DNA of 64,000 nt from Sedimentisphaerales bacterium (GTDB taxonomy: Bacteria > Planctomycetota > Phycisphaerae > Sedimentisphaerales > SM23-30). The notes beneath the pieces are model-generated. The model worked only from the letters and a program-made list of their open reading frames with translations. It did no database searches and was not told the DNA's origin. The stretch's first letter is position 1, and every line of letters starts with the position of its first letter. The stretch is taken from the NCBI GenBank assembly GCA_963663965.2, contig CAXXFK010000033.1, positions 160,001 through 224,000 on the forward strand. Direction: 5' to 3'. This document shows positions 1 to 64,000 of this stretch, piece by piece. Both the position numbers and the translations under genes were made by a program.

Positions 1-1
1 T

Positions 2-1382
2 AGTTTTAAGCGTGAAGTGCAACCGGTATTGGATAAATATTGTGTCGGATGTCATGATGGTTCTGATCCGGAATTGCCTGATCTGGCCCGGAAAGATAAA
101 AATGGCTGGGGCAATTTTACGCCATCGTATCTGGAGTTGCATCGCTGGGTGCGGCGGCCCGGTCCGGAAAGCGATTATCATTTGGAACAGCCAATGGAAT
201 ATCATGCTTCCACCAGTGAACTGGTCCAGATGCTGGAGAAGGGGCATCATGGTGTGAGCCTGGATCGGGAGGCCTGGGACCGCCTGTTTACCTGGATCGA
301 CTTAAATGTTCCTGACCATGGTTCCTGGAAAGAGCATCATCGTATTGCCTCAAACTTTGAGCAGAGACGACTGGAAACAGATTGTCAATATTCCGGCTAT
401 TCAGACGATATGGAAGATGAAAGTACCGGATATGGTCCTCAAGTGGCTTATGTTGAGCCGGAAGAGCCCGACTGGCCAGAGGATATAACCCTGCCGGGAT
501 GGCCGGTTATGAATGATCAGGCTCAAAAAATGCAACAACAGGCTGCCCGGGATATTCGTAAAACAGTGGATCTGGGCGAGGGAATCAAACTCGAACTGGC
601 CTTGATTCCGGCAGGGACCATGATTATGGGAAGTACCAATGGGTATCGGGACGAACTGCCTCGCAAGGTGGTTGTGATCGAACAACCGTTCTGGATGGCA
701 GTTTACGAGACTACCAATGAACAGTTCAAACGTTTTGATCCGGATCATTTCAACGGTTATGTCAATCAGCAACATAAAGATCATACGACTCCGGGCTATC
801 CGATGGGTGATCCGCAATTTCCCGTTGTGCGGGTGTCGCAACAACATGCCATGGATTATTGCCGCTGGCTGAGTGAAAAAACCGGTCTGAAATTCTCATT
901 ACCCAGTGAAAAGCAGTGGGAATGGGCATGTCGGGCGGGTACGGATACTGAGTATAGTTATGGTAACGATGCCGCTCATGCGACCTATGCCAATCTGGCA
1001 GACCATTCTATCCAATTGCTGGCAGTTACGGGTGTGAATCCCAGTCCCATAGCCAATCCCAATCGCTATGAAGACTGGTTGCCCAAAATCGATGCAATCG
1101 ACGACGGTCAGAAAATAATCTGTGCGGTCGGGCAGTATCAGCCTGAATCGTTGGGGGGTGTACGATATGCACGGAAATATTTGGGAGTGGACAAGCAGCC
1201 AATACTGGGCGGATGACGCTCGAGTGACTGCCCGGGGTGGTTCCTGGTATGACCGGCCCAAACGCGCCCGTTCTTCCGTTAGAATACCCTATGAATCATG
1301 GCAAAAGGTATTCAATACCGGTTTTCGGGTCATTTGTGAATTTCAAACCCAGAACCAGGATGTTAAAATCGCGGAAAAGTAA
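2..1382 (+). CDS. 5'-truncated protein with a CxxCH heme motif and a C-terminal FGE-sulfatase (SUMF1) domain; +1 frameshift near 1144
   Basis: The frame is open from the window edge and contains CVGCH. SUMF1 motifs: IPAGTMIMGS, PVVRVS, LPSEKQWEWACRAG. The motif NRWGVYDMHGNIWEW...RGGSW...NTGFRV continues in ORF 1122..1382 after one extra base. Confidence 0.8.
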
Positions 1383-1535
1383 CTCGATTAAGCATAGATC
1401 TGGCGTTACAATAGAGTTCACCTGAAGAAACAGACCAGATAAAAGAATCTTTGAAGATCAATGTATCCGGAATTATTATTGATGTATTATCAAATAGAGG
1501 ATGTCGTCATAAGATAGCACTCGATAGGTGGTATT

Positions 1536-2455
1536 ATGAAAAAAAATATTCATCATGCTAAGTTTGGTGATAGCCCTTGCAGGGCTGGGTTGTAAGGAGA
1601 AAGCGCCCTCCGGAAACTCGCCGGTTTCTGAATCCGGGCCGGGGGATGTTGGACGCTGGTCACTCCATTTGGTTAATGAGATCAACGCAGATTTTAAAGT
1701 GCCGGAATCTGTCGTTGTATTGCCTGATTCTGATGCTATATTCATCTCGAATGTCCAGACCGACAATGAAGGCTATTGGGAAAAAGATAGTACCGGATTC
1801 ATTACCCGGGCCCAAACGGATGGGACCATCACCGCATTACGCTGGATCGATAGTTCGCCAGAATTTTTGCTCCACGGTCCCAAAGGGCTGGCAATTATGT
1901 CATGGCAAGCTGTATTTCAGTGATCAAACGGAATTGAAACGGTGCGATATCGAGACCGGGGATAATCTGGAATCGGTTGTGGCAATCAGTGGTCAACAAC
2001 TCAACGACGTCGCGACCGATGGCCAATCGATTTTTGTGACGGATATGGGAACCGGTTCAATTATGCAATTAATGCCGGATGGTCAGGTTAAAACCCTGAA
2101 AGGTCCCGATCATGTCAACGGGGTTACTGTCTGGCAGGGTAACATCTTTGCGGTCAGTTGGGGCAGTCATGACTTATATGAAGTCGATCCTGCGGGCAAA
2201 GACCCGGCCGTTCCGTTTGGTCTGTCGGGCCATTTTACCACTCTGGATGGCATTGAAATACTTTCTGATGGCACCTTTATCGTTTCAGATTTTCAAGGTA
2301 ATAAAGTCTGTGCGGTGACACCAGACCGCAAGGAAGTTTATACCCTGGCCGAACTGGAGAGTCCGGCGGATATCGGCATTGATCGTGAAAAGGGATTATT
2401 GTTTGTACCGCAATTTATGCGAGACAAAATAAAAGTATATCAGATAAAAAAATAG
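1536..2455 (+). CDS. SMP-30/gluconolactonase-like beta-propeller lipoprotein; apparent +1 frameshifts at the A8 run 1539-1546 and near 1897
   Basis: Lipobox-like LAGLGC, then PESV, GPKGLAI|CHGKLYFSD, LNDVA, NGV, LDGIE, SPADIG, split across ORFs 1555..1923 and 1577..2455. Confidence 0.7.
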
Positions 2456-2523
2456 TAATGTAATCACGTATTTTCTGGCAGAATATAAACCCATTGTATA
2501 GTGTATTAATTCAGGAGATTATT

Positions 2524-3297
2524 ATGAAGCGGAGAGATTTTCTTATCAGTTCGTGCCTGACTGGCGGGGTCGCATTAGCGGCTTCAGCCGCTGAAAATGA
2601 GTCTGCGGCCAAACAGTTTATCGAATTACGGCGCTATCAGTTGGCGTCTATGGAGAAGCGTGAGGCGCTCACTGCCTTCTTGCGGGATGCCGCCGTTCCA
2701 GCCTGGAATCGATTGGGCATTAAACCAGTGGGTATTTTTCAGATGCTGAACGATGAGTCACCTGAAATTTTTGTCCTGTTGCCGCATAATACCTGGGAAA
2801 GTCTTACCTCAGCCAATGCCCGTCTGATGGCAGATAAAACATTTGTCGCCGCCGGCAAGGCTTCACTGGAGTCACCGAAAGAGGATCCCCTTTATCAACG
2901 CTATACCAGTTCCCTGTTACAGGGATTTGATCGCTGTCCCCGACTGGAGAAGGCGGCTATTGGCAATAGTCGTGAATTTCAGCTGAGAATTTATGAAAGT
3001 CACAACCTGCTCATGGCGCGCAGGAAAATCGAAATGTTTAATAAAGGGGGTGAAATCGATATTTTCCGCCGGACCGGCCTGAATCCTGTTTTTTTTGGAG
3101 AGGCTCTGGTTGGCGATAAATTGCCCAACTTGACTTATATGCTCAGTTTTGAAAATGAGCAGGCTCGTAAAGATGCCTGGAAAAACTTTATCGACCATTC
3201 CGACTGGAAAAAACTCAGTGGCGATCCCTATTATAAAGACACGGTCTCCAATATCACCAATCTACTTCTAAAACCTGCCGTGGGCTCCCAACTGTAA
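2524..3297 (+). CDS. NIPSNAP family protein with Tat signal
   Basis: MKRRDFL twin-arginine signal; repeated ELRRY/QLRIYES motifs; PNLTYML; AGGAG RBS. Confidence 0.85.
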   Translation: MKRRDFLISSCLTGGVALAASAAENESAAKQFIELRRYQLASMEKREALTAFLRDAAVPAWNRLGIKPVGIFQMLNDESPEIFVLLPHNTWESLTSANARLMADKTFVAAGKASLESPKEDPLYQRYTSSLLQGFDRCPRLEKAAIGNSREFQLRIYESHNLLMARRKIEMFNKGGEIDIFRRTGLNPVFFGEALVGDKLPNLTYMLSFENEQARKDAWKNFIDHSDWKKLSGDPYYKDTVSNITNLLLKPAVGSQL

Positions 3298-3367
3298 GCG
3301 TCTTCCAGCGCGGTTCCCTCCAATTTTATCAAGACTATCATTTCAAGCTGAGTTTCCAGTCAGGGAC

Positions 3368-4042
3368 TCAGCTTGAAAAAATTTCAATCTCGATATCATG
3401 GTCAAATGATTCCAGCGGACACCCCTGGCATTTGGGCTTTGGTTTACAAAAATCCTTACCAACCCTGACCAGCAGGGCATGGCATTCATTATAATCGGCC
3501 ACTTCCGCCGGGATACACCCTTCACAGTACGATTTAAGTTCTTCATAATCCACATCGGGATAAATACAATGGTGTCGAGCCAGGATGCGAAATGTATACG
3601 CGTCAACGACAAAACTCAATTTGTTCAAAGCATATAAAATAATGGAGTCGGCAGTTTCCCGACCGATACCATTGACGGACAGCAGTTCTTCGCGAAGGCC
3701 GTCTACGGACATTGCTGTTAAATTGTCGATCCGGCCCTGGTAATTTTCTAGAAACCAATGGATCAGATTTTTTAGTCTTTTGGCTTTGATATTGAAATAG
3801 CCTGCGGGCCGGATCCGTTCAGCCAGTTCATCATGAGTCAGGTTATTGATTGCCTGGGGGGTTAGCCCGCCCGCCTTTTTCAGGTTAGCGATGGCTCGTT
3901 CCACATTCTGCCAGTTGGTATTCTGGGTAAGAACGCCTCCAACCATAATTTCAAAGGGTGAATCGCCGGGCCACCAGTGTTGCGGGCCATACTGATGTAA
4001 TAAAGTTCGGTAAATATCGAGCAGCGATACGGATGTACTCAT
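3368..4042 (-). CDS. HhH-GPD endonuclease III-like DNA glycosylase
   Basis: WWPGDSPFEIMVGGVLTQNTNW; HhH motif GIGRETAD; VVDAYT; C-terminal CKPKPKCQGCPL. Confidence 0.85.
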   Translation of the reverse strand: MSTSVSLLDIYRTLLHQYGPQHWWPGDSPFEIMVGGVLTQNTNWQNVERAIANLKKAGGLTPQAINNLTHDELAERIRPAGYFNIKAKRLKNLIHWFLENYQGRIDNLTAMSVDGLREELLSVNGIGRETADSIILYALNKLSFVVDAYTFRILARHHCIYPDVDYEELKSYCEGCIPAEVADYNECHALLVRVGKDFCKPKPKCQGCPLESFDHDIEIEIFSS

Positions 4043-4044
4043 AA

Positions 4045-5784
4045 TTATAATTCCAGTTCCTTCCGGATGATATTTAACGCGGGTTCTATGGCTGTTGCGG
4101 AAAAATCGAAATTGATCCCGGCAGTTTCGAATAATTGCGGTAAAGGCACGCTACTGCCCAATGCCAAAGCGTTTTTGAAGCATGACAGGGTGGCCAGTTC
4201 ATTGTCAAGCGATTGTTTCCAGATTCCCAGAGCGCCCAGCTGTGCGATGCCATATTCGATATAATAAAAAGGGTATAAAAAGATATGGAGCTGCTGATGC
4301 CATAATTCACGCTGGACATGTTCCAATCCAGACCAGTCCACCTCATGGCTGATATAGTTTCGGTGCAATGTCATCCAGGCTTCGGTACGTTGATCTGATG
4401 TGGCATTTTCATCTTCATACAACCAGTGTTGAAAGGCATCCACGGTAGCAATCCAGCAGAGAATCTGGACAATCTGCTCCAATTGCTTGCGGTAATAACG
4501 TTTAAGATCTTCCGGTGTGTAGAACTCGTTCAGATACTTGCGCCCCAGCAATTCCATGGTCATGGAAGCGACTTCACAAAACTCCATTGGGGCATGACGA
4601 TAGGGAAGCAGCCGCTGATCACGGCAGGCCAGGGCGTGAAATGCATGTCCGGATTCATGCAGCAGTACTATCAGATCGCGATCCGTACCGACAGCATTCA
4701 TAAAAATGAAGGGTTTGCGTGCTTCAGTAAGTGAACATTGATACCCGCCTGGGGCTTTTCCTGGACGGGATTCCAGATCCAGTAATCCCTCTCTGGTCAT
4801 TAAATCGAAATAAGAGGCCAGTTCTTCATCCATTCGCTGGAATATCGCACCGGTCCCGCGGATGAGCTGGTCTGCCGATTCAAACGGCTTAAGCGCCGGC
4901 TTCCCTGAAGGATTGGTATCAAGGTCCCAGGGTCGCAGTGAGTCCTGTTTCATTTTTGATCGGCGGCGAATAAGTATGTCGCGATAAAGTGGCACGGCAA
5001 ATTTTTGGATGGCTTTATGAAACTGTTTACAATCATCCGCCGTATAATCAAACCGATGATATTCTTTGAATTTATATTCACGATAGTTATGAAATCCGAG
5101 ATTGCGGGCGATATCAATTCGCAGCGAACGGAGCCGGTCGAACAACGTTTCCAGGGTATCTCCCTCTTTTAATCGTCGTTCGGCTTGTGCCTGCCAGGCA
5201 TTCTGACGCAGAGCGCGATCCGGGTCCTGTAAAAAAGTCGCCATTTGCGCCATGGTATATTCCTGTTCGTTAAACGTTACAGTCATTGCCCCCTGTATGG
5301 ATTGATACTCTTGTTTAAGCAACGCTTCCTGCTTAAGAAGCGGGATGTTTTCTTCGGAAAACAGTTCCGCATCAGCCTTTAAATTACGCAAATAAACCTG
5401 AAAATAATCATGGTCCGGCGGGAATCTGGTAAGCGCCTCCAGCGTTTTCCGGTTTAATTGATCCTCTAATGGCCTGACGGCCGGTTCGATGGTAGAAATA
5501 AAGGTTCGATAGGAATTGGCGTTTTCGGTATTATCCGTCTGGCTGGTCATGCCGATGTATAAGAGCGATTGCTGCTGGTCCAGGGCAGCATCGAGTTCGC
5601 ACCGGTCATCCAGGAAACGATTTAACGCCTCCAGATTATCCAATGGGCGTTCCAATAACGCTTGATACAGGACCTCAACCGTAGGCAGGTTGCGTAAATC
5701 CGCGTTTTGGGGGACAAATTGCCGGGGCTGATAGGGCTGGGCGATATCAGACGATGTCAGAGATCGGATCGGATAGGAACTCAT
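4045..5784 (-). CDS. M3 family oligoendopeptidase F
   Basis: GKAPGGY; HESGHAFH zinc motif; EVASMTME; HIFLYPFYYIEY. Confidence 0.9.
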   Translation of the reverse strand: MSSYPIRSLTSSDIAQPYQPRQFVPQNADLRNLPTVEVLYQALLERPLDNLEALNRFLDDRCELDAALDQQQSLLYIGMTSQTDNTENANSYRTFISTIEPAVRPLEDQLNRKTLEALTRFPPDHDYFQVYLRNLKADAELFSEENIPLLKQEALLKQEYQSIQGAMTVTFNEQEYTMAQMATFLQDPDRALRQNAWQAQAERRLKEGDTLETLFDRLRSLRIDIARNLGFHNYREYKFKEYHRFDYTADDCKQFHKAIQKFAVPLYRDILIRRRSKMKQDSLRPWDLDTNPSGKPALKPFESADQLIRGTGAIFQRMDEELASYFDLMTREGLLDLESRPGKAPGGYQCSLTEARKPFIFMNAVGTDRDLIVLLHESGHAFHALACRDQRLLPYRHAPMEFCEVASMTMELLGRKYLNEFYTPEDLKRYYRKQLEQIVQILCWIATVDAFQHWLYEDENATSDQRTEAWMTLHRNYISHEVDWSGLEHVQRELWHQQLHIFLYPFYYIEYGIAQLGALGIWKQSLDNELATLSCFKNALALGSSVPLPQLFETAGINFDFSATAIEPALNIIRKELEL

Positions 5785-5924
5785 AGAAAAATCTTTCGTA
5801 GAGGAGTAGGAACTGCCACTTGCAAATTATTGGAATTCCTGTTATCTTTTTGACATAGTTTAACAGGCCGGTATGAGAATGCAAGTGTCTAAAACCGGCT
5901 GAAATCGATAGATATGAAAATATA

Positions 5925-6743
5925 ATGGCTCAGACAACCAGTAAAAACTCCAAAACCCAAAGCAATAATTCCGATTCCGCCCATATCGGGCAGTCTAATT
6001 ATGGCAAAGCGACAGCACGTCCCCTGCACACCCTGGCTTTTTTGCTGCCATTGATTCTGATTTATGAGATTGGAATCCTGACGGTTGACAGTATAGTACA
6101 AAGCCAGACTCGAATTGTGGCCTTTACCTGGTTGCAGGGGCTGGCTCAGATGATCGGGATGGATGAATCCCTGGCGTGGGCATTTCCAGGATTTGTCGTC
6201 GTAATTGTTCTGCTCTGCTGGCACATGGCCAGTGAATTTCCCTGGCGAATCAAATTCGAGTGGGTTCTGGGAATGTATCTGGAATCCGCCTTATGGAGTC
6301 TGCCGATATTCGGAATCAATCTACTGCTGGGGTCGAGTCGATTTTACGCAGCCAGCGCGACAACGACTGCCATTGACTCTTATATGGCCCGTGTGGTCAC
6401 CAGTATCGGGGCCGGAATCTATGAAGAACTGGTTTTCCGGCTGATATTGATGGGGCTGCTATTGATGCTGTTCGAGGATGTTTTTCGGTTGAAAAAACCG
6501 GTTGCCGGACAGATTGCCGTCTGGACATCGGCTATTTTATTCGCCGCTCATCATTATATTGGATTCCATGACGGCCACTGGCTTGTGCTGGAATATCATA
6601 CTATTAAGTCATTTTTAATGAGTTTCCTGTTCCGGACCTTCTCCGGTATCTATTTTGCCTTCCTTTTCCGCCGACGTGGTTATGGCATTATTGCCGGAAC
6701 TCATGCGGCTTATAACATCATCTTATATTCCACGATCAGTTGA
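5925..6743 (+). CDS. CPBP (CAAX/Abi) family intramembrane glutamic endopeptidase
   Basis: Multiple TM helices; EELVFR, FAAHH and HAAYN motifs. Confidence 0.85.
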   Translation: MAQTTSKNSKTQSNNSDSAHIGQSNYGKATARPLHTLAFLLPLILIYEIGILTVDSIVQSQTRIVAFTWLQGLAQMIGMDESLAWAFPGFVVVIVLLCWHMASEFPWRIKFEWVLGMYLESALWSLPIFGINLLLGSSRFYAASATTTAIDSYMARVVTSIGAGIYEELVFRLILMGLLLMLFEDVFRLKKPVAGQIAVWTSAILFAAHHYIGFHDGHWLVLEYHTIKSFLMSFLFRTFSGIYFAFLFRRRGYGIIAGTHAAYNIILYSTIS

Positions 6744-8584
6744 TGACATTCCTTTATCGAAAGCGTAGCAATTTCATGATCCATAGTTATGACGGACTGT
6801 TTTTACCGGTATTTCGAGCCCGCCATTTTCAAACCGATGGAAGGGTAGAAAATATTATTGAAGCATTAAATGTGATCGGCCAGGAATGGGTTGGGTTGTG
6901 TCTGGCGCAAGGATATGTTGGCGAATATACCCGGCCGATTGAGTACTGGAAACCGTTGGTTGATCTGGCCGGGCGTGCGATACGGCGATTGAAGCGCCGG
7001 GAGGTTTATTGCGATTTAGTCATCCCGGGAGCCGTCTTATTGCAGCATATTCCAGGCAAGGTAAAAAGTTTTGTCGATACGATTTATCAATCAGCGGCCT
7101 CTACCGGAGTGGATACGATCTGGGTAGATGATTCACAAGTTGATGGCTGTTACAGCCGATCCCAGTTAAGGGATTTTTATCGTCAAATTTTAAATACGGT
7201 GACTCGATGCGGCAAAGAGGTACGTCTGGGATTGATTGCCAGATCTTCCGGTTTCTATAGTCAAGCCGGTTTAACTCAATATGAAGTTGCCGATATCCTG
7301 GCGGGTGACTATTTGCCATTATTGGGTTTGGGGGAGACAGGTTGTCACGATTATGATCGAACAGCCATACTCAAATCGGCCCAATATCTGGCTGAAAGTC
7401 ATTCGAAACTACCGGCAGAGAAAGATTATGAAACGGTTGGCATCGTATGGAATCAGAGTGAGGGAGGATTCCATAAAAGCGCTGAATCGATTCAAATGCA
7501 GACCAATCTGAATTGTCTGTATGGAGTGAAAGGGGGATTGTTCGATGTCTTTGATCGCATGGGGACCGCGCCCGGCAGTGATAATTTGTATCTGAAAATG
7601 ATCAGAAATAATACCAAACTCATCAATAAGCTGGCAAAATTAACCGGCCATCATTCCGAACCTATGGGTATTACTGTGGTTCAATCTGATGCGGATAATC
7701 ATTTGGCAACGGGCAGGTGGAGTGAAATGCTCTGGCGTATGGGGATGCCGGTTCGATTTATACAGGTCTCAGATCTCAAGCCGGATTTAATGCCCGACTC
7801 GGTTTATATCCTAACCGGTTCAATACCCGATCGACTTTCATCCAGTCAACTGGAATCCGTCTTTCATCATGGTGTTCTGCTGGATGCAGGTGCGGCGGAA
7901 AGTATTCAAAATACCCTTAAGCGTTCTGATTTGCTGGGTATTCATGTTGAGGGCAGAATTCCAACGGTTGCGACAGAGATATTAAGCGATCACGGCTTTG
8001 CCACGGTGCATTATGGTTATGAATCGTTGTATTATGGACTGGTTGAACAGTCAGCATTTAAAAAACTGACATTAGCGCATGAACGGGCCCGGGCGATTAC
8101 GGCATTGGTCTTAAAGGATCAAACTCCAAACGCTACGGGTATGGTTTTATTCGACAATATCGAAAAACGACAGCGTTGTGCCGTTATACCCTGGTCGCTT
8201 ACGGAGAATTTATCCCGTCAAATATTAACAGTACCCAGGCAGCGGCATATTCGAGAGATATTAGCCTGGCTGTATCGGGCGAAATTGCCTTGTATGGTTG
8301 AAAATACCCCGGATCTGATACCGTTCTGGGTGCGTGTGACGGGCAAAAAACGTCTGTTATTGGGTTTATTGAATATTAGTTTTGATTGGGCCATCCAGTC
8401 TCGGATTCGCCTGAATAGAATTCCGTTTAAAGTAAAACGGGTCCGTCATTTGACTGATTCCGGGCGGCTAGAGGAACTGCCTGGTCTGTCTTTGCAACAG
8501 AAACTGGATTATCAATATATCCAATTGCAGGAAGATACGGCTGTAGCGCCTATGCAGATGACTATTCTGGTTGTGGAAGGCTAA
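6743..8584 (+). CDS. Hypothetical protein, possibly a divergent glycoside-hydrolase barrel plus trimerisation-like domain
   Basis: 614-aa ORF overlapping the upstream stop; only weak cues (IWVDD, VYILTG...GVLLD). Confidence 0.5.
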   Translation: MTFLYRKRSNFMIHSYDGLFLPVFRARHFQTDGRVENIIEALNVIGQEWVGLCLAQGYVGEYTRPIEYWKPLVDLAGRAIRRLKRREVYCDLVIPGAVLLQHIPGKVKSFVDTIYQSAASTGVDTIWVDDSQVDGCYSRSQLRDFYRQILNTVTRCGKEVRLGLIARSSGFYSQAGLTQYEVADILAGDYLPLLGLGETGCHDYDRTAILKSAQYLAESHSKLPAEKDYETVGIVWNQSEGGFHKSAESIQMQTNLNCLYGVKGGLFDVFDRMGTAPGSDNLYLKMIRNNTKLINKLAKLTGHHSEPMGITVVQSDADNHLATGRWSEMLWRMGMPVRFIQVSDLKPDLMPDSVYILTGSIPDRLSSSQLESVFHHGVLLDAGAAESIQNTLKRSDLLGIHVEGRIPTVATEILSDHGFATVHYGYESLYYGLVEQSAFKKLTLAHERARAITALVLKDQTPNATGMVLFDNIEKRQRCAVIPWSLTENLSRQILTVPRQRHIREILAWLYRAKLPCMVENTPDLIPFWVRVTGKKRLLLGLLNISFDWAIQSRIRLNRIPFKVKRVRHLTDSGRLEELPGLSLQQKLDYQYIQLQEDTAVAPMQMTILVVEG

Positions 8585-8586
8585 GA

Positions 8587-8615
8587 TTGACCTTGTGAGC
8601 TTTTTGCTATATAAT
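8587..8615 (+). promoter_or_regulatory. Sigma70-type promoter of thiC
   Basis: TTGACC-17 bp-TATAAT, ending 62 bp before the ATG at 8678. Confidence 0.65.
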
Positions 8616-8677
8616 CATATGCTTGACATGATAATATATAACATAACTTTATAATAAAAAAATACTTAAGGATAACA

Positions 8678-9979
8678 ATGACTCAATATCAACAGGCCAG
8701 ACAGGGTGTGATTACCGAACAGATGCATCAGGTGGCTCAAAAGGAGGGGGTTACGCCTGAATTAATCCGGGATGAACTGGCTGCCGGACGTTTGGTAATT
8801 CCCGCCAATATTAAACATTTGGAGTTTGCGCTGAAGCCGATAGGCATTGGCCGGGCCATCAGAACAAAAATTAACGCCAATATCGGGGCCAGTCCGCTGG
8901 ATTCAGATGATGCCGGCGAGTTACGCAAACTGGAAGTGGCGTTAAAATATGGCGCTGACGCCGTTATGGATCTTTCTACCGGCGGTGATGTGGATCGATG
9001 CCGGTGCAATTTGATCAAACATAGTACGGCGCCCATTGGTACAGTACCTATGTACGAAATGATTATTAATCGACCGGTTGAAGAATTGACATACGATATT
9101 ATTCTCAAAACCTGTGAAAAGCAGGCGCAACAGGGGGTGGATTTCTTTACGATCCATGCCGGACTACTGCGTGAGCATCTCCCGCTGGTTGAAAAGCGAT
9201 TGGCCGGTATTGTCAGCCGGGGGGGGTCGTTGATTGCCAAATGGATGAAATATCATAATAAACAGAATCCATTTTATGAGGTGTTCGATGAAATCAGTGC
9301 AATTATGCAGCAGTATGATGTCTGTTATTCGCTTGGTGATGGATTGAGGCCGGGATGTCTGGCGGACGCGACCGATGACGCGCAGATTGCTGAATTGCGT
9401 ACCCTGGGTGATCTGACCCGGCGCGGCTGGGCCAATGGGTGTCAGGTTATGGTGGAAGGGCCGGGCCATGTGCCATTTGATCAGATCGAAAAAAATATGA
9501 AGTTGCAGCAGGAAATCTGCGATGGCGCGCCGTTTTATGTGCTGGGACCGCTGGTTACGGATGTAGCGCCTGGATATGATCATATCACCAGTGCGATTGG
9601 CGCTACGGCGGCGGCATTTCATGGCGCATCGTTTTTGTGTTATGTGACGCCGCGCGAACATCTGGGTTTGCCGGATGAGGATGACGTCCGCCAGGGTGTA
9701 ATTGCCTATAAAATCGCGGCGCACGCGGCTGATGTTGCTCTTAATATCGGTAATGCCCGTCAATGGGATGATGATCTCAGTCGCGCGCGAGCCAATCTGG
9801 ACTGGAAACAACATCTGGCGCTGGCGATGGATCCGGAAACGGCCCGTAAAATGCATGATGAGAAGAAACTCGAAGATACTGACCATTGTACCATGTGTGG
9901 TAAAGAATGGTGCAGTGTTCGTATCAGTAAAGAACTAAAAGACGCCCGTAATTGTCCCGATTTGCTCACCAATCAGTAA
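8678..9979 (+). CDS. thiC: Phosphomethylpyrimidine synthase (short form)
   Basis: KINANIG, MDLSTG, GIVSRGGS, SLGDGLRPG, EGPGH, YDHITSAIG, CYVTPREHL, and the CTMCGKEWC Fe-S motif. Confidence 0.9.
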   Translation: MTQYQQARQGVITEQMHQVAQKEGVTPELIRDELAAGRLVIPANIKHLEFALKPIGIGRAIRTKINANIGASPLDSDDAGELRKLEVALKYGADAVMDLSTGGDVDRCRCNLIKHSTAPIGTVPMYEMIINRPVEELTYDIILKTCEKQAQQGVDFFTIHAGLLREHLPLVEKRLAGIVSRGGSLIAKWMKYHNKQNPFYEVFDEISAIMQQYDVCYSLGDGLRPGCLADATDDAQIAELRTLGDLTRRGWANGCQVMVEGPGHVPFDQIEKNMKLQQEICDGAPFYVLGPLVTDVAPGYDHITSAIGATAAAFHGASFLCYVTPREHLGLPDEDDVRQGVIAYKIAAHAADVALNIGNARQWDDDLSRARANLDWKQHLALAMDPETARKMHDEKKLEDTDHCTMCGKEWCSVRISKELKDARNCPDLLTNQ

Positions 9980-10000
9980 ATTATAAAATGAGATAGTCCC

Positions 10001-11509
10001 ATGTTTAAAGCCAGGTTTCTGATTGCGATATTGATCGTGTTATTTACTACATGCTATATTTGGGCAGAAATACCTCACATTACCCAACCGCCGGCTGATC
10101 AGAGTAGTGATGGCTTTTATAGCAAATATCTCGATTGTAATGGAATATCGGTTAAAAGCTCTGATAAGGTGGCGGATCAGGCGCTCTACCGGGTAAATGA
10201 ATTATTGAATCAGGTTTTAGGAACCCGTCCGGATTTACATAAAGCGCTGGCCGAAGCGGGTGTGAGTTACGTAATTATCGGGTCAGAGGAAGAGGTTACC
10301 GATATCCCCGAATACAGCCGGATGGAGCCCAAAGAATTCTGGAATGAACGAGCGCGTGGTTTTGGTGGGCGCACCACCAGTTGCGGGGAAGAAAATCTCC
10401 TGAATTATCCCATTGATCGTTATTCGGATGAGAGCATCTTTATTCACGAATTGGCACATGCGATTCATGGATATGGTTTGAAAAAGGTAGATCCAGGATT
10501 CGATAAACGGCTCAAGGACCTTTACGATTCGGCAATGGCTAAAGGGCTCTGGAAAAATGATTACGCTTCGACTAATCACAGCGAATACTGGGCAGAGGCG
10601 GTTCAATCTTTTTTTAATTGTAATCGGGAAAATAATTGGAACCACAATGACATTAATACCCGGGACGAATTGGAAGCTTATGATCCACCCATTGCTGATC
10701 TTGTTCGGGAAGTATTTCGGATTACTCCTCAGACGGACTGGCAGTATAAGCCGCTAGTGAAACAGCCGACAGTAAACCCGGTGCCGGAGGGACTGACCGA
10801 TGAAGCGTTGTTAACCCGGTATGTCTGGTGCCGTGGATTGCCGATTTTGGGTTCTGATCAGGTTAAAGAGGAGGCGTTTCTGGCGGCTTACGATCTGATT
10901 TATAACATGTTTCGTTACCGGCATGATATCTTGAAGGCCATGATCGATGGTGGCCTGCAGGTGGTAATAACAACGCTGAGCGATTCGGCTGAATTGAATA
11001 AAACGTTGCAATTACGCAGCATGGCCCAATGGAAAATGAAAATCAAGCTAAAAGCCGGTGAAGTCCTACCCAGGTTGTATGTAACGGTTCCCCAGGATAG
11101 TTTATTGGTGAATAGCAAATGGCGTTCGTTATTAATGGATCGTATGGCTTTAGCGGCCTACTATTATACTGGATTACGTCCTGAAGATCCGGATTGGAAT
11201 ACCAGGAAGCATTGGCAACAATATGAAATTGGACTGGAACGGATGGATGTCCGGTTTGATCAACGGGTGGCAAATTTGTTCCAAATTGCCAGAGAGAAGC
11301 AACTATATGGGGTAATGCCTGATCATACGGATCGATTTGAATATTGGGCTGCCGGGGTATGCGCCTTTTTTGATAGCGGTACAGCGCTTGTGGGAAAAAA
11401 AGCAGTCAATAATCGTCAGGATCTCCTACGGCTCGATCCAGAGTTAGCCGATCTGGTGGGTGAGGTATTTAAACATCCTCAAAGGGTGGACTGGCGTTTG
11501 TTGAAATAA
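10001..11509 (+). CDS. Secreted zincin-like metallopeptidase with a second, degenerate domain
   Basis: Signal peptide; HELAH plus downstream YASTNHSEYWAE; the C-terminal half repeats the pattern (EYWAAGVCAFF...LDPELADLV). Confidence 0.7.
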   Translation: MFKARFLIAILIVLFTTCYIWAEIPHITQPPADQSSDGFYSKYLDCNGISVKSSDKVADQALYRVNELLNQVLGTRPDLHKALAEAGVSYVIIGSEEEVTDIPEYSRMEPKEFWNERARGFGGRTTSCGEENLLNYPIDRYSDESIFIHELAHAIHGYGLKKVDPGFDKRLKDLYDSAMAKGLWKNDYASTNHSEYWAEAVQSFFNCNRENNWNHNDINTRDELEAYDPPIADLVREVFRITPQTDWQYKPLVKQPTVNPVPEGLTDEALLTRYVWCRGLPILGSDQVKEEAFLAAYDLIYNMFRYRHDILKAMIDGGLQVVITTLSDSAELNKTLQLRSMAQWKMKIKLKAGEVLPRLYVTVPQDSLLVNSKWRSLLMDRMALAAYYYTGLRPEDPDWNTRKHWQQYEIGLERMDVRFDQRVANLFQIAREKQLYGVMPDHTDRFEYWAAGVCAFFDSGTALVGKKAVNNRQDLLRLDPELADLVGEVFKHPQRVDWRLLK

Positions 11510-11617
11510 ACACATCGGGTTACGCGTATATATTTATATATTTGAATGACTCTTATCGGCTACGGTAAGGAGGTCTAACGTTATTTTCCTCTGTACCTGA
11601 TATCCCGGAGAATCTCT

Positions 11618-14600
11618 ATGGCTAAAATGAGTTTATTTCTGGCGGTCTGTGTTCTTTGCCTGTCATCTTGTGTCTGGGCGTTTAATGGCCATCGTGTAAC
11701 GGAAGGGCCGTTGACGGTGACGATTGAACCGGTGGCCATGATGACCGAATACAATCAAGTTCAGCCGGTACTGGTGACATGTGCCAATCGTGGGGATCAG
11801 GCGCTCAATATTACCTTAAAACTGGGCGGACTGGTTGATCAATGGAAAGCATTCGATCAGACGGTTCAATCGATAACTGTTCCTGCGGGGCAATCAAGTC
11901 AGGCTACTTTCCAGATTGTCGCAGGTGAAGGGGTTTATTCCGCCTTATATCCGGTTCATATTGATGCCGGCTTTTCGTACGGGGGTACTCCTGCCAGCAT
12001 TCACGCGGTTCAGATTGTCGAAACCCGGTTTCCAACGGCTAATCAACAGTTTGGCGCCGAGTTGTCGCCGATTACCGTACTTCCTCAAGAAGGCGCGGAA
12101 CCGCTCTGTTCGTTGAAAAATCAGCAGGTGAGCTGGCACTTTTTCGATAAACCGACCGTCACCATGCCCTTGGGGTGGCGCGGTTCGGCGCCGGATTCAC
12201 GGGCGAGTTTCAGCATCCATCCGATCAGCCGGGGCGCGACAAAGCAGTCATTGGATATGCATCCTGCCTGGTATGGCGGGGCGGGTACGATATTCGCCGG
12301 TTATCGCCTTAAGTTACCTGCTACCAAGCCCATCCAGTTGGTATTTGCCAATGCCATACGAGATAACGGCGCGACGGAACCGGCCAGTGATGGGGTGACG
12401 TTTCGGGTCTGGGTGGATGATGAAAAGATTTTTGAACGTCATACCGACAGCAAGGTCTGGCTTGATGGTCAGGTTGATCTGAACCGGTTTGCCGGCCGAG
12501 AAATCACGTTGCGACTGGAAAATCATCCCGGTCCCAAACGCGATACGACCTGTGATTCTTCCTTTTGGGGGGAGCCAACGATATTGGTCGGTCGTTTACC
12601 CGAACGGCTCAGTCCGGCGGATCGAGATCAGATGAAGCAGCAGGCTCGTCAACTGCTAAAATCCACGCGGCCGCAAGCGCAAAAAAGCACATTTATTCCA
12701 CTCGAAAACGGTAATTCTGTGGCAGTGATTCCCGGTCCCAACGGTCTGATGGATGCTCAAATCGCCCTGGGAAATGCCGGGCGTAATGTGGTATTCGATG
12801 GGATACGAATTTCGATTCTGGGGGATACGGTGGGGCAGGATCGATCGCCGATTCTGGTTCGTTCGGTGACCAGCAAACAGCAGGGGCGGCGTTATCAGTG
12901 GGTTCATCACCTGTTGAGCCAGGATCGTCAGCTTGAACTGACTTTGACGTTATGGCCGGAAAAAAGCGGTTTGCGGATCGCGGTTGAATGTCCGGAACGG
13001 ATCACTGATTTCGCCCTGGGACCGGCGGATCGGACCGCGAATCGGGTTTATTATGGGCATGGGTATTGCATGGAGAATCCCGGCGCGTTTCGAGCCGGTT
13101 ATGGCGGGCATAATCTATCCACCAGTCATGTTGGCTTCGATTTTGATGGTGGGGTATCCCTGCTGGCGGCCGTGGATAATCCGCCGGATTATCTGGAAGT
13201 AACGCCGGCCGAAAAGATCTACACCCTGCATACCCACATGAACGCGACGATGACTCTGGTGCCGGGGACTGATGGGATATTTGATTGCGCCATTCGATAT
13301 CGTCCGTTATACGACAAAAAGCCTTCACCGGGTTACACGCGTAAGGCCGGGCGATTTGTATTTGATATCTGGGGCGGGCGTTATGATGACAACGCCCGGA
13401 TTATGCAGCAGATGGTTGATTATGGCCTGACTGATTCTTTGTTAACGCTGCATGTCTGGCAGCGCTGGGGTTATGATTACCGGCTGCCGGATATTTTTCC
13501 ACCCAATCCTCAGTTGGGGACCGTAGACGATATGCGTCAGGTGGCCAGGGTGTGCGAACCGCATGATATCCCCTGGGGGTTGCATGACAACTACATTGAT
13601 TTCTATCCGGACGCCGAGGATTATACCTACAAGGCGATCTGTTTTACCGATTCGGGGCAACCGATTAAGGCCTGGCTGAATGAAGGGCGCGACGCGCAGA
13701 GCTATCGCTGGCGACCGGACTGTATTATGCCGTTTGTTCAACGGAACCTCAAGCCTATCAAAGATGAACTGGGGCCGACTCATTATTTTATCGATGTCTT
13801 TACCTCTATCGATTGCTTCGATTTCTACGATGACCAGGGCCGGTTCCATCCCATGCTGGAAACCCGCCAATACTGGGGTGAGGCATTCCGCTGGATTCAG
13901 GATACGCTGGGTAACAATGCCGTTACCACCTCGGAGGCCGGCGATGATCTGCTGGTGGGTTATCTGGATGGTGCGGATTGTCAGTTTTTGCAGTTGACGA
14001 AAGAGCCCAGGGAATTCTGTTTAACGGTCAAGTGCGATGACTGGGAACGGACGCCCTGGTTCGATGCCGTATTGCATGACCGGTTCAGCTTGCATGGGGT
14101 TGGCTATTCCGGGCGGTATGAGGGCGGGCGGTCGCGCGTGGATCATGGGATTGAAAGTGATGATTATATCAGTGCCGAATTGCTGACCGGCCATGCCCTG
14201 ATGATGGACCGGGGCGGATTCGGGCGGGGAGCAGTGCGTAAGTATTGGCTGGCACAGGACTTTGTTCGTTCGATCGCTCAAACCACCATCCAACAGGTTG
14301 AGTATGTCGATAACGATATCCATCGCCAGATTATTCGCTGGGCGCCTGACGCAGTGGTGTATGTCAATCGTGGCGATACCGATTGGAACGTGGCCGGCAA
14401 GGTGTTGCCGCCGTTTGGTTATTATGCCCGCAATGGCGCGATTGAATCGAGTATTGAACGTCTCGAGGATATTATCGTTGAGCGTTCGAGCGGTCCGGAT
14501 GGGTTTTATGTCAATGGCCGGGGGGAGGGAGTTGACAATCGTTTACAGGTTCAACCGGTAGCGTCCGGCGTTGACTATCGCGGGAACCGGCTGTTTGATT

Positions 14601-15274
14601 TGACGGTTGACTGGGAGATTAACCGGCCGATCCAGAAGGATCTTTCGATATTCCTGCACTTCCTTGACAGTCAATCCAGTCGGTCGGATAAAATCGTATT
14701 CCAGGGCGATATGAGGCCTGCCGTTGGGATCAGTCAATGGTCAATCGGGAAGGTTTCGACCGGGGGGGATCGGTCGATTCGTATTCCGGATACGCTGGGG
14801 CCGGGTGAATATGATATCGTGATTGGACTTTGGGATCCGGCCAATGGCCGACGCTATCCGATGCAGGGAGATGATATTGACAGCCAGCGGTACCTGTTGG
14901 GCAAGCTGGTGGTAGAGGGGGAGGGGCAGACAATCAGCAATGTCCGATTGGTTAAACATGCCCCCAGACCGCAAACGCCGAGTCGCTGGAATGTGGCTGG
15001 GCAGGCCATTGATTTCGGCGCTATTCAGACGGCCGGTTCGATGCGATGTCAAAGGCGCGGCGATGGGTTCATTTTGATGCCGTTGCCGGGCAGTGAGCCA
15101 TTTAGCGTTACTTTGGCTTTGAATAAGCTAAGCAGGAATGACGTCCGGAAGGACTGGACTTTGTCTGCGGTTGACCGTGCGGGTAAGGTGATTCGTCCGG
15201 TTGACTATCAAATGGTGGCTGGGAAGCTGACTTTTACGACGGTTAAGGATGAGTTTGGTTATCAGTTGCGATAG
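11618..15274 (+). CDS. Large secreted putative glycoside hydrolase (GH101/GH129/DUF5696-like barrel) with accessory beta-sandwich domains
   Basis: Signal peptide; WQRWGYDYRLPD, LHDNYIDFYPD, YFIDVF and TSEAGDD resemble GH101/129-type catalytic segments; SDGVTFRV carbohydrate-binding-like module. Confidence 0.6.
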   Translation: MAKMSLFLAVCVLCLSSCVWAFNGHRVTEGPLTVTIEPVAMMTEYNQVQPVLVTCANRGDQALNITLKLGGLVDQWKAFDQTVQSITVPAGQSSQATFQIVAGEGVYSALYPVHIDAGFSYGGTPASIHAVQIVETRFPTANQQFGAELSPITVLPQEGAEPLCSLKNQQVSWHFFDKPTVTMPLGWRGSAPDSRASFSIHPISRGATKQSLDMHPAWYGGAGTIFAGYRLKLPATKPIQLVFANAIRDNGATEPASDGVTFRVWVDDEKIFERHTDSKVWLDGQVDLNRFAGREITLRLENHPGPKRDTTCDSSFWGEPTILVGRLPERLSPADRDQMKQQARQLLKSTRPQAQKSTFIPLENGNSVAVIPGPNGLMDAQIALGNAGRNVVFDGIRISILGDTVGQDRSPILVRSVTSKQQGRRYQWVHHLLSQDRQLELTLTLWPEKSGLRIAVECPERITDFALGPADRTANRVYYGHGYCMENPGAFRAGYGGHNLSTSHVGFDFDGGVSLLAAVDNPPDYLEVTPAEKIYTLHTHMNATMTLVPGTDGIFDCAIRYRPLYDKKPSPGYTRKAGRFVFDIWGGRYDDNARIMQQMVDYGLTDSLLTLHVWQRWGYDYRLPDIFPPNPQLGTVDDMRQVARVCEPHDIPWGLHDNYIDFYPDAEDYTYKAICFTDSGQPIKAWLNEGRDAQSYRWRPDCIMPFVQRNLKPIKDELGPTHYFIDVFTSIDCFDFYDDQGRFHPMLETRQYWGEAFRWIQDTLGNNAVTTSEAGDDLLVGYLDGADCQFLQLTKEPREFCLTVKCDDWERTPWFDAVLHDRFSLHGVGYSGRYEGGRSRVDHGIESDDYISAELLTGHALMMDRGGFGRGAVRKYWLAQDFVRSIAQTTIQQVEYVDNDIHRQIIRWAPDAVVYVNRGDTDWNVAGKVLPPFGYYARNGAIESSIERLEDIIVERSSGPDGFYVNGRGEGVDNRLQVQPVASGVDYRGNRLFDLTVDWEINRPIQKDLSIFLHFLDSQSSRSDKIVFQGDMRPAVGISQWSIGKVSTGGDRSIRIPDTLGPGEYDIVIGLWDPANGRRYPMQGDDIDSQRYLLGKLVVEGEGQTISNVRLVKHAPRPQTPSRWNVAGQAIDFGAIQTAGSMRCQRRGDGFILMPLPGSEPFSVTLALNKLSRNDVRKDWTLSAVDRAGKVIRPVDYQMVAGKLTFTTVKDEFGYQLR

Positions 15275-15583
15275 GGGGATGGACAGGCCAGTTGTGGTGG
15301 CCGCCAGTTGATGACTGGCGGTGGAGGGGATTGTTGCATTTTGTTATTATGAACATGTTGTAAGTGTCTTATAATAAAAGCGATACGGGAGTTTTTGCGT
15401 TCATTGGCTTCGTTTCGCTTGGGATGCTGTTGGCTTATTCGGGGCCGGATGGGCTTTCTTTTCAGGAGGAGCGTATGTGGTTTTTAAAGAGCTTGGCGGT
15501 AGTTGCCTGGTAGCGATTTTCTGTTCGCCTTATTTATTTCTAAGTATATTATATAGCTTAAGTTAAGGCTTATTTGTTAACCA

Positions 15584-15636
15584 TTGGGTTCGTTTGGCAG
15601 TTCTGTTTTTCTGGGTGCTGGTTATCACTTGGTTTT
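15584..15636. repeat. Direct repeat copy 1 (partner 19319..19371)
   Basis: 50/53 identical to 19319..19371; weaker similarity continues for about 150 bp. Confidence 0.85.
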
Positions 15637-15903
15637 ACTGTAAACTAAAAAATTCACCGAGACGGATGGCATTGCCAATCCCTTTTGCGCGCGGATCCAA
15701 AACTGTTTGTTGCACAAGAGGGACAGACCGAATCAATAGGATAATTATTTTATGATTTTATTATAGACGGTGTTGCTGGTTAAGTCAATAAAATAAAATA
15801 TTAATTAATCTAAAAACATTGGGCGCCATGTTTCTTTTACTGTCCAATCATGACAGCCCTTTTTTTCGGCTTACTGAGAGAATTCTTATGCTCGATAATT
15901 AGA

Positions 15904-15969
15904 TTGACACAATAATTAAATTTCTGTATAAAAATTTACGATATACGTTTTGTAGGCGTAATACGTAAA
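15904..15969 (+). promoter_or_regulatory. abiE promoter with imperfect inverted-repeat operator
   Basis: TTGACA(15904)-17-TATAAA(15927); inverted repeat TTTACGATATACG (15935-47) / CGTAATACGTAAA (15957-69). Confidence 0.65.
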
Positions 15970-15979
15970 GAATAATACA

Positions 15980-16759
15980 ATGATAAGATTTGGACCAAAA
16001 GAATCCGAGGTAATGGCTCGCCTGTCCTATGAGAAAGCCACGGTTGTCACTAATAAACAGCTTGAAACGCTTTTTGGTGAGTCTGTCCTGGTCCGCCAGG
16101 TGATTTATCAGCTCAGAAAAAAGGGTATCCTCAAGCCCATTACGAAAGGCGTTTATTACTATTCTCCCTTAGAGGCGGGACCTGCTGGAATCCGTATCAA
16201 CGAATTTCTCATCCCCCCGGTTCTGTTCCCACATGGGAATTACTATGTGGGATACTCGAATATGTATCATTTCTACGGGTTCACCGACCAGATCTACCAA
16301 ACGATGTATGTTTTAAATACCTCCCTGCAACGCCAGCGTCAGATAGGTGGAATCCCATTCAAACTGCTGAAGATCCCCCCCGGTCGAATGTACGGATTGG
16401 AGCGGGTCAGAATAAAAGGTACCGAGGTCATCGTCAGCGACAAAGAACGAACACTGGTCGATCTTGTCTATTTTTCGAAACCGGTGGGCGGCCTTAAACC
16501 GGCATTCAGCCTGGTCAAGGAGCAGGTCACGGCCCAAACGATTGACATCGAGACATTCATTCAATATACGATGTCTTTTCCGGTTAAAGCTGTCCAGAAA
16601 AGAATCGGATTTATTCTGGATAGTTGCCGGACAGACGATAAGTTTCTCAAGCCGCTGCAAAAGAAAATACAGGATACCTCCTTGATTACGCTCTACGGTT
16701 CTAAGTCGCGTAAAGGAACCATTGACAATAAATGGAAAGTGATTATTGATGCTTCATGA
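15980..16759 (+). CDS. Type IV toxin-antitoxin antitoxin, AbiEi family
   Basis: N-terminal wHTH (LRKKGILKPITKGVY); YYVGYSNMYHFYGFTDQ; SDKERTLVD; overlaps the toxin gene. Confidence 0.85.
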   Translation: MIRFGPKESEVMARLSYEKATVVTNKQLETLFGESVLVRQVIYQLRKKGILKPITKGVYYYSPLEAGPAGIRINEFLIPPVLFPHGNYYVGYSNMYHFYGFTDQIYQTMYVLNTSLQRQRQIGGIPFKLLKIPPGRMYGLERVRIKGTEVIVSDKERTLVDLVYFSKPVGGLKPAFSLVKEQVTAQTIDIETFIQYTMSFPVKAVQKRIGFILDSCRTDDKFLKPLQKKIQDTSLITLYGSKSRKGTIDNKWKVIIDAS

Positions 16760-17714
16760 CAACAAAGAAGAATGGATAAGGGTATTGGAAACAACTTCAG
16801 CCCAGACGGGATTTCCATTGCTGCTTTTGGAAAAGGATTATTATTTGACTTTACTTCTGTCCAAAATCAATACCATCAGCGACGATTTAATCTTCAAAGG
16901 TGGAACGTGCTTGAATAAGGTTTACTATTCTTATTCCCGCCTCAGCGAAGATCTTGATTTTACCTTACGCCTGCCCTCAGACCAGCCCACTCGAGCAATA
17001 AGAAGGCAAGCAATCCAACCGGTGAAAGATAATATATTATCCTATGTCCAGAGATTTGGAATGACTATTGAGAGTCTGGACCATATCGGGTTCAATCAAT
17101 CGACCCAGTATATCATTTTCATCGATTACGATTCTGTCGTCATTGAAAAGCCGCAATCTGTTAAGCTTGAAATCGGACTCCGGTTCAATCCAATCCTGCC
17201 AACCCAGAAAAAGGCCATCGCGCACCGATTCCTTCACCCATTTACACGGCAACCTTTCTTTGATGGAGGGTCTGTGTTCTGCCTGGACTTGACAGAAATT
17301 GTTGCCGAAAAAATGAGAGCCGGCGCGACGCGCCTGAATATCGCTCCCAGAGATTTCTATGATTTGGGGTCTATTATCCAATCGGGATTCGATTTTAGCA
17401 ATCCCAACGTATGGGAAATATTTCAAACCAAGCTTGCTGAAGATGGTTTCGATACAGACTTGTCCAAATACCGCATTAACCTAGGACGTTCGCAGACTGA
17501 AATATCAGATATGGTATCCAGAATAGAAGCAGAACTGCTGGCGGTTTTGACACCACAGGAACAAAGGTCTTTCGATTTGGATCAAACACTTCTCAAGATC
17601 AATAAAATTATTGTAACAATTCACACTTTTTTTAAAAATAACAAGAAAAAAGATTGCGCCCTGCACAACCATCTGTTATACCATAAGTTATGGATGACAA
17701 AGATATTGTTATAG
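16749..17714 (+). CDS. AbiEii/AbiGii nucleotidyltransferase toxin with its C-terminus altered by the IS66 insertion
   Basis: EKDY, FKGGTCLNK, RLSEDLDF, AEKMRA, PRDFYD. The last 33 residues are encoded by the IS. Confidence 0.88.
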   Translation: MLHDNKEEWIRVLETTSAQTGFPLLLLEKDYYLTLLLSKINTISDDLIFKGGTCLNKVYYSYSRLSEDLDFTLRLPSDQPTRAIRRQAIQPVKDNILSYVQRFGMTIESLDHIGFNQSTQYIIFIDYDSVVIEKPQSVKLEIGLRFNPILPTQKKAIAHRFLHPFTRQPFFDGGSVFCLDLTEIVAEKMRAGATRLNIAPRDFYDLGSIIQSGFDFSNPNVWEIFQTKLAEDGFDTDLSKYRINLGRSQTEISDMVSRIEAELLAVLTPQEQRSFDLDQTLLKINKIIVTIHTFFKNNKKKDCALHNHLLYHKLWMTKILL

Positions 17715-19077
17715 CGCAGCTGCTCCAAGAGGTCGCTTCCTTACGCGAAGAAGTAAGGCAGCTCAAAGAAGAAATTGCTCGGCTCAAGAAAGATTCGAGC
17801 AATTCGTCCAAGCCGCCCTCAAGTGATATTGTCAAACCCAAGAGGCCTTCCGCTAAGGCTAGTCGCAAAAAACGCAACCGGGGTGGCCAGCATGGGCATA
17901 AAAAGTTTTCGCGTCAACCGTTTGAAGAAGTTGACCACACATTTGAATACGAGTTGGCAGACAAAGACGCCGTGGGCCTTAAGCCTCTGGATGCCTGGTT
18001 TGTCATTCAACAAATCGGATTGCCGGAGAAAATGTACCAGGTGATTGAGCATCGAGCCAGAAAGTACCGAAACCCTGTGACAGGAAAGGTCCAGATCACC
18101 CCCTTGCCGAACGAGATTCGTAAAGGGGGATTGCTGGGTGCGGACCTGACGGCGTTGGTGTCCTATTTGAAAGGCGCCTGCCATATGTCGTATAGCACCA
18201 TTCAGGGTTTTTTCCAGCAGGTGATGAAGCTGGAGGTTTCTCGCGGCATGCTTGGCAAGGCGGTTCAGAAGGGATCGAGCGCCTTGGGCCGATCGTATGA
18301 TGAACTGGCCGACCGATTGCCGAACGAACCGCAGGTCAATATCGATGAGACAGGCCATCATGACAATGGCAAGCTGCACTGGACCTGGTGTTTTGATACC
18401 GGCGCCTACAGTTTGTTTAAGATTGATCCGTCGCGCGGCAGCGGCGTGCTGGAAACCATGCTTGGTAAAACCTTTGCCGGGATCATTGGGGCCGATTACT
18501 GGGGCGCCTATCGCAAGTATGCCCGGTTGTTTGGTGTTCGTGTTCAGTATTGCATGGCTCACTTGATTCGAGACGTTCGTTTTCTGGCCGAGCATCGCGT
18601 GCCCGCACTGTCTCGCTGGGGAACAAAATTGCTGGCATGGCTCAAAAAACTGTTTGACACCCTGCATCGGCGGGACGCCTTGACGCCACCGGGCTGGTTG
18701 CGTTCGATGGCGCGCCTCAAAACCGGCTTTTTGAAGCAAATGCGAAGGCCGCCGAATCACAAACTGGCCCAGAAACTGGCCAAACGATTTAAGGGCAATG
18801 CCGCAACCGATTACTTCCGATTTTTGACGGAGCCGGCTATCGAACCCACCAATAATGGCACGGAGCGCCAAATTCGCACCGTGGTGATTGACCGACGGAT
18901 CACGCAAGGAACGCGCGGCCAGGCAGGTATGCGCTGGTGCGAACGCATCTGGACAACGGTAGCGACCTGTAAAAAACAGCATTAGAATGCCCTTGATTTT
19001 ATCCATAAATCAATTATTGCTCATTGGAGCAACATAAAATATCCATCGTTAATCTGTCAGAATGTGTGAACGGTTAC
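17613..19077 (+). mobile_element. IS66-family element, single-ORF (ISBst12-like), 1465 bp
   Basis: Left end GTAACAATTCACAC; right end GTGTGAACGGTTAC (reverse complement GTAACCGTTCACAC); 8-bp TSD AAATTATT at 17605-12 and 19078-85. Confidence 0.93.
17690..19069 (+). pseudogene. IS66 TnpC transposase with an in-frame TAG at 18983-18985
   Basis: Coiled coil then SSNSSKPPSSD, GGQHGH, IDETG, QYCMAHLIRD, EPTNNGTERQIR. The frame continues for 27 IS66-like codons after the TAG, to TGA at 19067-69. Confidence 0.8.
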
Positions 19078-19318
19078 AAATTATTGAACAAGCAATATAA
19101 TCTTATTACCAATTACCAATTGAATTGTTGCCGGTCTAAATTGACCTCCCATTCTTCGGTTTCGACATGAACAAGGGGATCGATGTTGTTTGCCTTGCGA
19201 GTTGCCAATTTCATCCACAAATCCAATTCACTGCCTTCATCGATCCTGTTGTGTCTTTTTATGACTAAATTTTGAATAGAAGAAACGTATTCTCGACACT
19301 ACTGCGGCATTTTGTTTG

Positions 19319-19371
19319 TTGGGTTCGTTTGGCAGTTCTGTTTTTCAGGGTGTTGGTTATCACTCGGTTTT
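19319..19371. repeat. Direct repeat copy 2 (partner 15584..15636)
   Basis: TTGGGTTCGTTTGGCAGTTCTGTTTTTC... 50/53 identity to copy 1. Confidence 0.85.
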
Positions 19372-19885
19372 TTTGAAAATAAAAAGCGGTCTCCGATACG
19401 GGTAGCCGCGCTAAGCCACATTACGTGTGGGACCGAACAGTTTGGCACCCAGGGTTTGTGGCAGAGTAGCGGGTTAATTACATACGACTTTGGTATTGTA
19501 GGGCATGTTTGATTAAAAGTCAAATTAATAATATGTTTATTAAAAAGAAAACAAGATTGTTCAAGATCCCAAGTGTAAACCAATATAAATTCTGGCGTCT
19601 TTTCGATCTGATCAGGATATTGCTCGGCAATTAAGGCTGTTTTTTGAGGTGTATCCCGGTCTATAAATAGGTATTGGTTTTCATAGCGTAGCGACTGGTT
19701 ATCCATGGTCTGTGGCATTGTACTGCTATGATAACAGGCAAGAAGGCGAAAAGGGCGAAAAGACGAAAAAATGGCCCGTGGCCTGGTTGCTTGCTGGATT
19801 GGCACGGGAACTTCGGTTTTGAGGATAAGCGTTATAATACTAAGTCAAAATTGGCACTAATAAAACAAGAAATGATACGTGACGC

Positions 19886-20461
19886 ATGAAAAACAAGAAT
19901 GGGAAGGATAGTGATACAAAAAAGGGGAATATTGCCCGAACAGCGGAGTCTGGACTTTCCGATCAAAAGCTCTATACCTGGGCCCAGGCGTATCCGGGGG
20001 TATTGGAAGCGAAGATCATTCCGCCGAAAGAGGTTGAGACGGCGGCCTGGGTTAGGCTGAAGTGCCAGTATGGATGCAGCGGATATGGCTTGTGTCTGGT
20101 GTGTCCCCCGTATACTCCAACGCCGGACGAAATGCGGCGGGTACTGGACTGTTATTCAAGAGGACTTCTGCTGCATTGCGACAAAGATACCGATGTGAAG
20201 GCGCTGGTCGCGAAGCTGGAACGGGAGATTTTTCTGAAGGGGGCCTGGAAGGCCTTTGGACTGGGGGCCGGGCCGTGCTATTTCTGTAAGGACTGCTCCC
20301 TGGCAGACCAGGTGTGCCGTCATCCGGAAGAGGCCCGACCCGCCATGGAGGCTTGCGGGATCGATGTGTTTTCAACGGTCCGGAAATTTGGATTTCCGAT
20401 CGAAGTGGTAAAGAACACTCGGCAGTGTCCCCATTATTATGCCCTGGTGCTGGTGGACTGA
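19886..20461 (+). CDS. DUF2284-like Cys-rich predicted metal-binding protein
   Basis: LKCQYGCSGYGLCLVCPP; GPCYFCKDC; CRHPEEARPAMEACGIDVF. Confidence 0.85.
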   Translation: MKNKNGKDSDTKKGNIARTAESGLSDQKLYTWAQAYPGVLEAKIIPPKEVETAAWVRLKCQYGCSGYGLCLVCPPYTPTPDEMRRVLDCYSRGLLLHCDKDTDVKALVAKLEREIFLKGAWKAFGLGAGPCYFCKDCSLADQVCRHPEEARPAMEACGIDVFSTVRKFGFPIEVVKNTRQCPHYYALVLVD

Positions 20462-20867
20462 GGGGCAATGGGGTGGGGGTGTGGCATGAAGGTGTATTCA
20501 CTTGCAATTTGTCTGAAATTCCTTGTTTATGCCCTGAATTTTCCAAGTAGGAGTCTGATTGCCCAACTGATATCCGGTCAGGAAAACCACATGGTGATGA
20601 TGGGGGTGTTCTTTCGTCATTGTTTATAACTTATTTATATACAGTGACATAGGAAGTTTTGTCTAATCATTGCCTATTTTTTGATGTTCGAAATGGTTAA
20701 ATGAGCCGGTATGGTTTGGCCGTTGAAACGCTATCCGATGAAAATTTCATAAAAATCCAAAGACTATTTGACTTGACATAATATATTGACGAAATATAAA
20801 ATGACAAGTATGCTTGACATGTTATGGAATATAAAATAAAAGTGTAAATTTTAGGTATGGTGTCAAT

Positions 20868-21992
20868 ATGAATCCCCATGAAGTCGTATCCCTGAATATT
20901 AAACGAATCAGAATCAGTCGCGGGATATCCCAGACTGGCCTGGCTAAGTCCGCTAACATTTCTCGTCAAGCATTTATTGATATTGAAAGTGGGAAGACCA
21001 AAGAGCCCAGGGTTAGTAATCTTCAGTCAATCGCCGATGCACTGGAGGTTCCCATTGTAGCATTGTTTGAAGAACCTCTCCAGCTTACTACCGTTCGTTT
21101 TCGAAGCAATTCAATAAAGACCCAAAAAGAGAAAGCCAAAAAACAACAATACTTAATCGATGCTGCTTACTGGCTTAAGAATTTTAACTACCTGCAATCT
21201 GTCGTTTCAGACAAGAAAGAAGCTAAGCTCCAAGAGGTCTTTCAAAATGCAGATAAACTGAAAACCGATCGTCCAAGAAAAGCTGCTGAATTGACCAGGT
21301 CGTCACTAGGATTAAAAGAAGATGAACCCATTGGAGATATTATAGGTTTAGTTGAAAGTGCGAGTATCAAAATTAAAACCCAAGCGTTTGACCTGAAGAA
21401 TTTCTTTGGCTTTTCTATTTCTGAGTCGGATGGCGGCCCTGCTATCGTGGTAAATAATAGTTCCAAAATATCCATCGAAAGACAAATATTTACTGTGGCT
21501 CACGAACTTGGCCATCTGATTCTGCATCCCAAGGCATATGATCCAATAAAGAATGATGAGCCAGACCAGGAAGAAAAAGAAGCAGATATCTTCGCAGGGT
21601 ATTTCTTGATGCCGGCTGAGGCTTTCAAGAAGAAATTCAATGAATCGTATGGGCTTGGATTTGTTGATAGAGTATTACATATCAAACGTTTTTTTTGTGT
21701 AAGTTATCAGGCAGTCTTACATCGATTGTCTGACATGGGACTTGGCGACTACGGAAAACTCTCGGCCAAGTTTCATGCAATCTATAAATGTCAATATGGG
21801 GAAAGCCTGACCTTACATAAAGAGCCTTTCCCCCTGGTTAAACCTGACTTTGTAGAAGATTATCTTATGTCACTTGTCAGGAAAGCTTTAGATAAGACAG
21901 AGATTACTGTCAGTCGAGCTGCTGAGATTTTAAATGTGTCGCTCATGGATATGAGAGAAATAATCAATTCATGGGCGGAAATAGCAGCATGA
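20868..21992 (+). CDS. XRE HTH fused to an ImmA/IrrE (DUF955) metallopeptidase
   Basis: N-terminal HTH (SQTGLAKSANISRQAFIDIESGK); FTVAHELGH; EKEADIFAGYFLMP; C-terminal SRAAEIL HTH. Confidence 0.9.
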   Translation: MNPHEVVSLNIKRIRISRGISQTGLAKSANISRQAFIDIESGKTKEPRVSNLQSIADALEVPIVALFEEPLQLTTVRFRSNSIKTQKEKAKKQQYLIDAAYWLKNFNYLQSVVSDKKEAKLQEVFQNADKLKTDRPRKAAELTRSSLGLKEDEPIGDIIGLVESASIKIKTQAFDLKNFFGFSISESDGGPAIVVNNSSKISIERQIFTVAHELGHLILHPKAYDPIKNDEPDQEEKEADIFAGYFLMPAEAFKKKFNESYGLGFVDRVLHIKRFFCVSYQAVLHRLSDMGLGDYGKLSAKFHAIYKCQYGESLTLHKEPFPLVKPDFVEDYLMSLVRKALDKTEITVSRAAEILNVSLMDMREIINSWAEIAA

Positions 21993-22498
21993 CTAAAAAG
22001 CTTATCAAAGCAGGTATCATCTCAGATGCCAATGTTTTAATTGATTATGCCGAATCCGCCCCTGATATCTTAAGGCTCATTTGTGAACATATTCTACAGC
22101 TATATATTCCCTTGACTGTTCTAAAAGAAGTTAGTCAGTTGAACATTCAAGAGGTACAAGCATTAGGTATTGAAATAGTCGAACCCAAATTGTCTCAGAT
22201 CATCGAGGTTTCTAATATAAGAGAACTGAAACCTGCTCTTTCAGCACAAGATGCTATCTGTTTCATAATGGCAAGAGATAATGATTGGGCTTGCCTCACT
22301 AACGATAAACCTTTAAGGCGTTTATGCTCTTCTCAGAAGGTGTCTTGTATCTGGGGATTGGAAATCATGCATATTTTAGTTTCTTCAAAGGCCATCACCG
22401 CTAAGAAAGCGTATGAAATTGCCCAAGATATCCAGTCAAAGAATAAATATATTAAACTGCAAACACTCGAATTATTCAAAAAGAAAATTGGACTGTGA
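21989..22498 (+). CDS. PIN-domain protein
   Basis: ISDANVLID, VLKE, LSAQDAIC, LTNDKPLRR; ATGA overlap with the upstream gene. Confidence 0.8.
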   Translation: MTKKLIKAGIISDANVLIDYAESAPDILRLICEHILQLYIPLTVLKEVSQLNIQEVQALGIEIVEPKLSQIIEVSNIRELKPALSAQDAICFIMARDNDWACLTNDKPLRRLCSSQKVSCIWGLEIMHILVSSKAITAKKAYEIAQDIQSKNKYIKLQTLELFKKKIGL

Positions 22499-22640
22499 TT
22501 AATCATCCTTAGCTTGCAACAGTCCATTCAGTTCTTCGTCAGTTTTTTTCATGTTTTCATCGCTAACAAGTAATTTGATTTCAAGAAACATTGCTTTAAA
22601 ATTGCTTATACTTTGATTAATAAATTGCTTGAGACATTTG
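22499..22640 (-). pseudogene. 3' remnant of an AT-rich gene
   Basis: Open frame KCLKQFINQSISNFKAMFLEIKLLVSDENMKKTDEELNGLLQAKDD* converging on the PIN stop; it ends at a GC step. Confidence 0.35.
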
Positions 22641-22912
22641 TTAATAGTGGCTGGGATATGGTAAGCGGTATTGCGGGAGATGCTGAGGTGGATTGGCAGT
22701 TGGTGCGGCCGGGGGAAGATTATCCGCGGCTGGTGTGGCAGATTCCGATTGAGGGGGATCTGGCGGGATTGTGGGGTGTCGATGGGGCGGATATGATGGT
22801 ATTGGTAGAAGGATGGCTGACAACGGATGGCCGGCCCGGAGATCTAGATGCCAATGGTCAAATCGATCTGGCGGATTATGCCCGGTTATGTGAAAACTGG
22901 CTTCGGCAGTAA
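22635..22912 (+). pseudogene. 3' remnant of a secreted GLUG-type protein with a dockerin-like tail
   Basis: FVNSGWD...W...DYPRLVWQ followed by two EF-hand-like repeats (GDLAGLWGVDGAD; GDLDANGQIDLADY...WL); no signal peptide or N-terminus. Confidence 0.65.
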
Positions 22913-23032
22913 CGGCTAGAGCCGAGATATCGAGAAGTTCAGTTGAAGTCGGAAGAGCGTACTCTTTTTACTGAATTTAATCAATCCAGTAACACTGTCT
23001 GGATGCGATTGCCCTGTTTTTCTATGGAAAAG

Positions 23033-23064
23033 AAAAAAGCCGGATACCTTGCGTTACCCGGCTT
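23033..23064 (-). terminator. Intrinsic terminator after PEP-CTERM copy 3
   Basis: AAGCCGGGTA...TATCCGGCTT hairpin followed by a U-run on the minus strand. Confidence 0.7.
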
Positions 23065-23092
23065 GAATTCTTTGTGTTAGTGACGATCACAA

Positions 23093-23704
23093 TCACCGTT
23101 GGCGTTTAATGGCCAGAGCGCCGAAGCCCAGTAAGAGCAGGCTGGTTGGTTCGGGCACTTCCACAATCTTAATATTTTGCCAGACCGGATCGTAACCGCG
23201 GTCGGTTTTATCGATGAACTGGATGGAAAAAGCCGAATCATCCGCCCACAGACCGGCGATGCCCTTAATGGCGCTCTGATTGTCATAGATCCAGTTCCAA
23301 CCGGGCTGACATTCAATCGTGATATGCGGCGTACCTTCAACCAGTTGCATACAACGAATCATATTGATCTGACCGCCTTTAAAGATTGCTGTAGAATTAT
23401 GACTAGTCGACAACAAATCTAAAGCGCCACCCAAAAACAACAATGAACTGTCATGTGATAAAGAAATATCAAGAATCCCATGATTATTATCAACGGGTTG
23501 AGAAGTGGACCAAACCTCTAATCGTCCATAGTCTATTTCAATGGTATCCCCCCCCCCCCCATCGACAATCAAAGGGGGGTCGTAACCAGACCACCTGACA
23601 CCATATTCATATTCGCCGGCGGTAATATAGCCATCCAGATAGCCAGCATTACTCGTTGTTACAAACAAACAGATCCCCAACAGAATCAACCATAATCTTT
23701 TCAT
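23093..23704 (-). CDS. PEP-CTERM sorting-domain protein, array copy 3
   Basis: Signal peptide; VPEPTSLLLLGFGALAIKRQR; G13 tract in frame. Confidence 0.9.
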   Translation of the reverse strand: MKRLWLILLGICLFVTTSNAGYLDGYITAGEYEYGVRWSGYDPPLIVDGGGGDTIEIDYGRLEVWSTSQPVDNNHGILDISLSHDSSLLFLGGALDLLSTSHNSTAIFKGGQINMIRCMQLVEGTPHITIECQPGWNWIYDNQSAIKGIAGLWADDSAFSIQFIDKTDRGYDPVWQNIKIVEVPEPTSLLLLGFGALAIKRQR

Positions 23705-24379
23705 AATCCGGTTCTCCTTATGCTTTGTTTATCTGATTGTATCAAATCACGGGGCTTCATGTCAAGATGGGACTGCAACACCTCGCGTATGTCCGATAAA
23801 ATCGATCGCAGGAATTCCAAACCCTCAATTAATGCCTCGGCGTTATCAGGTTCGTTTTCTAATTCCGCTTCGATATAATCCATAATTTCAGAGGCGTTGA
23901 TAGCCAGCCGGGCCAGTTCAGCGCGGGACAGATCGACATAGGGATTAACCGGGACATACGCATCGGCTTCGGCGATCAGAATGGTTGACAACGTTTCGAA
24001 CATGGGGACAGTCATGGCCATCATCTCACCGCCGCTTGCCATAGCACTATAATAAGCCAGATAGTTTTCGCGCCAGCAGGCCTGCCACAGCCATTCATCA
24101 CAAAAGGCCGCCAAATCGGCCGTATCGATGGCATACTGACTGACGCCAGTCGCATCCAGATTGCAGACCGATTTCCAGATAGCCGCGGCATTTGGATTAA
24201 CCAGATTCGGATCGGCCTGCCAGGCTGGATCGTTGGGATCGTGCCCCAGCCAGGCCGCCGAAAGGCCGTTGAATTCGTATAGATTGATCACACCGTCAAC
24301 GTTCCAGTCCAGGTCGTTGAAGATATCATCCTCGGAGATATCATCATCGAAGGAATAAATCTCATCGGCCCCGATATCA
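23701..24379 (-). repeat. 679-bp copy of the 3' end of the 1008-aa gene (26132..26810); open frame with a possible ATG at 24384
   Basis: Collinear and nearly identical protein from DIGADE to the stop; keeps the AGGAG RBS and ATGA coupling to the PEP-CTERM gene. Confidence 0.9.
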
Positions 24380-24415
24380 CGCATGATACTTAGCCGCTCT
24401 TCGCACAAAAAGAGG

Positions 24416-24447
24416 AAACCTCCGAATAGATAACCATCCGGAGGTTT
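24416..24447 (-). terminator. Intrinsic terminator after PEP-CTERM copy 2
   Basis: AAACCTCCGGAT-loop-ATTCGGAGGTTT followed by CCTCTTTTT on the minus strand. Confidence 0.7.
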
Positions 24448-24467
24448 TGATGTGCGAGGTATTTACC

Positions 24468-25087
24468 TTAACAGGTCCGCCGTTTTAACCAGAATCCACC
24501 CAGGGCTAATAAACTCAAAGTGGTTGGTTCGGGCACTTCCACAATCTTAATATTTTTCCAGACCGGATCGAAGCCCAGTTCCGTTATATCTATAAACTGG
24601 ATCGAAAAAGCCGAATCGTCGACCCACTGACCGGCAATACCTTTAATCGCATTTTGATTATTATAGATCCAGTTCCAACCCGGCTGACATTCGACGGTGA
24701 TATGTGGTACTCCTTCGACCAACTGAAAACAACGGATCATATTGATCTGGCCACCTTTAAAAACAGCAGTTGAATTATGATTCATAGATAACACATCAAG
24801 TGCACCATCGTAAAACACCAGGGAACTGTTGTGCCATAAATCCAAATCGGAAATACCGGAGTAATGCTGATTCAGAGGCAATGAGGTGGACAGGACTTCA
24901 ATGCGACCATTATCAATTTCAATTAAATTCCCCCCCCCCCCCCATTAACAATCAGGGGCGGATCATAACTGGACCATCTGACATCAAATTCATATTCCCC
25001 AGCCGTAATAAAACCATCCAGATAACTGGCATAAACCGAAGGTTCAAACAAACAGACACCCAACAGAATTAACCAAAATCTTTTCAT
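24468..25087 (-). pseudogene. PEP-CTERM protein, array copy 2, out of frame at the G14 tract (24930-24943)
   Basis: MKRFWLILLGVCLF...DPPLIVN-G14-NLIEIDNGRIEVL...VPEPTTLSLLALGGFWLKRRTC; G12 or G15 restores the frame. Confidence 0.85.
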
Positions 25088-25435
25088 AATCCGGTTCTCC
25101 TTAAACTTTGTTCATCCGATTGTATCAAATCGCGGGGCTTCATGTCAAGATGGGACTGTAACACCTCGCGTATGTCCGATAAAATCGATCGCAGGAATTC
25201 CAAACCCTCAATTAACGCCTCGGCGTTATCGGATTCGTTTGCTAATTCCGCTTCGATATAGCCCATGATTTCAGAGGCATTGATAGCCAGCCGGGCCAAT
25301 TCGGCACGGGATAATTCGGCATAGGGATTGACCGGGACATACGCATCGGCTTCAGAGATCAGGCTGGTTGACAGCGTTTCGAACATGGGGACGGTCATGG
25401 CCATCATCTCGCCGCCGCCTGCCAAAGAACTATAA
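25084..25435 (-). repeat. ~350-bp copy of the 3' end of the 1008-aa gene
   Basis: Aligns to 26132.. at offset 1048 (AGGGEM...RRTGL*); ATGA-coupled to copy 2. Confidence 0.9.
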
Positions 25436-25461
25436 TTAGCCGCTCTTCGCACAAAAAAGGA

Positions 25462-25495
25462 AAAACCTCCGGATAGATAACCATCCGGAGGTTTT
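25462..25495 (-). terminator. Intrinsic terminator after PEP-CTERM copy 1
   Basis: Perfect 13-bp stem AAAACCTCCGGAT/ATCCGGAGGTTTT, then TCCTTTTTT on the minus strand. Confidence 0.75.
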
Positions 25496-25514
25496 GAGGT
25501 GTGATGTATTTACC

Positions 25515-26135
25515 TTAACAGGGCCGCCGTTTTAACCAGAATCCACCCAGGGCTAATAAACTCAAAGTGGTTGGTTCGGGCACTTCCACTACATTCACAT
25601 TCATCCAGACCGGGTCGAAGCCAAAGATATCGACTTTGTCGATGAACTGGATGGAAAAGGCTGTATCATCCGCCCACAGACCGGCGATGCCCTTAATGGC
25701 GCTCTGATTGTCATAGATCCAGTTCCAGCCGGGCTGACATTCAATCGTGATGTGCGGCGTGCCCTCGACCAACTGAAAACAACGAATCATATTAATCTGA
25801 CCGCCCTTAAAAACAGCAGTGGAATTATGATTCGTAGATAGCACATCAAGGGCGCCATGATAAAACACCAGGGAACTGTTGTGCCATAAATCCAAATCGG
25901 AAATACCGGAGTAATGCTGATTCAGGGGCAATGAGGTAGATAGGACTTCAATGCGACCGTAGTCAACAGTAATGCTATTCCCCCCCCCCCCATCCACAAT
26001 CAAGGGCGGATCATAATCAGTCCATATTACGGTGTTTTCATATTCTCCAGTGGTAATATAACCATCCAGATAGCCGGCATTACTCGTTGTTACAAATAAA
26101 CAAACACCCAATAGAATTAACCATAATCTTTTCAT
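25515..26135 (-). CDS. PEP-CTERM sorting-domain protein, array copy 1
   Basis: Signal peptide; VPEPTTLSLLALGGFWLKRR; G12 tract in frame; ATGA-coupled to the large gene. Confidence 0.9.
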   Translation of the reverse strand: MKRLWLILLGVCLFVTTSNAGYLDGYITTGEYENTVIWTDYDPPLIVDGGGGNSITVDYGRIEVLSTSLPLNQHYSGISDLDLWHNSSLVFYHGALDVLSTNHNSTAVFKGGQINMIRCFQLVEGTPHITIECQPGWNWIYDNQSAIKGIAGLWADDTAFSIQFIDKVDIFGFDPVWMNVNVVEVPEPTTLSLLALGGFWLKRRPC

Positions 26136-29100
26136 AATTCAGTTCTCCTTAAACTTTGCTCACTCGATTGTATCAAATCGCGAGGCTTCATGTCAAGATG
26201 GGACTGCAATACCTCGCGAATGTCCGATAAAATCGATTGCAGGAATTCCAAACCCTCAATTAACGCCTCGGCATTATCGGGTTCATTCTCTAATTCCGCT
26301 TCGATATAACCTATGATTTCAGAGGCATTGATAGCCAGCCGGGCCAATTCGGCACGGGATAATTCGGCATAGGGATTGACCGGGACATACGCATCGGCTT
26401 CAGAGATCAGGCTGGTTGATAATGTTTCGAACATGGGGACGGTCATGGCCACCATCTCGCCGCCGCCTGCCATAGCGCTGGAATAGGCCAGGTAATTCTC
26501 GCGCCAGCAGGCCTGCCACAGCCATTCATCACAGAACGCCGCCAAATCGGGTATATCAATAGCATACTGACTGGCGCCGGTCGCGTCCAGGTTACAGGCC
26601 GATTTCCATATGTCCGCAGCGTTTGGATTAACCAGGTTCGGGTCGGCCTGCCAGGCTGGATCGTTGGGATCGTGCCCCAGCCAGGCGGCGGATAAACCAT
26701 TGAATTCGTAGAGATTGATCACGCCGTCAACGTTCCAGTCCAGGTCGTTAAACAGATCATCCTCGGAGATATCATCATCGCAGGAATAAATCTCATCGGC
26801 CCCGATATCAATCCGGAGATCCAAAACCCGTTCCTCGTTATCCATATCAGCCTGATCGTCATAATTCAGGTATGGATTGCCCAGATCTTTACAGATGGAG
26901 TTATACGCCAGGTGGTAGTTCTCCGTATTGGGCGTGCCATTGGGATCGACGGTATAGGCAAAGCCGGGTTCCAGGCTGATATTCGTGCTGTTGACACTGT
27001 TGCAATCCTGAATACAGCAATAATGGGCGACCAGATCAGCATTCAAACCGGCTAACTGATTGCCGCCGCTGTTGTTATAGTAAATAATGCAGTTTTGAAT
27101 ATCCGGATAATCCAACTGATTGGGATCGTCGGCTATATTTCCATCATCGCTGAAAAAGATACCTGCCGACTTGTTATTGGAGATCGTGTTATTATAGATA
27201 ACCGGTGAATAAGTTGGATTAAAGATACTGATCCCTTGACGGCCTTCATTAGCCAGGTCGCTCTCAGAAATGATACTATTTTTAATCATTGGCGTTGAAC
27301 CATCGCAATAAATTCCATAACGCTGACTTCTCAAAATCCAGCAATTTTCTACTGTTAGGGCATAGTTCTCACCTACATGGTGAATTCCATCATAACCGTT
27401 GTTTTGAATTTTGCACCACTTAACAGCAACATCGCCATTGGAAGCATAAATTCCGTACGAGCTACTATTCTGAATCACACATTTATTAACCACAAAATCC
27501 ACACCCTCGCCATAAATACCATATTGTAAAGCCTTTGTAATCGTAAATCCCTCCAGCAGGGTCGTTTCGTCAATGGGGGAGTTGGGATCGGCCGAGACTT
27601 CATTGAGCATGGTCACGATGGTATCGCAATCGGGCGGCAGGTCATCATCCAGTTGCCCGGTCAGGATCGTCTCGTACCGCCGGGGATCGCGCTGCTCGAA
27701 CGCGCAGCCGCCGGTGGGGAACCCGCCATAAACCGAAATGCCTTCGGGCAGTTCAAAGCTGTCTTCGGCCCTATTACCCGGCAGGTAGGTTCCCTGCGCC
27801 ACATAGATGACATACGGTTCGGTACAAATCGCGTGGGCGGCCCGGTAAAGGGCCTTTTGCAATCCATCCGGTCCGTGATAGGCATCGGCCCAACTGGTCC
27901 CCGCATCCAGACCTGTCGCGTACCGGTCCACATAGATCTCCGTCGGCGTCTCGCCAAAACAGCAGACCTGCGTTTCGGCAACCGTCAGAGCTATTGCGCC
28001 GTCACGATCATCGATAACACCCCAGAGTTCAACCTGGTTGAGCAGAGTCAATCCCGAATCGGCCAGGGTGTTCACCACCACCTCCAACTGGACAGAACCG
28101 CTGTCGTTGGGATACATCGGCCCCAGTTCCCATAGATAAGTATGGGTATTGGGATCGTAGGCCGGATCGGCTTCGATAATATTCAAATTGGGATCCACGC
28201 TCGCGAAACCTTCCGGATAGGTCACTCCCCTGGGCAGAAAATCCAGCAGCCAGGCGTCATCCAGCGTCAGGCCGGTGGTATTGGTCCACTGGATGGTATA
28301 GGTGATGGTATCGCCCGGCTCGACACAATCGTTGGGATCGATATCGGTGGTCTTGACCAGGTCCATCTGAACCACCCCCCTGGGCGCGGCGATCGTCACG
28401 TTATGCTGGTCGTTATTCCCCAGTTCCCAGACTTCAAAATAATCGCCTGATATAGTAAATTTATTATGATAAGAATCATTCCATCCGGAAAGCGAGGTTG
28501 TTGTTATAGACTCGCCGGGCCGGTAGGGATCGTCATAAACTCCGCTGGCATAACCCGCTTCGGTGATCGAGGAGATCGAATTATTAATTGCACTAACTGA
28601 ACCAACACCCCAACTTGGGGGTAGCCAGTCAAAACAATTCATTTCATCTCCGCACACCAGCAAACCAGTCCCCACACCATCCAGAATATAGGCAATGGCC
28701 TGCCGCAACAGGATTCCGGCCGATCCGAGTTCCTGGACGGTATGAAGATCCAGATCATGACCGGTCAGAATAATCCGCCCGGTAATGCCCTCGGCAATGG
28801 CCGCAGGCAGGATGGGTTTGAAACCGAAAGAATGCCACCCGACAATGACGATGTCGTAGTCTGAGAAATCCACATTTTCCAAGGTATCCGGCGGCGATTT
28901 AACCGTGTATTGACTGGGGGCGATCCCCAATATGTTCATCGCCCCGATCAGGGCTGTCTCTTCACTTTCGACGATATAGAGTAAAAAGTGGTAGTCGCCG
29001 GGATTAAAACCCAGCAGGTTCGGATCGCAGGGCGCCAAATCTGGGATCACCAGCGGCAGACCGGCAGGATCGTTGCCGGCCAGAGCCGGGCCCTGCCAGG

Positions 29101-29158
29101 CGAATAAAATTCCGACACATCCGAGAAACCAGAAAACCATAGGCTTGATTCGTTGCAT
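26132..29158 (-). CDS. Large secreted protein: DUF11-like Ig domain, parallel beta-helix, dockerin/EF-hand-like C-terminus
   Basis: Signal peptide; LVKT...PGDTITYTI...LDFLPRGVTY (DUF11-like); IYVD...GTSWADAY...YVAQGTY beta-helix cap; YGIY repeats; DIGADE; DWNVDGVINLYEF. Confidence 0.8.
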   Translation of the reverse strand: MQRIKPMVFWFLGCVGILFAWQGPALAGNDPAGLPLVIPDLAPCDPNLLGFNPGDYHFLLYIVESEETALIGAMNILGIAPSQYTVKSPPDTLENVDFSDYDIVIVGWHSFGFKPILPAAIAEGITGRIILTGHDLDLHTVQELGSAGILLRQAIAYILDGVGTGLLVCGDEMNCFDWLPPSWGVGSVSAINNSISSITEAGYASGVYDDPYRPGESITTTSLSGWNDSYHNKFTISGDYFEVWELGNNDQHNVTIAAPRGVVQMDLVKTTDIDPNDCVEPGDTITYTIQWTNTTGLTLDDAWLLDFLPRGVTYPEGFASVDPNLNIIEADPAYDPNTHTYLWELGPMYPNDSGSVQLEVVVNTLADSGLTLLNQVELWGVIDDRDGAIALTVAETQVCCFGETPTEIYVDRYATGLDAGTSWADAYHGPDGLQKALYRAAHAICTEPYVIYVAQGTYLPGNRAEDSFELPEGISVYGGFPTGGCAFEQRDPRRYETILTGQLDDDLPPDCDTIVTMLNEVSADPNSPIDETTLLEGFTITKALQYGIYGEGVDFVVNKCVIQNSSSYGIYASNGDVAVKWCKIQNNGYDGIHHVGENYALTVENCWILRSQRYGIYCDGSTPMIKNSIISESDLANEGRQGISIFNPTYSPVIYNNTISNNKSAGIFFSDDGNIADDPNQLDYPDIQNCIIYYNNSGGNQLAGLNADLVAHYCCIQDCNSVNSTNISLEPGFAYTVDPNGTPNTENYHLAYNSICKDLGNPYLNYDDQADMDNEERVLDLRIDIGADEIYSCDDDISEDDLFNDLDWNVDGVINLYEFNGLSAAWLGHDPNDPAWQADPNLVNPNAADIWKSACNLDATGASQYAIDIPDLAAFCDEWLWQACWRENYLAYSSAMAGGGEMVAMTVPMFETLSTSLISEADAYVPVNPYAELSRAELARLAINASEIIGYIEAELENEPDNAEALIEGLEFLQSILSDIREVLQSHLDMKPRDLIQSSEQSLRRTEL

Positions 29159-29669
29159 GATAACACCTCATTAAACTGTTTATTGATGGTAACTCTTATT
29201 CGATACGGACTGACAAAAATAAACAACCCCTTGAGGATAACCCGTGCGGTTATCCGTCTGTGATTATACCCATACGGAGCCTCCTTAATTTTTGCGACAA
29301 CCACCATTCCAAACCCGGCGGACGCACTCCCTCTGGCTGCCAAAAAGGGCCTGGCCCGCAATCATATTAATTACAGCAATAGCATAAAGCGATGCTGGCA
29401 TTGATCGCACAATCAGTTTTTTAGATGAAGTTCGACGAATGAATCCAAAATTTCCAAAAGTGAAATTAACCCGTCATTCAGGAATTGTCAAATGGAATTT
29501 TATATTAATTTGTGTGGTATGCAGGTGATATCGTCAGGTTTTTGAAAATTTTCAAAAGATTCTGAAAATTTCCGGGAATATTCGCTCGTATCAATCCGTC
29601 TGAATGGGGTAGGATTTGTATGTCATTAGCGATACTGGAAATGATATAAATATATCTGGAAATAAGATT

Positions 29670-31808
29670 ATGCATAAACACGCGTTTTTATACAGTTTGA
29701 TTGTGATGATGGTTGGTAGCCTGGCCGTTGCGGGGCAGTTGACGGATTTTGTCAATCCTTTGCTGGGGACGGCGCCGTTGACCGATCCGCGTGAGATCGG
29801 GTATGTGCCGCCGAAGGACTGGCGGGTCTGGGCGGGGCTGGTGTTTCCGGGGGCGTCGGTGCCCAACGCGATGGTCCAGTTGAGTCCGATTACGGAGTTT
29901 GGCAGCGGCGCCGGGTACGAGTATGAAGACAGGACGATCTACGCGTTTGCCCATACCAATAAAGGGCACTGGAACCTGTGCCATATCCCGATGCTGCCGG
30001 TGTGGGGTGAGGTGTCGCCGAGGGATTTCGGCTCGAGTTACCGTCATGAGAATGAGTCGGCCCGGCCGGGGTATTACCGGGTGTTGCTGGAGCGGTATAA
30101 TATCAACGCGGAACTGACCTCCACGCTGCGCTGCGGGTATCACCGCTACACTTATCGGGATAACCAGGCGAAGAAGCTGGTGGTTAACCTGGCGGTATCC
30201 AATGAGCGGGTGAGAGGGTGGGATATTGCCCAGGATGGCGAGATGGCGTTTAAAGGGTATCAGCGAACTGGGCGGAATACGGTTTATTTTTATGCCCGGA
30301 CCAACCAGCCGATTACAAAGATTGAAATGCTGGAAAATGGCCGGCGGACTGTGCCGCTGGTTCATTTTGCCGAGGATGCCAAGCCGCTGGAGATAAAAAT
30401 CGGGCTTTCGTTTGTCAGTAATGACAACGCCCGGGATAACCTGCGGGAGGTGGCGGGTAAGAGCTTCGACCAGGTGCGGCAGGAAGCGAACGAGACCTGG
30501 GAAAAACTGCTGGGTAAGATCCAGGTGACCGGCGGGACTGAGCGGCAGAAAATGCTGTTTTATTCGTGTTTGTACCGGTCGTTTCTGTGGCCGGCGTTGC
30601 GCAGTGATCTGAATGGCGAATTTACCGATGACCGGGGGCAGGTGGTCAACAAGGGATTTTGTTATTATACCACGCCGTCGCTGTGGGATACCTATCGCAA
30701 TAAACTGGTGCTGCTGGGGCTGTTGTCGCCGGAGGTGACGGTCGATGTGATCAAGTCTTTGATTGATCAGGGCGAAAAAAGCGGATTCATACCGACCTTT
30801 TTCCACGGCGATCACGCGGCGGTGTTTATTGCCGGTTCGTATCTGAGAGGATTAAAGGATTTTGATGTGGAAAGCGCTTATCAGCTGTTGTTGCGTAACG
30901 CGACGGTGGAAGGGGGGACTCGGCCCCATATTACCGAGTATATGGAAAAGGGGTATATTTCAACGCCGGTGGTGGAGAAGCCGCATGTGGAGACCAAGGC
31001 CAAGGCCGGTGTGACCAAGACGCTGGAATATGCCTATGATGATTATGCCGTGGCGCTGCTGGCCCGGGCCCTGCATGATGAGGCCAACTATGCCATGCTG
31101 ATGAAGCGAACGGGTAATTATAAGAATGTGTTCGATCGCGAGACCGGCCTGATGCGCGGGCGGCTGGCCAATGGCGAATGGGTCAAGAATTTCGATCCGC
31201 AGTACCCGTATTATGAATACATGTATCGGGAGGCGAACGCGTGGCAGTCTACCTTCTTTGCCCCGCATGATATGGCAGGATTGGTTGGCCTGTATCCCGG
31301 TAAAGCAGCCTTTGAACGGAAGGTGGATGAGCTGTTTACGATACCATGGAACAAAGAGCATATCGCCCGGAATGTGTCTTCGTTTATCGGCCAATATTGT
31401 CATGGGAATCAGCCGGACCACAGTTCGCCGTATCTGTACTATTTTGTGGATAAGCCGGAAAAATCACAGAGGATTATCGATCGCCTTTTGAATGAATTTT
31501 ACGGTATGGGTGAGGATGGCCTGGCGTATTGCGGTATGGACGACGCGGGCGAGATGTCGGCGTGGTATGTGTTTAACGCGATCGGGTTTTATCCCTTTTC
31601 GCCGGCCGATCCGGAGTATATTGTTACCGTGCCGATCTTTGATACGGTCCAAATGCAGTTGCCGGAGGGGAAGGCCTGTGAGATTGTCCGGCAGGGTGGA
31701 AGCCGGACGCTGGGCGATATCCGCTGCGGCCAGAAGAAAGTCGAGGGCTATTTTATTACGCATCAGGCGCTGGAAGACTGCACGCAGATTGTTATTGCAA
31801 CGCGATAA
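29670..31808 (+). CDS. GH92 alpha-mannosidase family protein
   Basis: FVNPLLGT, PGASVPNAMVQLSP, SLWDTYR, TLEYAYDD, EANAWQ, HGNQP, GMDDAGEMSAWY. Confidence 0.92.
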   Translation: MHKHAFLYSLIVMMVGSLAVAGQLTDFVNPLLGTAPLTDPREIGYVPPKDWRVWAGLVFPGASVPNAMVQLSPITEFGSGAGYEYEDRTIYAFAHTNKGHWNLCHIPMLPVWGEVSPRDFGSSYRHENESARPGYYRVLLERYNINAELTSTLRCGYHRYTYRDNQAKKLVVNLAVSNERVRGWDIAQDGEMAFKGYQRTGRNTVYFYARTNQPITKIEMLENGRRTVPLVHFAEDAKPLEIKIGLSFVSNDNARDNLREVAGKSFDQVRQEANETWEKLLGKIQVTGGTERQKMLFYSCLYRSFLWPALRSDLNGEFTDDRGQVVNKGFCYYTTPSLWDTYRNKLVLLGLLSPEVTVDVIKSLIDQGEKSGFIPTFFHGDHAAVFIAGSYLRGLKDFDVESAYQLLLRNATVEGGTRPHITEYMEKGYISTPVVEKPHVETKAKAGVTKTLEYAYDDYAVALLARALHDEANYAMLMKRTGNYKNVFDRETGLMRGRLANGEWVKNFDPQYPYYEYMYREANAWQSTFFAPHDMAGLVGLYPGKAAFERKVDELFTIPWNKEHIARNVSSFIGQYCHGNQPDHSSPYLYYFVDKPEKSQRIIDRLLNEFYGMGEDGLAYCGMDDAGEMSAWYVFNAIGFYPFSPADPEYIVTVPIFDTVQMQLPEGKACEIVRQGGSRTLGDIRCGQKKVEGYFITHQALEDCTQIVIATR

Positions 31809-31878
31809 CGTGTGCGGTTTAAACGTGCTATGATAGTGACTGGTGGATGTCTGTGTCGAAATTAAAAGGAGTCTGGCA

Positions 31879-32964
31879 ATGGCTGAACGGTTGAAGGATC
31901 TGTTTTTTATTCCGGAGTCGGTGGCGGCGCTGGCCGATGCGATTAAGGGGGAATTTAAGGGGTTTGACAAAGAGGCGTTTCTGCGGCTGGCGCTGACGGA
32001 GGAATTTGCGGCAATGGAGTTGAAGGAACGGATGCGGCAGGTGACGATCTGCCTGGGGCAGGTTATGCCGAAATCGTATCGGCAGGCGATCGGGATTTTG
32101 AAAAAGGCGGCGCCGAAAGTGAAGGGTTTTGAGGCGATGTGTCTGCCCGATTATGCGGAATTGTATGGGATGGGGGACTGGGATGTGTCGCTGGAGGCGT
32201 TGGCGCTGTTTACGCGGTATTCTTCCAGTGAGTTCGCGATCCGGCCGTTTATTATCGAGGATCCTCAGCGGGTAATGGCGTTTATGCTGGAACTGGCGGA
32301 TTCGGACTATGAGAATGTGCGGCGGTTTGCCAGTGAAGGGTGCCGGCCGCGGCTGCCGTGGGCGATGGCGCTGCCCAACCTGAAGAAGGATCCGAGTCTG
32401 ATTTTTCCGATATTGGAAAAGCTCAAGGATGATGAATCGGAGTTTGTCCGCAAGAGTGTGGCGAACAACCTGAACGATATCTCCAAAGACCATCCGGGTA
32501 AGGTTCTGAAACTCTGTAAACAGTGGCAGGGGACGTCGAAGCGGACCGACTGGATTATCAAGCGGGCCTGCCGGACTATGCTCAAGGCGGGACGGCCGGA
32601 GGCGATGCAGTTATTTGGGTTTGGGGCTCCCAAAGATATCGAGGTGGTTGACCTGCGATTTGGTAAGAAGAAAGTTCGGATCGGGGAGACGACCACTATG
32701 ACGTTTACGCTGGCAGTGAAATCCAAAAAGGCCTGCAAGGTCCGGATGGAATATTGTGTGTATTATGTCAAGGCGGGGGGCAAGACCGGCAAGAAGGTTT
32801 TTCAGATCAAGGAAGATCAATTTAAACCGGGTGACTATCCGATCCAACGGAAGCTGGATTTTCGGGATAGGTCCACCCGCAAGCATTTTGCCGGGAAACA
32901 TGACATCGCCATTATCATTAATGGCGTGGAAGCGGCGCGCGGAGCGATTGAGCTGATGGGCTGA
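31879..32964 (+). CDS. AlkD/AlkC-like HEAT-repeat DNA alkylation repair protein
   Basis: SSEFAIRPFI, VRRFASEGCRPRLPW, FVRKSVANNLNDISKDHP; AAGGAG RBS. Confidence 0.85.
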   Translation: MAERLKDLFFIPESVAALADAIKGEFKGFDKEAFLRLALTEEFAAMELKERMRQVTICLGQVMPKSYRQAIGILKKAAPKVKGFEAMCLPDYAELYGMGDWDVSLEALALFTRYSSSEFAIRPFIIEDPQRVMAFMLELADSDYENVRRFASEGCRPRLPWAMALPNLKKDPSLIFPILEKLKDDESEFVRKSVANNLNDISKDHPGKVLKLCKQWQGTSKRTDWIIKRACRTMLKAGRPEAMQLFGFGAPKDIEVVDLRFGKKKVRIGETTTMTFTLAVKSKKACKVRMEYCVYYVKAGGKTGKKVFQIKEDQFKPGDYPIQRKLDFRDRSTRKHFAGKHDIAIIINGVEAARGAIELMG

Positions 32965-34134
32965 TCAGGCCGGGGGAGTGCGGGAGCCGGCGTAGAGTTC
33001 ATATTTCAGCAGTCGGCATTCGATGTTGCCGTTGTAGAATATAAACCGGCGGGAGGCTTTGAGGCCGACTTTTTTGGCCAGGTCAGCGTTGCCGGTCAGG
33101 AGATAGCCGTGGTAGCCCGGACAGCGCTGTTTGAAGAAGTCGCCGATGGCTTTATATTGGGTTTCGAGCGTTTCGATGTCACCCAGCCGCTCGCCATATT
33201 CGGGATTGAGCAGGACGATGCCGCCGGGCTCCTGGGGAACCTGGGTTTCGCTGAAGTCGCAGACCGCAAAGTCGATCAGGTGGTCCACCCCGGCGGTGCG
33301 GGCGTTCTGGCGGGCGGCTTCGATGGCCGGGCGGGCGAGGTCGGTGGCTATGATCTTTCGGGGTAATGCTTTGCCGGTGGCCGATTTGCGGGCTTCGAGA
33401 CGCAGTTGCTGATACAGGGTGTCATCGAAATCCAGCAGGTGCATAAAGCCGAAATTACTGCGTAATATCCCGGCTGGTTTATTGAGGGCGATATAGGCCG
33501 CTTCGATCGCCAGGGTACCGCTGCCGCACATGGGCAGGACCAGGTGTTGAGAACCATCGTAACCGGCGGCCATGAGCAGGGCGGCGGCCAGATTTTCGCG
33601 CAGGGGGGCTTTACCGGGCATTTTGCGGTAGTTGCGGTCGGAGAGTTTCTGGCCGGAGGTATTGAGATAGAGCCAGGCATTGTCATTTTTCCAGAACAGG
33701 TTGACCACGATTTTGTGACGGTCCGGGCCGCTGTCGGGCCGCTGGCCGGTCTTTTGCTGCAACCGGTCGACGATGGCATCCTTGACCTTGAGGTTGGGGA
33801 ACATGCTGTTGTTGATGGAATAGGTATTCACTTTCGATAACACACAGAGGTAGTTATCCGGGGCGAAGATCTTTTCCCAGGGCAGATTGTGGACCTGTTT
33901 ATAGAGTTTGTCGGGACTGCCGCAGCGAAATTCCTTGAGCAGGTACAGCACGTTATAGGCGGTTCGCAGATACAGGTTGAGTTTCATGCAGTCGACGAGC
34001 GAGCCTCTGGTGACCACGCCGCCGGTGTGGCTGTCAACGATCTCAAAACCGAGCGCTTTGAGTTCCATTGTCAGGTAGTCGGCCAGGCCCGGCCCGCAGG
34101 TGATCAGAATGGGACGTCTTTCATGGATATTCAT
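32965..34134 (-). CDS. THUMP-domain RNA methyltransferase (RlmL/YpsC-like)
   Basis: SGQKLSDRNYR, APLRENLAAA, PMCGSGT, NPEYGERL, FYNGNIEC. Confidence 0.88.
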   Translation of the reverse strand: MNIHERRPILITCGPGLADYLTMELKALGFEIVDSHTGGVVTRGSLVDCMKLNLYLRTAYNVLYLLKEFRCGSPDKLYKQVHNLPWEKIFAPDNYLCVLSKVNTYSINNSMFPNLKVKDAIVDRLQQKTGQRPDSGPDRHKIVVNLFWKNDNAWLYLNTSGQKLSDRNYRKMPGKAPLRENLAAALLMAAGYDGSQHLVLPMCGSGTLAIEAAYIALNKPAGILRSNFGFMHLLDFDDTLYQQLRLEARKSATGKALPRKIIATDLARPAIEAARQNARTAGVDHLIDFAVCDFSETQVPQEPGGIVLLNPEYGERLGDIETLETQYKAIGDFFKQRCPGYHGYLLTGNADLAKKVGLKASRRFIFYNGNIECRLLKYELYAGSRTPPA

Positions 34135-34446
34135 TGCGGTATGATAAGAAATTGGGACCGTTTTGTCAAAGTAAGACTGTCGGTTTAAGCTATCTGTTCA
34201 AAATCAGGTAAGTGGGATTACCAGGAATTGAACTACCGGTGGGAAATTGGGTTTTTCTTGATAAGATAGCTGTTAAACCTTTATGATTACGATGTATAAG
34301 TGTCTATGGTGAATGGAATTGACTGGAATCAGATATTCGGTTAAAATCTCGCCCAATGGCAGAAGAAGTCGAATTAAAAATAGATGAATTTTCAGAGGTG
34401 CCCTTTAGCATGTGAAACTGCCTTACTAAGAAGGGAATGAGTTATC

Positions 34447-35427
34447 ATGATAGAGTTTATTCGATCCATAGCGGGCCCGGAATTTCTGGTCTATTATTTT
34501 ATTTATGCTTCCGTATGTATTGTCGTTTGTTCGGTAATTGCTTATCAGGATGGTTCCAATAACTATCCGTTGCCGAATATTAATGAGTTTACCCCGATAG
34601 CCATTGCCGTATTGCGCGGGGGTTGGGCTCTGGTAGTACGGATTATTTTATACGATTTGTGGCGAAAAGGAGCCTTGTCAATTATTGGTAATGGTAAAAA
34701 TCGCCGAATCAAGGTGGAATCCGGTATTGAACCTGCCGTGTTAGCTAATGAACCGGGCCAATTTGGTCCGGAAGGCTATTACCCGGAAAAGATTGTAATG
34801 CCATTTTTAGACGTATCTCAGGCACCGCGTGATCTGTTTATCAATGGTGACCTGAAGGAACGGATCCAGTTATACCTGACGCCGATTTATGAAAAATTAC
34901 AGGAATATCAGTTGTATCGTAAACCGGAAGATGGCTGGAAAGCCTGGGGGAACTATCTATTTTTTATGGCTGTCATGTTGACTCCGGGAATTATCAAGTT
35001 GCAACTTGGGATCAGCCGCCATAAACCGGTTATTTATCTGATCCTGTTGCTGGTTGCGGTTGTTATTGCGTTAACGATCATGGTCAGGCCATGGCGTAAA
35101 ACCACGGTGTTGGGACGCCGCTATCTCGATCAACTGGAACGGCATTTTAAATATCTGAAAGACGCCGATCCCGATTCTCATGAAATCTCATCGATCGGAT
35201 TGTTCTGGCCGATGGCCATCTTTGGTGTCGGCTATATGTCAACGATGATGAGAGATACCGAATTGGGAGACGCCCTGATCCCGTCCAGGCAAACCGCGAA
35301 TAGCTGGTTTAATGCCGGCTGTGGCAGTGGTTGCGGCAGCGGTTGCGGCAGCGGTTGCGGGAGTGGATGCGGGAGTGGTTGTGGCGGCGGCTGTGGTGGT
35401 GGATGCGGCGGATGCGGCGGTGACTGA
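34447..35427 (+). CDS. TIGR04222-like membrane protein with a Cys/Gly low-complexity C-terminal tail
   Basis: GPEFLVYY, IAVLRGG, IKLQLGISRHKPVIYL, TVLGRRYL; tail (GCGS)5(GCGG)2GCGGCGGD. Confidence 0.8.
   Translation: MIEFIRSIAGPEFLVYYFIYASVCIVVCSVIAYQDGSNNYPLPNINEFTPIAIAVLRGGWALVVRIILYDLWRKGALSIIGNGKNRRIKVESGIEPAVLANEPGQFGPEGYYPEKIVMPFLDVSQAPRDLFINGDLKERIQLYLTPIYEKLQEYQLYRKPEDGWKAWGNYLFFMAVMLTPGIIKLQLGISRHKPVIYLILLLVAVVIALTIMVRPWRKTTVLGRRYLDQLERHFKYLKDADPDSHEISSIGLFWPMAIFGVGYMSTMMRDTELGDALIPSRQTANSWFNAGCGSGCGSGCGSGCGSGCGSGCGGGCGGGCGGCGGD
35317..35424 (+). repeat. 12-bp degenerate coding repeat, 9 Cys
   Basis: GGN TGY GGN AGY/GGN units with mixed synonymous codons. Confidence 0.95.
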
Positions 35428-35441
35428 CAGCGATTGACTTC

Positions 35442-36476
35442 ATGATGGCAGATTCAGGTTATATTCCCAGAGGTTTTAATTTACAGTGGCATATCACAGA
35501 CCGCTGCAATCTGGCATGCAAACATTGTTATCAGGATACGGAGGTCAGCCATTGTCACTGGAACGAATTGAAAATCATCCTGGATAAATTTTGCCGGTTC
35601 ATTCACCGCTGGCGAACGCAGGCCGAACGACCGGTGAAGGCTCACATTACCCTGACCGGGGGCGAACCGCTGGTTCATGAATCGTTCTGGGATATACTTA
35701 ATGAATTTAAGACGCGGCAGAGGCAATTTACTTTTTCATTATTGACCAACGGTACATTGATCGATCTGGGTATAGCGGAAAAGCTGGCATATTTTGGCCC
35801 AACTTACGTACAGGTGAGTATGGATGGCAACCGGGAGACACACGAAGCCTTGCGCGGAAGAGGCGCTTTCGATCAGGCATTAAAGGGCATTAAGAACCTG
35901 CTAAAATACCAGTTGCGAACAACGATTTCATTTACCGCTCATCGACAGAATTATCATGAATTTGCGGCAGTTGCCAAAATTGGGCGAAAACTGGGAGTTG
36001 ACAGGATCTGGACCGATCGCTTTTTGCCGGCTGGACGAGGAGCGGATTTGGACCATGAGGTTCTGGATCGGGAAGAGACGCGCTGTTTTTATGAAATGGT
36101 CCGGAAGCAGCGCGATCGGATGCGCTGGATACCCGGGAGAAAGACCGTAATTTCCATGCACCGGGCTCTCCAGTTTCTGGCAGGAGGGGGCAGGCCTTAT
36201 CAATGTTGTGCAGCCGATTCATTATTAACGATAATGCCGGATGGTACTGTGTCTCCTTGCCGGCGATTGCCTATAACGTTGGGAAATGCGCTGATACAGG
36301 AATTGGATGAGATCTATTATGGCCATCCCATGGCGATTCGATTACGGGATTTCAGCGCTTCGGATACGGAATGCGGCCAGTGTGTCTACCGGAAATTATG
36401 CCGGGGCGGGTTACGATGTCTGGCTTATGCGGTCAATGGTGATCCATTCCGGCGTGATCCGGGGTGCTGGCTTTAA
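35442..36476 (+). CDS. Radical SAM/SPASM-domain protein
   Basis: CNLACKHC, TGGEP, VSMDG; SPASM CCAADSLLTIMPDGTVSPC...CGQCVYRKLCRGGLRC...DPGC. Confidence 0.92.
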   Translation: MMADSGYIPRGFNLQWHITDRCNLACKHCYQDTEVSHCHWNELKIILDKFCRFIHRWRTQAERPVKAHITLTGGEPLVHESFWDILNEFKTRQRQFTFSLLTNGTLIDLGIAEKLAYFGPTYVQVSMDGNRETHEALRGRGAFDQALKGIKNLLKYQLRTTISFTAHRQNYHEFAAVAKIGRKLGVDRIWTDRFLPAGRGADLDHEVLDREETRCFYEMVRKQRDRMRWIPGRKTVISMHRALQFLAGGGRPYQCCAADSLLTIMPDGTVSPCRRLPITLGNALIQELDEIYYGHPMAIRLRDFSASDTECGQCVYRKLCRGGLRCLAYAVNGDPFRRDPGCWL

Positions 36477-36683
36477 AGTGCTGCTGCCCAATCGTGATCT
36501 GTATTTGCCGTTTAGTGTTTAGGTTTTGTTAATAGTGTCGACAAATTGGGCCTGCCAGCAAAGGGGTTGCAATTCTGGCCGGGAATGGTTAGATTATGGT
36601 CGATGTCTTTGGATTGGACTGCGTTTGGCCATCAATGGCTCACGTTGTTATCCTGGTATATATTGTTTAAGACAGGAGTTGTT

Positions 36684-38447
36684 ATGCCAATTTTGCTAGA
36701 ACAGGAAACCCGGCCGATTCGTTATGGGGCTTATCCGGAATTGACGCCGACGGCCGTGATTGTGGGGTATCTGATTGGGATTCTAATCGCGATCAGTATC
36801 GGGTATGCGTGCCTGATACTGGGATTTTCAATTGAAGGCTCGGAACTGGCGGCAATTTTAGGTTTCGGGGTATTGCGGGGGATCTTACGACGGAGCAGCA
36901 TTATCGAGAATAACATTAACCAGACCATCGCCAGTGCGGTCAACGGGGCGTCCTCGGGTATGATGTTTTCGGTACCGGCGCTGTTTATTCTGGGGTATAC
37001 CCAGGCAGATTTCAGTCCGCCACTGATGGTGTTTGCCTGTATTGCCGGTGGGATATTGGGGATTGCGTTTATTATCCCGTTACGCAAGCAGATGATCGAT
37101 TATGAGCGGCTTGCCTATCCGGGCGGTCAGGCGGTGGCGACGGTGTTGAAATCGCCTGGCGCCGGGATTCACAAGGCGATGCTGCTGGTTGGCGGGATAG
37201 CTTTAAGTGGTATCGTACATTTTCTGGCGAATCATTTTCATTTTGAGTATTTCGATCTGGGGGCTAAAGTGGGGATGCCGGAGTATATGAATACCGTCGT
37301 CTACGTGTCGCTGATGACGGTGGGGGTTGGTTTTATCGCCGGCAAGGGTGGATTTTCATTTATCGTCGGTGGTTTCACCTGTTACTGGGTATTGGCGCCG
37401 ATATTGGCTCAACAAGGTTTGCTTCCCAGTCCGGAAGAACTGACTGAGATGAAAGAAGCATTACCGGATTATTTGCGCAGTTCCCTGTTTAAGCCGGTGG
37501 GGATTGGCATGCTGGTAGGGGGGGCGGTAACCGGTATTGTATTGGCGTTGCCGTTGATTGCCAGTGCGATCAAGAGTATGCAGGATGCCGCTAAAAGCGG
37601 TAAGGCGATTTCTCAGGATGAGATGCCGGTGAAGTTGCTGTATATCGGGATTATTGGCGCGGCTGTTTTGTTATTTGTGATTGCGAAGAATGCCGCGGTT
37701 GAAGTGGGATACGGGCGCGCTCTGGTCATGGCATTATTGGGCACGTTGTGGATCTGGATTGCCGGAGTCGTATTATCTGAATGTGTCGGTCGCACCAACT
37801 GGTCGCCGTTGAGTGGTATGACCTTGATTGCGGTGACAATTTTAATTTTTATTGCCAGAGACATTGGCGATAAGCCGGCGATTATCGCTTCGGTATTTGT
37901 TGGGGCGGCGGCCTGTGTGGCGATGTCGCAGGCGACCGATTTGATGCTGGATCTAAAGACGGGATATATGGTAGGCGCAACCCCGAAAAAACAGCAGATA
38001 GGGCAGTTTCTGGCCACCTGGCTGGGGCCGATTGTTGTCATGAGTCTGATATTGATTTTACATCAAAGTACGGGTTTGGGCAGTAAACGATTGCCGGCGC
38101 CCCAGGGACAGGCCCTGGCAGGTATGATCCAGGGGATATTGGGCGACGACGTGCCAGTGTTGAAGTATATTGCCGGGGCAGTGCTGGGTATTATGTTAAG
38201 CTCATGCGGTATCGGCGGATTGGGAATCCTGGTGGGATTGGGTTTTTACCTGCCGTTTGATGTGGTGATTGCCTATACCGTCGGTATGGCGCTGCGCATG
38301 CTGATTGATAAATTTAAGGGAACCCACTTTGCGCACGACGTCGGCATACCCGTTGCTGCGGGCTTTATTGTCGGTGAAGCGCTGGTAGGCGTTGGTTTTG
38401 CGCTTTACAATGTGTTTTCAGGAATGATGAATCATAGCGTAAGTTAA
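36684..38447 (+). CDS. OPT/YSL oligopeptide transporter
   Basis: PELT, SIIENNINQTIASA, IPLRKQMI, YPGG, DLKTGYMVGATPKKQQIGQ, PAPQ; AGGAG RBS. Confidence 0.9.
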   Translation: MPILLEQETRPIRYGAYPELTPTAVIVGYLIGILIAISIGYACLILGFSIEGSELAAILGFGVLRGILRRSSIIENNINQTIASAVNGASSGMMFSVPALFILGYTQADFSPPLMVFACIAGGILGIAFIIPLRKQMIDYERLAYPGGQAVATVLKSPGAGIHKAMLLVGGIALSGIVHFLANHFHFEYFDLGAKVGMPEYMNTVVYVSLMTVGVGFIAGKGGFSFIVGGFTCYWVLAPILAQQGLLPSPEELTEMKEALPDYLRSSLFKPVGIGMLVGGAVTGIVLALPLIASAIKSMQDAAKSGKAISQDEMPVKLLYIGIIGAAVLLFVIAKNAAVEVGYGRALVMALLGTLWIWIAGVVLSECVGRTNWSPLSGMTLIAVTILIFIARDIGDKPAIIASVFVGAAACVAMSQATDLMLDLKTGYMVGATPKKQQIGQFLATWLGPIVVMSLILILHQSTGLGSKRLPAPQGQALAGMIQGILGDDVPVLKYIAGAVLGIMLSSCGIGGLGILVGLGFYLPFDVVIAYTVGMALRMLIDKFKGTHFAHDVGIPVAAGFIVGEALVGVGFALYNVFSGMMNHSVS

Positions 38448-38502
38448 GAAGACCTGATAAGCGGCATGCATTAATATGAATTATTAGACAGGATAGGATA
38501 TC

Positions 38503-39027
38503 ATGGTTATTATTGGCTATCTTTTATTTGTTGTCAGTTTTCTGGCCGGGGCTTTGGTGGCGGTGCAGGATAAGACCCAGGTGAACTGGTGGTATTTTGG
38601 CGGGTGTGTGGCCGTGGGGGCGTTGGGGGTGGTGTTGATTCGACTGGCGCATCGGGACCGGCATCACAGTGACGAAGCCCTGGCGGGAAATTTTCAATCC
38701 GTTAGAGAGGCTATTGAGAAGATCGTGGCCAATATGAAGACGTTGGGCGCTGAGGTTTTAACACTCAGTCCTTACGAAGTGCATGAGCGGATCGATGACC
38801 TGTTTGCCCGGGATATCGAGACTTTTGTCGAGGCCCGTAAGAGTATCGCGCGTAAGTATTCCCTGCAAGTTTATTCTGAGGTCATGAATCATTTTGCCGC
38901 GGCCGAGCGTTATTTGAACCGGGTCTGGTCCGCCTCGGTGGATGGCTATATCGATGAGGTACGCGATTATACCCAAAAAGCGTCCGATCAGTTTGAAGAG
39001 ACCCGGCGTATTATCGAGGGTTTATAA
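38503..39027 (+). CDS. Hypothetical membrane protein (2 TM plus helical domain)
   Basis: 174-aa ORF with RBS, co-oriented with the OPT gene. Confidence 0.7.
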   Translation: MVIIGYLLFVVSFLAGALVAVQDKTQVNWWYFGGCVAVGALGVVLIRLAHRDRHHSDEALAGNFQSVREAIEKIVANMKTLGAEVLTLSPYEVHERIDDLFARDIETFVEARKSIARKYSLQVYSEVMNHFAAAERYLNRVWSASVDGYIDEVRDYTQKASDQFEETRRIIEGL

Positions 39028-39430
39028 TCGACTAAACAGAGTGGTCTGGGTATGAAACGGATTCATTCGATGTGAAGAGCCGTTTTATTCGATATTAACA
39101 GGCGGTTGATGGTAACGTCTGGCAATGTTGTTAATATGGGAAATCTGGAGAAAACAGGGAGGGGGGCGAGTGAATTGTAAGGGGTGATTGCTAAATATTT
39201 TTATCATATTAACTTGACATTACGGTGCCGAATCATATAAAATGATACATATATAAGTGAAAAGAGAATAAAACAGAGGAAAATGTTCCCCCCAGTTTTT
39301 AATCATTCTGATATCCCGTCTGTTTTATTTTACTCAGTTAAACTGTGTCAGTTTTTCGATAGTGTCTGACATTATTTTATTAAACACTGTCGTTAGGTGA
39401 AGATCTCTTATTAGAAGCAGGAGAAAACAG

Positions 39431-40171
39431 ATGAGAAAAAATGTGTTGTTACTGGTTGCGTGTTTACTGATGAGCGCTCAATTCGTTTCTGCCAATGTTA
39501 CCGAATGGAGTGGTTCTGAGTCGGGAAAGATCAAGGCCAAATGGAAGACCCTTTTTGGCAAGAATAAAAGCGCCAGTACTGATGCCGAAATATCGATGAA
39601 TATCGCCTATCAGGATGGTTCGGCATTCGATCTGGATTATATCAATAAGAATTGGTATGGGGATGAAGACAGCATCCTTCCTGTTCTGCATCTTGAGCAA
39701 AACAAATATATTGATGTGACCATTGGCTGGTCCGGCTTGTCGCCCGATCTGGCTAACGCGTTAAGATTTGGGGCGGACTTTATGGTCTGGGAAGGCGAAG
39801 GGACCGAAGCAGCCAGTGACGCCATCTATCAATGGTCCAATTACATCTGCGATTCAGGCAGTATGACATTCAGTATGATGTATTCAGCGGATTGTCAGGG
39901 TGATAATTTACTGATTATTCTGGATGGCAATATTTTTACCTGTCCGTTCAATTATGTCGATGCATGTTATTTTGATATCTTTGCCCAGGCGAACGCGACC
40001 GGCAATGATAACAACAATGGAAAGCTTGGCATAGGCGCCCGGTTGGATTTTTGTTGCCAGAATCCTTTGCCGGGTGATCCTCCGGTTAATAATCCGGTTC
40101 CGGCTCCCGGCGCATTGGTATTGAGCTCGCTGGGTACAGCTGTTGTCGGATGGATCCGTCGGAAAAAATAA
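39431..40171 (+). CDS. PEP-CTERM-type (VPAPGA) surface protein
   Basis: Signal peptide; C-terminal VPAPGALVLSSLGTAVVGWIRRKK; AGGAG RBS; TTGACA at 39214. Confidence 0.85.
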   Translation: MRKNVLLLVACLLMSAQFVSANVTEWSGSESGKIKAKWKTLFGKNKSASTDAEISMNIAYQDGSAFDLDYINKNWYGDEDSILPVLHLEQNKYIDVTIGWSGLSPDLANALRFGADFMVWEGEGTEAASDAIYQWSNYICDSGSMTFSMMYSADCQGDNLLIILDGNIFTCPFNYVDACYFDIFAQANATGNDNNNGKLGIGARLDFCCQNPLPGDPPVNNPVPAPGALVLSSLGTAVVGWIRRKK

Positions 40172-40202
40172 GTTAGCGCCTATTCAATTTTGATTATTAC
40201 TG

Positions 40203-40233
40203 AGGTCAGCCCGCTCTGTGGCTGGCCTTTTTT
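40203..40233 (+). terminator. Intrinsic terminator
   Basis: AGGTCAGCC...GGCTGGCCT followed by a T-run. Confidence 0.65.
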
Positions 40234-40546
40234 AATGGGACATTTTGCCATTCATTTATTCAAAACGCTAAGAGGACCATTCTGTGCGGGGTGGAATAAA
40301 ACAATTGACTGGATGAAGTGATCTTACTGGAGAATCCCAATGGCCGGGGGATATCTGATTCTTGTTCCTGACCCTATGCTGATCAGGATTTCTATTGAAT
40401 TGCGTTCCTGAGTAGCATAAAGTGGTATAGTCCGGATCTTGTGATAGTGACTATATAAAATGCCTGTTGATTTGACTTTCATGGGTGTGCCATCACTTTT
40501 GAAATTGAGACTATTGCACTGGCAACTGATCGAAAGGGAATAATTT

Positions 40547-41479
40547 ATGAAACCTGATCGCTGGATTATCACGCGGCGAGATATCCTCAAAAGTTCAACC
40601 CTGCTGCTGGCCGGTTCGGGGATCGGCTGGTTGACCTCATGCAGTCGACTTGTGTCTGGACATCCGGAACGTTCGGGTCGGGGAGTGCGTTTCGGAATGG
40701 TGACCGATATTCATCACGCCGATCTGGATGTCAATGGAACACGGTATTATCGGGATTCGTTGAGCAAATTGGCCGAATGTGTTGAATTCATGAACGAACA
40801 ACAGGTAGATTTTTTGATCGAACTGGGTGATTTCAAGGATCAGGGGCCAACCGAGATGGAAACCCTGGAATATCTGCGAGAGGTTGAAGCTGTCTTTCAG
40901 CGGTTTAACGGGCCCACCTATCATGTGCTGGGCAATCATGATATGGACCGGCTTTCCAAAAAACAATTTCTGGCCGGCATCACCAATGATGGCATCGAAC
41001 CGGGGCGAAGCTATTATGCATTCGATAAAAATGGATTTCGTTTTATTGTGCTGGACGCGAATTATACGTCGAACGGCCACGATTATGACCATGGTAATTT
41101 CGATTATCGAGACACCTCGATCCCCAACGGGCAACTGGAGTGGCTGACCAGTGAACTGGCTGAAGGTTCCGCTCCCGTCGTGGTATTTGTCCATCAATTG
41201 CTGGATGGTGATGATGCCCTGTGCGTTAAAAACAGTGAGGCGGTTCGTGAAATTTTACAAAGCTCCGGCCGGGTCAGGGCAGTATTCCAGGGGCATTTTC
41301 ATGAAGGCCGCATCCAGACCCTGGCAGGAATACATTATTATACCCTCAAAGGTTTGATAGAGGGCCGGGCTCCTGACTCCAACGCGTATGCCATTGTCGA
41401 ATGTATGCCGGATGGCAGTCTGACAGTCACGGGGTATCGGCGGGCGAGCCATTTTAATAGGATAACCGGCGTAAAGTGA
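40547..41479 (+). CDS. Tat-exported calcineurin-like metallophosphoesterase
   Basis: TRRDILK; DIH, LGDFKD, GNHD, FVHQ, GHFH. Confidence 0.9.
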   Translation: MKPDRWIITRRDILKSSTLLLAGSGIGWLTSCSRLVSGHPERSGRGVRFGMVTDIHHADLDVNGTRYYRDSLSKLAECVEFMNEQQVDFLIELGDFKDQGPTEMETLEYLREVEAVFQRFNGPTYHVLGNHDMDRLSKKQFLAGITNDGIEPGRSYYAFDKNGFRFIVLDANYTSNGHDYDHGNFDYRDTSIPNGQLEWLTSELAEGSAPVVVFVHQLLDGDDALCVKNSEAVREILQSSGRVRAVFQGHFHEGRIQTLAGIHYYTLKGLIEGRAPDSNAYAIVECMPDGSLTVTGYRRASHFNRITGVK

Positions 41480-41560
41480 AAAAGAGTTGCCGGTAATATC
41501 CAGAAACCGACCGGGTTTGGGACAGACCCTGGATCCGAATGCCATAATTTAAGGAGTGCC

Positions 41561-43408
41561 ATGATTAATAACCGGGATAGTAGACGAATCAGAAAAATAG
41601 CGAGTGGTATTGTGTTATGTTTGATGCTGAATCTATCAACGCTCTATGGTAGCGGATTGGTGCGGGTATTGCCTGTGTGTCCAGGCGATCAACTCAGTGA
41701 TTCCTTTCGGATTGATGTGGAGGGGCAGCCGGTTCCTGTCGCTCTGGAAACTTTTAATGGGGGCCAATCGTTCCATATCGCTTCGTTTGAAATGAATCAG
41801 CCGGTGATTGTCAAGCTATCTTGCGAATCGGGAGTTGCTCCCATCATTCGCCCCGCCCGCGCCGGGTTGTATCTGGCCGCCGATGGAGCATCCTGCTGGC
41901 GGTTCACTCTGGGTGAGCCCCAATCGATCGTGATAGAGCTGGCCGGTCAGAGGCCGTTATTCCTATTTGCGTTACCACCTGAATATGATACGCCAAAGCC
42001 AGACACGCCGGATGTTTTGTATTTCGGGCCGGGCGTTCATGAGGCAGGCCCTTTGCAACTCAAGTCAGGTCAAACCGTTTATCTGGCGGCCGGAGCCGTG
42101 CTGAAAGGGCGGCTTTATGGCCTGGAAGTGCAGGATGTAGTGATTCGCGGCCGGGGAGTACTCGATGCCCGTGGTTATACCAGCCGGGACAAAAAATTGC
42201 ATGGTATTTTATTTGAGCGTTCCCATAATATCAAAATCGATGGGATCCAGTTGCGCACCGGCGACTGGTGGCAATGTCTGTTTGTTTTATCTGACGACAT
42301 CCATATCAGCCGGCTGCATACCCTGAGTTTTGGCGTGAATAACGATGGGATCGATACCGATGGGGTCAGCCGGTTAAGGGTAGAAGATTGTTTTATCGGC
42401 TGTGGTGATGATGGCTTCGGCTGGCACGCGGTGGATGCCATGGCTTTTGGAGAGCCGCATACCCGGGATTGTGTGGCTGAACGTTGCGTTATCTGGAATG
42501 AACATGCCGGAAACGGTCTGCGGCTGGGCGCTTCCATGGAAACGGGTATTTTCGAGAACATCATATTTCGCGATATCGATGTGTTGCATGTCTGTTCCGG
42601 GGGGGTGGCGATCATGTCAGATCATTCAGACTGGGCGCATTTGAGGAATGTGTTATTCGAGAATTTTCATAACGATACCTCCAATGGCCTGATGCGACTC
42701 ATGGTTGAGAAAACGCGGTATTCCAATAGCACCGGGTATCGAGATGAACGCGGCCAGATCAGCGATATCTATTTCAACAATGTTACCTCCAATTCAACCC
42801 AAGTGGTTCTGCGGGGGGCCGATTCGAGTCACGGGATCCAGAATCTGTGGTTTTCCCATTGTGAACTGGGAGGTAAGGCCCTGGTCGATACCCGTGGATT
42901 TGAAATGAATCCGTTTGTTTCAAATATTCAGATCGTAGACCAGATGCTCCCATTTAAATCGTATCCGGCAGTATCCTCCAAGTGTTATGCCCCATCCGAG
43001 TTGATTATAGACGATAACGATGGTGACAATTTCTTTGCCTTTGGCGGGAATGGATTGAAAGCGATTGACGACGATTCTGCCGAAGGCGGACACTGCCATC
43101 GCTTTGAACGATTGGGCTGGGGGCACGCCGCAGTCTATACCCCGCAGGTATCCGGTGCTTATGAAATTTCAGTTCATTGGGGTAATTACCAGGGGCTGGC
43201 AACCCGGGCGCCATGGACCGTCAAATCAACCGAGGGCTATCAGACCCGGATTTTCGATCAGAACGGCTCGCCCGGCTGGCATTTGCTGGGGGTATATCAA
43301 CTGGATGGCGAGTCCTGGGTCCGACTGGTCGATCCCCATTATGTTATATCGAACGGACCGGTCATTGCGGACGCCGTGCGGTTCCGTAAGGTATCGGATA
43401 ACCGTTAG
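41561..43408 (+). CDS. Secreted pectin-lyase-fold glycoside hydrolase (GH28/GH49-like) with a C-terminal golvesin-like domain
   Basis: YFGPGVH, VYLAAGAV, GRGVLD, NNDGID, GDD; C-terminal DQNGSPGWHLLGVY...VIADAVRF. Confidence 0.75.
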   Translation: MINNRDSRRIRKIASGIVLCLMLNLSTLYGSGLVRVLPVCPGDQLSDSFRIDVEGQPVPVALETFNGGQSFHIASFEMNQPVIVKLSCESGVAPIIRPARAGLYLAADGASCWRFTLGEPQSIVIELAGQRPLFLFALPPEYDTPKPDTPDVLYFGPGVHEAGPLQLKSGQTVYLAAGAVLKGRLYGLEVQDVVIRGRGVLDARGYTSRDKKLHGILFERSHNIKIDGIQLRTGDWWQCLFVLSDDIHISRLHTLSFGVNNDGIDTDGVSRLRVEDCFIGCGDDGFGWHAVDAMAFGEPHTRDCVAERCVIWNEHAGNGLRLGASMETGIFENIIFRDIDVLHVCSGGVAIMSDHSDWAHLRNVLFENFHNDTSNGLMRLMVEKTRYSNSTGYRDERGQISDIYFNNVTSNSTQVVLRGADSSHGIQNLWFSHCELGGKALVDTRGFEMNPFVSNIQIVDQMLPFKSYPAVSSKCYAPSELIIDDNDGDNFFAFGGNGLKAIDDDSAEGGHCHRFERLGWGHAAVYTPQVSGAYEISVHWGNYQGLATRAPWTVKSTEGYQTRIFDQNGSPGWHLLGVYQLDGESWVRLVDPHYVISNGPVIADAVRFRKVSDNR

Positions 43409-43418
43409 CCGGATATTA

Positions 43419-45680
43419 TCAGTTTGATTTCGGTCGATCGGCAGGAGCCCGTCCAAACTCTTTATTCGGACGTGATCCCATAGTCAAAATCAATTCACCG
43501 CCATCCATAATCATCTGGTGGGTAATATAGCTTTTAGGCCAGGGGCGGCCGTTCCAGGTGGCCGATTGAATATAGATATTCTTCGGACTGTTATCGATGG
43601 CTTTCACGCGGAACGTTTTGCCATTGGGCAATGGAATCGCAGCTTGATTCATTGCCGGGCTGCCCAATACATAGATGCCATTGGCGGGGTGAACCGGGTA
43701 GAAACCCAGCGCGGAAAGAACGTACCAGGCCGACATCTGGCCGCAGTCTTCGTTGCCGCACAAACCTTCGTGGGTGTCATTATACATGGTTGAAACAATT
43801 TCACGAACTTTCCCGGCGGTTTTCCATTGCTGGCCGGCGAAGGCATATAAATACGTAATATGATGACTGGGTTCGTTGCCATGGGCGTATTGTCCGATCA
43901 ATCCGGAAATATCCGCGGAGGCGCCCTCATTTAAATTGGAGCTGATTTTAAACAACAGGTCCAGTTTGCTGATGAACGCATTTTCCGAGCCGAATAATCC
44001 GATCAGCCCTTCCGGGTCATGTGGAACCAGCCAGGTGTATTGCCAGGCGTTGCCTTCGCAGTAATCATCTTCGCGATGCTTGGAGGCAACCGGATCGAAC
44101 GGTGTACGCCAGGAGCCATCACTCAGTTTGCCACGCATAAAGGTGGTTTCCTTATCGAAATAGTTTTTGTAATAAGCCGCGCGTCTGGCAAAAAGAGCGG
44201 CATCTTCTTTTTTACCCAGCGTGTCGGCCATCAGGGCGATACAGGCATCGTCTATGGCATATTCCAGCGCCTTGGCGACCGATTCCCATTCTTTATCGGC
44301 CGGGATATAGCCCCGTTTTTTCAATTGGTCCAGACCGCGTTCATCGCGCAGGGCGGAGGCTTTCATCGCTTCAAAGGCCAGGTTGGCGTCGAAGCCGCGG
44401 AATCCTTTCAGGTAAGCATCCACGATGGGCGGCACGGCATGATAGCCTACCATAGTGTCCGTTTCATTGCCCATTAAATGCCAGACGGGCAGTTTGCCCT
44501 GTTGCTGATAAATCGCCAGCATGGAGGCGATCATATCGTTGACGCGTTCCTGCTGAACGAGGGTCATCAATGGATGCAGTGAACGATAAGTGTCCCACAG
44601 GGAAAAGATCGAATAATTCTGGAACGGGGCGTTGGTGTAAACTTTTTTGTCAGTGCCCCGATAATCGCCGTTGACATCGTTAAATAAAACCGGACAGATC
44701 ATGGTGTGATAAAAGGCGGTATAGAATGTCCGCATAAGCGCTTCATCGGTCGATTCGAACTGGATTTTACGAAGCTGCTGATTCCACTTTTTACGCGAGG
44801 CATTGATATAATCATTGAATTCCCAGTCGGGTGTTTCTGTCTCCAGATTTTTGATCGCGTTTTCGACACTGACAGGAGAAATCGCGACTTTCAACTGCAC
44901 TTCAGTGGGAACCGGGCCGGCTGGAAACGACACGACGCCTTTCATTTTATTACTCTTGCCAGATAAGCCGTCGAGTTTCTGGTTGCCGTCAAAAGCGGCG
45001 AATTGAGGTATCTTTGTTTCGAATCGAGCAACGAAGTAAACCCGTTGATCACGAGCCCAGCCGGCAGAAAAACGGTAACCGCCAATGGTGTAATCATCGA
45101 GTTTCTGAATAAAAGTCTCGGTTGCCCGGTCACCATTGCCTTCCTGCAAATCGATCATAATGCGGCCGGTCTGGTCTGCTGGAAATCGATAACGATGCAG
45201 CGCAACTCGTTCCGTGGCGGTGAGTTCGGCCTTGATACCATAATCCTTGAGTACCAGCGAGTAGTAATCGGGTCGTACGGTTTCGTCCTGGTGGTTGTAT
45301 CGGGACGCGTAGCCGGTGTCGGGATTGTCCTGGCTGCCCTTATCAGTTTTTAGCGGGCCGGTATAGGGCATGATTAAAATATCGCCCAGATCGGCGCAGC
45401 CTGTGCCACTGAGATGCAAATGAGAAAATCCAATCAGCACCGTATCCGAATAATGGTATCCGGAACACCAGTCCCAGCCTTTATGGATGTTCATCGGGCC
45501 GGGCTGGATCGCGCCAAATGGCACAGACGATCCCACAAACACATGGCCATGCCCCCCGGCGCCAATCAAAGGGTCGACAAACTGTACCAGGTCGGATGGG
45601 GCGGCCAGACTGATCGAATTAGCAAATCCGGTAATTATTGAAAATATTACAAGTTGGATCAGTTGTGCTTTATTAGTCAT
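43419..45680 (-). CDS. GH92 alpha-mannosidase family protein
   Basis: VDPLIG, GFSHLHLSGTG, FSLWDTYR, LEYAIDD, EGNAWQY, HGNEPSHH, GNEDCGQMSAWY. Confidence 0.93.
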   Translation of the reverse strand: MTNKAQLIQLVIFSIITGFANSISLAAPSDLVQFVDPLIGAGGHGHVFVGSSVPFGAIQPGPMNIHKGWDWCSGYHYSDTVLIGFSHLHLSGTGCADLGDILIMPYTGPLKTDKGSQDNPDTGYASRYNHQDETVRPDYYSLVLKDYGIKAELTATERVALHRYRFPADQTGRIMIDLQEGNGDRATETFIQKLDDYTIGGYRFSAGWARDQRVYFVARFETKIPQFAAFDGNQKLDGLSGKSNKMKGVVSFPAGPVPTEVQLKVAISPVSVENAIKNLETETPDWEFNDYINASRKKWNQQLRKIQFESTDEALMRTFYTAFYHTMICPVLFNDVNGDYRGTDKKVYTNAPFQNYSIFSLWDTYRSLHPLMTLVQQERVNDMIASMLAIYQQQGKLPVWHLMGNETDTMVGYHAVPPIVDAYLKGFRGFDANLAFEAMKASALRDERGLDQLKKRGYIPADKEWESVAKALEYAIDDACIALMADTLGKKEDAALFARRAAYYKNYFDKETTFMRGKLSDGSWRTPFDPVASKHREDDYCEGNAWQYTWLVPHDPEGLIGLFGSENAFISKLDLLFKISSNLNEGASADISGLIGQYAHGNEPSHHITYLYAFAGQQWKTAGKVREIVSTMYNDTHEGLCGNEDCGQMSAWYVLSALGFYPVHPANGIYVLGSPAMNQAAIPLPNGKTFRVKAIDNSPKNIYIQSATWNGRPWPKSYITHQMIMDGGELILTMGSRPNKEFGRAPADRPKSN

Positions 45681-46016
45681 AGATGGCATCCCTTTCTGAA
45701 TTAATTATATAAATAGAAAATTGTTTGATTTGATACTGGTCAGCAATTCAATTTTTTTATACGGGCATAACGTTTGTCAATAGTAAACGTAGATTAGCGC
45801 CGTATTATTCAAGTGAAAAATAAGCTACCGGCACAAAATTGCATTAATATATTGAATTCATCTAAATTAACTACAAAGGTATATCAATAAAATGCAGTAA
45901 CAGCTACCCGAAAAAGCCTCGGATTGGATGGTATTGAATGCTGATAAATTAATGGAAAGTGTATTTGTTAAGTGCTTGTTATAAAACCGGCTGTGTTAAA
46001 TGCGCGTCAAGGTATT

Positions 46017-46646
46017 TTATAAGAACGGATTATAGTTTTTTTCTCGTTCAATTGTTGTAGCCGGACCGTGGCCGGGAAAAACCTGGGTTTCAGGTGGAAG
46101 CGACAGGAGTTTTTCCTGGATGTTCTGGACCAGTTGTTCGTGATTGCCGGAATGAAAATCGGTACGTCCTATCCCACCGGCAAAGAGTGCATCTCCGGCA
46201 AAGAGAACCGCTTCCTGAGGGCAATAGAGACAGATTCCCCCCGGTGTGTGTCCCGGTGTAGCTATTACGTGGAAGTCAAGGTTGGCAAACTCGATCATAT
46301 CACCTTCTTCGTAGAGGTGATGTGTCTGTTTGACAACCGAGGGTGCGTCCATCGAAACCGACAAGTTCAAAGTAGCGCTGGTCAGCATGGGGACGTCCGG
46401 TTTACTGATATATACCTTGATATCAGGAAATGTCTGGCAGACCAGGTCAACCCCGCCAATATGATCGCCATGGCCGTGAGTCAGAAGGATAAGAGTGGGT
46501 CTCAGGGATTGCTGCTGAAGGTATTCGATCAGGGCTTCGGCGCCCAGACCTGGATCGATTATCAGGCAATGTTCGGGATCCTGATCGCAGGTGACAACAT
46601 AGCAATTGGTTTGATATGAACCGAGAGGCAAGCAGGCGATATTCAC
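46017..46646 (-). CDS. MBL-fold metallo-hydrolase (glyoxalase II-like)
   Basis: THGHGDHIGG, TPGHTPG, GDALF, PGHG. Confidence 0.9.
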   Translation of the reverse strand: MNIACLPLGSYQTNCYVVTCDQDPEHCLIIDPGLGAEALIEYLQQQSLRPTLILLTHGHGDHIGGVDLVCQTFPDIKVYISKPDVPMLTSATLNLSVSMDAPSVVKQTHHLYEEGDMIEFANLDFHVIATPGHTPGGICLYCPQEAVLFAGDALFAGGIGRTDFHSGNHEQLVQNIQEKLLSLPPETQVFPGHGPATTIEREKNYNPFL

Positions 46647-46742
46647 AGGAACTCCTTATGAACTGGTTGGTATAAAAACGAAATAATGCCTTTAATAAGT
46701 TATATCAAAGCAGAATGGAAAAAGTCAAACGTCCCCGGCGAA

Positions 46743-47567
46743 TTATTTCTTTTTTTCCGGAATGGGTAGATTCAGTTCAGCAAGTACTTTTTTCATATCG
46801 TCCCATACGCGGCCACGGGCTTCCTGGGTGTAGTTCCGCAACAGATAAGCAGGATGATAGGTTGCCACCAGTTTGATGGGGGGCATATCATCCGCGGGTT
46901 GGTAGTACATGATTTTGCCGCGAAGGCGGCCGATTGCCTCATCCGTGTTTAATAAAGTACGGGCGGCATGAGCGCCCAGGGCGATAATGATATCGGGATT
47001 GATCGTTTTTAATTGCTCGGTCAGATACCCAATGCATTGTTCTTTTTCCGAAGCCGATGGATCACGATTATCGGGCGGCCGGCATTTGAGCACATTGCAG
47101 ATAAAGACATCGTCCCGATTCAGGCCCATGGCCTTGATAATATTGGTGAGCAGTTGACCGGCGCGGCCGACAAACGGACGGCCCTGCTGGTCTTCGTCTC
47201 CGCCGGGCGCTTCGCCGACAAATACGATGCGCGCGGAGGGATTGCCTTCGCCCGGGACCGTATGTTTGCGGGTTTTGTGCAGGTCGCATTTTTGACAGGC
47301 TGCGACTCGCGCGGCAATCTGATCCAGTTGACTTTGGTTTTCGCCGGTTACTTTGCGTGGAACGGGTATTGACTCTTTTGCCATGTTGGTTGCCGGGGTT
47401 GAAACTCGGGTTGGGGGTTGGGTTGCCGGCGCCGGGTGAGTCCGTTGGGGTTGAGTTGGAACTCGTTCGGGCGGTTTCGGCATAGTCATTGGCAGCCAGC
47501 GGCCGCCCAGAAACGCTTCGGATTCCAGGTGTTCGATCAGGGTTTGTATGATTTTGTTGCGGGACAT
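46743..47567 (-). CDS. Family 4 uracil-DNA glycosylase
   Basis: [40 protein letters not shown]. Confidence 0.92.
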
Positions 47568-47626
47568 ATTATGAGATTATCGCTAAAAGACATTATGATC
47601 AGGGACTGAGCGGTTTAATTCGGTTT

Positions 47627-50137
47627 TTAACGGGTAAGCAGATACCACATGGTAGCGTATTTCGGAGATAATTCCAGTGTTCTTTCCAGCTTGAAAGCCG
47701 TGGAGGGAGTTCCGTCAGCTTTAAGTGGTTGGCAGGTCCAGCCGGATTGCGGCAGTTGGATCGTCGCATTGATCGGTTCGATCATTACCGGTGCCTTGCC
47801 CCAGCGGTTGCCCACCGTCGTTCGATCTTCCGAAAATTCCATACCCTGGTTTTCGCACCGGCCACAGGAAGTAATCAGGATCGATCGAGTTGTTTTCAAG
47901 TCGCGGTGATCGAGGGTTGTTATGATCAGGGAGGCCTGTTGAGGGGCGCGAACCTGGATTTTGAAATCGGGGAACTCGGCAAAACGGGAGGTGGCGCCGC
48001 ATAAAATTACTGACTGGGGCGAACTGGCGGCGTACAGGCCGCCTTTGTCATTAACATTCCAGATAAGATTACCGGGCGCATTGTTTTTTAGTCGCGATTG
48101 ACTGCCGGAATTCGAAAAAGTCACTGCAACGGCATTGGAAGTCAACTCCTCTGTGCTCATACGATAAGCGCGCGCAAAGCTCCGGTCGAATTCCAGGTGC
48201 AGATCCGCAATTGCCAACAGTGGATTGTCAGTATTAGACTTAAGTGCGTATCCTTTTTTGTTGGGAAATGTATTCAGATTGGAATCACAAAAAACAGTCG
48301 CGCCGGCAGCCATAAAGCCCCACTTGGCCGGATTGGTGTCGATATCAAAGAAACTGTTCATCTGTTGGCGGTTCCATTCGGTGTTGCCATGACAATAGGT
48401 GTACAGCCAGATGCCGTCCCAGTCTTGCAGGGCGGCATACGATGCGATCATAGGAACGCATTCCGATTGGCTGTCCAGTGGCGCCGGATGGTTGTATTCC
48501 GAAACCGTATAAGGTTTGCCGGCCAGACGTTCCGACGCCAACTGGAACAGGGTTGAGCCATCCGGGTGGGCGCTTAAGGCCATCTGGTTGATGATCCAGT
48601 TATTGCCATCCCAGGGCCGGCCCGGAAAACGCGGATGCTGCCAGTAGGCATGGCTGTCCACGAAGTCCAGATCACTTTGAGTATAGAGCCCCAGTGGCCC
48701 AAAGACAATCGTGCCCGTTACCAGTGAGTTGCAACCAATATCATTTATGATGTGTTGGTACATCCCATCGAAGTATTTTTTTTCGGTTTCAGCCAGGAAT
48801 ACCATCCGGTCATTCAATCGCTGCTGAGATTCGGAAGCCCCGTAAAGCAATACCGTGTTGTCTTCCAGTTTTTCATTGTCGAGGGTGAATTCCGCGCCGG
48901 GTTTCATCTGGATATCCGCCAGATAGAACGGTCCGTCGGCGTTGCCAAATGAGAAGCTGAGACGGGCGTTGTCATCCGATTTCAAGCCCCGAAAGACAAT
49001 TCGGAATGATTGGGGTTCGGATGTCAGTTTGAGTTCACGCGATACACCCAGATTACCCCAGGGTTCATGGTTCTGTCCCACGACCATGGAGATACTGCGA
49101 GGCGCGTCGGCATGGGCCGTGAATGTCAGCGTATAGTAACGGCCCTCCTCAATCGTGAAGTCGGTTTGCTTAAATTGCAGATGCCAGCTGGTTGGATCAA
49201 TTTTAGTCGGGGTAATAGTCAGTGTCTTATTTTTCAGCATTAATTTGGCGCTGCATCCTGCATGTTGTTCCACCTGCCAGTAGGAAGGCACGCCATTGCC
49301 GGAAATCTGGCTGAAGTCACTGTTTTTCAGAAAATTGCTGCCGAGCGGATCGGGAGTCCGGCACCAGGCTTTTTTCAGTCCGGCGGTATTGTCGTAACGA
49401 TTTCGCAGCCATTGGTTGTATTGTTTTTGCAGCAGATCGCGATAATAGGGTTCCAGGTTTCTTAATGCCTCTTCGCCGTCCCACATAAAAAAACTGTTTT
49501 CATTGGTGATTTCCACAAACGCCACCGCCGGATCGTCCGCCAGTCTCATTTTGCGATAGGGATTCATATACTTCAGCAGCATATTGGCGTAATTTTTCTG
49601 GGCGTCGATTAACGGCGGCGTAAAGATATTCACGACCTTATCGTAATTACGCTGGCTATCGGGTAACCCCAGGTGTTTACTGTATTGAGCGCCGACGTGC
49701 AGGTTAATGTTGGTATAGATACCATATCGCGCGAGTTGGTCGATCATATAACACAGTCGGTCCAGCGCTTCGGGATGCAGCGTGCGGTAGTCAGAGGTAG
49801 TGATTCCGCGTGGCCAGGGACTGGTATCCATGTGATGGCAGCGCACGGCATTCACACCAGCCGCGGCCAGACGCTGGGCCAGTTTTTCCGCGTCGGCATG
49901 TTCCGGGAAATTGGCGTTGAAAGAAAGATTAACCCCCCAGATGCGAACCTTGCGACCGGTCTGGTCCACAAAATGACCGTCTTTGCTGATCAGGCGGCTG
50001 GATGGGGTAATGGGAAAGTAATTGTGCTGAATGACCGATTCCGGATTGGTTTCAAATGGAATGGGAAACGGGACCATCTCTGCGGCGAACAGGCTGCCTG
50101 TCAGAATGAATGTGAAGACGATTAGAAAACGCGTCAT
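47627..50137 (-). CDS. Secreted clan GH-A (GH5-like) hydrolase with an inserted CBM4/9-like module
   Basis: WGVN, VRCHHMD, EITNEN, SHAYW, VSEYNH; the CBM (WHLQFKQ...YTLTFTA...FYLADI) lies between the two catalytic Glu motifs. Confidence 0.75.
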   Translation of the reverse strand: MTRFLIVFTFILTGSLFAAEMVPFPIPFETNPESVIQHNYFPITPSSRLISKDGHFVDQTGRKVRIWGVNLSFNANFPEHADAEKLAQRLAAAGVNAVRCHHMDTSPWPRGITTSDYRTLHPEALDRLCYMIDQLARYGIYTNINLHVGAQYSKHLGLPDSQRNYDKVVNIFTPPLIDAQKNYANMLLKYMNPYRKMRLADDPAVAFVEITNENSFFMWDGEEALRNLEPYYRDLLQKQYNQWLRNRYDNTAGLKKAWCRTPDPLGSNFLKNSDFSQISGNGVPSYWQVEQHAGCSAKLMLKNKTLTITPTKIDPTSWHLQFKQTDFTIEEGRYYTLTFTAHADAPRSISMVVGQNHEPWGNLGVSRELKLTSEPQSFRIVFRGLKSDDNARLSFSFGNADGPFYLADIQMKPGAEFTLDNEKLEDNTVLLYGASESQQRLNDRMVFLAETEKKYFDGMYQHIINDIGCNSLVTGTIVFGPLGLYTQSDLDFVDSHAYWQHPRFPGRPWDGNNWIINQMALSAHPDGSTLFQLASERLAGKPYTVSEYNHPAPLDSQSECVPMIASYAALQDWDGIWLYTYCHGNTEWNRQQMNSFFDIDTNPAKWGFMAAGATVFCDSNLNTFPNKKGYALKSNTDNPLLAIADLHLEFDRSFARAYRMSTEELTSNAVAVTFSNSGSQSRLKNNAPGNLIWNVNDKGGLYAASSPQSVILCGATSRFAEFPDFKIQVRAPQQASLIITTLDHRDLKTTRSILITSCGRCENQGMEFSEDRTTVGNRWGKAPVMIEPINATIQLPQSGWTCQPLKADGTPSTAFKLERTLELSPKYATMWYLLTR

Positions 50138-52275
50138 GGCACAATACCTCCAAATTGCATGTTGTAGAGTTGTTTATAGAGCGCGCATTTTTGCAGAAGT
50201 TCCTGATGGGTGCCCTGGTCGACCAGTTGTCCATTATCCAATACGACGATGACATCGGAATCGATCACCGTGCTGAGGCGGTGGGCGATGATAAATGAGG
50301 TGCGGCCCTGAGAAAAGGCCCGGATGGCCTGCTGGATTTTCTGTTCGCTTTCAGAATCGATCTGGCTCATGGCCTCGTCGAAGATCAGGATGGCCGGATC
50401 ACGCAGGATGGCCCGGGCAATGGCGATCCGTTGGAGCTGGCCGCCGGAAAGGGTGGCGCCCTGTTCGCCAATAATCGTATCGTAACCGTTGGGGGTATTC
50501 AAAATGAAGTCATGAGCGAAGGCCTGACGCGCGGCGGCAACAATTTCATCCTGGGTGGCGCCGGGTTTGCTATAGGCGATATTCGCGGCGATCGATTCGT
50601 GGAAGACAATCGGTTGCTGAGGAACGATTCCGATTTGCGTTCTCAGGCTTTCCAGGGTGCCGTTGGCGATATCGCGGCCATCGAATAGAATCCGTCCTTC
50701 ATCCGCAATGAAGAAACGGGGTATCATGCTCAATAACGTGGTTTTACCGGATCCATTGGGGCCTACTACGGCAATGGTCTGGCCGGCAGTGACTTTCAGA
50801 TTTATCCCGTCAAGCGTTTTATTCAGGCTGCGGGGATAGGTATAGCCAAGATTGCAGAATTCGATCGTCTCCGTCAGGCGAGGCAGGGCAATGGCATCCG
50901 GTGCATCCTGTTCGATTTCGCGATCATAAAGCTGGTAAACCCGTTCCGCGGACGCGTTGGCAGTCTGGACCTTGGTCCAGACATCCCCCAATTTGCGGCC
51001 GGATTCGGCCATGGTGCCTAAAATGACGATCAAGGCGAAAAAGTTGCTGACCGAGATCATTCCTTCCATAATCCAGTTCGTTGCGAAGAACATGCCTGCA
51101 CAGGCCCCGACAATCGATAACCCTTCCATCAGGGGGGAACCTGCCGCGTCGATCCGGCCCATTTTGAACTGACGCTTCAATAATTTCTGATTGATAGCCA
51201 GAAACCGTTTTTCTTCACTGGTTTCCTGGTGATAGCCTTTCACCACGCGGATCCCCAGGAAAGTGCCTTGCAGGTGCCCCAGCAGATTGGACCACTCTTC
51301 CAGGGTGCGTTTGGTCGCTTTTTTCATTTTTTTGCCCAGGCGGTTCAGGGTCATGGCTGCCACGGGGCCTATCGTAATGATAAAAATGGTCATTTTAGGG
51401 CTGACTTTATAAGCCATGATCCCCAACATGATGATTTTGATAGGCTCCAGGATAGTTTTGCCCAGTAAAATTTCCAGACCGGCTTTGACACGATTGGTAT
51501 CCTGGACAAACCGGCTGATGGTATCGCTGATCCCTTCCTGGCCGAAGTAATTCAGTGGAAGCCGCAAGGCTCTGCTATAGGTATCATTGCGTAATTGCTG
51601 GATGGTCCTGAACGAAATGACATGAACCAGGTATTGTTGGGTGAATCTTAAAATACAGCGCAACGCAGTTGTGACCATGATAACGAAAATGATTATCTTG
51701 AGATAACCGATTTTGGTTTCCAAGCTCTGGTCCCGAGGAACCGTACTCAGGGCCCAGAGCGCCGTGCCGGTATAAAACGGTGATTCTTCCAGGGTGACTG
51801 GTAAAGTTTCGGTCTGGCCGGTCTCATGCTCAACAGTGATCTCGACAGAATCGACAGCATTGACAATCGTTTCGAGCAGATCGATTTTGCTGGGATTGGT
51901 CTCTGAGGGGGCGGCCTGCCCCGGGATGGTCACTGACAAGATCGTATCAAAAGGGAGCAGACCCGCTTGAGCGGCCGGAGTATTGGACCGGATATCGGTT
52001 ATTCGCAGTGGGACAACTGGGGGCGTGGGCTGGCCTTCTTTCGGGATTTCTTCCGGTGGAATCATGGCGAAGCCCATACCGGTGCGGGTCAGGACGATGT
52101 TACGATAAATCCAGCCATGCAGGCCTTCTTCACCGATCATCACTTTCATCAGTGGAAGCATGGCCGTGATGCTCACAGAAAACAGGACACCGACTAAAAT
52201 TGCACAGACGATCGATATGATGACAGCCTGTTTCTGTTGCAGAAAATATTTTGCGATTCTTCCAAAATGGGTCAT
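50134..52275 (-). CDS. MsbA-like ABC exporter (TMD-NBD) with a PDZ-like insert
   Basis: GPNGSGKT, LSGGQLQR, IFDEA, IAHRL; insert RITDIRSNTPAAQAGLLPFDTILSV after TM1. Confidence 0.88.
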   Translation of the reverse strand: MTHFGRIAKYFLQQKQAVIISIVCAILVGVLFSVSITAMLPLMKVMIGEEGLHGWIYRNIVLTRTGMGFAMIPPEEIPKEGQPTPPVVPLRITDIRSNTPAAQAGLLPFDTILSVTIPGQAAPSETNPSKIDLLETIVNAVDSVEITVEHETGQTETLPVTLEESPFYTGTALWALSTVPRDQSLETKIGYLKIIIFVIMVTTALRCILRFTQQYLVHVISFRTIQQLRNDTYSRALRLPLNYFGQEGISDTISRFVQDTNRVKAGLEILLGKTILEPIKIIMLGIMAYKVSPKMTIFIITIGPVAAMTLNRLGKKMKKATKRTLEEWSNLLGHLQGTFLGIRVVKGYHQETSEEKRFLAINQKLLKRQFKMGRIDAAGSPLMEGLSIVGACAGMFFATNWIMEGMISVSNFFALIVILGTMAESGRKLGDVWTKVQTANASAERVYQLYDREIEQDAPDAIALPRLTETIEFCNLGYTYPRSLNKTLDGINLKVTAGQTIAVVGPNGSGKTTLLSMIPRFFIADEGRILFDGRDIANGTLESLRTQIGIVPQQPIVFHESIAANIAYSKPGATQDEIVAAARQAFAHDFILNTPNGYDTIIGEQGATLSGGQLQRIAIARAILRDPAILIFDEAMSQIDSESEQKIQQAIRAFSQGRTSFIIAHRLSTVIDSDVIVVLDNGQLVDQGTHQELLQKCALYKQLYNMQFGGIVP

Positions 52276-52882
52276 TGAGTTCTCTTTCAGAGTATGGTTC
52301 GGGCGGGCAATGCCGATCAGTCATGTGTTTTATAAGTATCTAATAATCATAAATTTATGCCATCAAAGAACGGGTTATTGATACCACAATACGTTAAACG
52401 TTTGGAATAAAATAATGTTACCAGCGTAATAAATCAACTGATTTGAAAAATTGACGAGTGAACCGGAGCTTAAATCTACGGTATTTGAGTAAAAATGGGT
52501 TTGAATTTTATTGACAAGAGTCAGGATTTTTCCGTAGTGACTATTGCATATTAAGTTGGGTAAAATAATGTAACAAATTATGAATTAATGAGTTGTGATT
52601 GATTCTTTATCAGGGATGCCCGTAAGAGCTGACGTGTTTGTCCGTGAGTAGATCAATTGTTTATCAGAAAAAAGGGATGAATCATTGTCAGATAACTTCA
52701 ATCTTCAACCAGTTTTATGCTTTTTGGAATAGAATTTTTATTGTTTCTGAAGATCAACGAAAATTCCATACATGAAATCCAATAGATTTCTGATATAATC
52801 TTATTTTTTCAACTGGTATGCCCGATGTGAATATCAGTTTTGATTTGTGAAATACTCAAAAGTTTAATCATAAGGAGATCCC

Positions 52883-54004
52883 ATGCGGATTGGATTGTCT
52901 TCTCAGGATATCACCCAGGCAGAAATTGATGCCGTTGTTGCCGTGCTGAAAAGCCCAAATCTGAGTCTTGGTCCCATTGGTCCGGAATTTGAGAGCCGGT
53001 TTTCTGATTATATTGGCCGCAAACACGCCATGGCCGTGAATAGCGGGACCAGTGGTTTGCATCTGTGTATGCTGGCGATGGGTATCGGGCCGGGTGATGA
53101 AGTGATAACGACTCCGTTCAGTTTTGTCGCGACCACTAATATTATCCTGATGGCGGGCGCTACCCCGGTTTTTGTGGATATCGATCCGGAAACTTATAAT
53201 CTCGATATCGAACAGGTCAAAGAGAAAATCGGACCCAAAACCAAAGCGATCGTACCCGTGGAAGTGTTTGGTAATCCTCAAGGACTGGATGCTATCTGGG
53301 ATCTGGCGCAAGAGCGGAAATTATTATGTATTGAAGATTCTTGTGAAGCGCTGGGTAGTATCGTCAATGGACGCAAGGTTGGAACCCTGGGCCATGCCAG
53401 TGTGTTTGCCTTCTATCCCAACAAGCAGATGACCACCGGAGAAGGCGGAATTATTCTTACCGATGATGATACGATTGCGGATATCTGTCGGTCATTACGG
53501 AATCAGGGACGCGCCACGGACGGCGGATGGCTGGCGCATGTGCGTCTGGGTTATAATTATCGTTTGTCGGATATCAACAGCGCTTTGGGAATAGAACAGA
53601 TTAAACGCATCGAAGAATTTGTCGCCAAGCGTTCTCAGGTTGCTGAGATGTATCAGGCGGCGCTGGCTGAAGAAGCACGCTTGTGTGTGCCGCGTGAACC
53701 GGATGGCTGCCGGATGAGTTGGTTTGTTTTCGTTATACGTTTAGTGGATTCGTTCAGTCGTGAGCAACGCGATCGTGTTATCCAGTACTTACGCGATGCC
53801 GGTATTGGCAGCAGTAATTATTTTGTCCCGATTCATTATCAACCCTTCATCATTGATTTACTGGGTGATCAGCGGGGAGCATTCCCGGTAACTGAACGAG
53901 TCGGCGATCGCACCCTGGCTTTACCGTTCCATAATAACCTGTCTCGGGAAGAAGTACAGGAGGTTGTTAAGACACTTAAGCAGGCCCTGGATACGGTTTC
54001 GTAA
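52883..54004 (+). CDS. DegT/DnrJ/EryC1/StrS PLP aminotransferase
   Basis: NSGTSGLHL, IEDSCEALG, FYPNKQMTTGEGG, GYNYRL. Confidence 0.92.
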   Translation: MRIGLSSQDITQAEIDAVVAVLKSPNLSLGPIGPEFESRFSDYIGRKHAMAVNSGTSGLHLCMLAMGIGPGDEVITTPFSFVATTNIILMAGATPVFVDIDPETYNLDIEQVKEKIGPKTKAIVPVEVFGNPQGLDAIWDLAQERKLLCIEDSCEALGSIVNGRKVGTLGHASVFAFYPNKQMTTGEGGIILTDDDTIADICRSLRNQGRATDGGWLAHVRLGYNYRLSDINSALGIEQIKRIEEFVAKRSQVAEMYQAALAEEARLCVPREPDGCRMSWFVFVIRLVDSFSREQRDRVIQYLRDAGIGSSNYFVPIHYQPFIIDLLGDQRGAFPVTERVGDRTLALPFHNNLSREEVQEVVKTLKQALDTVS

Positions 54005-54087
54005 GACTTGTCTGTTCTGTCTATCAGTGATTATTTCAATACTCCTAAAGTAGTTTTTGAGGCTACTTATATGATATATCATATAAA

Positions 54088-55893
54088 ATGACCGATCTAT
54101 TCAGTACCATCTCACAGCGTTTATTGCCCCGGATTCAAGGGCCCGCCCAGTATGCCGGCGGGGAAGTCAACCAGATACGCAAAGATCCCGGTTCGGTGGA
54201 TATCAGTGTGGTCCTGGCTTATCCTGATGCTTATACCATCGGTATGTCGCACCTGGGTTTGGCCATTTTATACACCGCATTGAATCAGATGGAGGGTGTT
54301 GTCGCCGAGCGCACCTACGCGCCCTGGCTGGATGTCCGCAGTGTGATGCGGTCGGAGGGGATTCCATTGTATTCCTGGGAAAGCCGCCGGCCGGTTCGCG
54401 AGTTCGATGTTCTGGGCATTACCCTGCAACACGAACTCATTTACAGCAATGTATTATATCTGCTGGACCTGGCCGGGATCAGTTTTCGAGCGGCAGACCG
54501 CCAGGAAGATGAGCCACTGGTCATTGGCGGTGGCCCGATGTCGGATTGCTGTGAACCGGTCGCCGATTTTTTCGATCTGGTGATTTTGGGTGATGGGGAA
54601 GAGTCGCTGCCGATGGTCGTGCAGGCGATCCGGGTATTGAAAAAAACGGCCGCGCGCCGGCATGACATTCTGCTGGAACTGGCACGCCGGTTTGAATTTG
54701 TCTATGTACCCCAGTTCTACGAGGTATCGTACTGCCCAGATGGTACGTTGGCTGAAGTGAAACCGAATGTGGAAGGGGTGCCGGCCTGTGTTCAACGAGC
54801 TGCGGTAGCGGATATGGACGGGGCGGTTTTTCCGACCGCTCCCATCATCCCTTACGCCGAGACGCCCCATGACCGGATTGCCATTGAGATTATGCGAGGG
54901 TGTCCGCAACGCTGTGCTTTCTGTCACGCGGGACATACCCGTGGCAAGCTGCGTTTTCGCAGTCTGGAAAAAATAGTCGAACTGGCCTGGGAAAGCTATC
55001 TGAATACCGGGCACGATACCATCTCCCTGCTCAGTTTATCTTCCAGCGATTACCCCAGGCTGGCACAATTGGTTCAGGCACTTTATGGCAGGTTTGAGGG
55101 CTGTCATATGGGTATTTCGCTTCCCTCTTTACGGGTGGACCGTCAGCTGCGTGACATCCCTGAACAAATCACCGGTACCCGCCGGGAAGGGCTGACCATT
55201 GCCGTTGAAGCCGCCACCGATATTCTGCGCAAAGCCATCGGGAAACGGGTCACCGACCATGACCTGATGGCCACGGTTCGGAATGCCTTCGAAGTGGGAT
55301 GGAAACGGGTCAAGCTCTATTTTATGGCCGGATTTCCTTATGAAATTTCTGAAGATATCGATGGTATTGTTGAACTGGCCGGCCAGATATCGCGTTTGGG
55401 CAAGGAAGTTCGCGGAACCCCGGCGGCAGTCCATGCCGCAGTTTCATGGCTGGTTCCCAAACCACACACGCCGTTTGGCTGGATGGCGATGCAGCCGTTT
55501 GATTACTTTATGGCAACCCGGCGGCGATTGATCGATCAGGTAAAGTCCATGCGCAAGGTGTCAATAAAGCTCAAATTTCATTATATGGAACGATCCATTC
55601 TGGAAGGGGTGCTGGCAAGAGGGGACAGGCGTTTAAGTGGTGTCATAGAAAAGGCATATCGCAATGGAGCCCATTTTGATTCCTGGGATGAAACATTCCA
55701 GTATGATCGATATCTCAAAGCGTTTCAGGAATGCGGGATCGATCCGGCGTTCTATGCCCATCGTGAACGCGGTGAAACAGAGGTGCTACCCTGGGATCAT
55801 CTGGCCGGCGATAACCGTGTGAGTCTTTATCAGCGCCATTTAAAAATCAGAGACATACTGACCAACCGACCGGTTTCAGAACGGGAGCCGTAG
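54088..55893 (+). CDS. TIGR03960-like radical SAM protein
   Basis: YAGGEVN, YPDAYTIGMSHLG, EIMRGCPQRCAFCHAG, PKPHTPF, LPWDH. Confidence 0.88.
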   Translation: MTDLFSTISQRLLPRIQGPAQYAGGEVNQIRKDPGSVDISVVLAYPDAYTIGMSHLGLAILYTALNQMEGVVAERTYAPWLDVRSVMRSEGIPLYSWESRRPVREFDVLGITLQHELIYSNVLYLLDLAGISFRAADRQEDEPLVIGGGPMSDCCEPVADFFDLVILGDGEESLPMVVQAIRVLKKTAARRHDILLELARRFEFVYVPQFYEVSYCPDGTLAEVKPNVEGVPACVQRAAVADMDGAVFPTAPIIPYAETPHDRIAIEIMRGCPQRCAFCHAGHTRGKLRFRSLEKIVELAWESYLNTGHDTISLLSLSSSDYPRLAQLVQALYGRFEGCHMGISLPSLRVDRQLRDIPEQITGTRREGLTIAVEAATDILRKAIGKRVTDHDLMATVRNAFEVGWKRVKLYFMAGFPYEISEDIDGIVELAGQISRLGKEVRGTPAAVHAAVSWLVPKPHTPFGWMAMQPFDYFMATRRRLIDQVKSMRKVSIKLKFHYMERSILEGVLARGDRRLSGVIEKAYRNGAHFDSWDETFQYDRYLKAFQECGIDPAFYAHRERGETEVLPWDHLAGDNRVSLYQRHLKIRDILTNRPVSEREP

Positions 55894-56145
55894 CTGAGGT
55901 CCGATAACTATGGCGAGCATGTGAATCCAACAAGGTCAAGAGCTATACCCTCCAGACGGATCCTCTCAGACGAAACGAAGCCAAGGTATCATTTAATCCT
56001 TATAAGTGGCTGTTAAATAGATTCTTATATTGATTAATTCAAACAACAATTTTACCGGATGGGATTCAAGTACGACCGATCCTTGCTTTCATCGCTCCTT
56101 CCCGTACAATATTGAGCTAACCTTCAATTCAATAAGGATTTGAAT

Positions 56146-56700
56146 ATGAGACATGAGCATTTGTTAGATTCCAAAAAAGCGCTTCTGATGGTGATCGATA
56201 TTCAGGATGCTTTTACGCCGTATATCTATGAAATGGACCGGGTGGTTGAACGGACCCGGATCATGATCGAAGCGGCTAAGTTATTAGAATTACCTGTCTT
56301 AGTGACAGAACAATATCCCCGGGCGTTAGGATCAACCGTAGAAACTTTGCGGGCGACCCTGGGAGATATCTGCTATTTCGATAAGCTGACATTCAGTTGC
56401 TGCCAGGATGAAACCATTCGGTCTGCCCTGATTGACAGCGGACGTTCTCAGGTGATCCTGACCGGGATTGAGTCTCATATCTGTGTTCAGCAAACCGCTT
56501 GCGATCTGATAAAGATGGGAATGACTCCTTTCTTGGCCGCCGATGCCGTCAGTTCACGCCGTCCGTTCGATGCCGACATTTCCCGACAGCGCATGCAGCA
56601 AACCGGGGTTTTCGTCACGACAACAGAAGCCGCTTTGATGGAAATGCTGATCAGCAGCAAACATCCTGCATTCAAGGCGATTTCAAAACTGATTAAATAA
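56146..56700 (+). CDS. Isochorismatase-family hydrolase
   Basis: VIDIQ, TEQYP, KLTFSC, GIESHICVQQT, DAVSSR. Confidence 0.9.
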   Translation: MRHEHLLDSKKALLMVIDIQDAFTPYIYEMDRVVERTRIMIEAAKLLELPVLVTEQYPRALGSTVETLRATLGDICYFDKLTFSCCQDETIRSALIDSGRSQVILTGIESHICVQQTACDLIKMGMTPFLAADAVSSRRPFDADISRQRMQQTGVFVTTTEAALMEMLISSKHPAFKAISKLIK

Positions 56701-56733
56701 TCGTTCAATTATAAAGAATCACAGGAGCATAAC

Positions 56734-57723
56734 ATGTTCCCACAAACTAGACTAAGTCGGTTACGTTCGAATAACATAATCAGAGCCATGGTTCGAGAAC
56801 ATCAGGTTAACACTTGTGATTTGATCCAACCGGTTTTTGTACATCATCGGGATGGCACCCGGCAGGAGATAGCCTCCATGCCCGGGCAATATCAGTTGGA
56901 TGTTGCCTATGCTGCCGAATGGTCTGTCCGATTATATGAAGACGGCATTCGATCAATCCTTTTATTTGGTATCCCATCTGTCAAAGATGAAACGGGATCC
57001 GATAGCTGGGATGATGATAAAGGGATCATTCAGCGCGCTTTAAGGGCAATTCGCCAGGCAGTTCCTGAGATGCTGATTATTACCGATGTATGCTTTTGTG
57101 AATATACCAGTCATGGCCACTGTGGAATTATGGTTGAACGTAATGGGCAAATGGTATTAGATCACGATGCGACCTGTAAGAATCTGGTTCGTCAGGCGGT
57201 TTCGCATGTCCATGCGGGGGCGGATATGATTGCGCCCTCAGGGATGATTGACGGCATGATAGCCGTTATACGCAATGGACTGGATCAGACAGGTTTCAAC
57301 CATATTCCCATCATGAGCTACGCCGTTAAATACGCATCGGCTTTTTATGGCCCATTTCGTGACGCGGCTGAAGGCGCCCCGAAATATGGAGATCGGCGAA
57401 CGCATCAGATGGATCCGGCTAATAGTGATGAAGCCTTACGGGAAGCAAGCGAAGATATTAATCAGGGTGCTGATATGATTATGGTCAAGCCCGCCCTGGC
57501 CTATATGGATATTATTCGACGTGTCAAAGACAGATTTGGTATTCCAACCGCTGCCTATCATGTTTCGGGTGAGTACGCCATGATCAAAGCCGCCGCTGAA
57601 CGGGGTTGGCTGGATGAAAAAGCCGTCACACTGGAGATCCTGACCAGCTTAAAGCGCGCCGGCGCCGATATGATTATTACTTATCATGCGGCAGATGCGG
57701 CGAAATGGATTCCGGAGGGGTAA
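56734..57723 (+). CDS. hemB: Porphobilinogen synthase
   Basis: DVCFCEYTSHGHCG, APSGMIDG, YASAFYGPFRDA, MVKPA, AYHVSGEYAM. Confidence 0.96.
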   Translation: MFPQTRLSRLRSNNIIRAMVREHQVNTCDLIQPVFVHHRDGTRQEIASMPGQYQLDVAYAAEWSVRLYEDGIRSILLFGIPSVKDETGSDSWDDDKGIIQRALRAIRQAVPEMLIITDVCFCEYTSHGHCGIMVERNGQMVLDHDATCKNLVRQAVSHVHAGADMIAPSGMIDGMIAVIRNGLDQTGFNHIPIMSYAVKYASAFYGPFRDAAEGAPKYGDRRTHQMDPANSDEALREASEDINQGADMIMVKPALAYMDIIRRVKDRFGIPTAAYHVSGEYAMIKAAAERGWLDEKAVTLEILTSLKRAGADMIITYHAADAAKWIPEG

Positions 57724-57727
57724 TGGT

Positions 57728-58508
57728 ATGGCCAGTTTCGCTGCCAATGATCCGCGCGACCGTCAAAAACCGGTAAACAAACGCTTCAAATTGATCGCCT
57801 GCGAGATTTTCTTTCGCGAGATCTGTTCGGTGGTTGCCTGTTGCGATCATATTATCGATATTGAATTTCTGCGTAAAGGTTTGCATGATGCCGGCCGGGA
57901 AAATATGTTTGCGGAATTAAAAGCGGCAGTGCAGAAGGCAGATGAAGAGCAAAAATATGATGCGATTTTACTGGGATACGGGCGGTGTAACGATGGCGTT
58001 GTTGGACTGTCAACAAAGTCTTGTCCATTAGTTATCCCCAAAGTCCATGATTGCATAGCGGTGTTTTTTTGGTTCCCGGCAAGCTTTTGAGGCATGGTTT
58101 GATGAGTATCCGGGTACCTATTTCCGGACTACCGGCTGGACGGAACGGGATGATAGCGATGGGGATTCACTGATGACGCAATTAGGAATTGATTGCGGGC
58201 TGGATTATTATATTGAGAAATATGGTGAAGACAATGCCCGCTATCTGATGGAAACGATGGGCAATTGGACGGCTAATTACCATAACCTTGCTTATATCCG
58301 TACGGGTTTGCCTCAGGATGACGCCTATAGCGAATTGGCTCGACAAGAAGCGATTCGCAGGCAATTGTTGTATAAGGAAATACAGGGAAGCATGAGCCTG
58401 TTGGAAAGAATGGTAAATGCCCAATGGGATCACGATGAATTTTTAGTGATATCACCGGGAGAAAAAATCATCGCTGATGATTCCGGGCAGGTACTGGGAA
58501 TGGAATAA
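57728..58508 (+). CDS. DUF1638-domain protein; +1 frameshift at T7 (58064-58070)
   Basis: LIACE, GLHD, LGYGRC, DCIAVFF|GS...PGTYFRTTGW, EKYGEDNA; removing one T joins ORFs 57686..58090 and 58173..58508. Confidence 0.8.
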
Positions 58509-58628
58509 TTGATATTGCCATTTGGCAGAATCAAAATGGTGGACATGGCGATTTATAAAAATCAGTGATGTCAACCTGAATTCGTTCAATAACAATATAT
58601 TGGTCGGGTTGTGGATGATAATAATCAA

Positions 58629-59099
58629 TCAAGCGGAGGTATCTATGAGGTTACCGCTGAAATTGCCAGATTGCGAAACGAGCGAATCCAGAAAATCCTG
58701 CAAATCACTCTGGTCGACATTTCCTGATTGGATTTCCTGAATTAATGTCATCAACAACTGGCTGATTTCATCATTAACGCCGCTACTTTGTTCGGATTGT
58801 TCTGACTGGCCCGGGGGGGGTGGGGGAGTCGCACTGCCAAATTGTTCCCGGGCCGTTTCCATTAGAGCCTGGGTGTCAAAACCTCCCTCTTCAAGGGTGT
58901 TGATCATGCCTTTTCCCGGCTGGATGCGGGCAGAAATGATTGCTTGATTCATGGCTTTCATGTCTTCGACCGTCATATTTGACGGATCATATTTAGCCAA
59001 AATTTCTTCGAGTTTGGTTTGATCAGCTTGGTTCAGGGTATTGCTTCCCATTATGGGAGAGGGTGACCCTGCCACAAGGTTGCTGATACTGCTAATCAT
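58629..59099 (-). CDS. Hypothetical protein with a poly-Pro linker
   Basis: 156-aa ORF with AAGGAG RBS; PPPPP; C-terminal GNLIDTSA. Confidence 0.7.
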   Translation of the reverse strand: MISSISNLVAGSPSPIMGSNTLNQADQTKLEEILAKYDPSNMTVEDMKAMNQAIISARIQPGKGMINTLEEGGFDTQALMETAREQFGSATPPPPPGQSEQSEQSSGVNDEISQLLMTLIQEIQSGNVDQSDLQDFLDSLVSQSGNFSGNLIDTSA

Positions 59100-59211
59100 G
59101 ATTCACTCCTTACGTCGATTAGATTTTTACATAGTATTAACGTCAATACCATGGTGCATCATAAAAGTTATATCGACGAGTTAATCATCATCTCAACAGG
59201 TCAAAACCCGC

Positions 59212-60096
59212 CTATTTTTTGTCAAAAGCACTGGAGTGGATACCCCAACTCTTTTTGAAATCTCCCGGCGCGCGGCCTGTGTATTGACGGAAAAAACGGG
59301 ACATATTAGCAGGGTCGGTAAAGCCTGTACGATCAGCGATCTGTTTTATGCTCAAATCAGAATGGAGCAATAATCGTGTCATTTCCAAAATTGAGCGGTT
59401 ATTAATGGTTTCTTTGGCGGTTTTGCCAAAGTACCGTCGTGTGATCTGATTGAGTTTTTTGGGGGTAATACATAATTTGTCGGCATAATCATTGACACAA
59501 CGAGTGGTTGAGATATCTGTTTCCAGTAGTTGTTTAAAATTCAGGTAGAGCTTGTGTTCATAAGAGGTATGCCGGTTTATTTGAGATTGCATAGGCCAGA
59601 GTTGTTCAATCTTGAATAAAAAAAGGTGAAACAAACCTCGCAGCAAGCATAAATGGGATGGATTGGATGTTGATTTCAGTTCTGATTTGATTAATTCAAT
59701 AAAAGTAATCAATGGCCGAAACTTTTCAGGGTTAAGTGGTAAAATCCCTGAAAATTGAGAATCAAACAAGTGGGTACTTAATCCCGGGAATCCCTGGCTA
59801 TCGGGTCGGAGGATATCGTGTTCACAGATTTGTATCAGATAACCATGAGATTCAGAATTCGGGCGGAAGTTGACATATTGACCGCCTAGCAGCAGAATAA
59901 TTGATTCATTATGCCATTCCACTCTATGCGTATCAATAATGCATTGGCCACTTCCCTTTGTAATCAGGCAGATTTGATGGCAACTTTGATATCGGGGATA
60001 TTCTTGGGATAAATACTGTGCGAAATTGAATATTTCAAATCCCGGGCGACTCAAATCGTTGTGATGCCATGTTATGAGATTGCTCTCGTTAATCAT
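59212..60096 (-). CDS. AraC-family transcriptional regulator
   Basis: Cupin N-terminus; YADKLCITPKKLN; SIKQIADRTGFTDPANMSRFFRQYTGRAP. Confidence 0.92.
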   Translation of the reverse strand: MINESNLITWHHNDLSRPGFEIFNFAQYLSQEYPRYQSCHQICLITKGSGQCIIDTHRVEWHNESIILLLGGQYVNFRPNSESHGYLIQICEHDILRPDSQGFPGLSTHLFDSQFSGILPLNPEKFRPLITFIELIKSELKSTSNPSHLCLLRGLFHLFLFKIEQLWPMQSQINRHTSYEHKLYLNFKQLLETDISTTRCVNDYADKLCITPKKLNQITRRYFGKTAKETINNRSILEMTRLLLHSDLSIKQIADRTGFTDPANMSRFFRQYTGRAPGDFKKSWGIHSSAFDKK

Positions 60097-60772
60097 TGTG
60101 TCTCCAAATATATCTCATATTGGCTTTGCGATAAGATTATTAATATAAATAATTGGCTGAAATAAAGGTTTAGTTTGGGCTGTTATAAAATGGCGCGGAT
60201 AAGAACCAGGGAGCATCCACAGGTTATAACTGTCAGGAAGTTAAAGGATGATTGTTTTTTGCCTGGTATCCAACTCGGCATAAGAGATGTTCGCTTTTAT
60301 GAAAGTAGAATACCCATCATGTTGTCAAAGGGTGGCAAATGGCAATTGGAAGTATAGGGCCTTCCATGATCAATATCTATTGATACGCATTGGGTGATGA
60401 AAGCCTGCGAAAAAAGTAACACGGGAAGAAATTGTGCCGATCAAAAGGTTACAGCAGGATAATATCACGAATTCAACTATGTTGGCGCTATTAGTGCCAT
60501 GAAAAATTATTTAAAAATGACAAAATAGCCCATTATGACATTTAGCAGGTAGTTAACAGGTTCTGTCGATATGGAATTCGAGTCTTTCTAGTTGAAGTAG
60601 GGAAGGGGTGGGCACATTTTGACAGACAAGGTTATATGTTAATGAAATATTTAAAAAAACAAACTTGCATCGTACCGGCTTATGGGTCATATATATAATA
60701 CTCATACCGTGTTAAGCACCCCATTGTCCAGATCACAAATTTATCATCACAGTTTGAGAAAGGTGAGTCATC

Positions 60773-62485
60773 ATGAGACCTCACGTCAAAAAACCGTTAT
60801 CGCGCTCAGTTAACAGTTCATTACGTCTGGAACAGTTGGAATCACGTTTTTTGCTATCGGCACACCCCGGAATTTCACATCAGATGATATCATCTGAGAA
60901 TACCCGGAATGATATAATTGGAGATACGTTCACCACCGCCGCAACCCTGACTTTGGACGCATCTGGGGACTCCACAGCCCAAAGCAGCATTGATTCCAGG
61001 AAAGACAAAGATATGTTTGTTTTTGTCGCAAACGAAAGTGGATTGGTTCAAATTGATTTGAAGGCATTAGATACCAACCTGGACACCTATTTATACGTCT
61101 ATAATAGTCGCGGAAAGTTAGTTGCACGCGATGATGACAGCGGTTCAGGGACCGATGCTCTGGTTTTGATCCAGGTAACGGCCGGGGAGAGTTATTATGT
61201 GCGGGCCGATGCTTTTCGCTCCAGCACGGGTGATTATACTTTATCAATTGATGGTCCGTCTACGGGTGAGGCTTATGCTGACGATTATGGAGATAATTTT
61301 GAAGACGCAACTTTAATTGAAGTAGATGATTATGGGAATGCCATCATTGTTGGATTAATCGGCCATATTGGAGATCAGGATCTGTTTGTTTATACAGCAA
61401 CCACGGATGGTCAGTTACAGATCGACATGAAAGCTGCTGATTCGCCTTTAGATGCCTATCTTTATGTCTATGACAGTTCCGGACGATTAATTGCCCGGAA
61501 CGATGATAGCGCAAAGGGCACGTTCGATTCCCAGATAATCATAGAAGTAGTCGCTGGCGAGCAATATTTCATTCAGGCGGATGCCTGGCACAAGAGTATT
61601 GGAGCGTATGAGTTGACTTTGACGGGGCCGGTTCCAGAGTCGGAAACTACAGAATCCGTAGCGCCGGATGAACCAGATATTACGCTGGAACCGGATGGTT
61701 CAACGGATATTATTGACACTGAATTGAGCGGCGATGGCCAGGTTGAGGGTTGGGCTGTATTGGTCAGTGCGATCGATTATCCGGGTAGTCAGAACGATCT
61801 GGCTTCCAGTCAGGTTAATCTGGACCAGATGTATCAGACGCTTATTGATGTTTATGGTTTTTCGAGCGATTCTATTCATACGCTCAGTGGGGATGGAACT
61901 GTTGTCAATTCTACGGCGATCAATACTGAGATCGTCTGGCTGGCCACTCAGGCTGACGGAAATGATCTGGTCATCTTTTATTATAGTGGTCATGGCAGTT
62001 ATGGCGCTTCGTATCAGCGTGATGACAATGAAGCGCTTTCCTTGCCAAGTGGTGAAAGTTATAGTGAAACACAACTTGCCACTCAACTGAATGAGATCAA
62101 CTCCGAAGCCAATAAAGTGGTTATTCTCGATGCCTGTTTTAGCGGCGGTTTTACCAGTTTGTGCAGCAGGGTTAGCCAGACATGGGTATTGGCGTCATCC
62201 GCCTATAATCAATATTCATGGGATACCGTATCACAATTTATGCCTGAGGGTGAGACCGGTTCGGTATTTACCAGTTGGCTGGTGACGGCCATGAATGATA
62301 CGGGATCGCTTAATGTTGATATCGACCAAAATGGACGCGTCAGTCTGGCTGAAGCATTTAATTATGCCGATCGCATGATCAATCGTCTGACCGGATTCGG
62401 GTATAACAATCAAAATCCTGTTATGAGCCCAGGAAATGTTGATCTGGATCTTATTTTACTGTCACAATCGATTGGAATGACATAA
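60773..62485 (+). CDS. LEPR-XLL-type exported protein with two PPC-like domains and a caspase-family (C14) peptidase domain
   Basis: LRLEQLESRFLLS; two repeats of LDxYLYVY...ARxDDS; YYSGHG and ILDACFSGGF dyad; DIDQNGRVSLAE. Confidence 0.85.
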   Translation: MRPHVKKPLSRSVNSSLRLEQLESRFLLSAHPGISHQMISSENTRNDIIGDTFTTAATLTLDASGDSTAQSSIDSRKDKDMFVFVANESGLVQIDLKALDTNLDTYLYVYNSRGKLVARDDDSGSGTDALVLIQVTAGESYYVRADAFRSSTGDYTLSIDGPSTGEAYADDYGDNFEDATLIEVDDYGNAIIVGLIGHIGDQDLFVYTATTDGQLQIDMKAADSPLDAYLYVYDSSGRLIARNDDSAKGTFDSQIIIEVVAGEQYFIQADAWHKSIGAYELTLTGPVPESETTESVAPDEPDITLEPDGSTDIIDTELSGDGQVEGWAVLVSAIDYPGSQNDLASSQVNLDQMYQTLIDVYGFSSDSIHTLSGDGTVVNSTAINTEIVWLATQADGNDLVIFYYSGHGSYGASYQRDDNEALSLPSGESYSETQLATQLNEINSEANKVVILDACFSGGFTSLCSRVSQTWVLASSAYNQYSWDTVSQFMPEGETGSVFTSWLVTAMNDTGSLNVDIDQNGRVSLAEAFNYADRMINRLTGFGYNNQNPVMSPGNVDLDLILLSQSIGMT

Positions 62486-62522
62486 AACACGAAACTTGAT
62501 ATTTGACGGCCCCTGTTTTGAA

Positions 62523-63263
62523 TCAGGCTTTTGTGTGTTTTTTTCTGGTTGCTATCCAATCCCATTGCATCCATAGGATGGTCAATCCCCAGGTTATCGC
62601 GATAAACATGATAATAGAGCCCAGATCGAATGATAATTGAGCCAGTGAGTGGTCCTGGGCAAGGGCATGTATCTGACCTAATAAATAGGCCCAGTCATGT
62701 TGACCTCCACCAACCAGAGGCAATGAACGGGTTCGCGCGTCATTAATATAGGGAGCGATATCCAGAAAATTCTGACCGGACCACCAAAGCATAATTGAGG
62801 CGGCAAAGGCATCTTTTTTCTGGATCAGGAATGCCATCATAATTATAAGCGGTAACGTTATCTGGAATAATGTGCCGCCCAGGAAGTGCATAAAACGGCC
62901 AAAAGGGGTAAAAATAATATGCCCTGTTTCATGGATGGGAAGGTTAATGAAGTGTAGAAATGTATTTCCACCTTGAATAAGCGGTGAACAGACCATTTTA
63001 AATGTCCAAAGACATAAGGCAGCTAATAAAGCCGCTTGAGTTATGGTTGTATAAAAAGATGCATTTTGATTGAAACATAATAACCAGCGATTCAATGCTT
63101 TAAGCCTTTTAGATGGTTTGAATTGTTGATGGGCCTGGAAAGCGGACTTATCGGACACTAAATTAACTACTCCATTTTGTTTGGTCGTATTTGTGGATTC
63201 GGGTTTTCGAATGGGTTTCTCAAGTACAGGAGTTTGATTATGCATATTTAAGTTATTCGGCAA
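62523..63263 (-). CDS. Membrane protein with M50-like HExxH motif (start uncertain)
   Basis: NLPIHETGH, PYINDA, HDW, several TM segments. Confidence 0.7.
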   Translation of the reverse strand: MPNNLNMHNQTPVLEKPIRKPESTNTTKQNGVVNLVSDKSAFQAHQQFKPSKRLKALNRWLLCFNQNASFYTTITQAALLAALCLWTFKMVCSPLIQGGNTFLHFINLPIHETGHIIFTPFGRFMHFLGGTLFQITLPLIIMMAFLIQKKDAFAASIMLWWSGQNFLDIAPYINDARTRSLPLVGGGQHDWAYLLGQIHALAQDHSLAQLSFDLGSIIMFIAITWGLTILWMQWDWIATRKKHTKA

Positions 63264-63554
63264 TGATCAATCATATCTACACTGGAATCTAAATCTGGTA
63301 TGATTGCGAAAAGGGTAATATTGAAGGGAGATCATTGAATCGAATAGCGCTGTGAATTTCATAACTTATTGTTATTAAGTGACTTTGACTTGTTGGCATT
63401 AAGCTGGCAGGATATTTATTTAAAAATTCTGCCGGTAAATTTGCCTTGATGGAGTTTGTATTTTATCTTTGTGTTGTAACGAAAATGAGTTACTTGGCAA
63501 CTGAATAAAAAGCGGATTCGAAAATGATCAATTCGACCTGAATCGTGATACAGA

Positions 63555-63756
63555 CGAGGTTTTCTTAAGCGATACAATGGGGCTGATCCGGAAAGACAGG
63601 CTCGCGTGCTGGACACGCTGTATGCCTGAGCCGGCGATAGCCTTGCCGGCACCCAAACCATGAGTGCGGTTCTTTTCGAGCCCAGACACGCATACACACA
63701 ACCTCGATTATAATAGGGCAAGGTGCCCAGCCCCCTCTCAATGGGGGCTTTTCTTT
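63555..63756 (+). ncRNA. Unassigned structured RNA candidate ending in an intrinsic terminator
   Basis: GC-rich island in AT-rich DNA with several complementary pairs (GGGGCTG/CAGCCCC, GGCTCG/CGAGCC, TGTATGC/GCATACA, GCCGGC/GCCGGC, CGAGGTT/AACCTCG); terminator at 63729-63756. Confidence 0.4.
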
Positions 63757-63890
63757 GAACTTAAACGTCTTGAATGACTGTTTTTAATAGTAACTGGAAG
63801 AAACATTCCCGAGAGAGGGAGATGGATTTTCCCACTCGCGGACATCCTGGCGGATGAAATACCCAATGTCATGATGCTCCTTTTTGACTG

Positions 63891-63951
63891 GCGGGGTCTG
63901 GTGGCGGCCCGGGCAGTAAGCTGCCTTGGTTACCATCAGACCGCTTTTTTT
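63891..63951. other. Long imperfect hairpin with a T7 tail
   Basis: GGTCTGGTGG...GGCAG-TAAG-CTGCC...CCATCAGACC followed by GC and T7. Confidence 0.55.
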
Positions 63952-64000
63952 AAGTAATTACAATTATTGATAGTAGAATATTCGACACTAAAAATATCTT

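Follow-up and report, generated by a model that had tools for sequence, protein, structure and literature searches.

We found that a TIGR04222 membrane protein with a C-terminal Cys/Gly/Ser tail and the radical SAM/SPASM enzyme encoded directly after it probably form a substrate-enzyme cassette, in which the tail would be the substrate. Both genes lie in a 64,000-nucleotide stretch of DNA from a Sedimentisphaerales bacterium (the window). A tail gene was found near the enzyme gene at 82 of 94 loci of the enzyme's clade under a relaxed rule, compared with 1 of 55 outgroup loci, and the tail proposed as the substrate in the first-pass annotation is still the best candidate. It is the short tail, rather than the carrier protein, that the enzyme seems to recognise.

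The features of the locus are given in Table 1. The enzyme ORF starts 14 nt past the stop codon of the TIGR04222 gene, the spacing first reported. The two promoter-like sites are consensus matches alone, nine such sites having been found versus 4.5 ± 2.3 in shuffled sequences. The OPT transporter is probably a local neighbour outside the system, and a homologue was found near the enzyme at just one other of the 94 loci (L043). From the counts of recurring neighbours over these loci we rejected this transporter as a component, along with RlmL and the remaining neighbours in the window.

Table 1. Features of the gene pair and its surroundings (positions in the window)
Feature	Position	Strand	Basis or remark
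Sigma-70-like promoter match 1	34258-34287	+	10/12 consensus positions; divergent gap 5' of the gene pair
Sigma-70-like promoter match 2	34319-34347	+	10/12 consensus positions; divergent gap 5' of the gene pair
Shine-Dalgarno-like purine-rich stretch	34428..34436	+	10 nt 5' of the ATG; read from the sequence
TIGR04222 membrane protein, 326 aa	34447..35427	+	TIGR04222 profile
Cys/Gly/Ser tail (GCGS)5(GCGG)3CGGD, 9 Cys, proposed substrate	35317..35424	+	Read from the sequence
Radical SAM/SPASM enzyme, 344 aa, RRE-less, proposed tail maturase	35442..36476	+	Profiles; clade of 94 loci
CxxxCxxC motif (C22, C26, C29), SAM-binding cluster	35505..35528	+	Invariant in 116 aligned sequences
Seven-Cys SPASM domain (C255, C273, C311, C314, C320, C326, C342) and PCRR loop	36204..36467	+	Seven Cys invariant in the same alignment
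OPT-family transporter	36684..38447	+	PF03169; 207 nt 3' of the enzyme gene

A single-sequence search gave no related loci, and an alignment-based search was used. The 94 loci form one clade (support 0.996), whose members span many bacterial phyla and include some archaea; on the tree the clade stands apart from AhbC/D-like and other SPASM enzymes. Close homologues of the enzyme thus neither group with the NirJ/Ahb enzymes nor usually lack a Cys-rich neighbour, two of the outcomes that the first-pass annotation had named as contrary to its proposal. Our first, stricter tail rule, applied alike to every locus, gave a tail gene at 78 of 94 clade loci. The difference persisted among loci with at least 1.5 kb on both sides (55/63 in the clade versus 0/21 in the outgroup) and after clustering at 50% identity (16/20 versus 1/12). 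In 56 of these 78 cases the tail gene immediately precedes the enzyme gene in the same orientation, and in 3 the two are convergent; the tails were Gly/Ser sequences with 2-9 Cys on membrane-anchored carriers. The 12 loci without a tail gene comprised four incomplete ones, one with a tail on another contig and seven with none (L032, L073, L078, L079, L089, L093 and L095); a Cys-repeat pattern search of five genomes, three of them among these seven, found no C-terminal tail. The only recurring neighbours were LemA (near 10 clade loci), a nucleotidyltransferase-like gene and a zinc-ribbon membrane protein. No biosynthetic genes, those of haem biosynthesis included, recurred at the 94 loci, and neither did a conserved small precursor family among ORFs of at least 70 aa, shorter ORFs having been screened for the tail alone; this agrees with the earlier remark that no separate small precursor is evident.

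The enzyme clade adjoins different carriers. Among 60 carriers scanned, 28 were TIGR04222 proteins, 21 DUF2207 proteins, one a TPM protein and one a zinc-ribbon protein, while nine belonged to no family; three more TPM carriers were found beyond these 60, and one carrier is a 50-residue single-helix protein. Because one clade serves such different proteins, the carrier body appears interchangeable and is unlikely to act as the leader, contrary to what had first been suggested. The DUF2207 genes of gut Bacilli provided a paralogue control: the enzyme lay directly downstream of 3/3 Cys-tailed genes and 0/56 Cys-free genes, Cys occurred in these tails solely where the enzyme adjoins, and the Cys-free paralogues ended in GGGF/GGGS repeats. 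One genome (G569) carried one gene of each kind.

The 326-aa membrane protein scored 77 bits against the TIGR04222 cut-off of 43, as well as a weak DUF2207_C match under cut-off, and it is the only TIGR04222 protein encoded in the source genome. Hydropathy and charge gave a layout of TM1 (about residues 13-33), a soluble domain and a TM2/TM3 hairpin (about 168-213), followed by a Lys/Arg-rich stretch, short helices and a disordered tail. In the AlphaFold2 model (mean pLDDT 82.7), residues 282-326 were mostly below 50, and a Foldseek search with this model gave no match at E ≤ 0.001. Lys/Arg averaged 7.0 in the 27 residues past TM3, and four type-I carriers (L041, L072, L080 and L083) had a signal peptide, one TM segment and basic residues right before the tail. 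From this charge bias we infer that the tail lies on the cytoplasmic side. The predicted complex of enzyme and membrane protein scored 0.28 against a mark of 0.32.

Translation gave the same letters for the tail (residues 291-326, with its Cys spread over 292-323) as the first-pass annotation, whose observation of synonymously mixed codons also held: 7 of the 8 units of twelve bases are distinct, and the five GCGS units vary only synonymously. The second and third units share one DNA sequence, which may reflect a single recent duplication inside the repeat. The terminal GGCGGCG columns were invariant or nearly so across 27 aligned TIGR04222 proteins. Among 86,579 stop-to-stop frames of the source genome, the tail rule matched three, namely the TIGR04222 gene, NifB, which ends in a similar Gly/Cys stretch, and one 57-aa frame. 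Selenocysteine read-through was ruled out, as no tail continued past TGA in 84 tail genes (stop codons TGA 38, TAA 37 and TAG 9); the same check revealed no selenocysteine-containing small precursor of the SbtM type.

The enzyme matched Radical_SAM (PF04055) at 76.6 bits, above cut-off, and SPASM (PF13186) at 28.9 bits against a cut-off of 21.5. Of the two NCBIfam families first predicted for the gene pair, TIGR04222 was thus recovered, whereas TIGR04085 was absent among the best 25 of the 76 models that the enzyme matched. None of these 25 reached its cut-off, models of sactipeptide and ranthipeptide synthases included. The best model was SbtM (TIGR04082), with 158.6 bits against a cut-off of 350 over positions 197-515 of 516; its lead over the next models (148 and 140 bits) was small, and the NirJ, AhbC and AhbD models gave 116-140 bits against cut-offs of 500-650. 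Names returned by the ESM Atlas were generic radical SAM only. Since just 21 residues precede the first motif Cys, the enzyme has no room for a fused RRE, in line with the earlier remark that none is obvious; no RRE family recurred beside it among ORFs of at least 70 aa at the 94 loci, and the single PqqD match in the source genome was a 755-aa frame on another contig. The conserved SPASM cysteines point to one auxiliary cluster with three protein ligands. Residues W190, D192, R241, F245 and Y253 are diagnostic of the clade, and the PCRR loop also occurs in uncharacterised outgroups without tails.

In the mechanism we propose, the enzyme would recognise the cytoplasmic tail of the membrane-anchored carrier without a leader, through the small residues that flank each Cys and the free C-terminus. 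SAM cleavage would lead to hydrogen abstraction from the tail and to oxidation of its Cys one by one, each closing onto the preceding Gly/Ser carbonyl to give a 5-thiooxazole (-4 Da). The modified tail would probably stay on the membrane protein, because no clade-specific protease or exporter family recurs within 5 kb; such factors could act in trans. With Cys standing where ordinary LemA/TPM/DUF2207-type tails carry Phe, the product would most likely serve these envelope proteins as an arm for metal (Cu) binding or for aromatic interactions.

The first-pass annotation had leaned towards thioethers as the product, suggesting that Cys every four residues could yield a ladder of rings or else a metal-binding polymer. 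We consider a 5-thiooxazole at each Cys at least as likely and tentatively place it ahead of the ladder, by analogy with SbtM, a SPASM enzyme that oxidises the Cys/Sec of SbtA to a thio(seleno)oxazole (PMC11002830, PMC12538549), the thiooxazole having lost four hydrogens (PMC11002830). It is favoured because the residue before Cys was Gly or Ser at 421 of 425 Cys, as in the two SbtA-like precursors inspected, because the tails contain no Asp/Glu acceptors, because 32 of the 425 Cys have no i+4 residue, and because spacing varies: among 344 intervals, it was 3 in 187, 4 in 95 and 5-12 in 60 (full range 2-12), which does not support a regular ladder. It is also favoured because SbtM is the best NCBIfam model and because the active-site-proximal residues, placed by motif alignment, are nearer those of SbtM (Y,T,T,S,R,R in the enzyme and Y,T,G,S,R,K in SbtM) than those published for CteB (F,F,T,S,H,Q), the sole thioether synthase compared, which differs at 4 of 6. 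Against an SbtM-type reading, SbtM is 26% identical to the enzyme, much like Ahb-like enzymes (25%), and the tree does not support it as a sister clade. A 5-thiooxazole would remain IAA-reactive, and the readout first suggested (-2 Da with IAA loss) would misread it.

Thioethers joining each Cys sulfur to a neighbouring Gly or Ser at its alpha-carbon, which would form a string of small sactionine-like rings, are a variant of the cassette that differs in product alone and appear less likely. The seven-Cys SPASM domain with its probable three-ligand cluster resembles that of CrpC (PMC13692751), Cys-to-Gly sactionines exist (StsA; PMC10288494), Gly or Ser is nearly always found at i-2 and i+2, and SkfB and CteB come first by sequence among relatives of solved structure, although this order is weakly supported (E 1e-24 to 1e-21), with PqqE scoring about the same. 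Besides the irregular spacing and the differences from CteB, this product is disfavoured by the last Cys having just 1-3 residues behind it in 32 of 81 tails and by the missing RRE, which CrpC, QhpD and StsB use.

It is improbable that the tail is never covalently changed and instead acts as a metal or Fe-S binding arm that docks the enzyme at the membrane or supplies it with metal, sulfur or clusters, the enzyme's own substrate being a small molecule such as a lipid or a cofactor. In the class sample, 10 of 12 TIGR04222 genomes had Cys tails but neither the enzyme clade nor an MNIO; the tail can thus do without this enzyme, which speaks against the cassette and fits such an arm, as do the Cys/Gly end of NifB and the closeness of the NirJ/Ahb scores to that of SbtM. 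However, the recurring neighbours include no biosynthetic gene, Cys is confined to the enzyme-adjacent DUF2207 tails, and 9 of the 10 orphan-tail genomes have another candidate partner, PF27765, an uncharacterised domain with a His motif that may be a third tail modifier. A wide fold search with a PF27765 model gave no informative match (best Z 4.0), and PF27765 was not found in the source genome.

Some other tail chemistry, such as conversion of Cys to formylglycine, desulfurisation, or epimerisation or cleavage at Gly/Ser, would be a variant of the cassette and is rather unlikely. anSME, an RRE-less SPASM enzyme working on Cys of whole proteins, is a precedent and was among the PDB matches, and hydrogen abstraction from the Cys beta-carbon would be a first step common to the thiooxazole route; yet no sulfatase-like motif or fold was found, and repeated Cys point to a metal-binding or structural product over a single catalytic aldehyde. 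Chance adjacency, or common inheritance of a single mobile cassette whose genes are functionally unrelated, is very improbable: transfer as a unit fits the GC content (0.48-0.50 versus 0.51-0.57 in the flanks) and the presence of the pair in 2 of 301 genomes of the class, but adjacency is kept while gene order, strand and carrier family change, a pattern that hitch-hiking would not account for, and the clade counts and DUF2207 control largely refute it.

If the thiooxazole reading is right, the clade would do without O2 what MNIO enzymes have been proposed to do on the same tails, the 5-thiooxazole being made with O2 by MNIO and by radical chemistry in SbtM. The source genome (94.6% complete) had 0 matches to MNIO (PF05114). 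A strict genome-level exclusion was not upheld, as 3 of 10 enzyme-plus-tail genomes carried MNIO genes elsewhere. Since some hosts are also not strict anaerobes by their record descriptions, the enzyme as an anaerobic substitute for MNIO is just a tendency. More speculatively, and with low confidence, the Gly/Ser/Cys tail could be a portable, leader-free C-terminal tag served by three unrelated metalloprotein maturases, namely the O2-dependent MNIO, the O2-independent radical SAM clade and PF27765 (often fused to its own substrate), whose shared product would be a row of aromatic, thiol-bearing 5-thiooxazoles in place of Phe, a metal-switchable arm on the inner membrane face.

If true, the cassette would bring RiPP-type radical chemistry to integral membrane proteins, recognised with neither leader nor RRE, would establish a radical SAM family that is widespread but has no name yet, and would account for part of the TIGR04222 genomes without MNIO (490 of 1372; Table 3 of PMC12452194). 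It would also offer a way into the Gly-rich tails of DUF2207 and TPM proteins, which are so far unexplained, and would supply protein engineering with a transferable tag for enzymatic conversion into metal-binding heterocycles. The 36-residue tail or the natural 50-residue carrier keeps testing cheap.

No description of this enzyme-tail pairing was found in the mainly open-access text searched. In CrpC/CrpA (TIGR04463; PMC13692751) and QhpD/QhpC, a SPASM enzyme with seven SPASM Cys also modifies C-terminal Cys repeats of a whole protein, CrpC by installing thioethers; in those systems the substrates are soluble and carry an N-terminal leader and CxxD/Q-type acceptors, and there is an RRE, whereas ours has no RRE, a membrane anchor and Gly/Ser only. 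The sactipeptide and ranthipeptide synthases (SkfB, CteB, PapB, StsB and GggB) share the radical SAM/SPASM fold, a Cys-rich substrate and known Cys-to-Gly links; unlike our enzyme, they act on small leader-core peptides with an RRE and with protease and export genes. NirJ, AhbC and AhbD differ in clade, in profile scores and in their haem-biosynthesis setting. The LemA/TPM/DUF2207 envelope modules include the families of our carriers and share their Gly-rich tails, but in ordinary members the tails are free of Cys and the enzyme does not adjoin. SbtM has the CR[RK] loop in common with our enzyme, carries about 140-210 extra N-terminal residues, and acts on a small signal-peptide-like precursor with Sec, a residue that our tails lack.

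Another close parallel is with the TIGR04222-MNIO clusters. Antoine et al. (2025, PMC12452194) proposed TIGR04222 proteins as substrates of MNIO (DUF692) enzymes, with the Ser/Gly-rich Cys tail as the modified segment. As no MNIO-adjacent TIGR04222 gene occurred in our genome samples, this pairing rests on their paper, whose accessible text and supplement mention no radical SAM link to such tails. The membrane family and tail type are the same in both systems, whereas the partner is an MNIO there and a radical SAM/SPASM enzyme here, and the tail, placed in the periplasm by those authors, would by its charge bias lie in the cytoplasm.

We re-read the gene pair in the window (table). The results bore out the first-pass annotation's nine-cysteine tail, ending in (GCGS)5(GCGG)3CGGD and encoded by synonymously mixed codons (7 of 8 twelve-base units distinct), with a same-strand radical SAM/SPASM gene 14 nt downstream, and the TIGR04222 assignment passed the profile cut-off. 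Promoter-like matches were found in the divergent gap upstream of the pair. The radical SAM motif of the enzyme (residues 22/26/29) and its SPASM cysteines are invariant in 116 aligned sequences, and the 21 residues before its first Cys are too few for an RRE. Among the 25 best NCBIfam models listed for the enzyme, none had its cut-off reached and TIGR04085 did not appear. The source genome (G000, 94.6% complete) has a single TIGR04222 gene, and neither a close enzyme paralogue nor an MNIO (DUF692/PF05114) gene was found in it. Downstream of the cassette lie an OPT transporter and then a 174-aa membrane protein (36684-39027); a close OPT homologue lies near the enzyme at L043 (872-2722), a planctomycete locus. 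At 25515-29158 (minus strand) and 39431-40171 (plus strand), not far from the cassette, motifs recognised by eye mark PEP-CTERM-like exported proteins and a secreted repeat protein of 1008 aa. Outside the window, contig C24 of G000 carries what by eye is a nif cluster (about 97200-105100, minus strand; nifD/K/E/N-like genes, nifB, ferredoxin, homocitrate synthase-like), and the NifB encoded there has a tail-like Cys/Gly stretch at its C-terminus.

Positions of the paired genes and of one PF27765-like domain
Feature	Position	Strand	Remarks
TIGR04222 membrane protein gene, 326 aa	34447-35427	+	TIGR04222, 77 bits against a cut-off of 43
Radical SAM/SPASM enzyme gene, 344 aa	35442-36476	+	radical SAM motif and seven SPASM cysteines
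PF27765/UCP032817-like domain, example	L005:2272-2772	-	among L002-L010, loci of class genomes, by Cys-tailed TIGR04222 genes

The enzyme search gave 1917 matches, the best 120 of which (43-51% identity) were aligned; with this alignment we collected the best 80 of 460 genome loci and the best 80 of 490 metagenome loci, and added this locus and L012 (162 loci). After removal of 13 loci with fewer than 290 aligned residues (4 had a tail gene), the tree of 149 best-match loci separated 55 loci from a clade of 94 (support 0.996), to which the window locus and one duplicated locus belong. A strict rule was applied to all loci alike (at least 2 Cys and at least 14 Gly/Ser/Cys in the last 20 residues, Cys in the last 8). 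By this rule, 78/94 clade loci had a tail gene vs 1/55 others, and after clustering at 50% identity 16/20 vs 1/12. The background of such tails in G000 is 3 of 86,579 frames. When the rule was relaxed for both groups, after four TPM carriers ending in GGSSSF had been seen, the Cys-tailed neighbour that the first-pass annotation proposed looking for beside homologues was present at 82/94 clade loci vs 1/55 others, and at 55/63 vs 0/21 where at least 1.5 kb was available on both sides. Of the 12 tail-negative clade loci, 4 are incomplete, one (L043) belongs to a genome whose tailed TIGR04222 gene sits on a different contig, and 7 show none. Cys-repeat patterns found no C-terminal tail in the genomes of L093, L091, L089, L075 and L078, a weak check because L091 and L075 proved to have tails that the patterns missed. 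Record titles of tail-positive loci name, among others, Anaerolineales, Thiotrichaceae, Syntrophobacter, Nitrosomonadales, Limnobaculum, Spirochaetota, Verrucomicrobiota, Armatimonadetes, Thermodesulfovibrio, gut Bacilli, Ruminococcus and an archaeon. Most of these groups are anaerobic or micro-oxic, with exceptions.

Several loci showed other arrangements. Two clade enzyme genes are split into two frames by a frameshift or assembly error (L068:5001-6015; L111:244-1262). At L174 (3-1103), a membrane protein whose CGG tail has 9 Cys directly precedes a divergent SPASM enzyme that falls outside the clade, so the pairing may have arisen there separately. At L138, the outgroup enzyme lies near the clade base; a small CHSS-repeat ORF (6108-6392) follows it, and the radical SAM neighbours before it look, by eye, to be of His-Xaa-Ser type. 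Behind outgroup SPASM enzymes at L141 (ORF at 6272-6427) and L137 comes a 51-aa ORF with a Cys-rich core (CxxCxxCxxC) at its end, an arrangement that looks like a conventional RiPP cassette.

We then started from the tail side. The gut Bacilli control (order of G510, 101 genomes) gave 124 DUF2207_C matches, and we read 70 stretches: the 30 best and 40 hand-picked lower rows, some chosen for a match pattern like that of the Cys-tailed gene. The results showed 59 Gly-rich tails in 58 stretches. All 3 tails with Cys directly preceded a clade enzyme (one on the same contig as L044), while 0/56 Cys-free tails and 0/12 stretches without a recognised tail had one. Cys-free tails read GGGFSSGGGF or GGGSSGGGS and Cys tails GGGCSSCGGGCSSCGGGGSW, indicating that Cys occupies a position often held by Phe. 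Across L255-L330 of this control, Cys-free tails are periodic (GGGF/GGSF) with a final aromatic residue or Arg, and Cys tails keep the same register. In the phylum of G301 (201 genomes), TIGR04222 occurred in 3, all with the enzyme within 0.5 kb; these were the seed, a repeat of L035, and one new case, counted by enzyme proximity. Six of 300 genomes matched in the class of G511: the seed and a new locus, L285, carry both tail and enzyme; L287 and L288 show one Cys each, with the enzyme absent from the 1.5 kb around them; and L289 and L290 are Cys-free.

Among 301 genomes of the window organism's class, 12 had TIGR04222 above cut-off. The enzyme clade occurred in 2 (G000 and G273), adjoining TIGR04222 in both. 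MNIO enzymes, for which TIGR04222 tails have already been proposed as substrates (PMC12452194), occurred in 31 (the unpublished G283 included) and in none of the 12. Ten Cys tails thus lack either known partner, and these orphans count against the enzyme-tail reading. In 9 of the 10, a 150-aa PF27765/UCP032817-like domain with invariant Asp70, His74, His76, His97 and His98 is fused or lies just upstream, and the same tail ends 106 of the best 120 longer homologues of this domain. The PF27765 profile matched 9/330 collected loci, no enzyme locus among them, and had no match in G000; a confident predicted model gave no useful match to solved folds. As a lead only, this domain may be a third, self-acting tail modifier, or else a binding domain. 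MNIO genes lie elsewhere in the genome in 3/10 enzyme-plus-tail genomes.

The carriers, the protein bodies bearing the tail, were diverse. Of 84 tail ORFs found, 60 were scanned, giving 28 TIGR04222 (one with TPR repeats), 21 DUF2207, 1 TPM, 1 zinc-ribbon and 9 of no family; three further carriers are TPM, and that of L127 is one hydrophobic helix plus tail, 50 aa in all. TIGR04222 and DUF2207_C are distant relatives, and the TPM and single-helix carriers are unrelated to them, so the carriers have no body in common that could act as leader, and the suggestion that the membrane body serves as one is not supported. The tail is portable, and the kept feature is the local context around Cys: for 425 Cys in 81 tails, Gly/Ser is the residue before in 421, after in 418 and second after in 412. 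Cys spacing was 3 (187), 4 (95) or other (62). Stop codons of tail genes vary and no tail runs on past TGA, ruling out selenocysteine.

Such tails are assigned to the periplasm in PMC12452194. We aligned 27 TIGR04222 proteins, 24 of them neighbours of the enzyme and 3 of them orphans. The results showed three clear hydrophobic helices, the third followed by 27 residues with a mean of 7.0 Lys/Arg vs 2.3 Asp/Glu. In type-I carriers (L041, L072, L080, L083), a signal peptide and an outer domain come before one helix, which is followed by basic residues and finally the tail. By the positive-inside rule, basic residues after the last helix would place the tail in the cytoplasm, where the enzyme is. 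Further on, an AxFG segment has a weaker mean hydropathy of 1.2, lacks hydrophobic character in L042 and L065, and is predicted as short broken helices; a fourth crossing is possible in some members.

Recurring clade neighbours were LemA (10 loci), a nucleotidyltransferase-like gene (9) and a zinc-ribbon membrane protein (5). They suggest envelope modules in which a metal-binding or aromatic form of the Gly-rich tail has evolved; copper binding would be by analogy only.

The results demonstrated gene linkage, carrier swapping and, in the DUF2207 control, restriction of Cys to partner-bearing loci. Judged from sequence, the pairing is a real, conserved, putative system; no description of the clade or of its pairing with membrane-protein tails was found in the literature and curated models searched, and the supplements of PMC12452194 gave no match for the pairing. 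Radical SAM enzymes modifying Cys repeats of whole proteins are already known. The enzyme would quite probably bind the free C-terminal tail, abstract hydrogen and oxidise the cysteines in place. The putative product is tentatively 5-thiooxazole, since a per-residue reaction suits variable Cys spacing and Cys near the terminus. These tails have also been assigned an MNIO partner, one close to bufferin and oxazolin enzymes (PMC12452194), and conversion of Cys to 5-thiooxazole is prevalent among MNIO reactions (bioRxiv 10.64898/2026.06.05.730506). Against this product, Cys-to-Gly sactionines (PMC10288494) and thioethers on whole proteins (PMC13692751) have precedent, and a putative thioether, as in the ladder first proposed, is somewhat less likely; other chemistry is less likely again. 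In favour of 5-thiooxazole, SbtM, the enzyme's best NCBIfam model, makes this product by radical chemistry (PMC11002830, PMC12538549). SbtM has active-site-proximal residues similar to those of the clade enzyme, but, against this product, it is not sister to the clade and its identity to the clade enzyme is no higher than that of Ahb-like enzymes.
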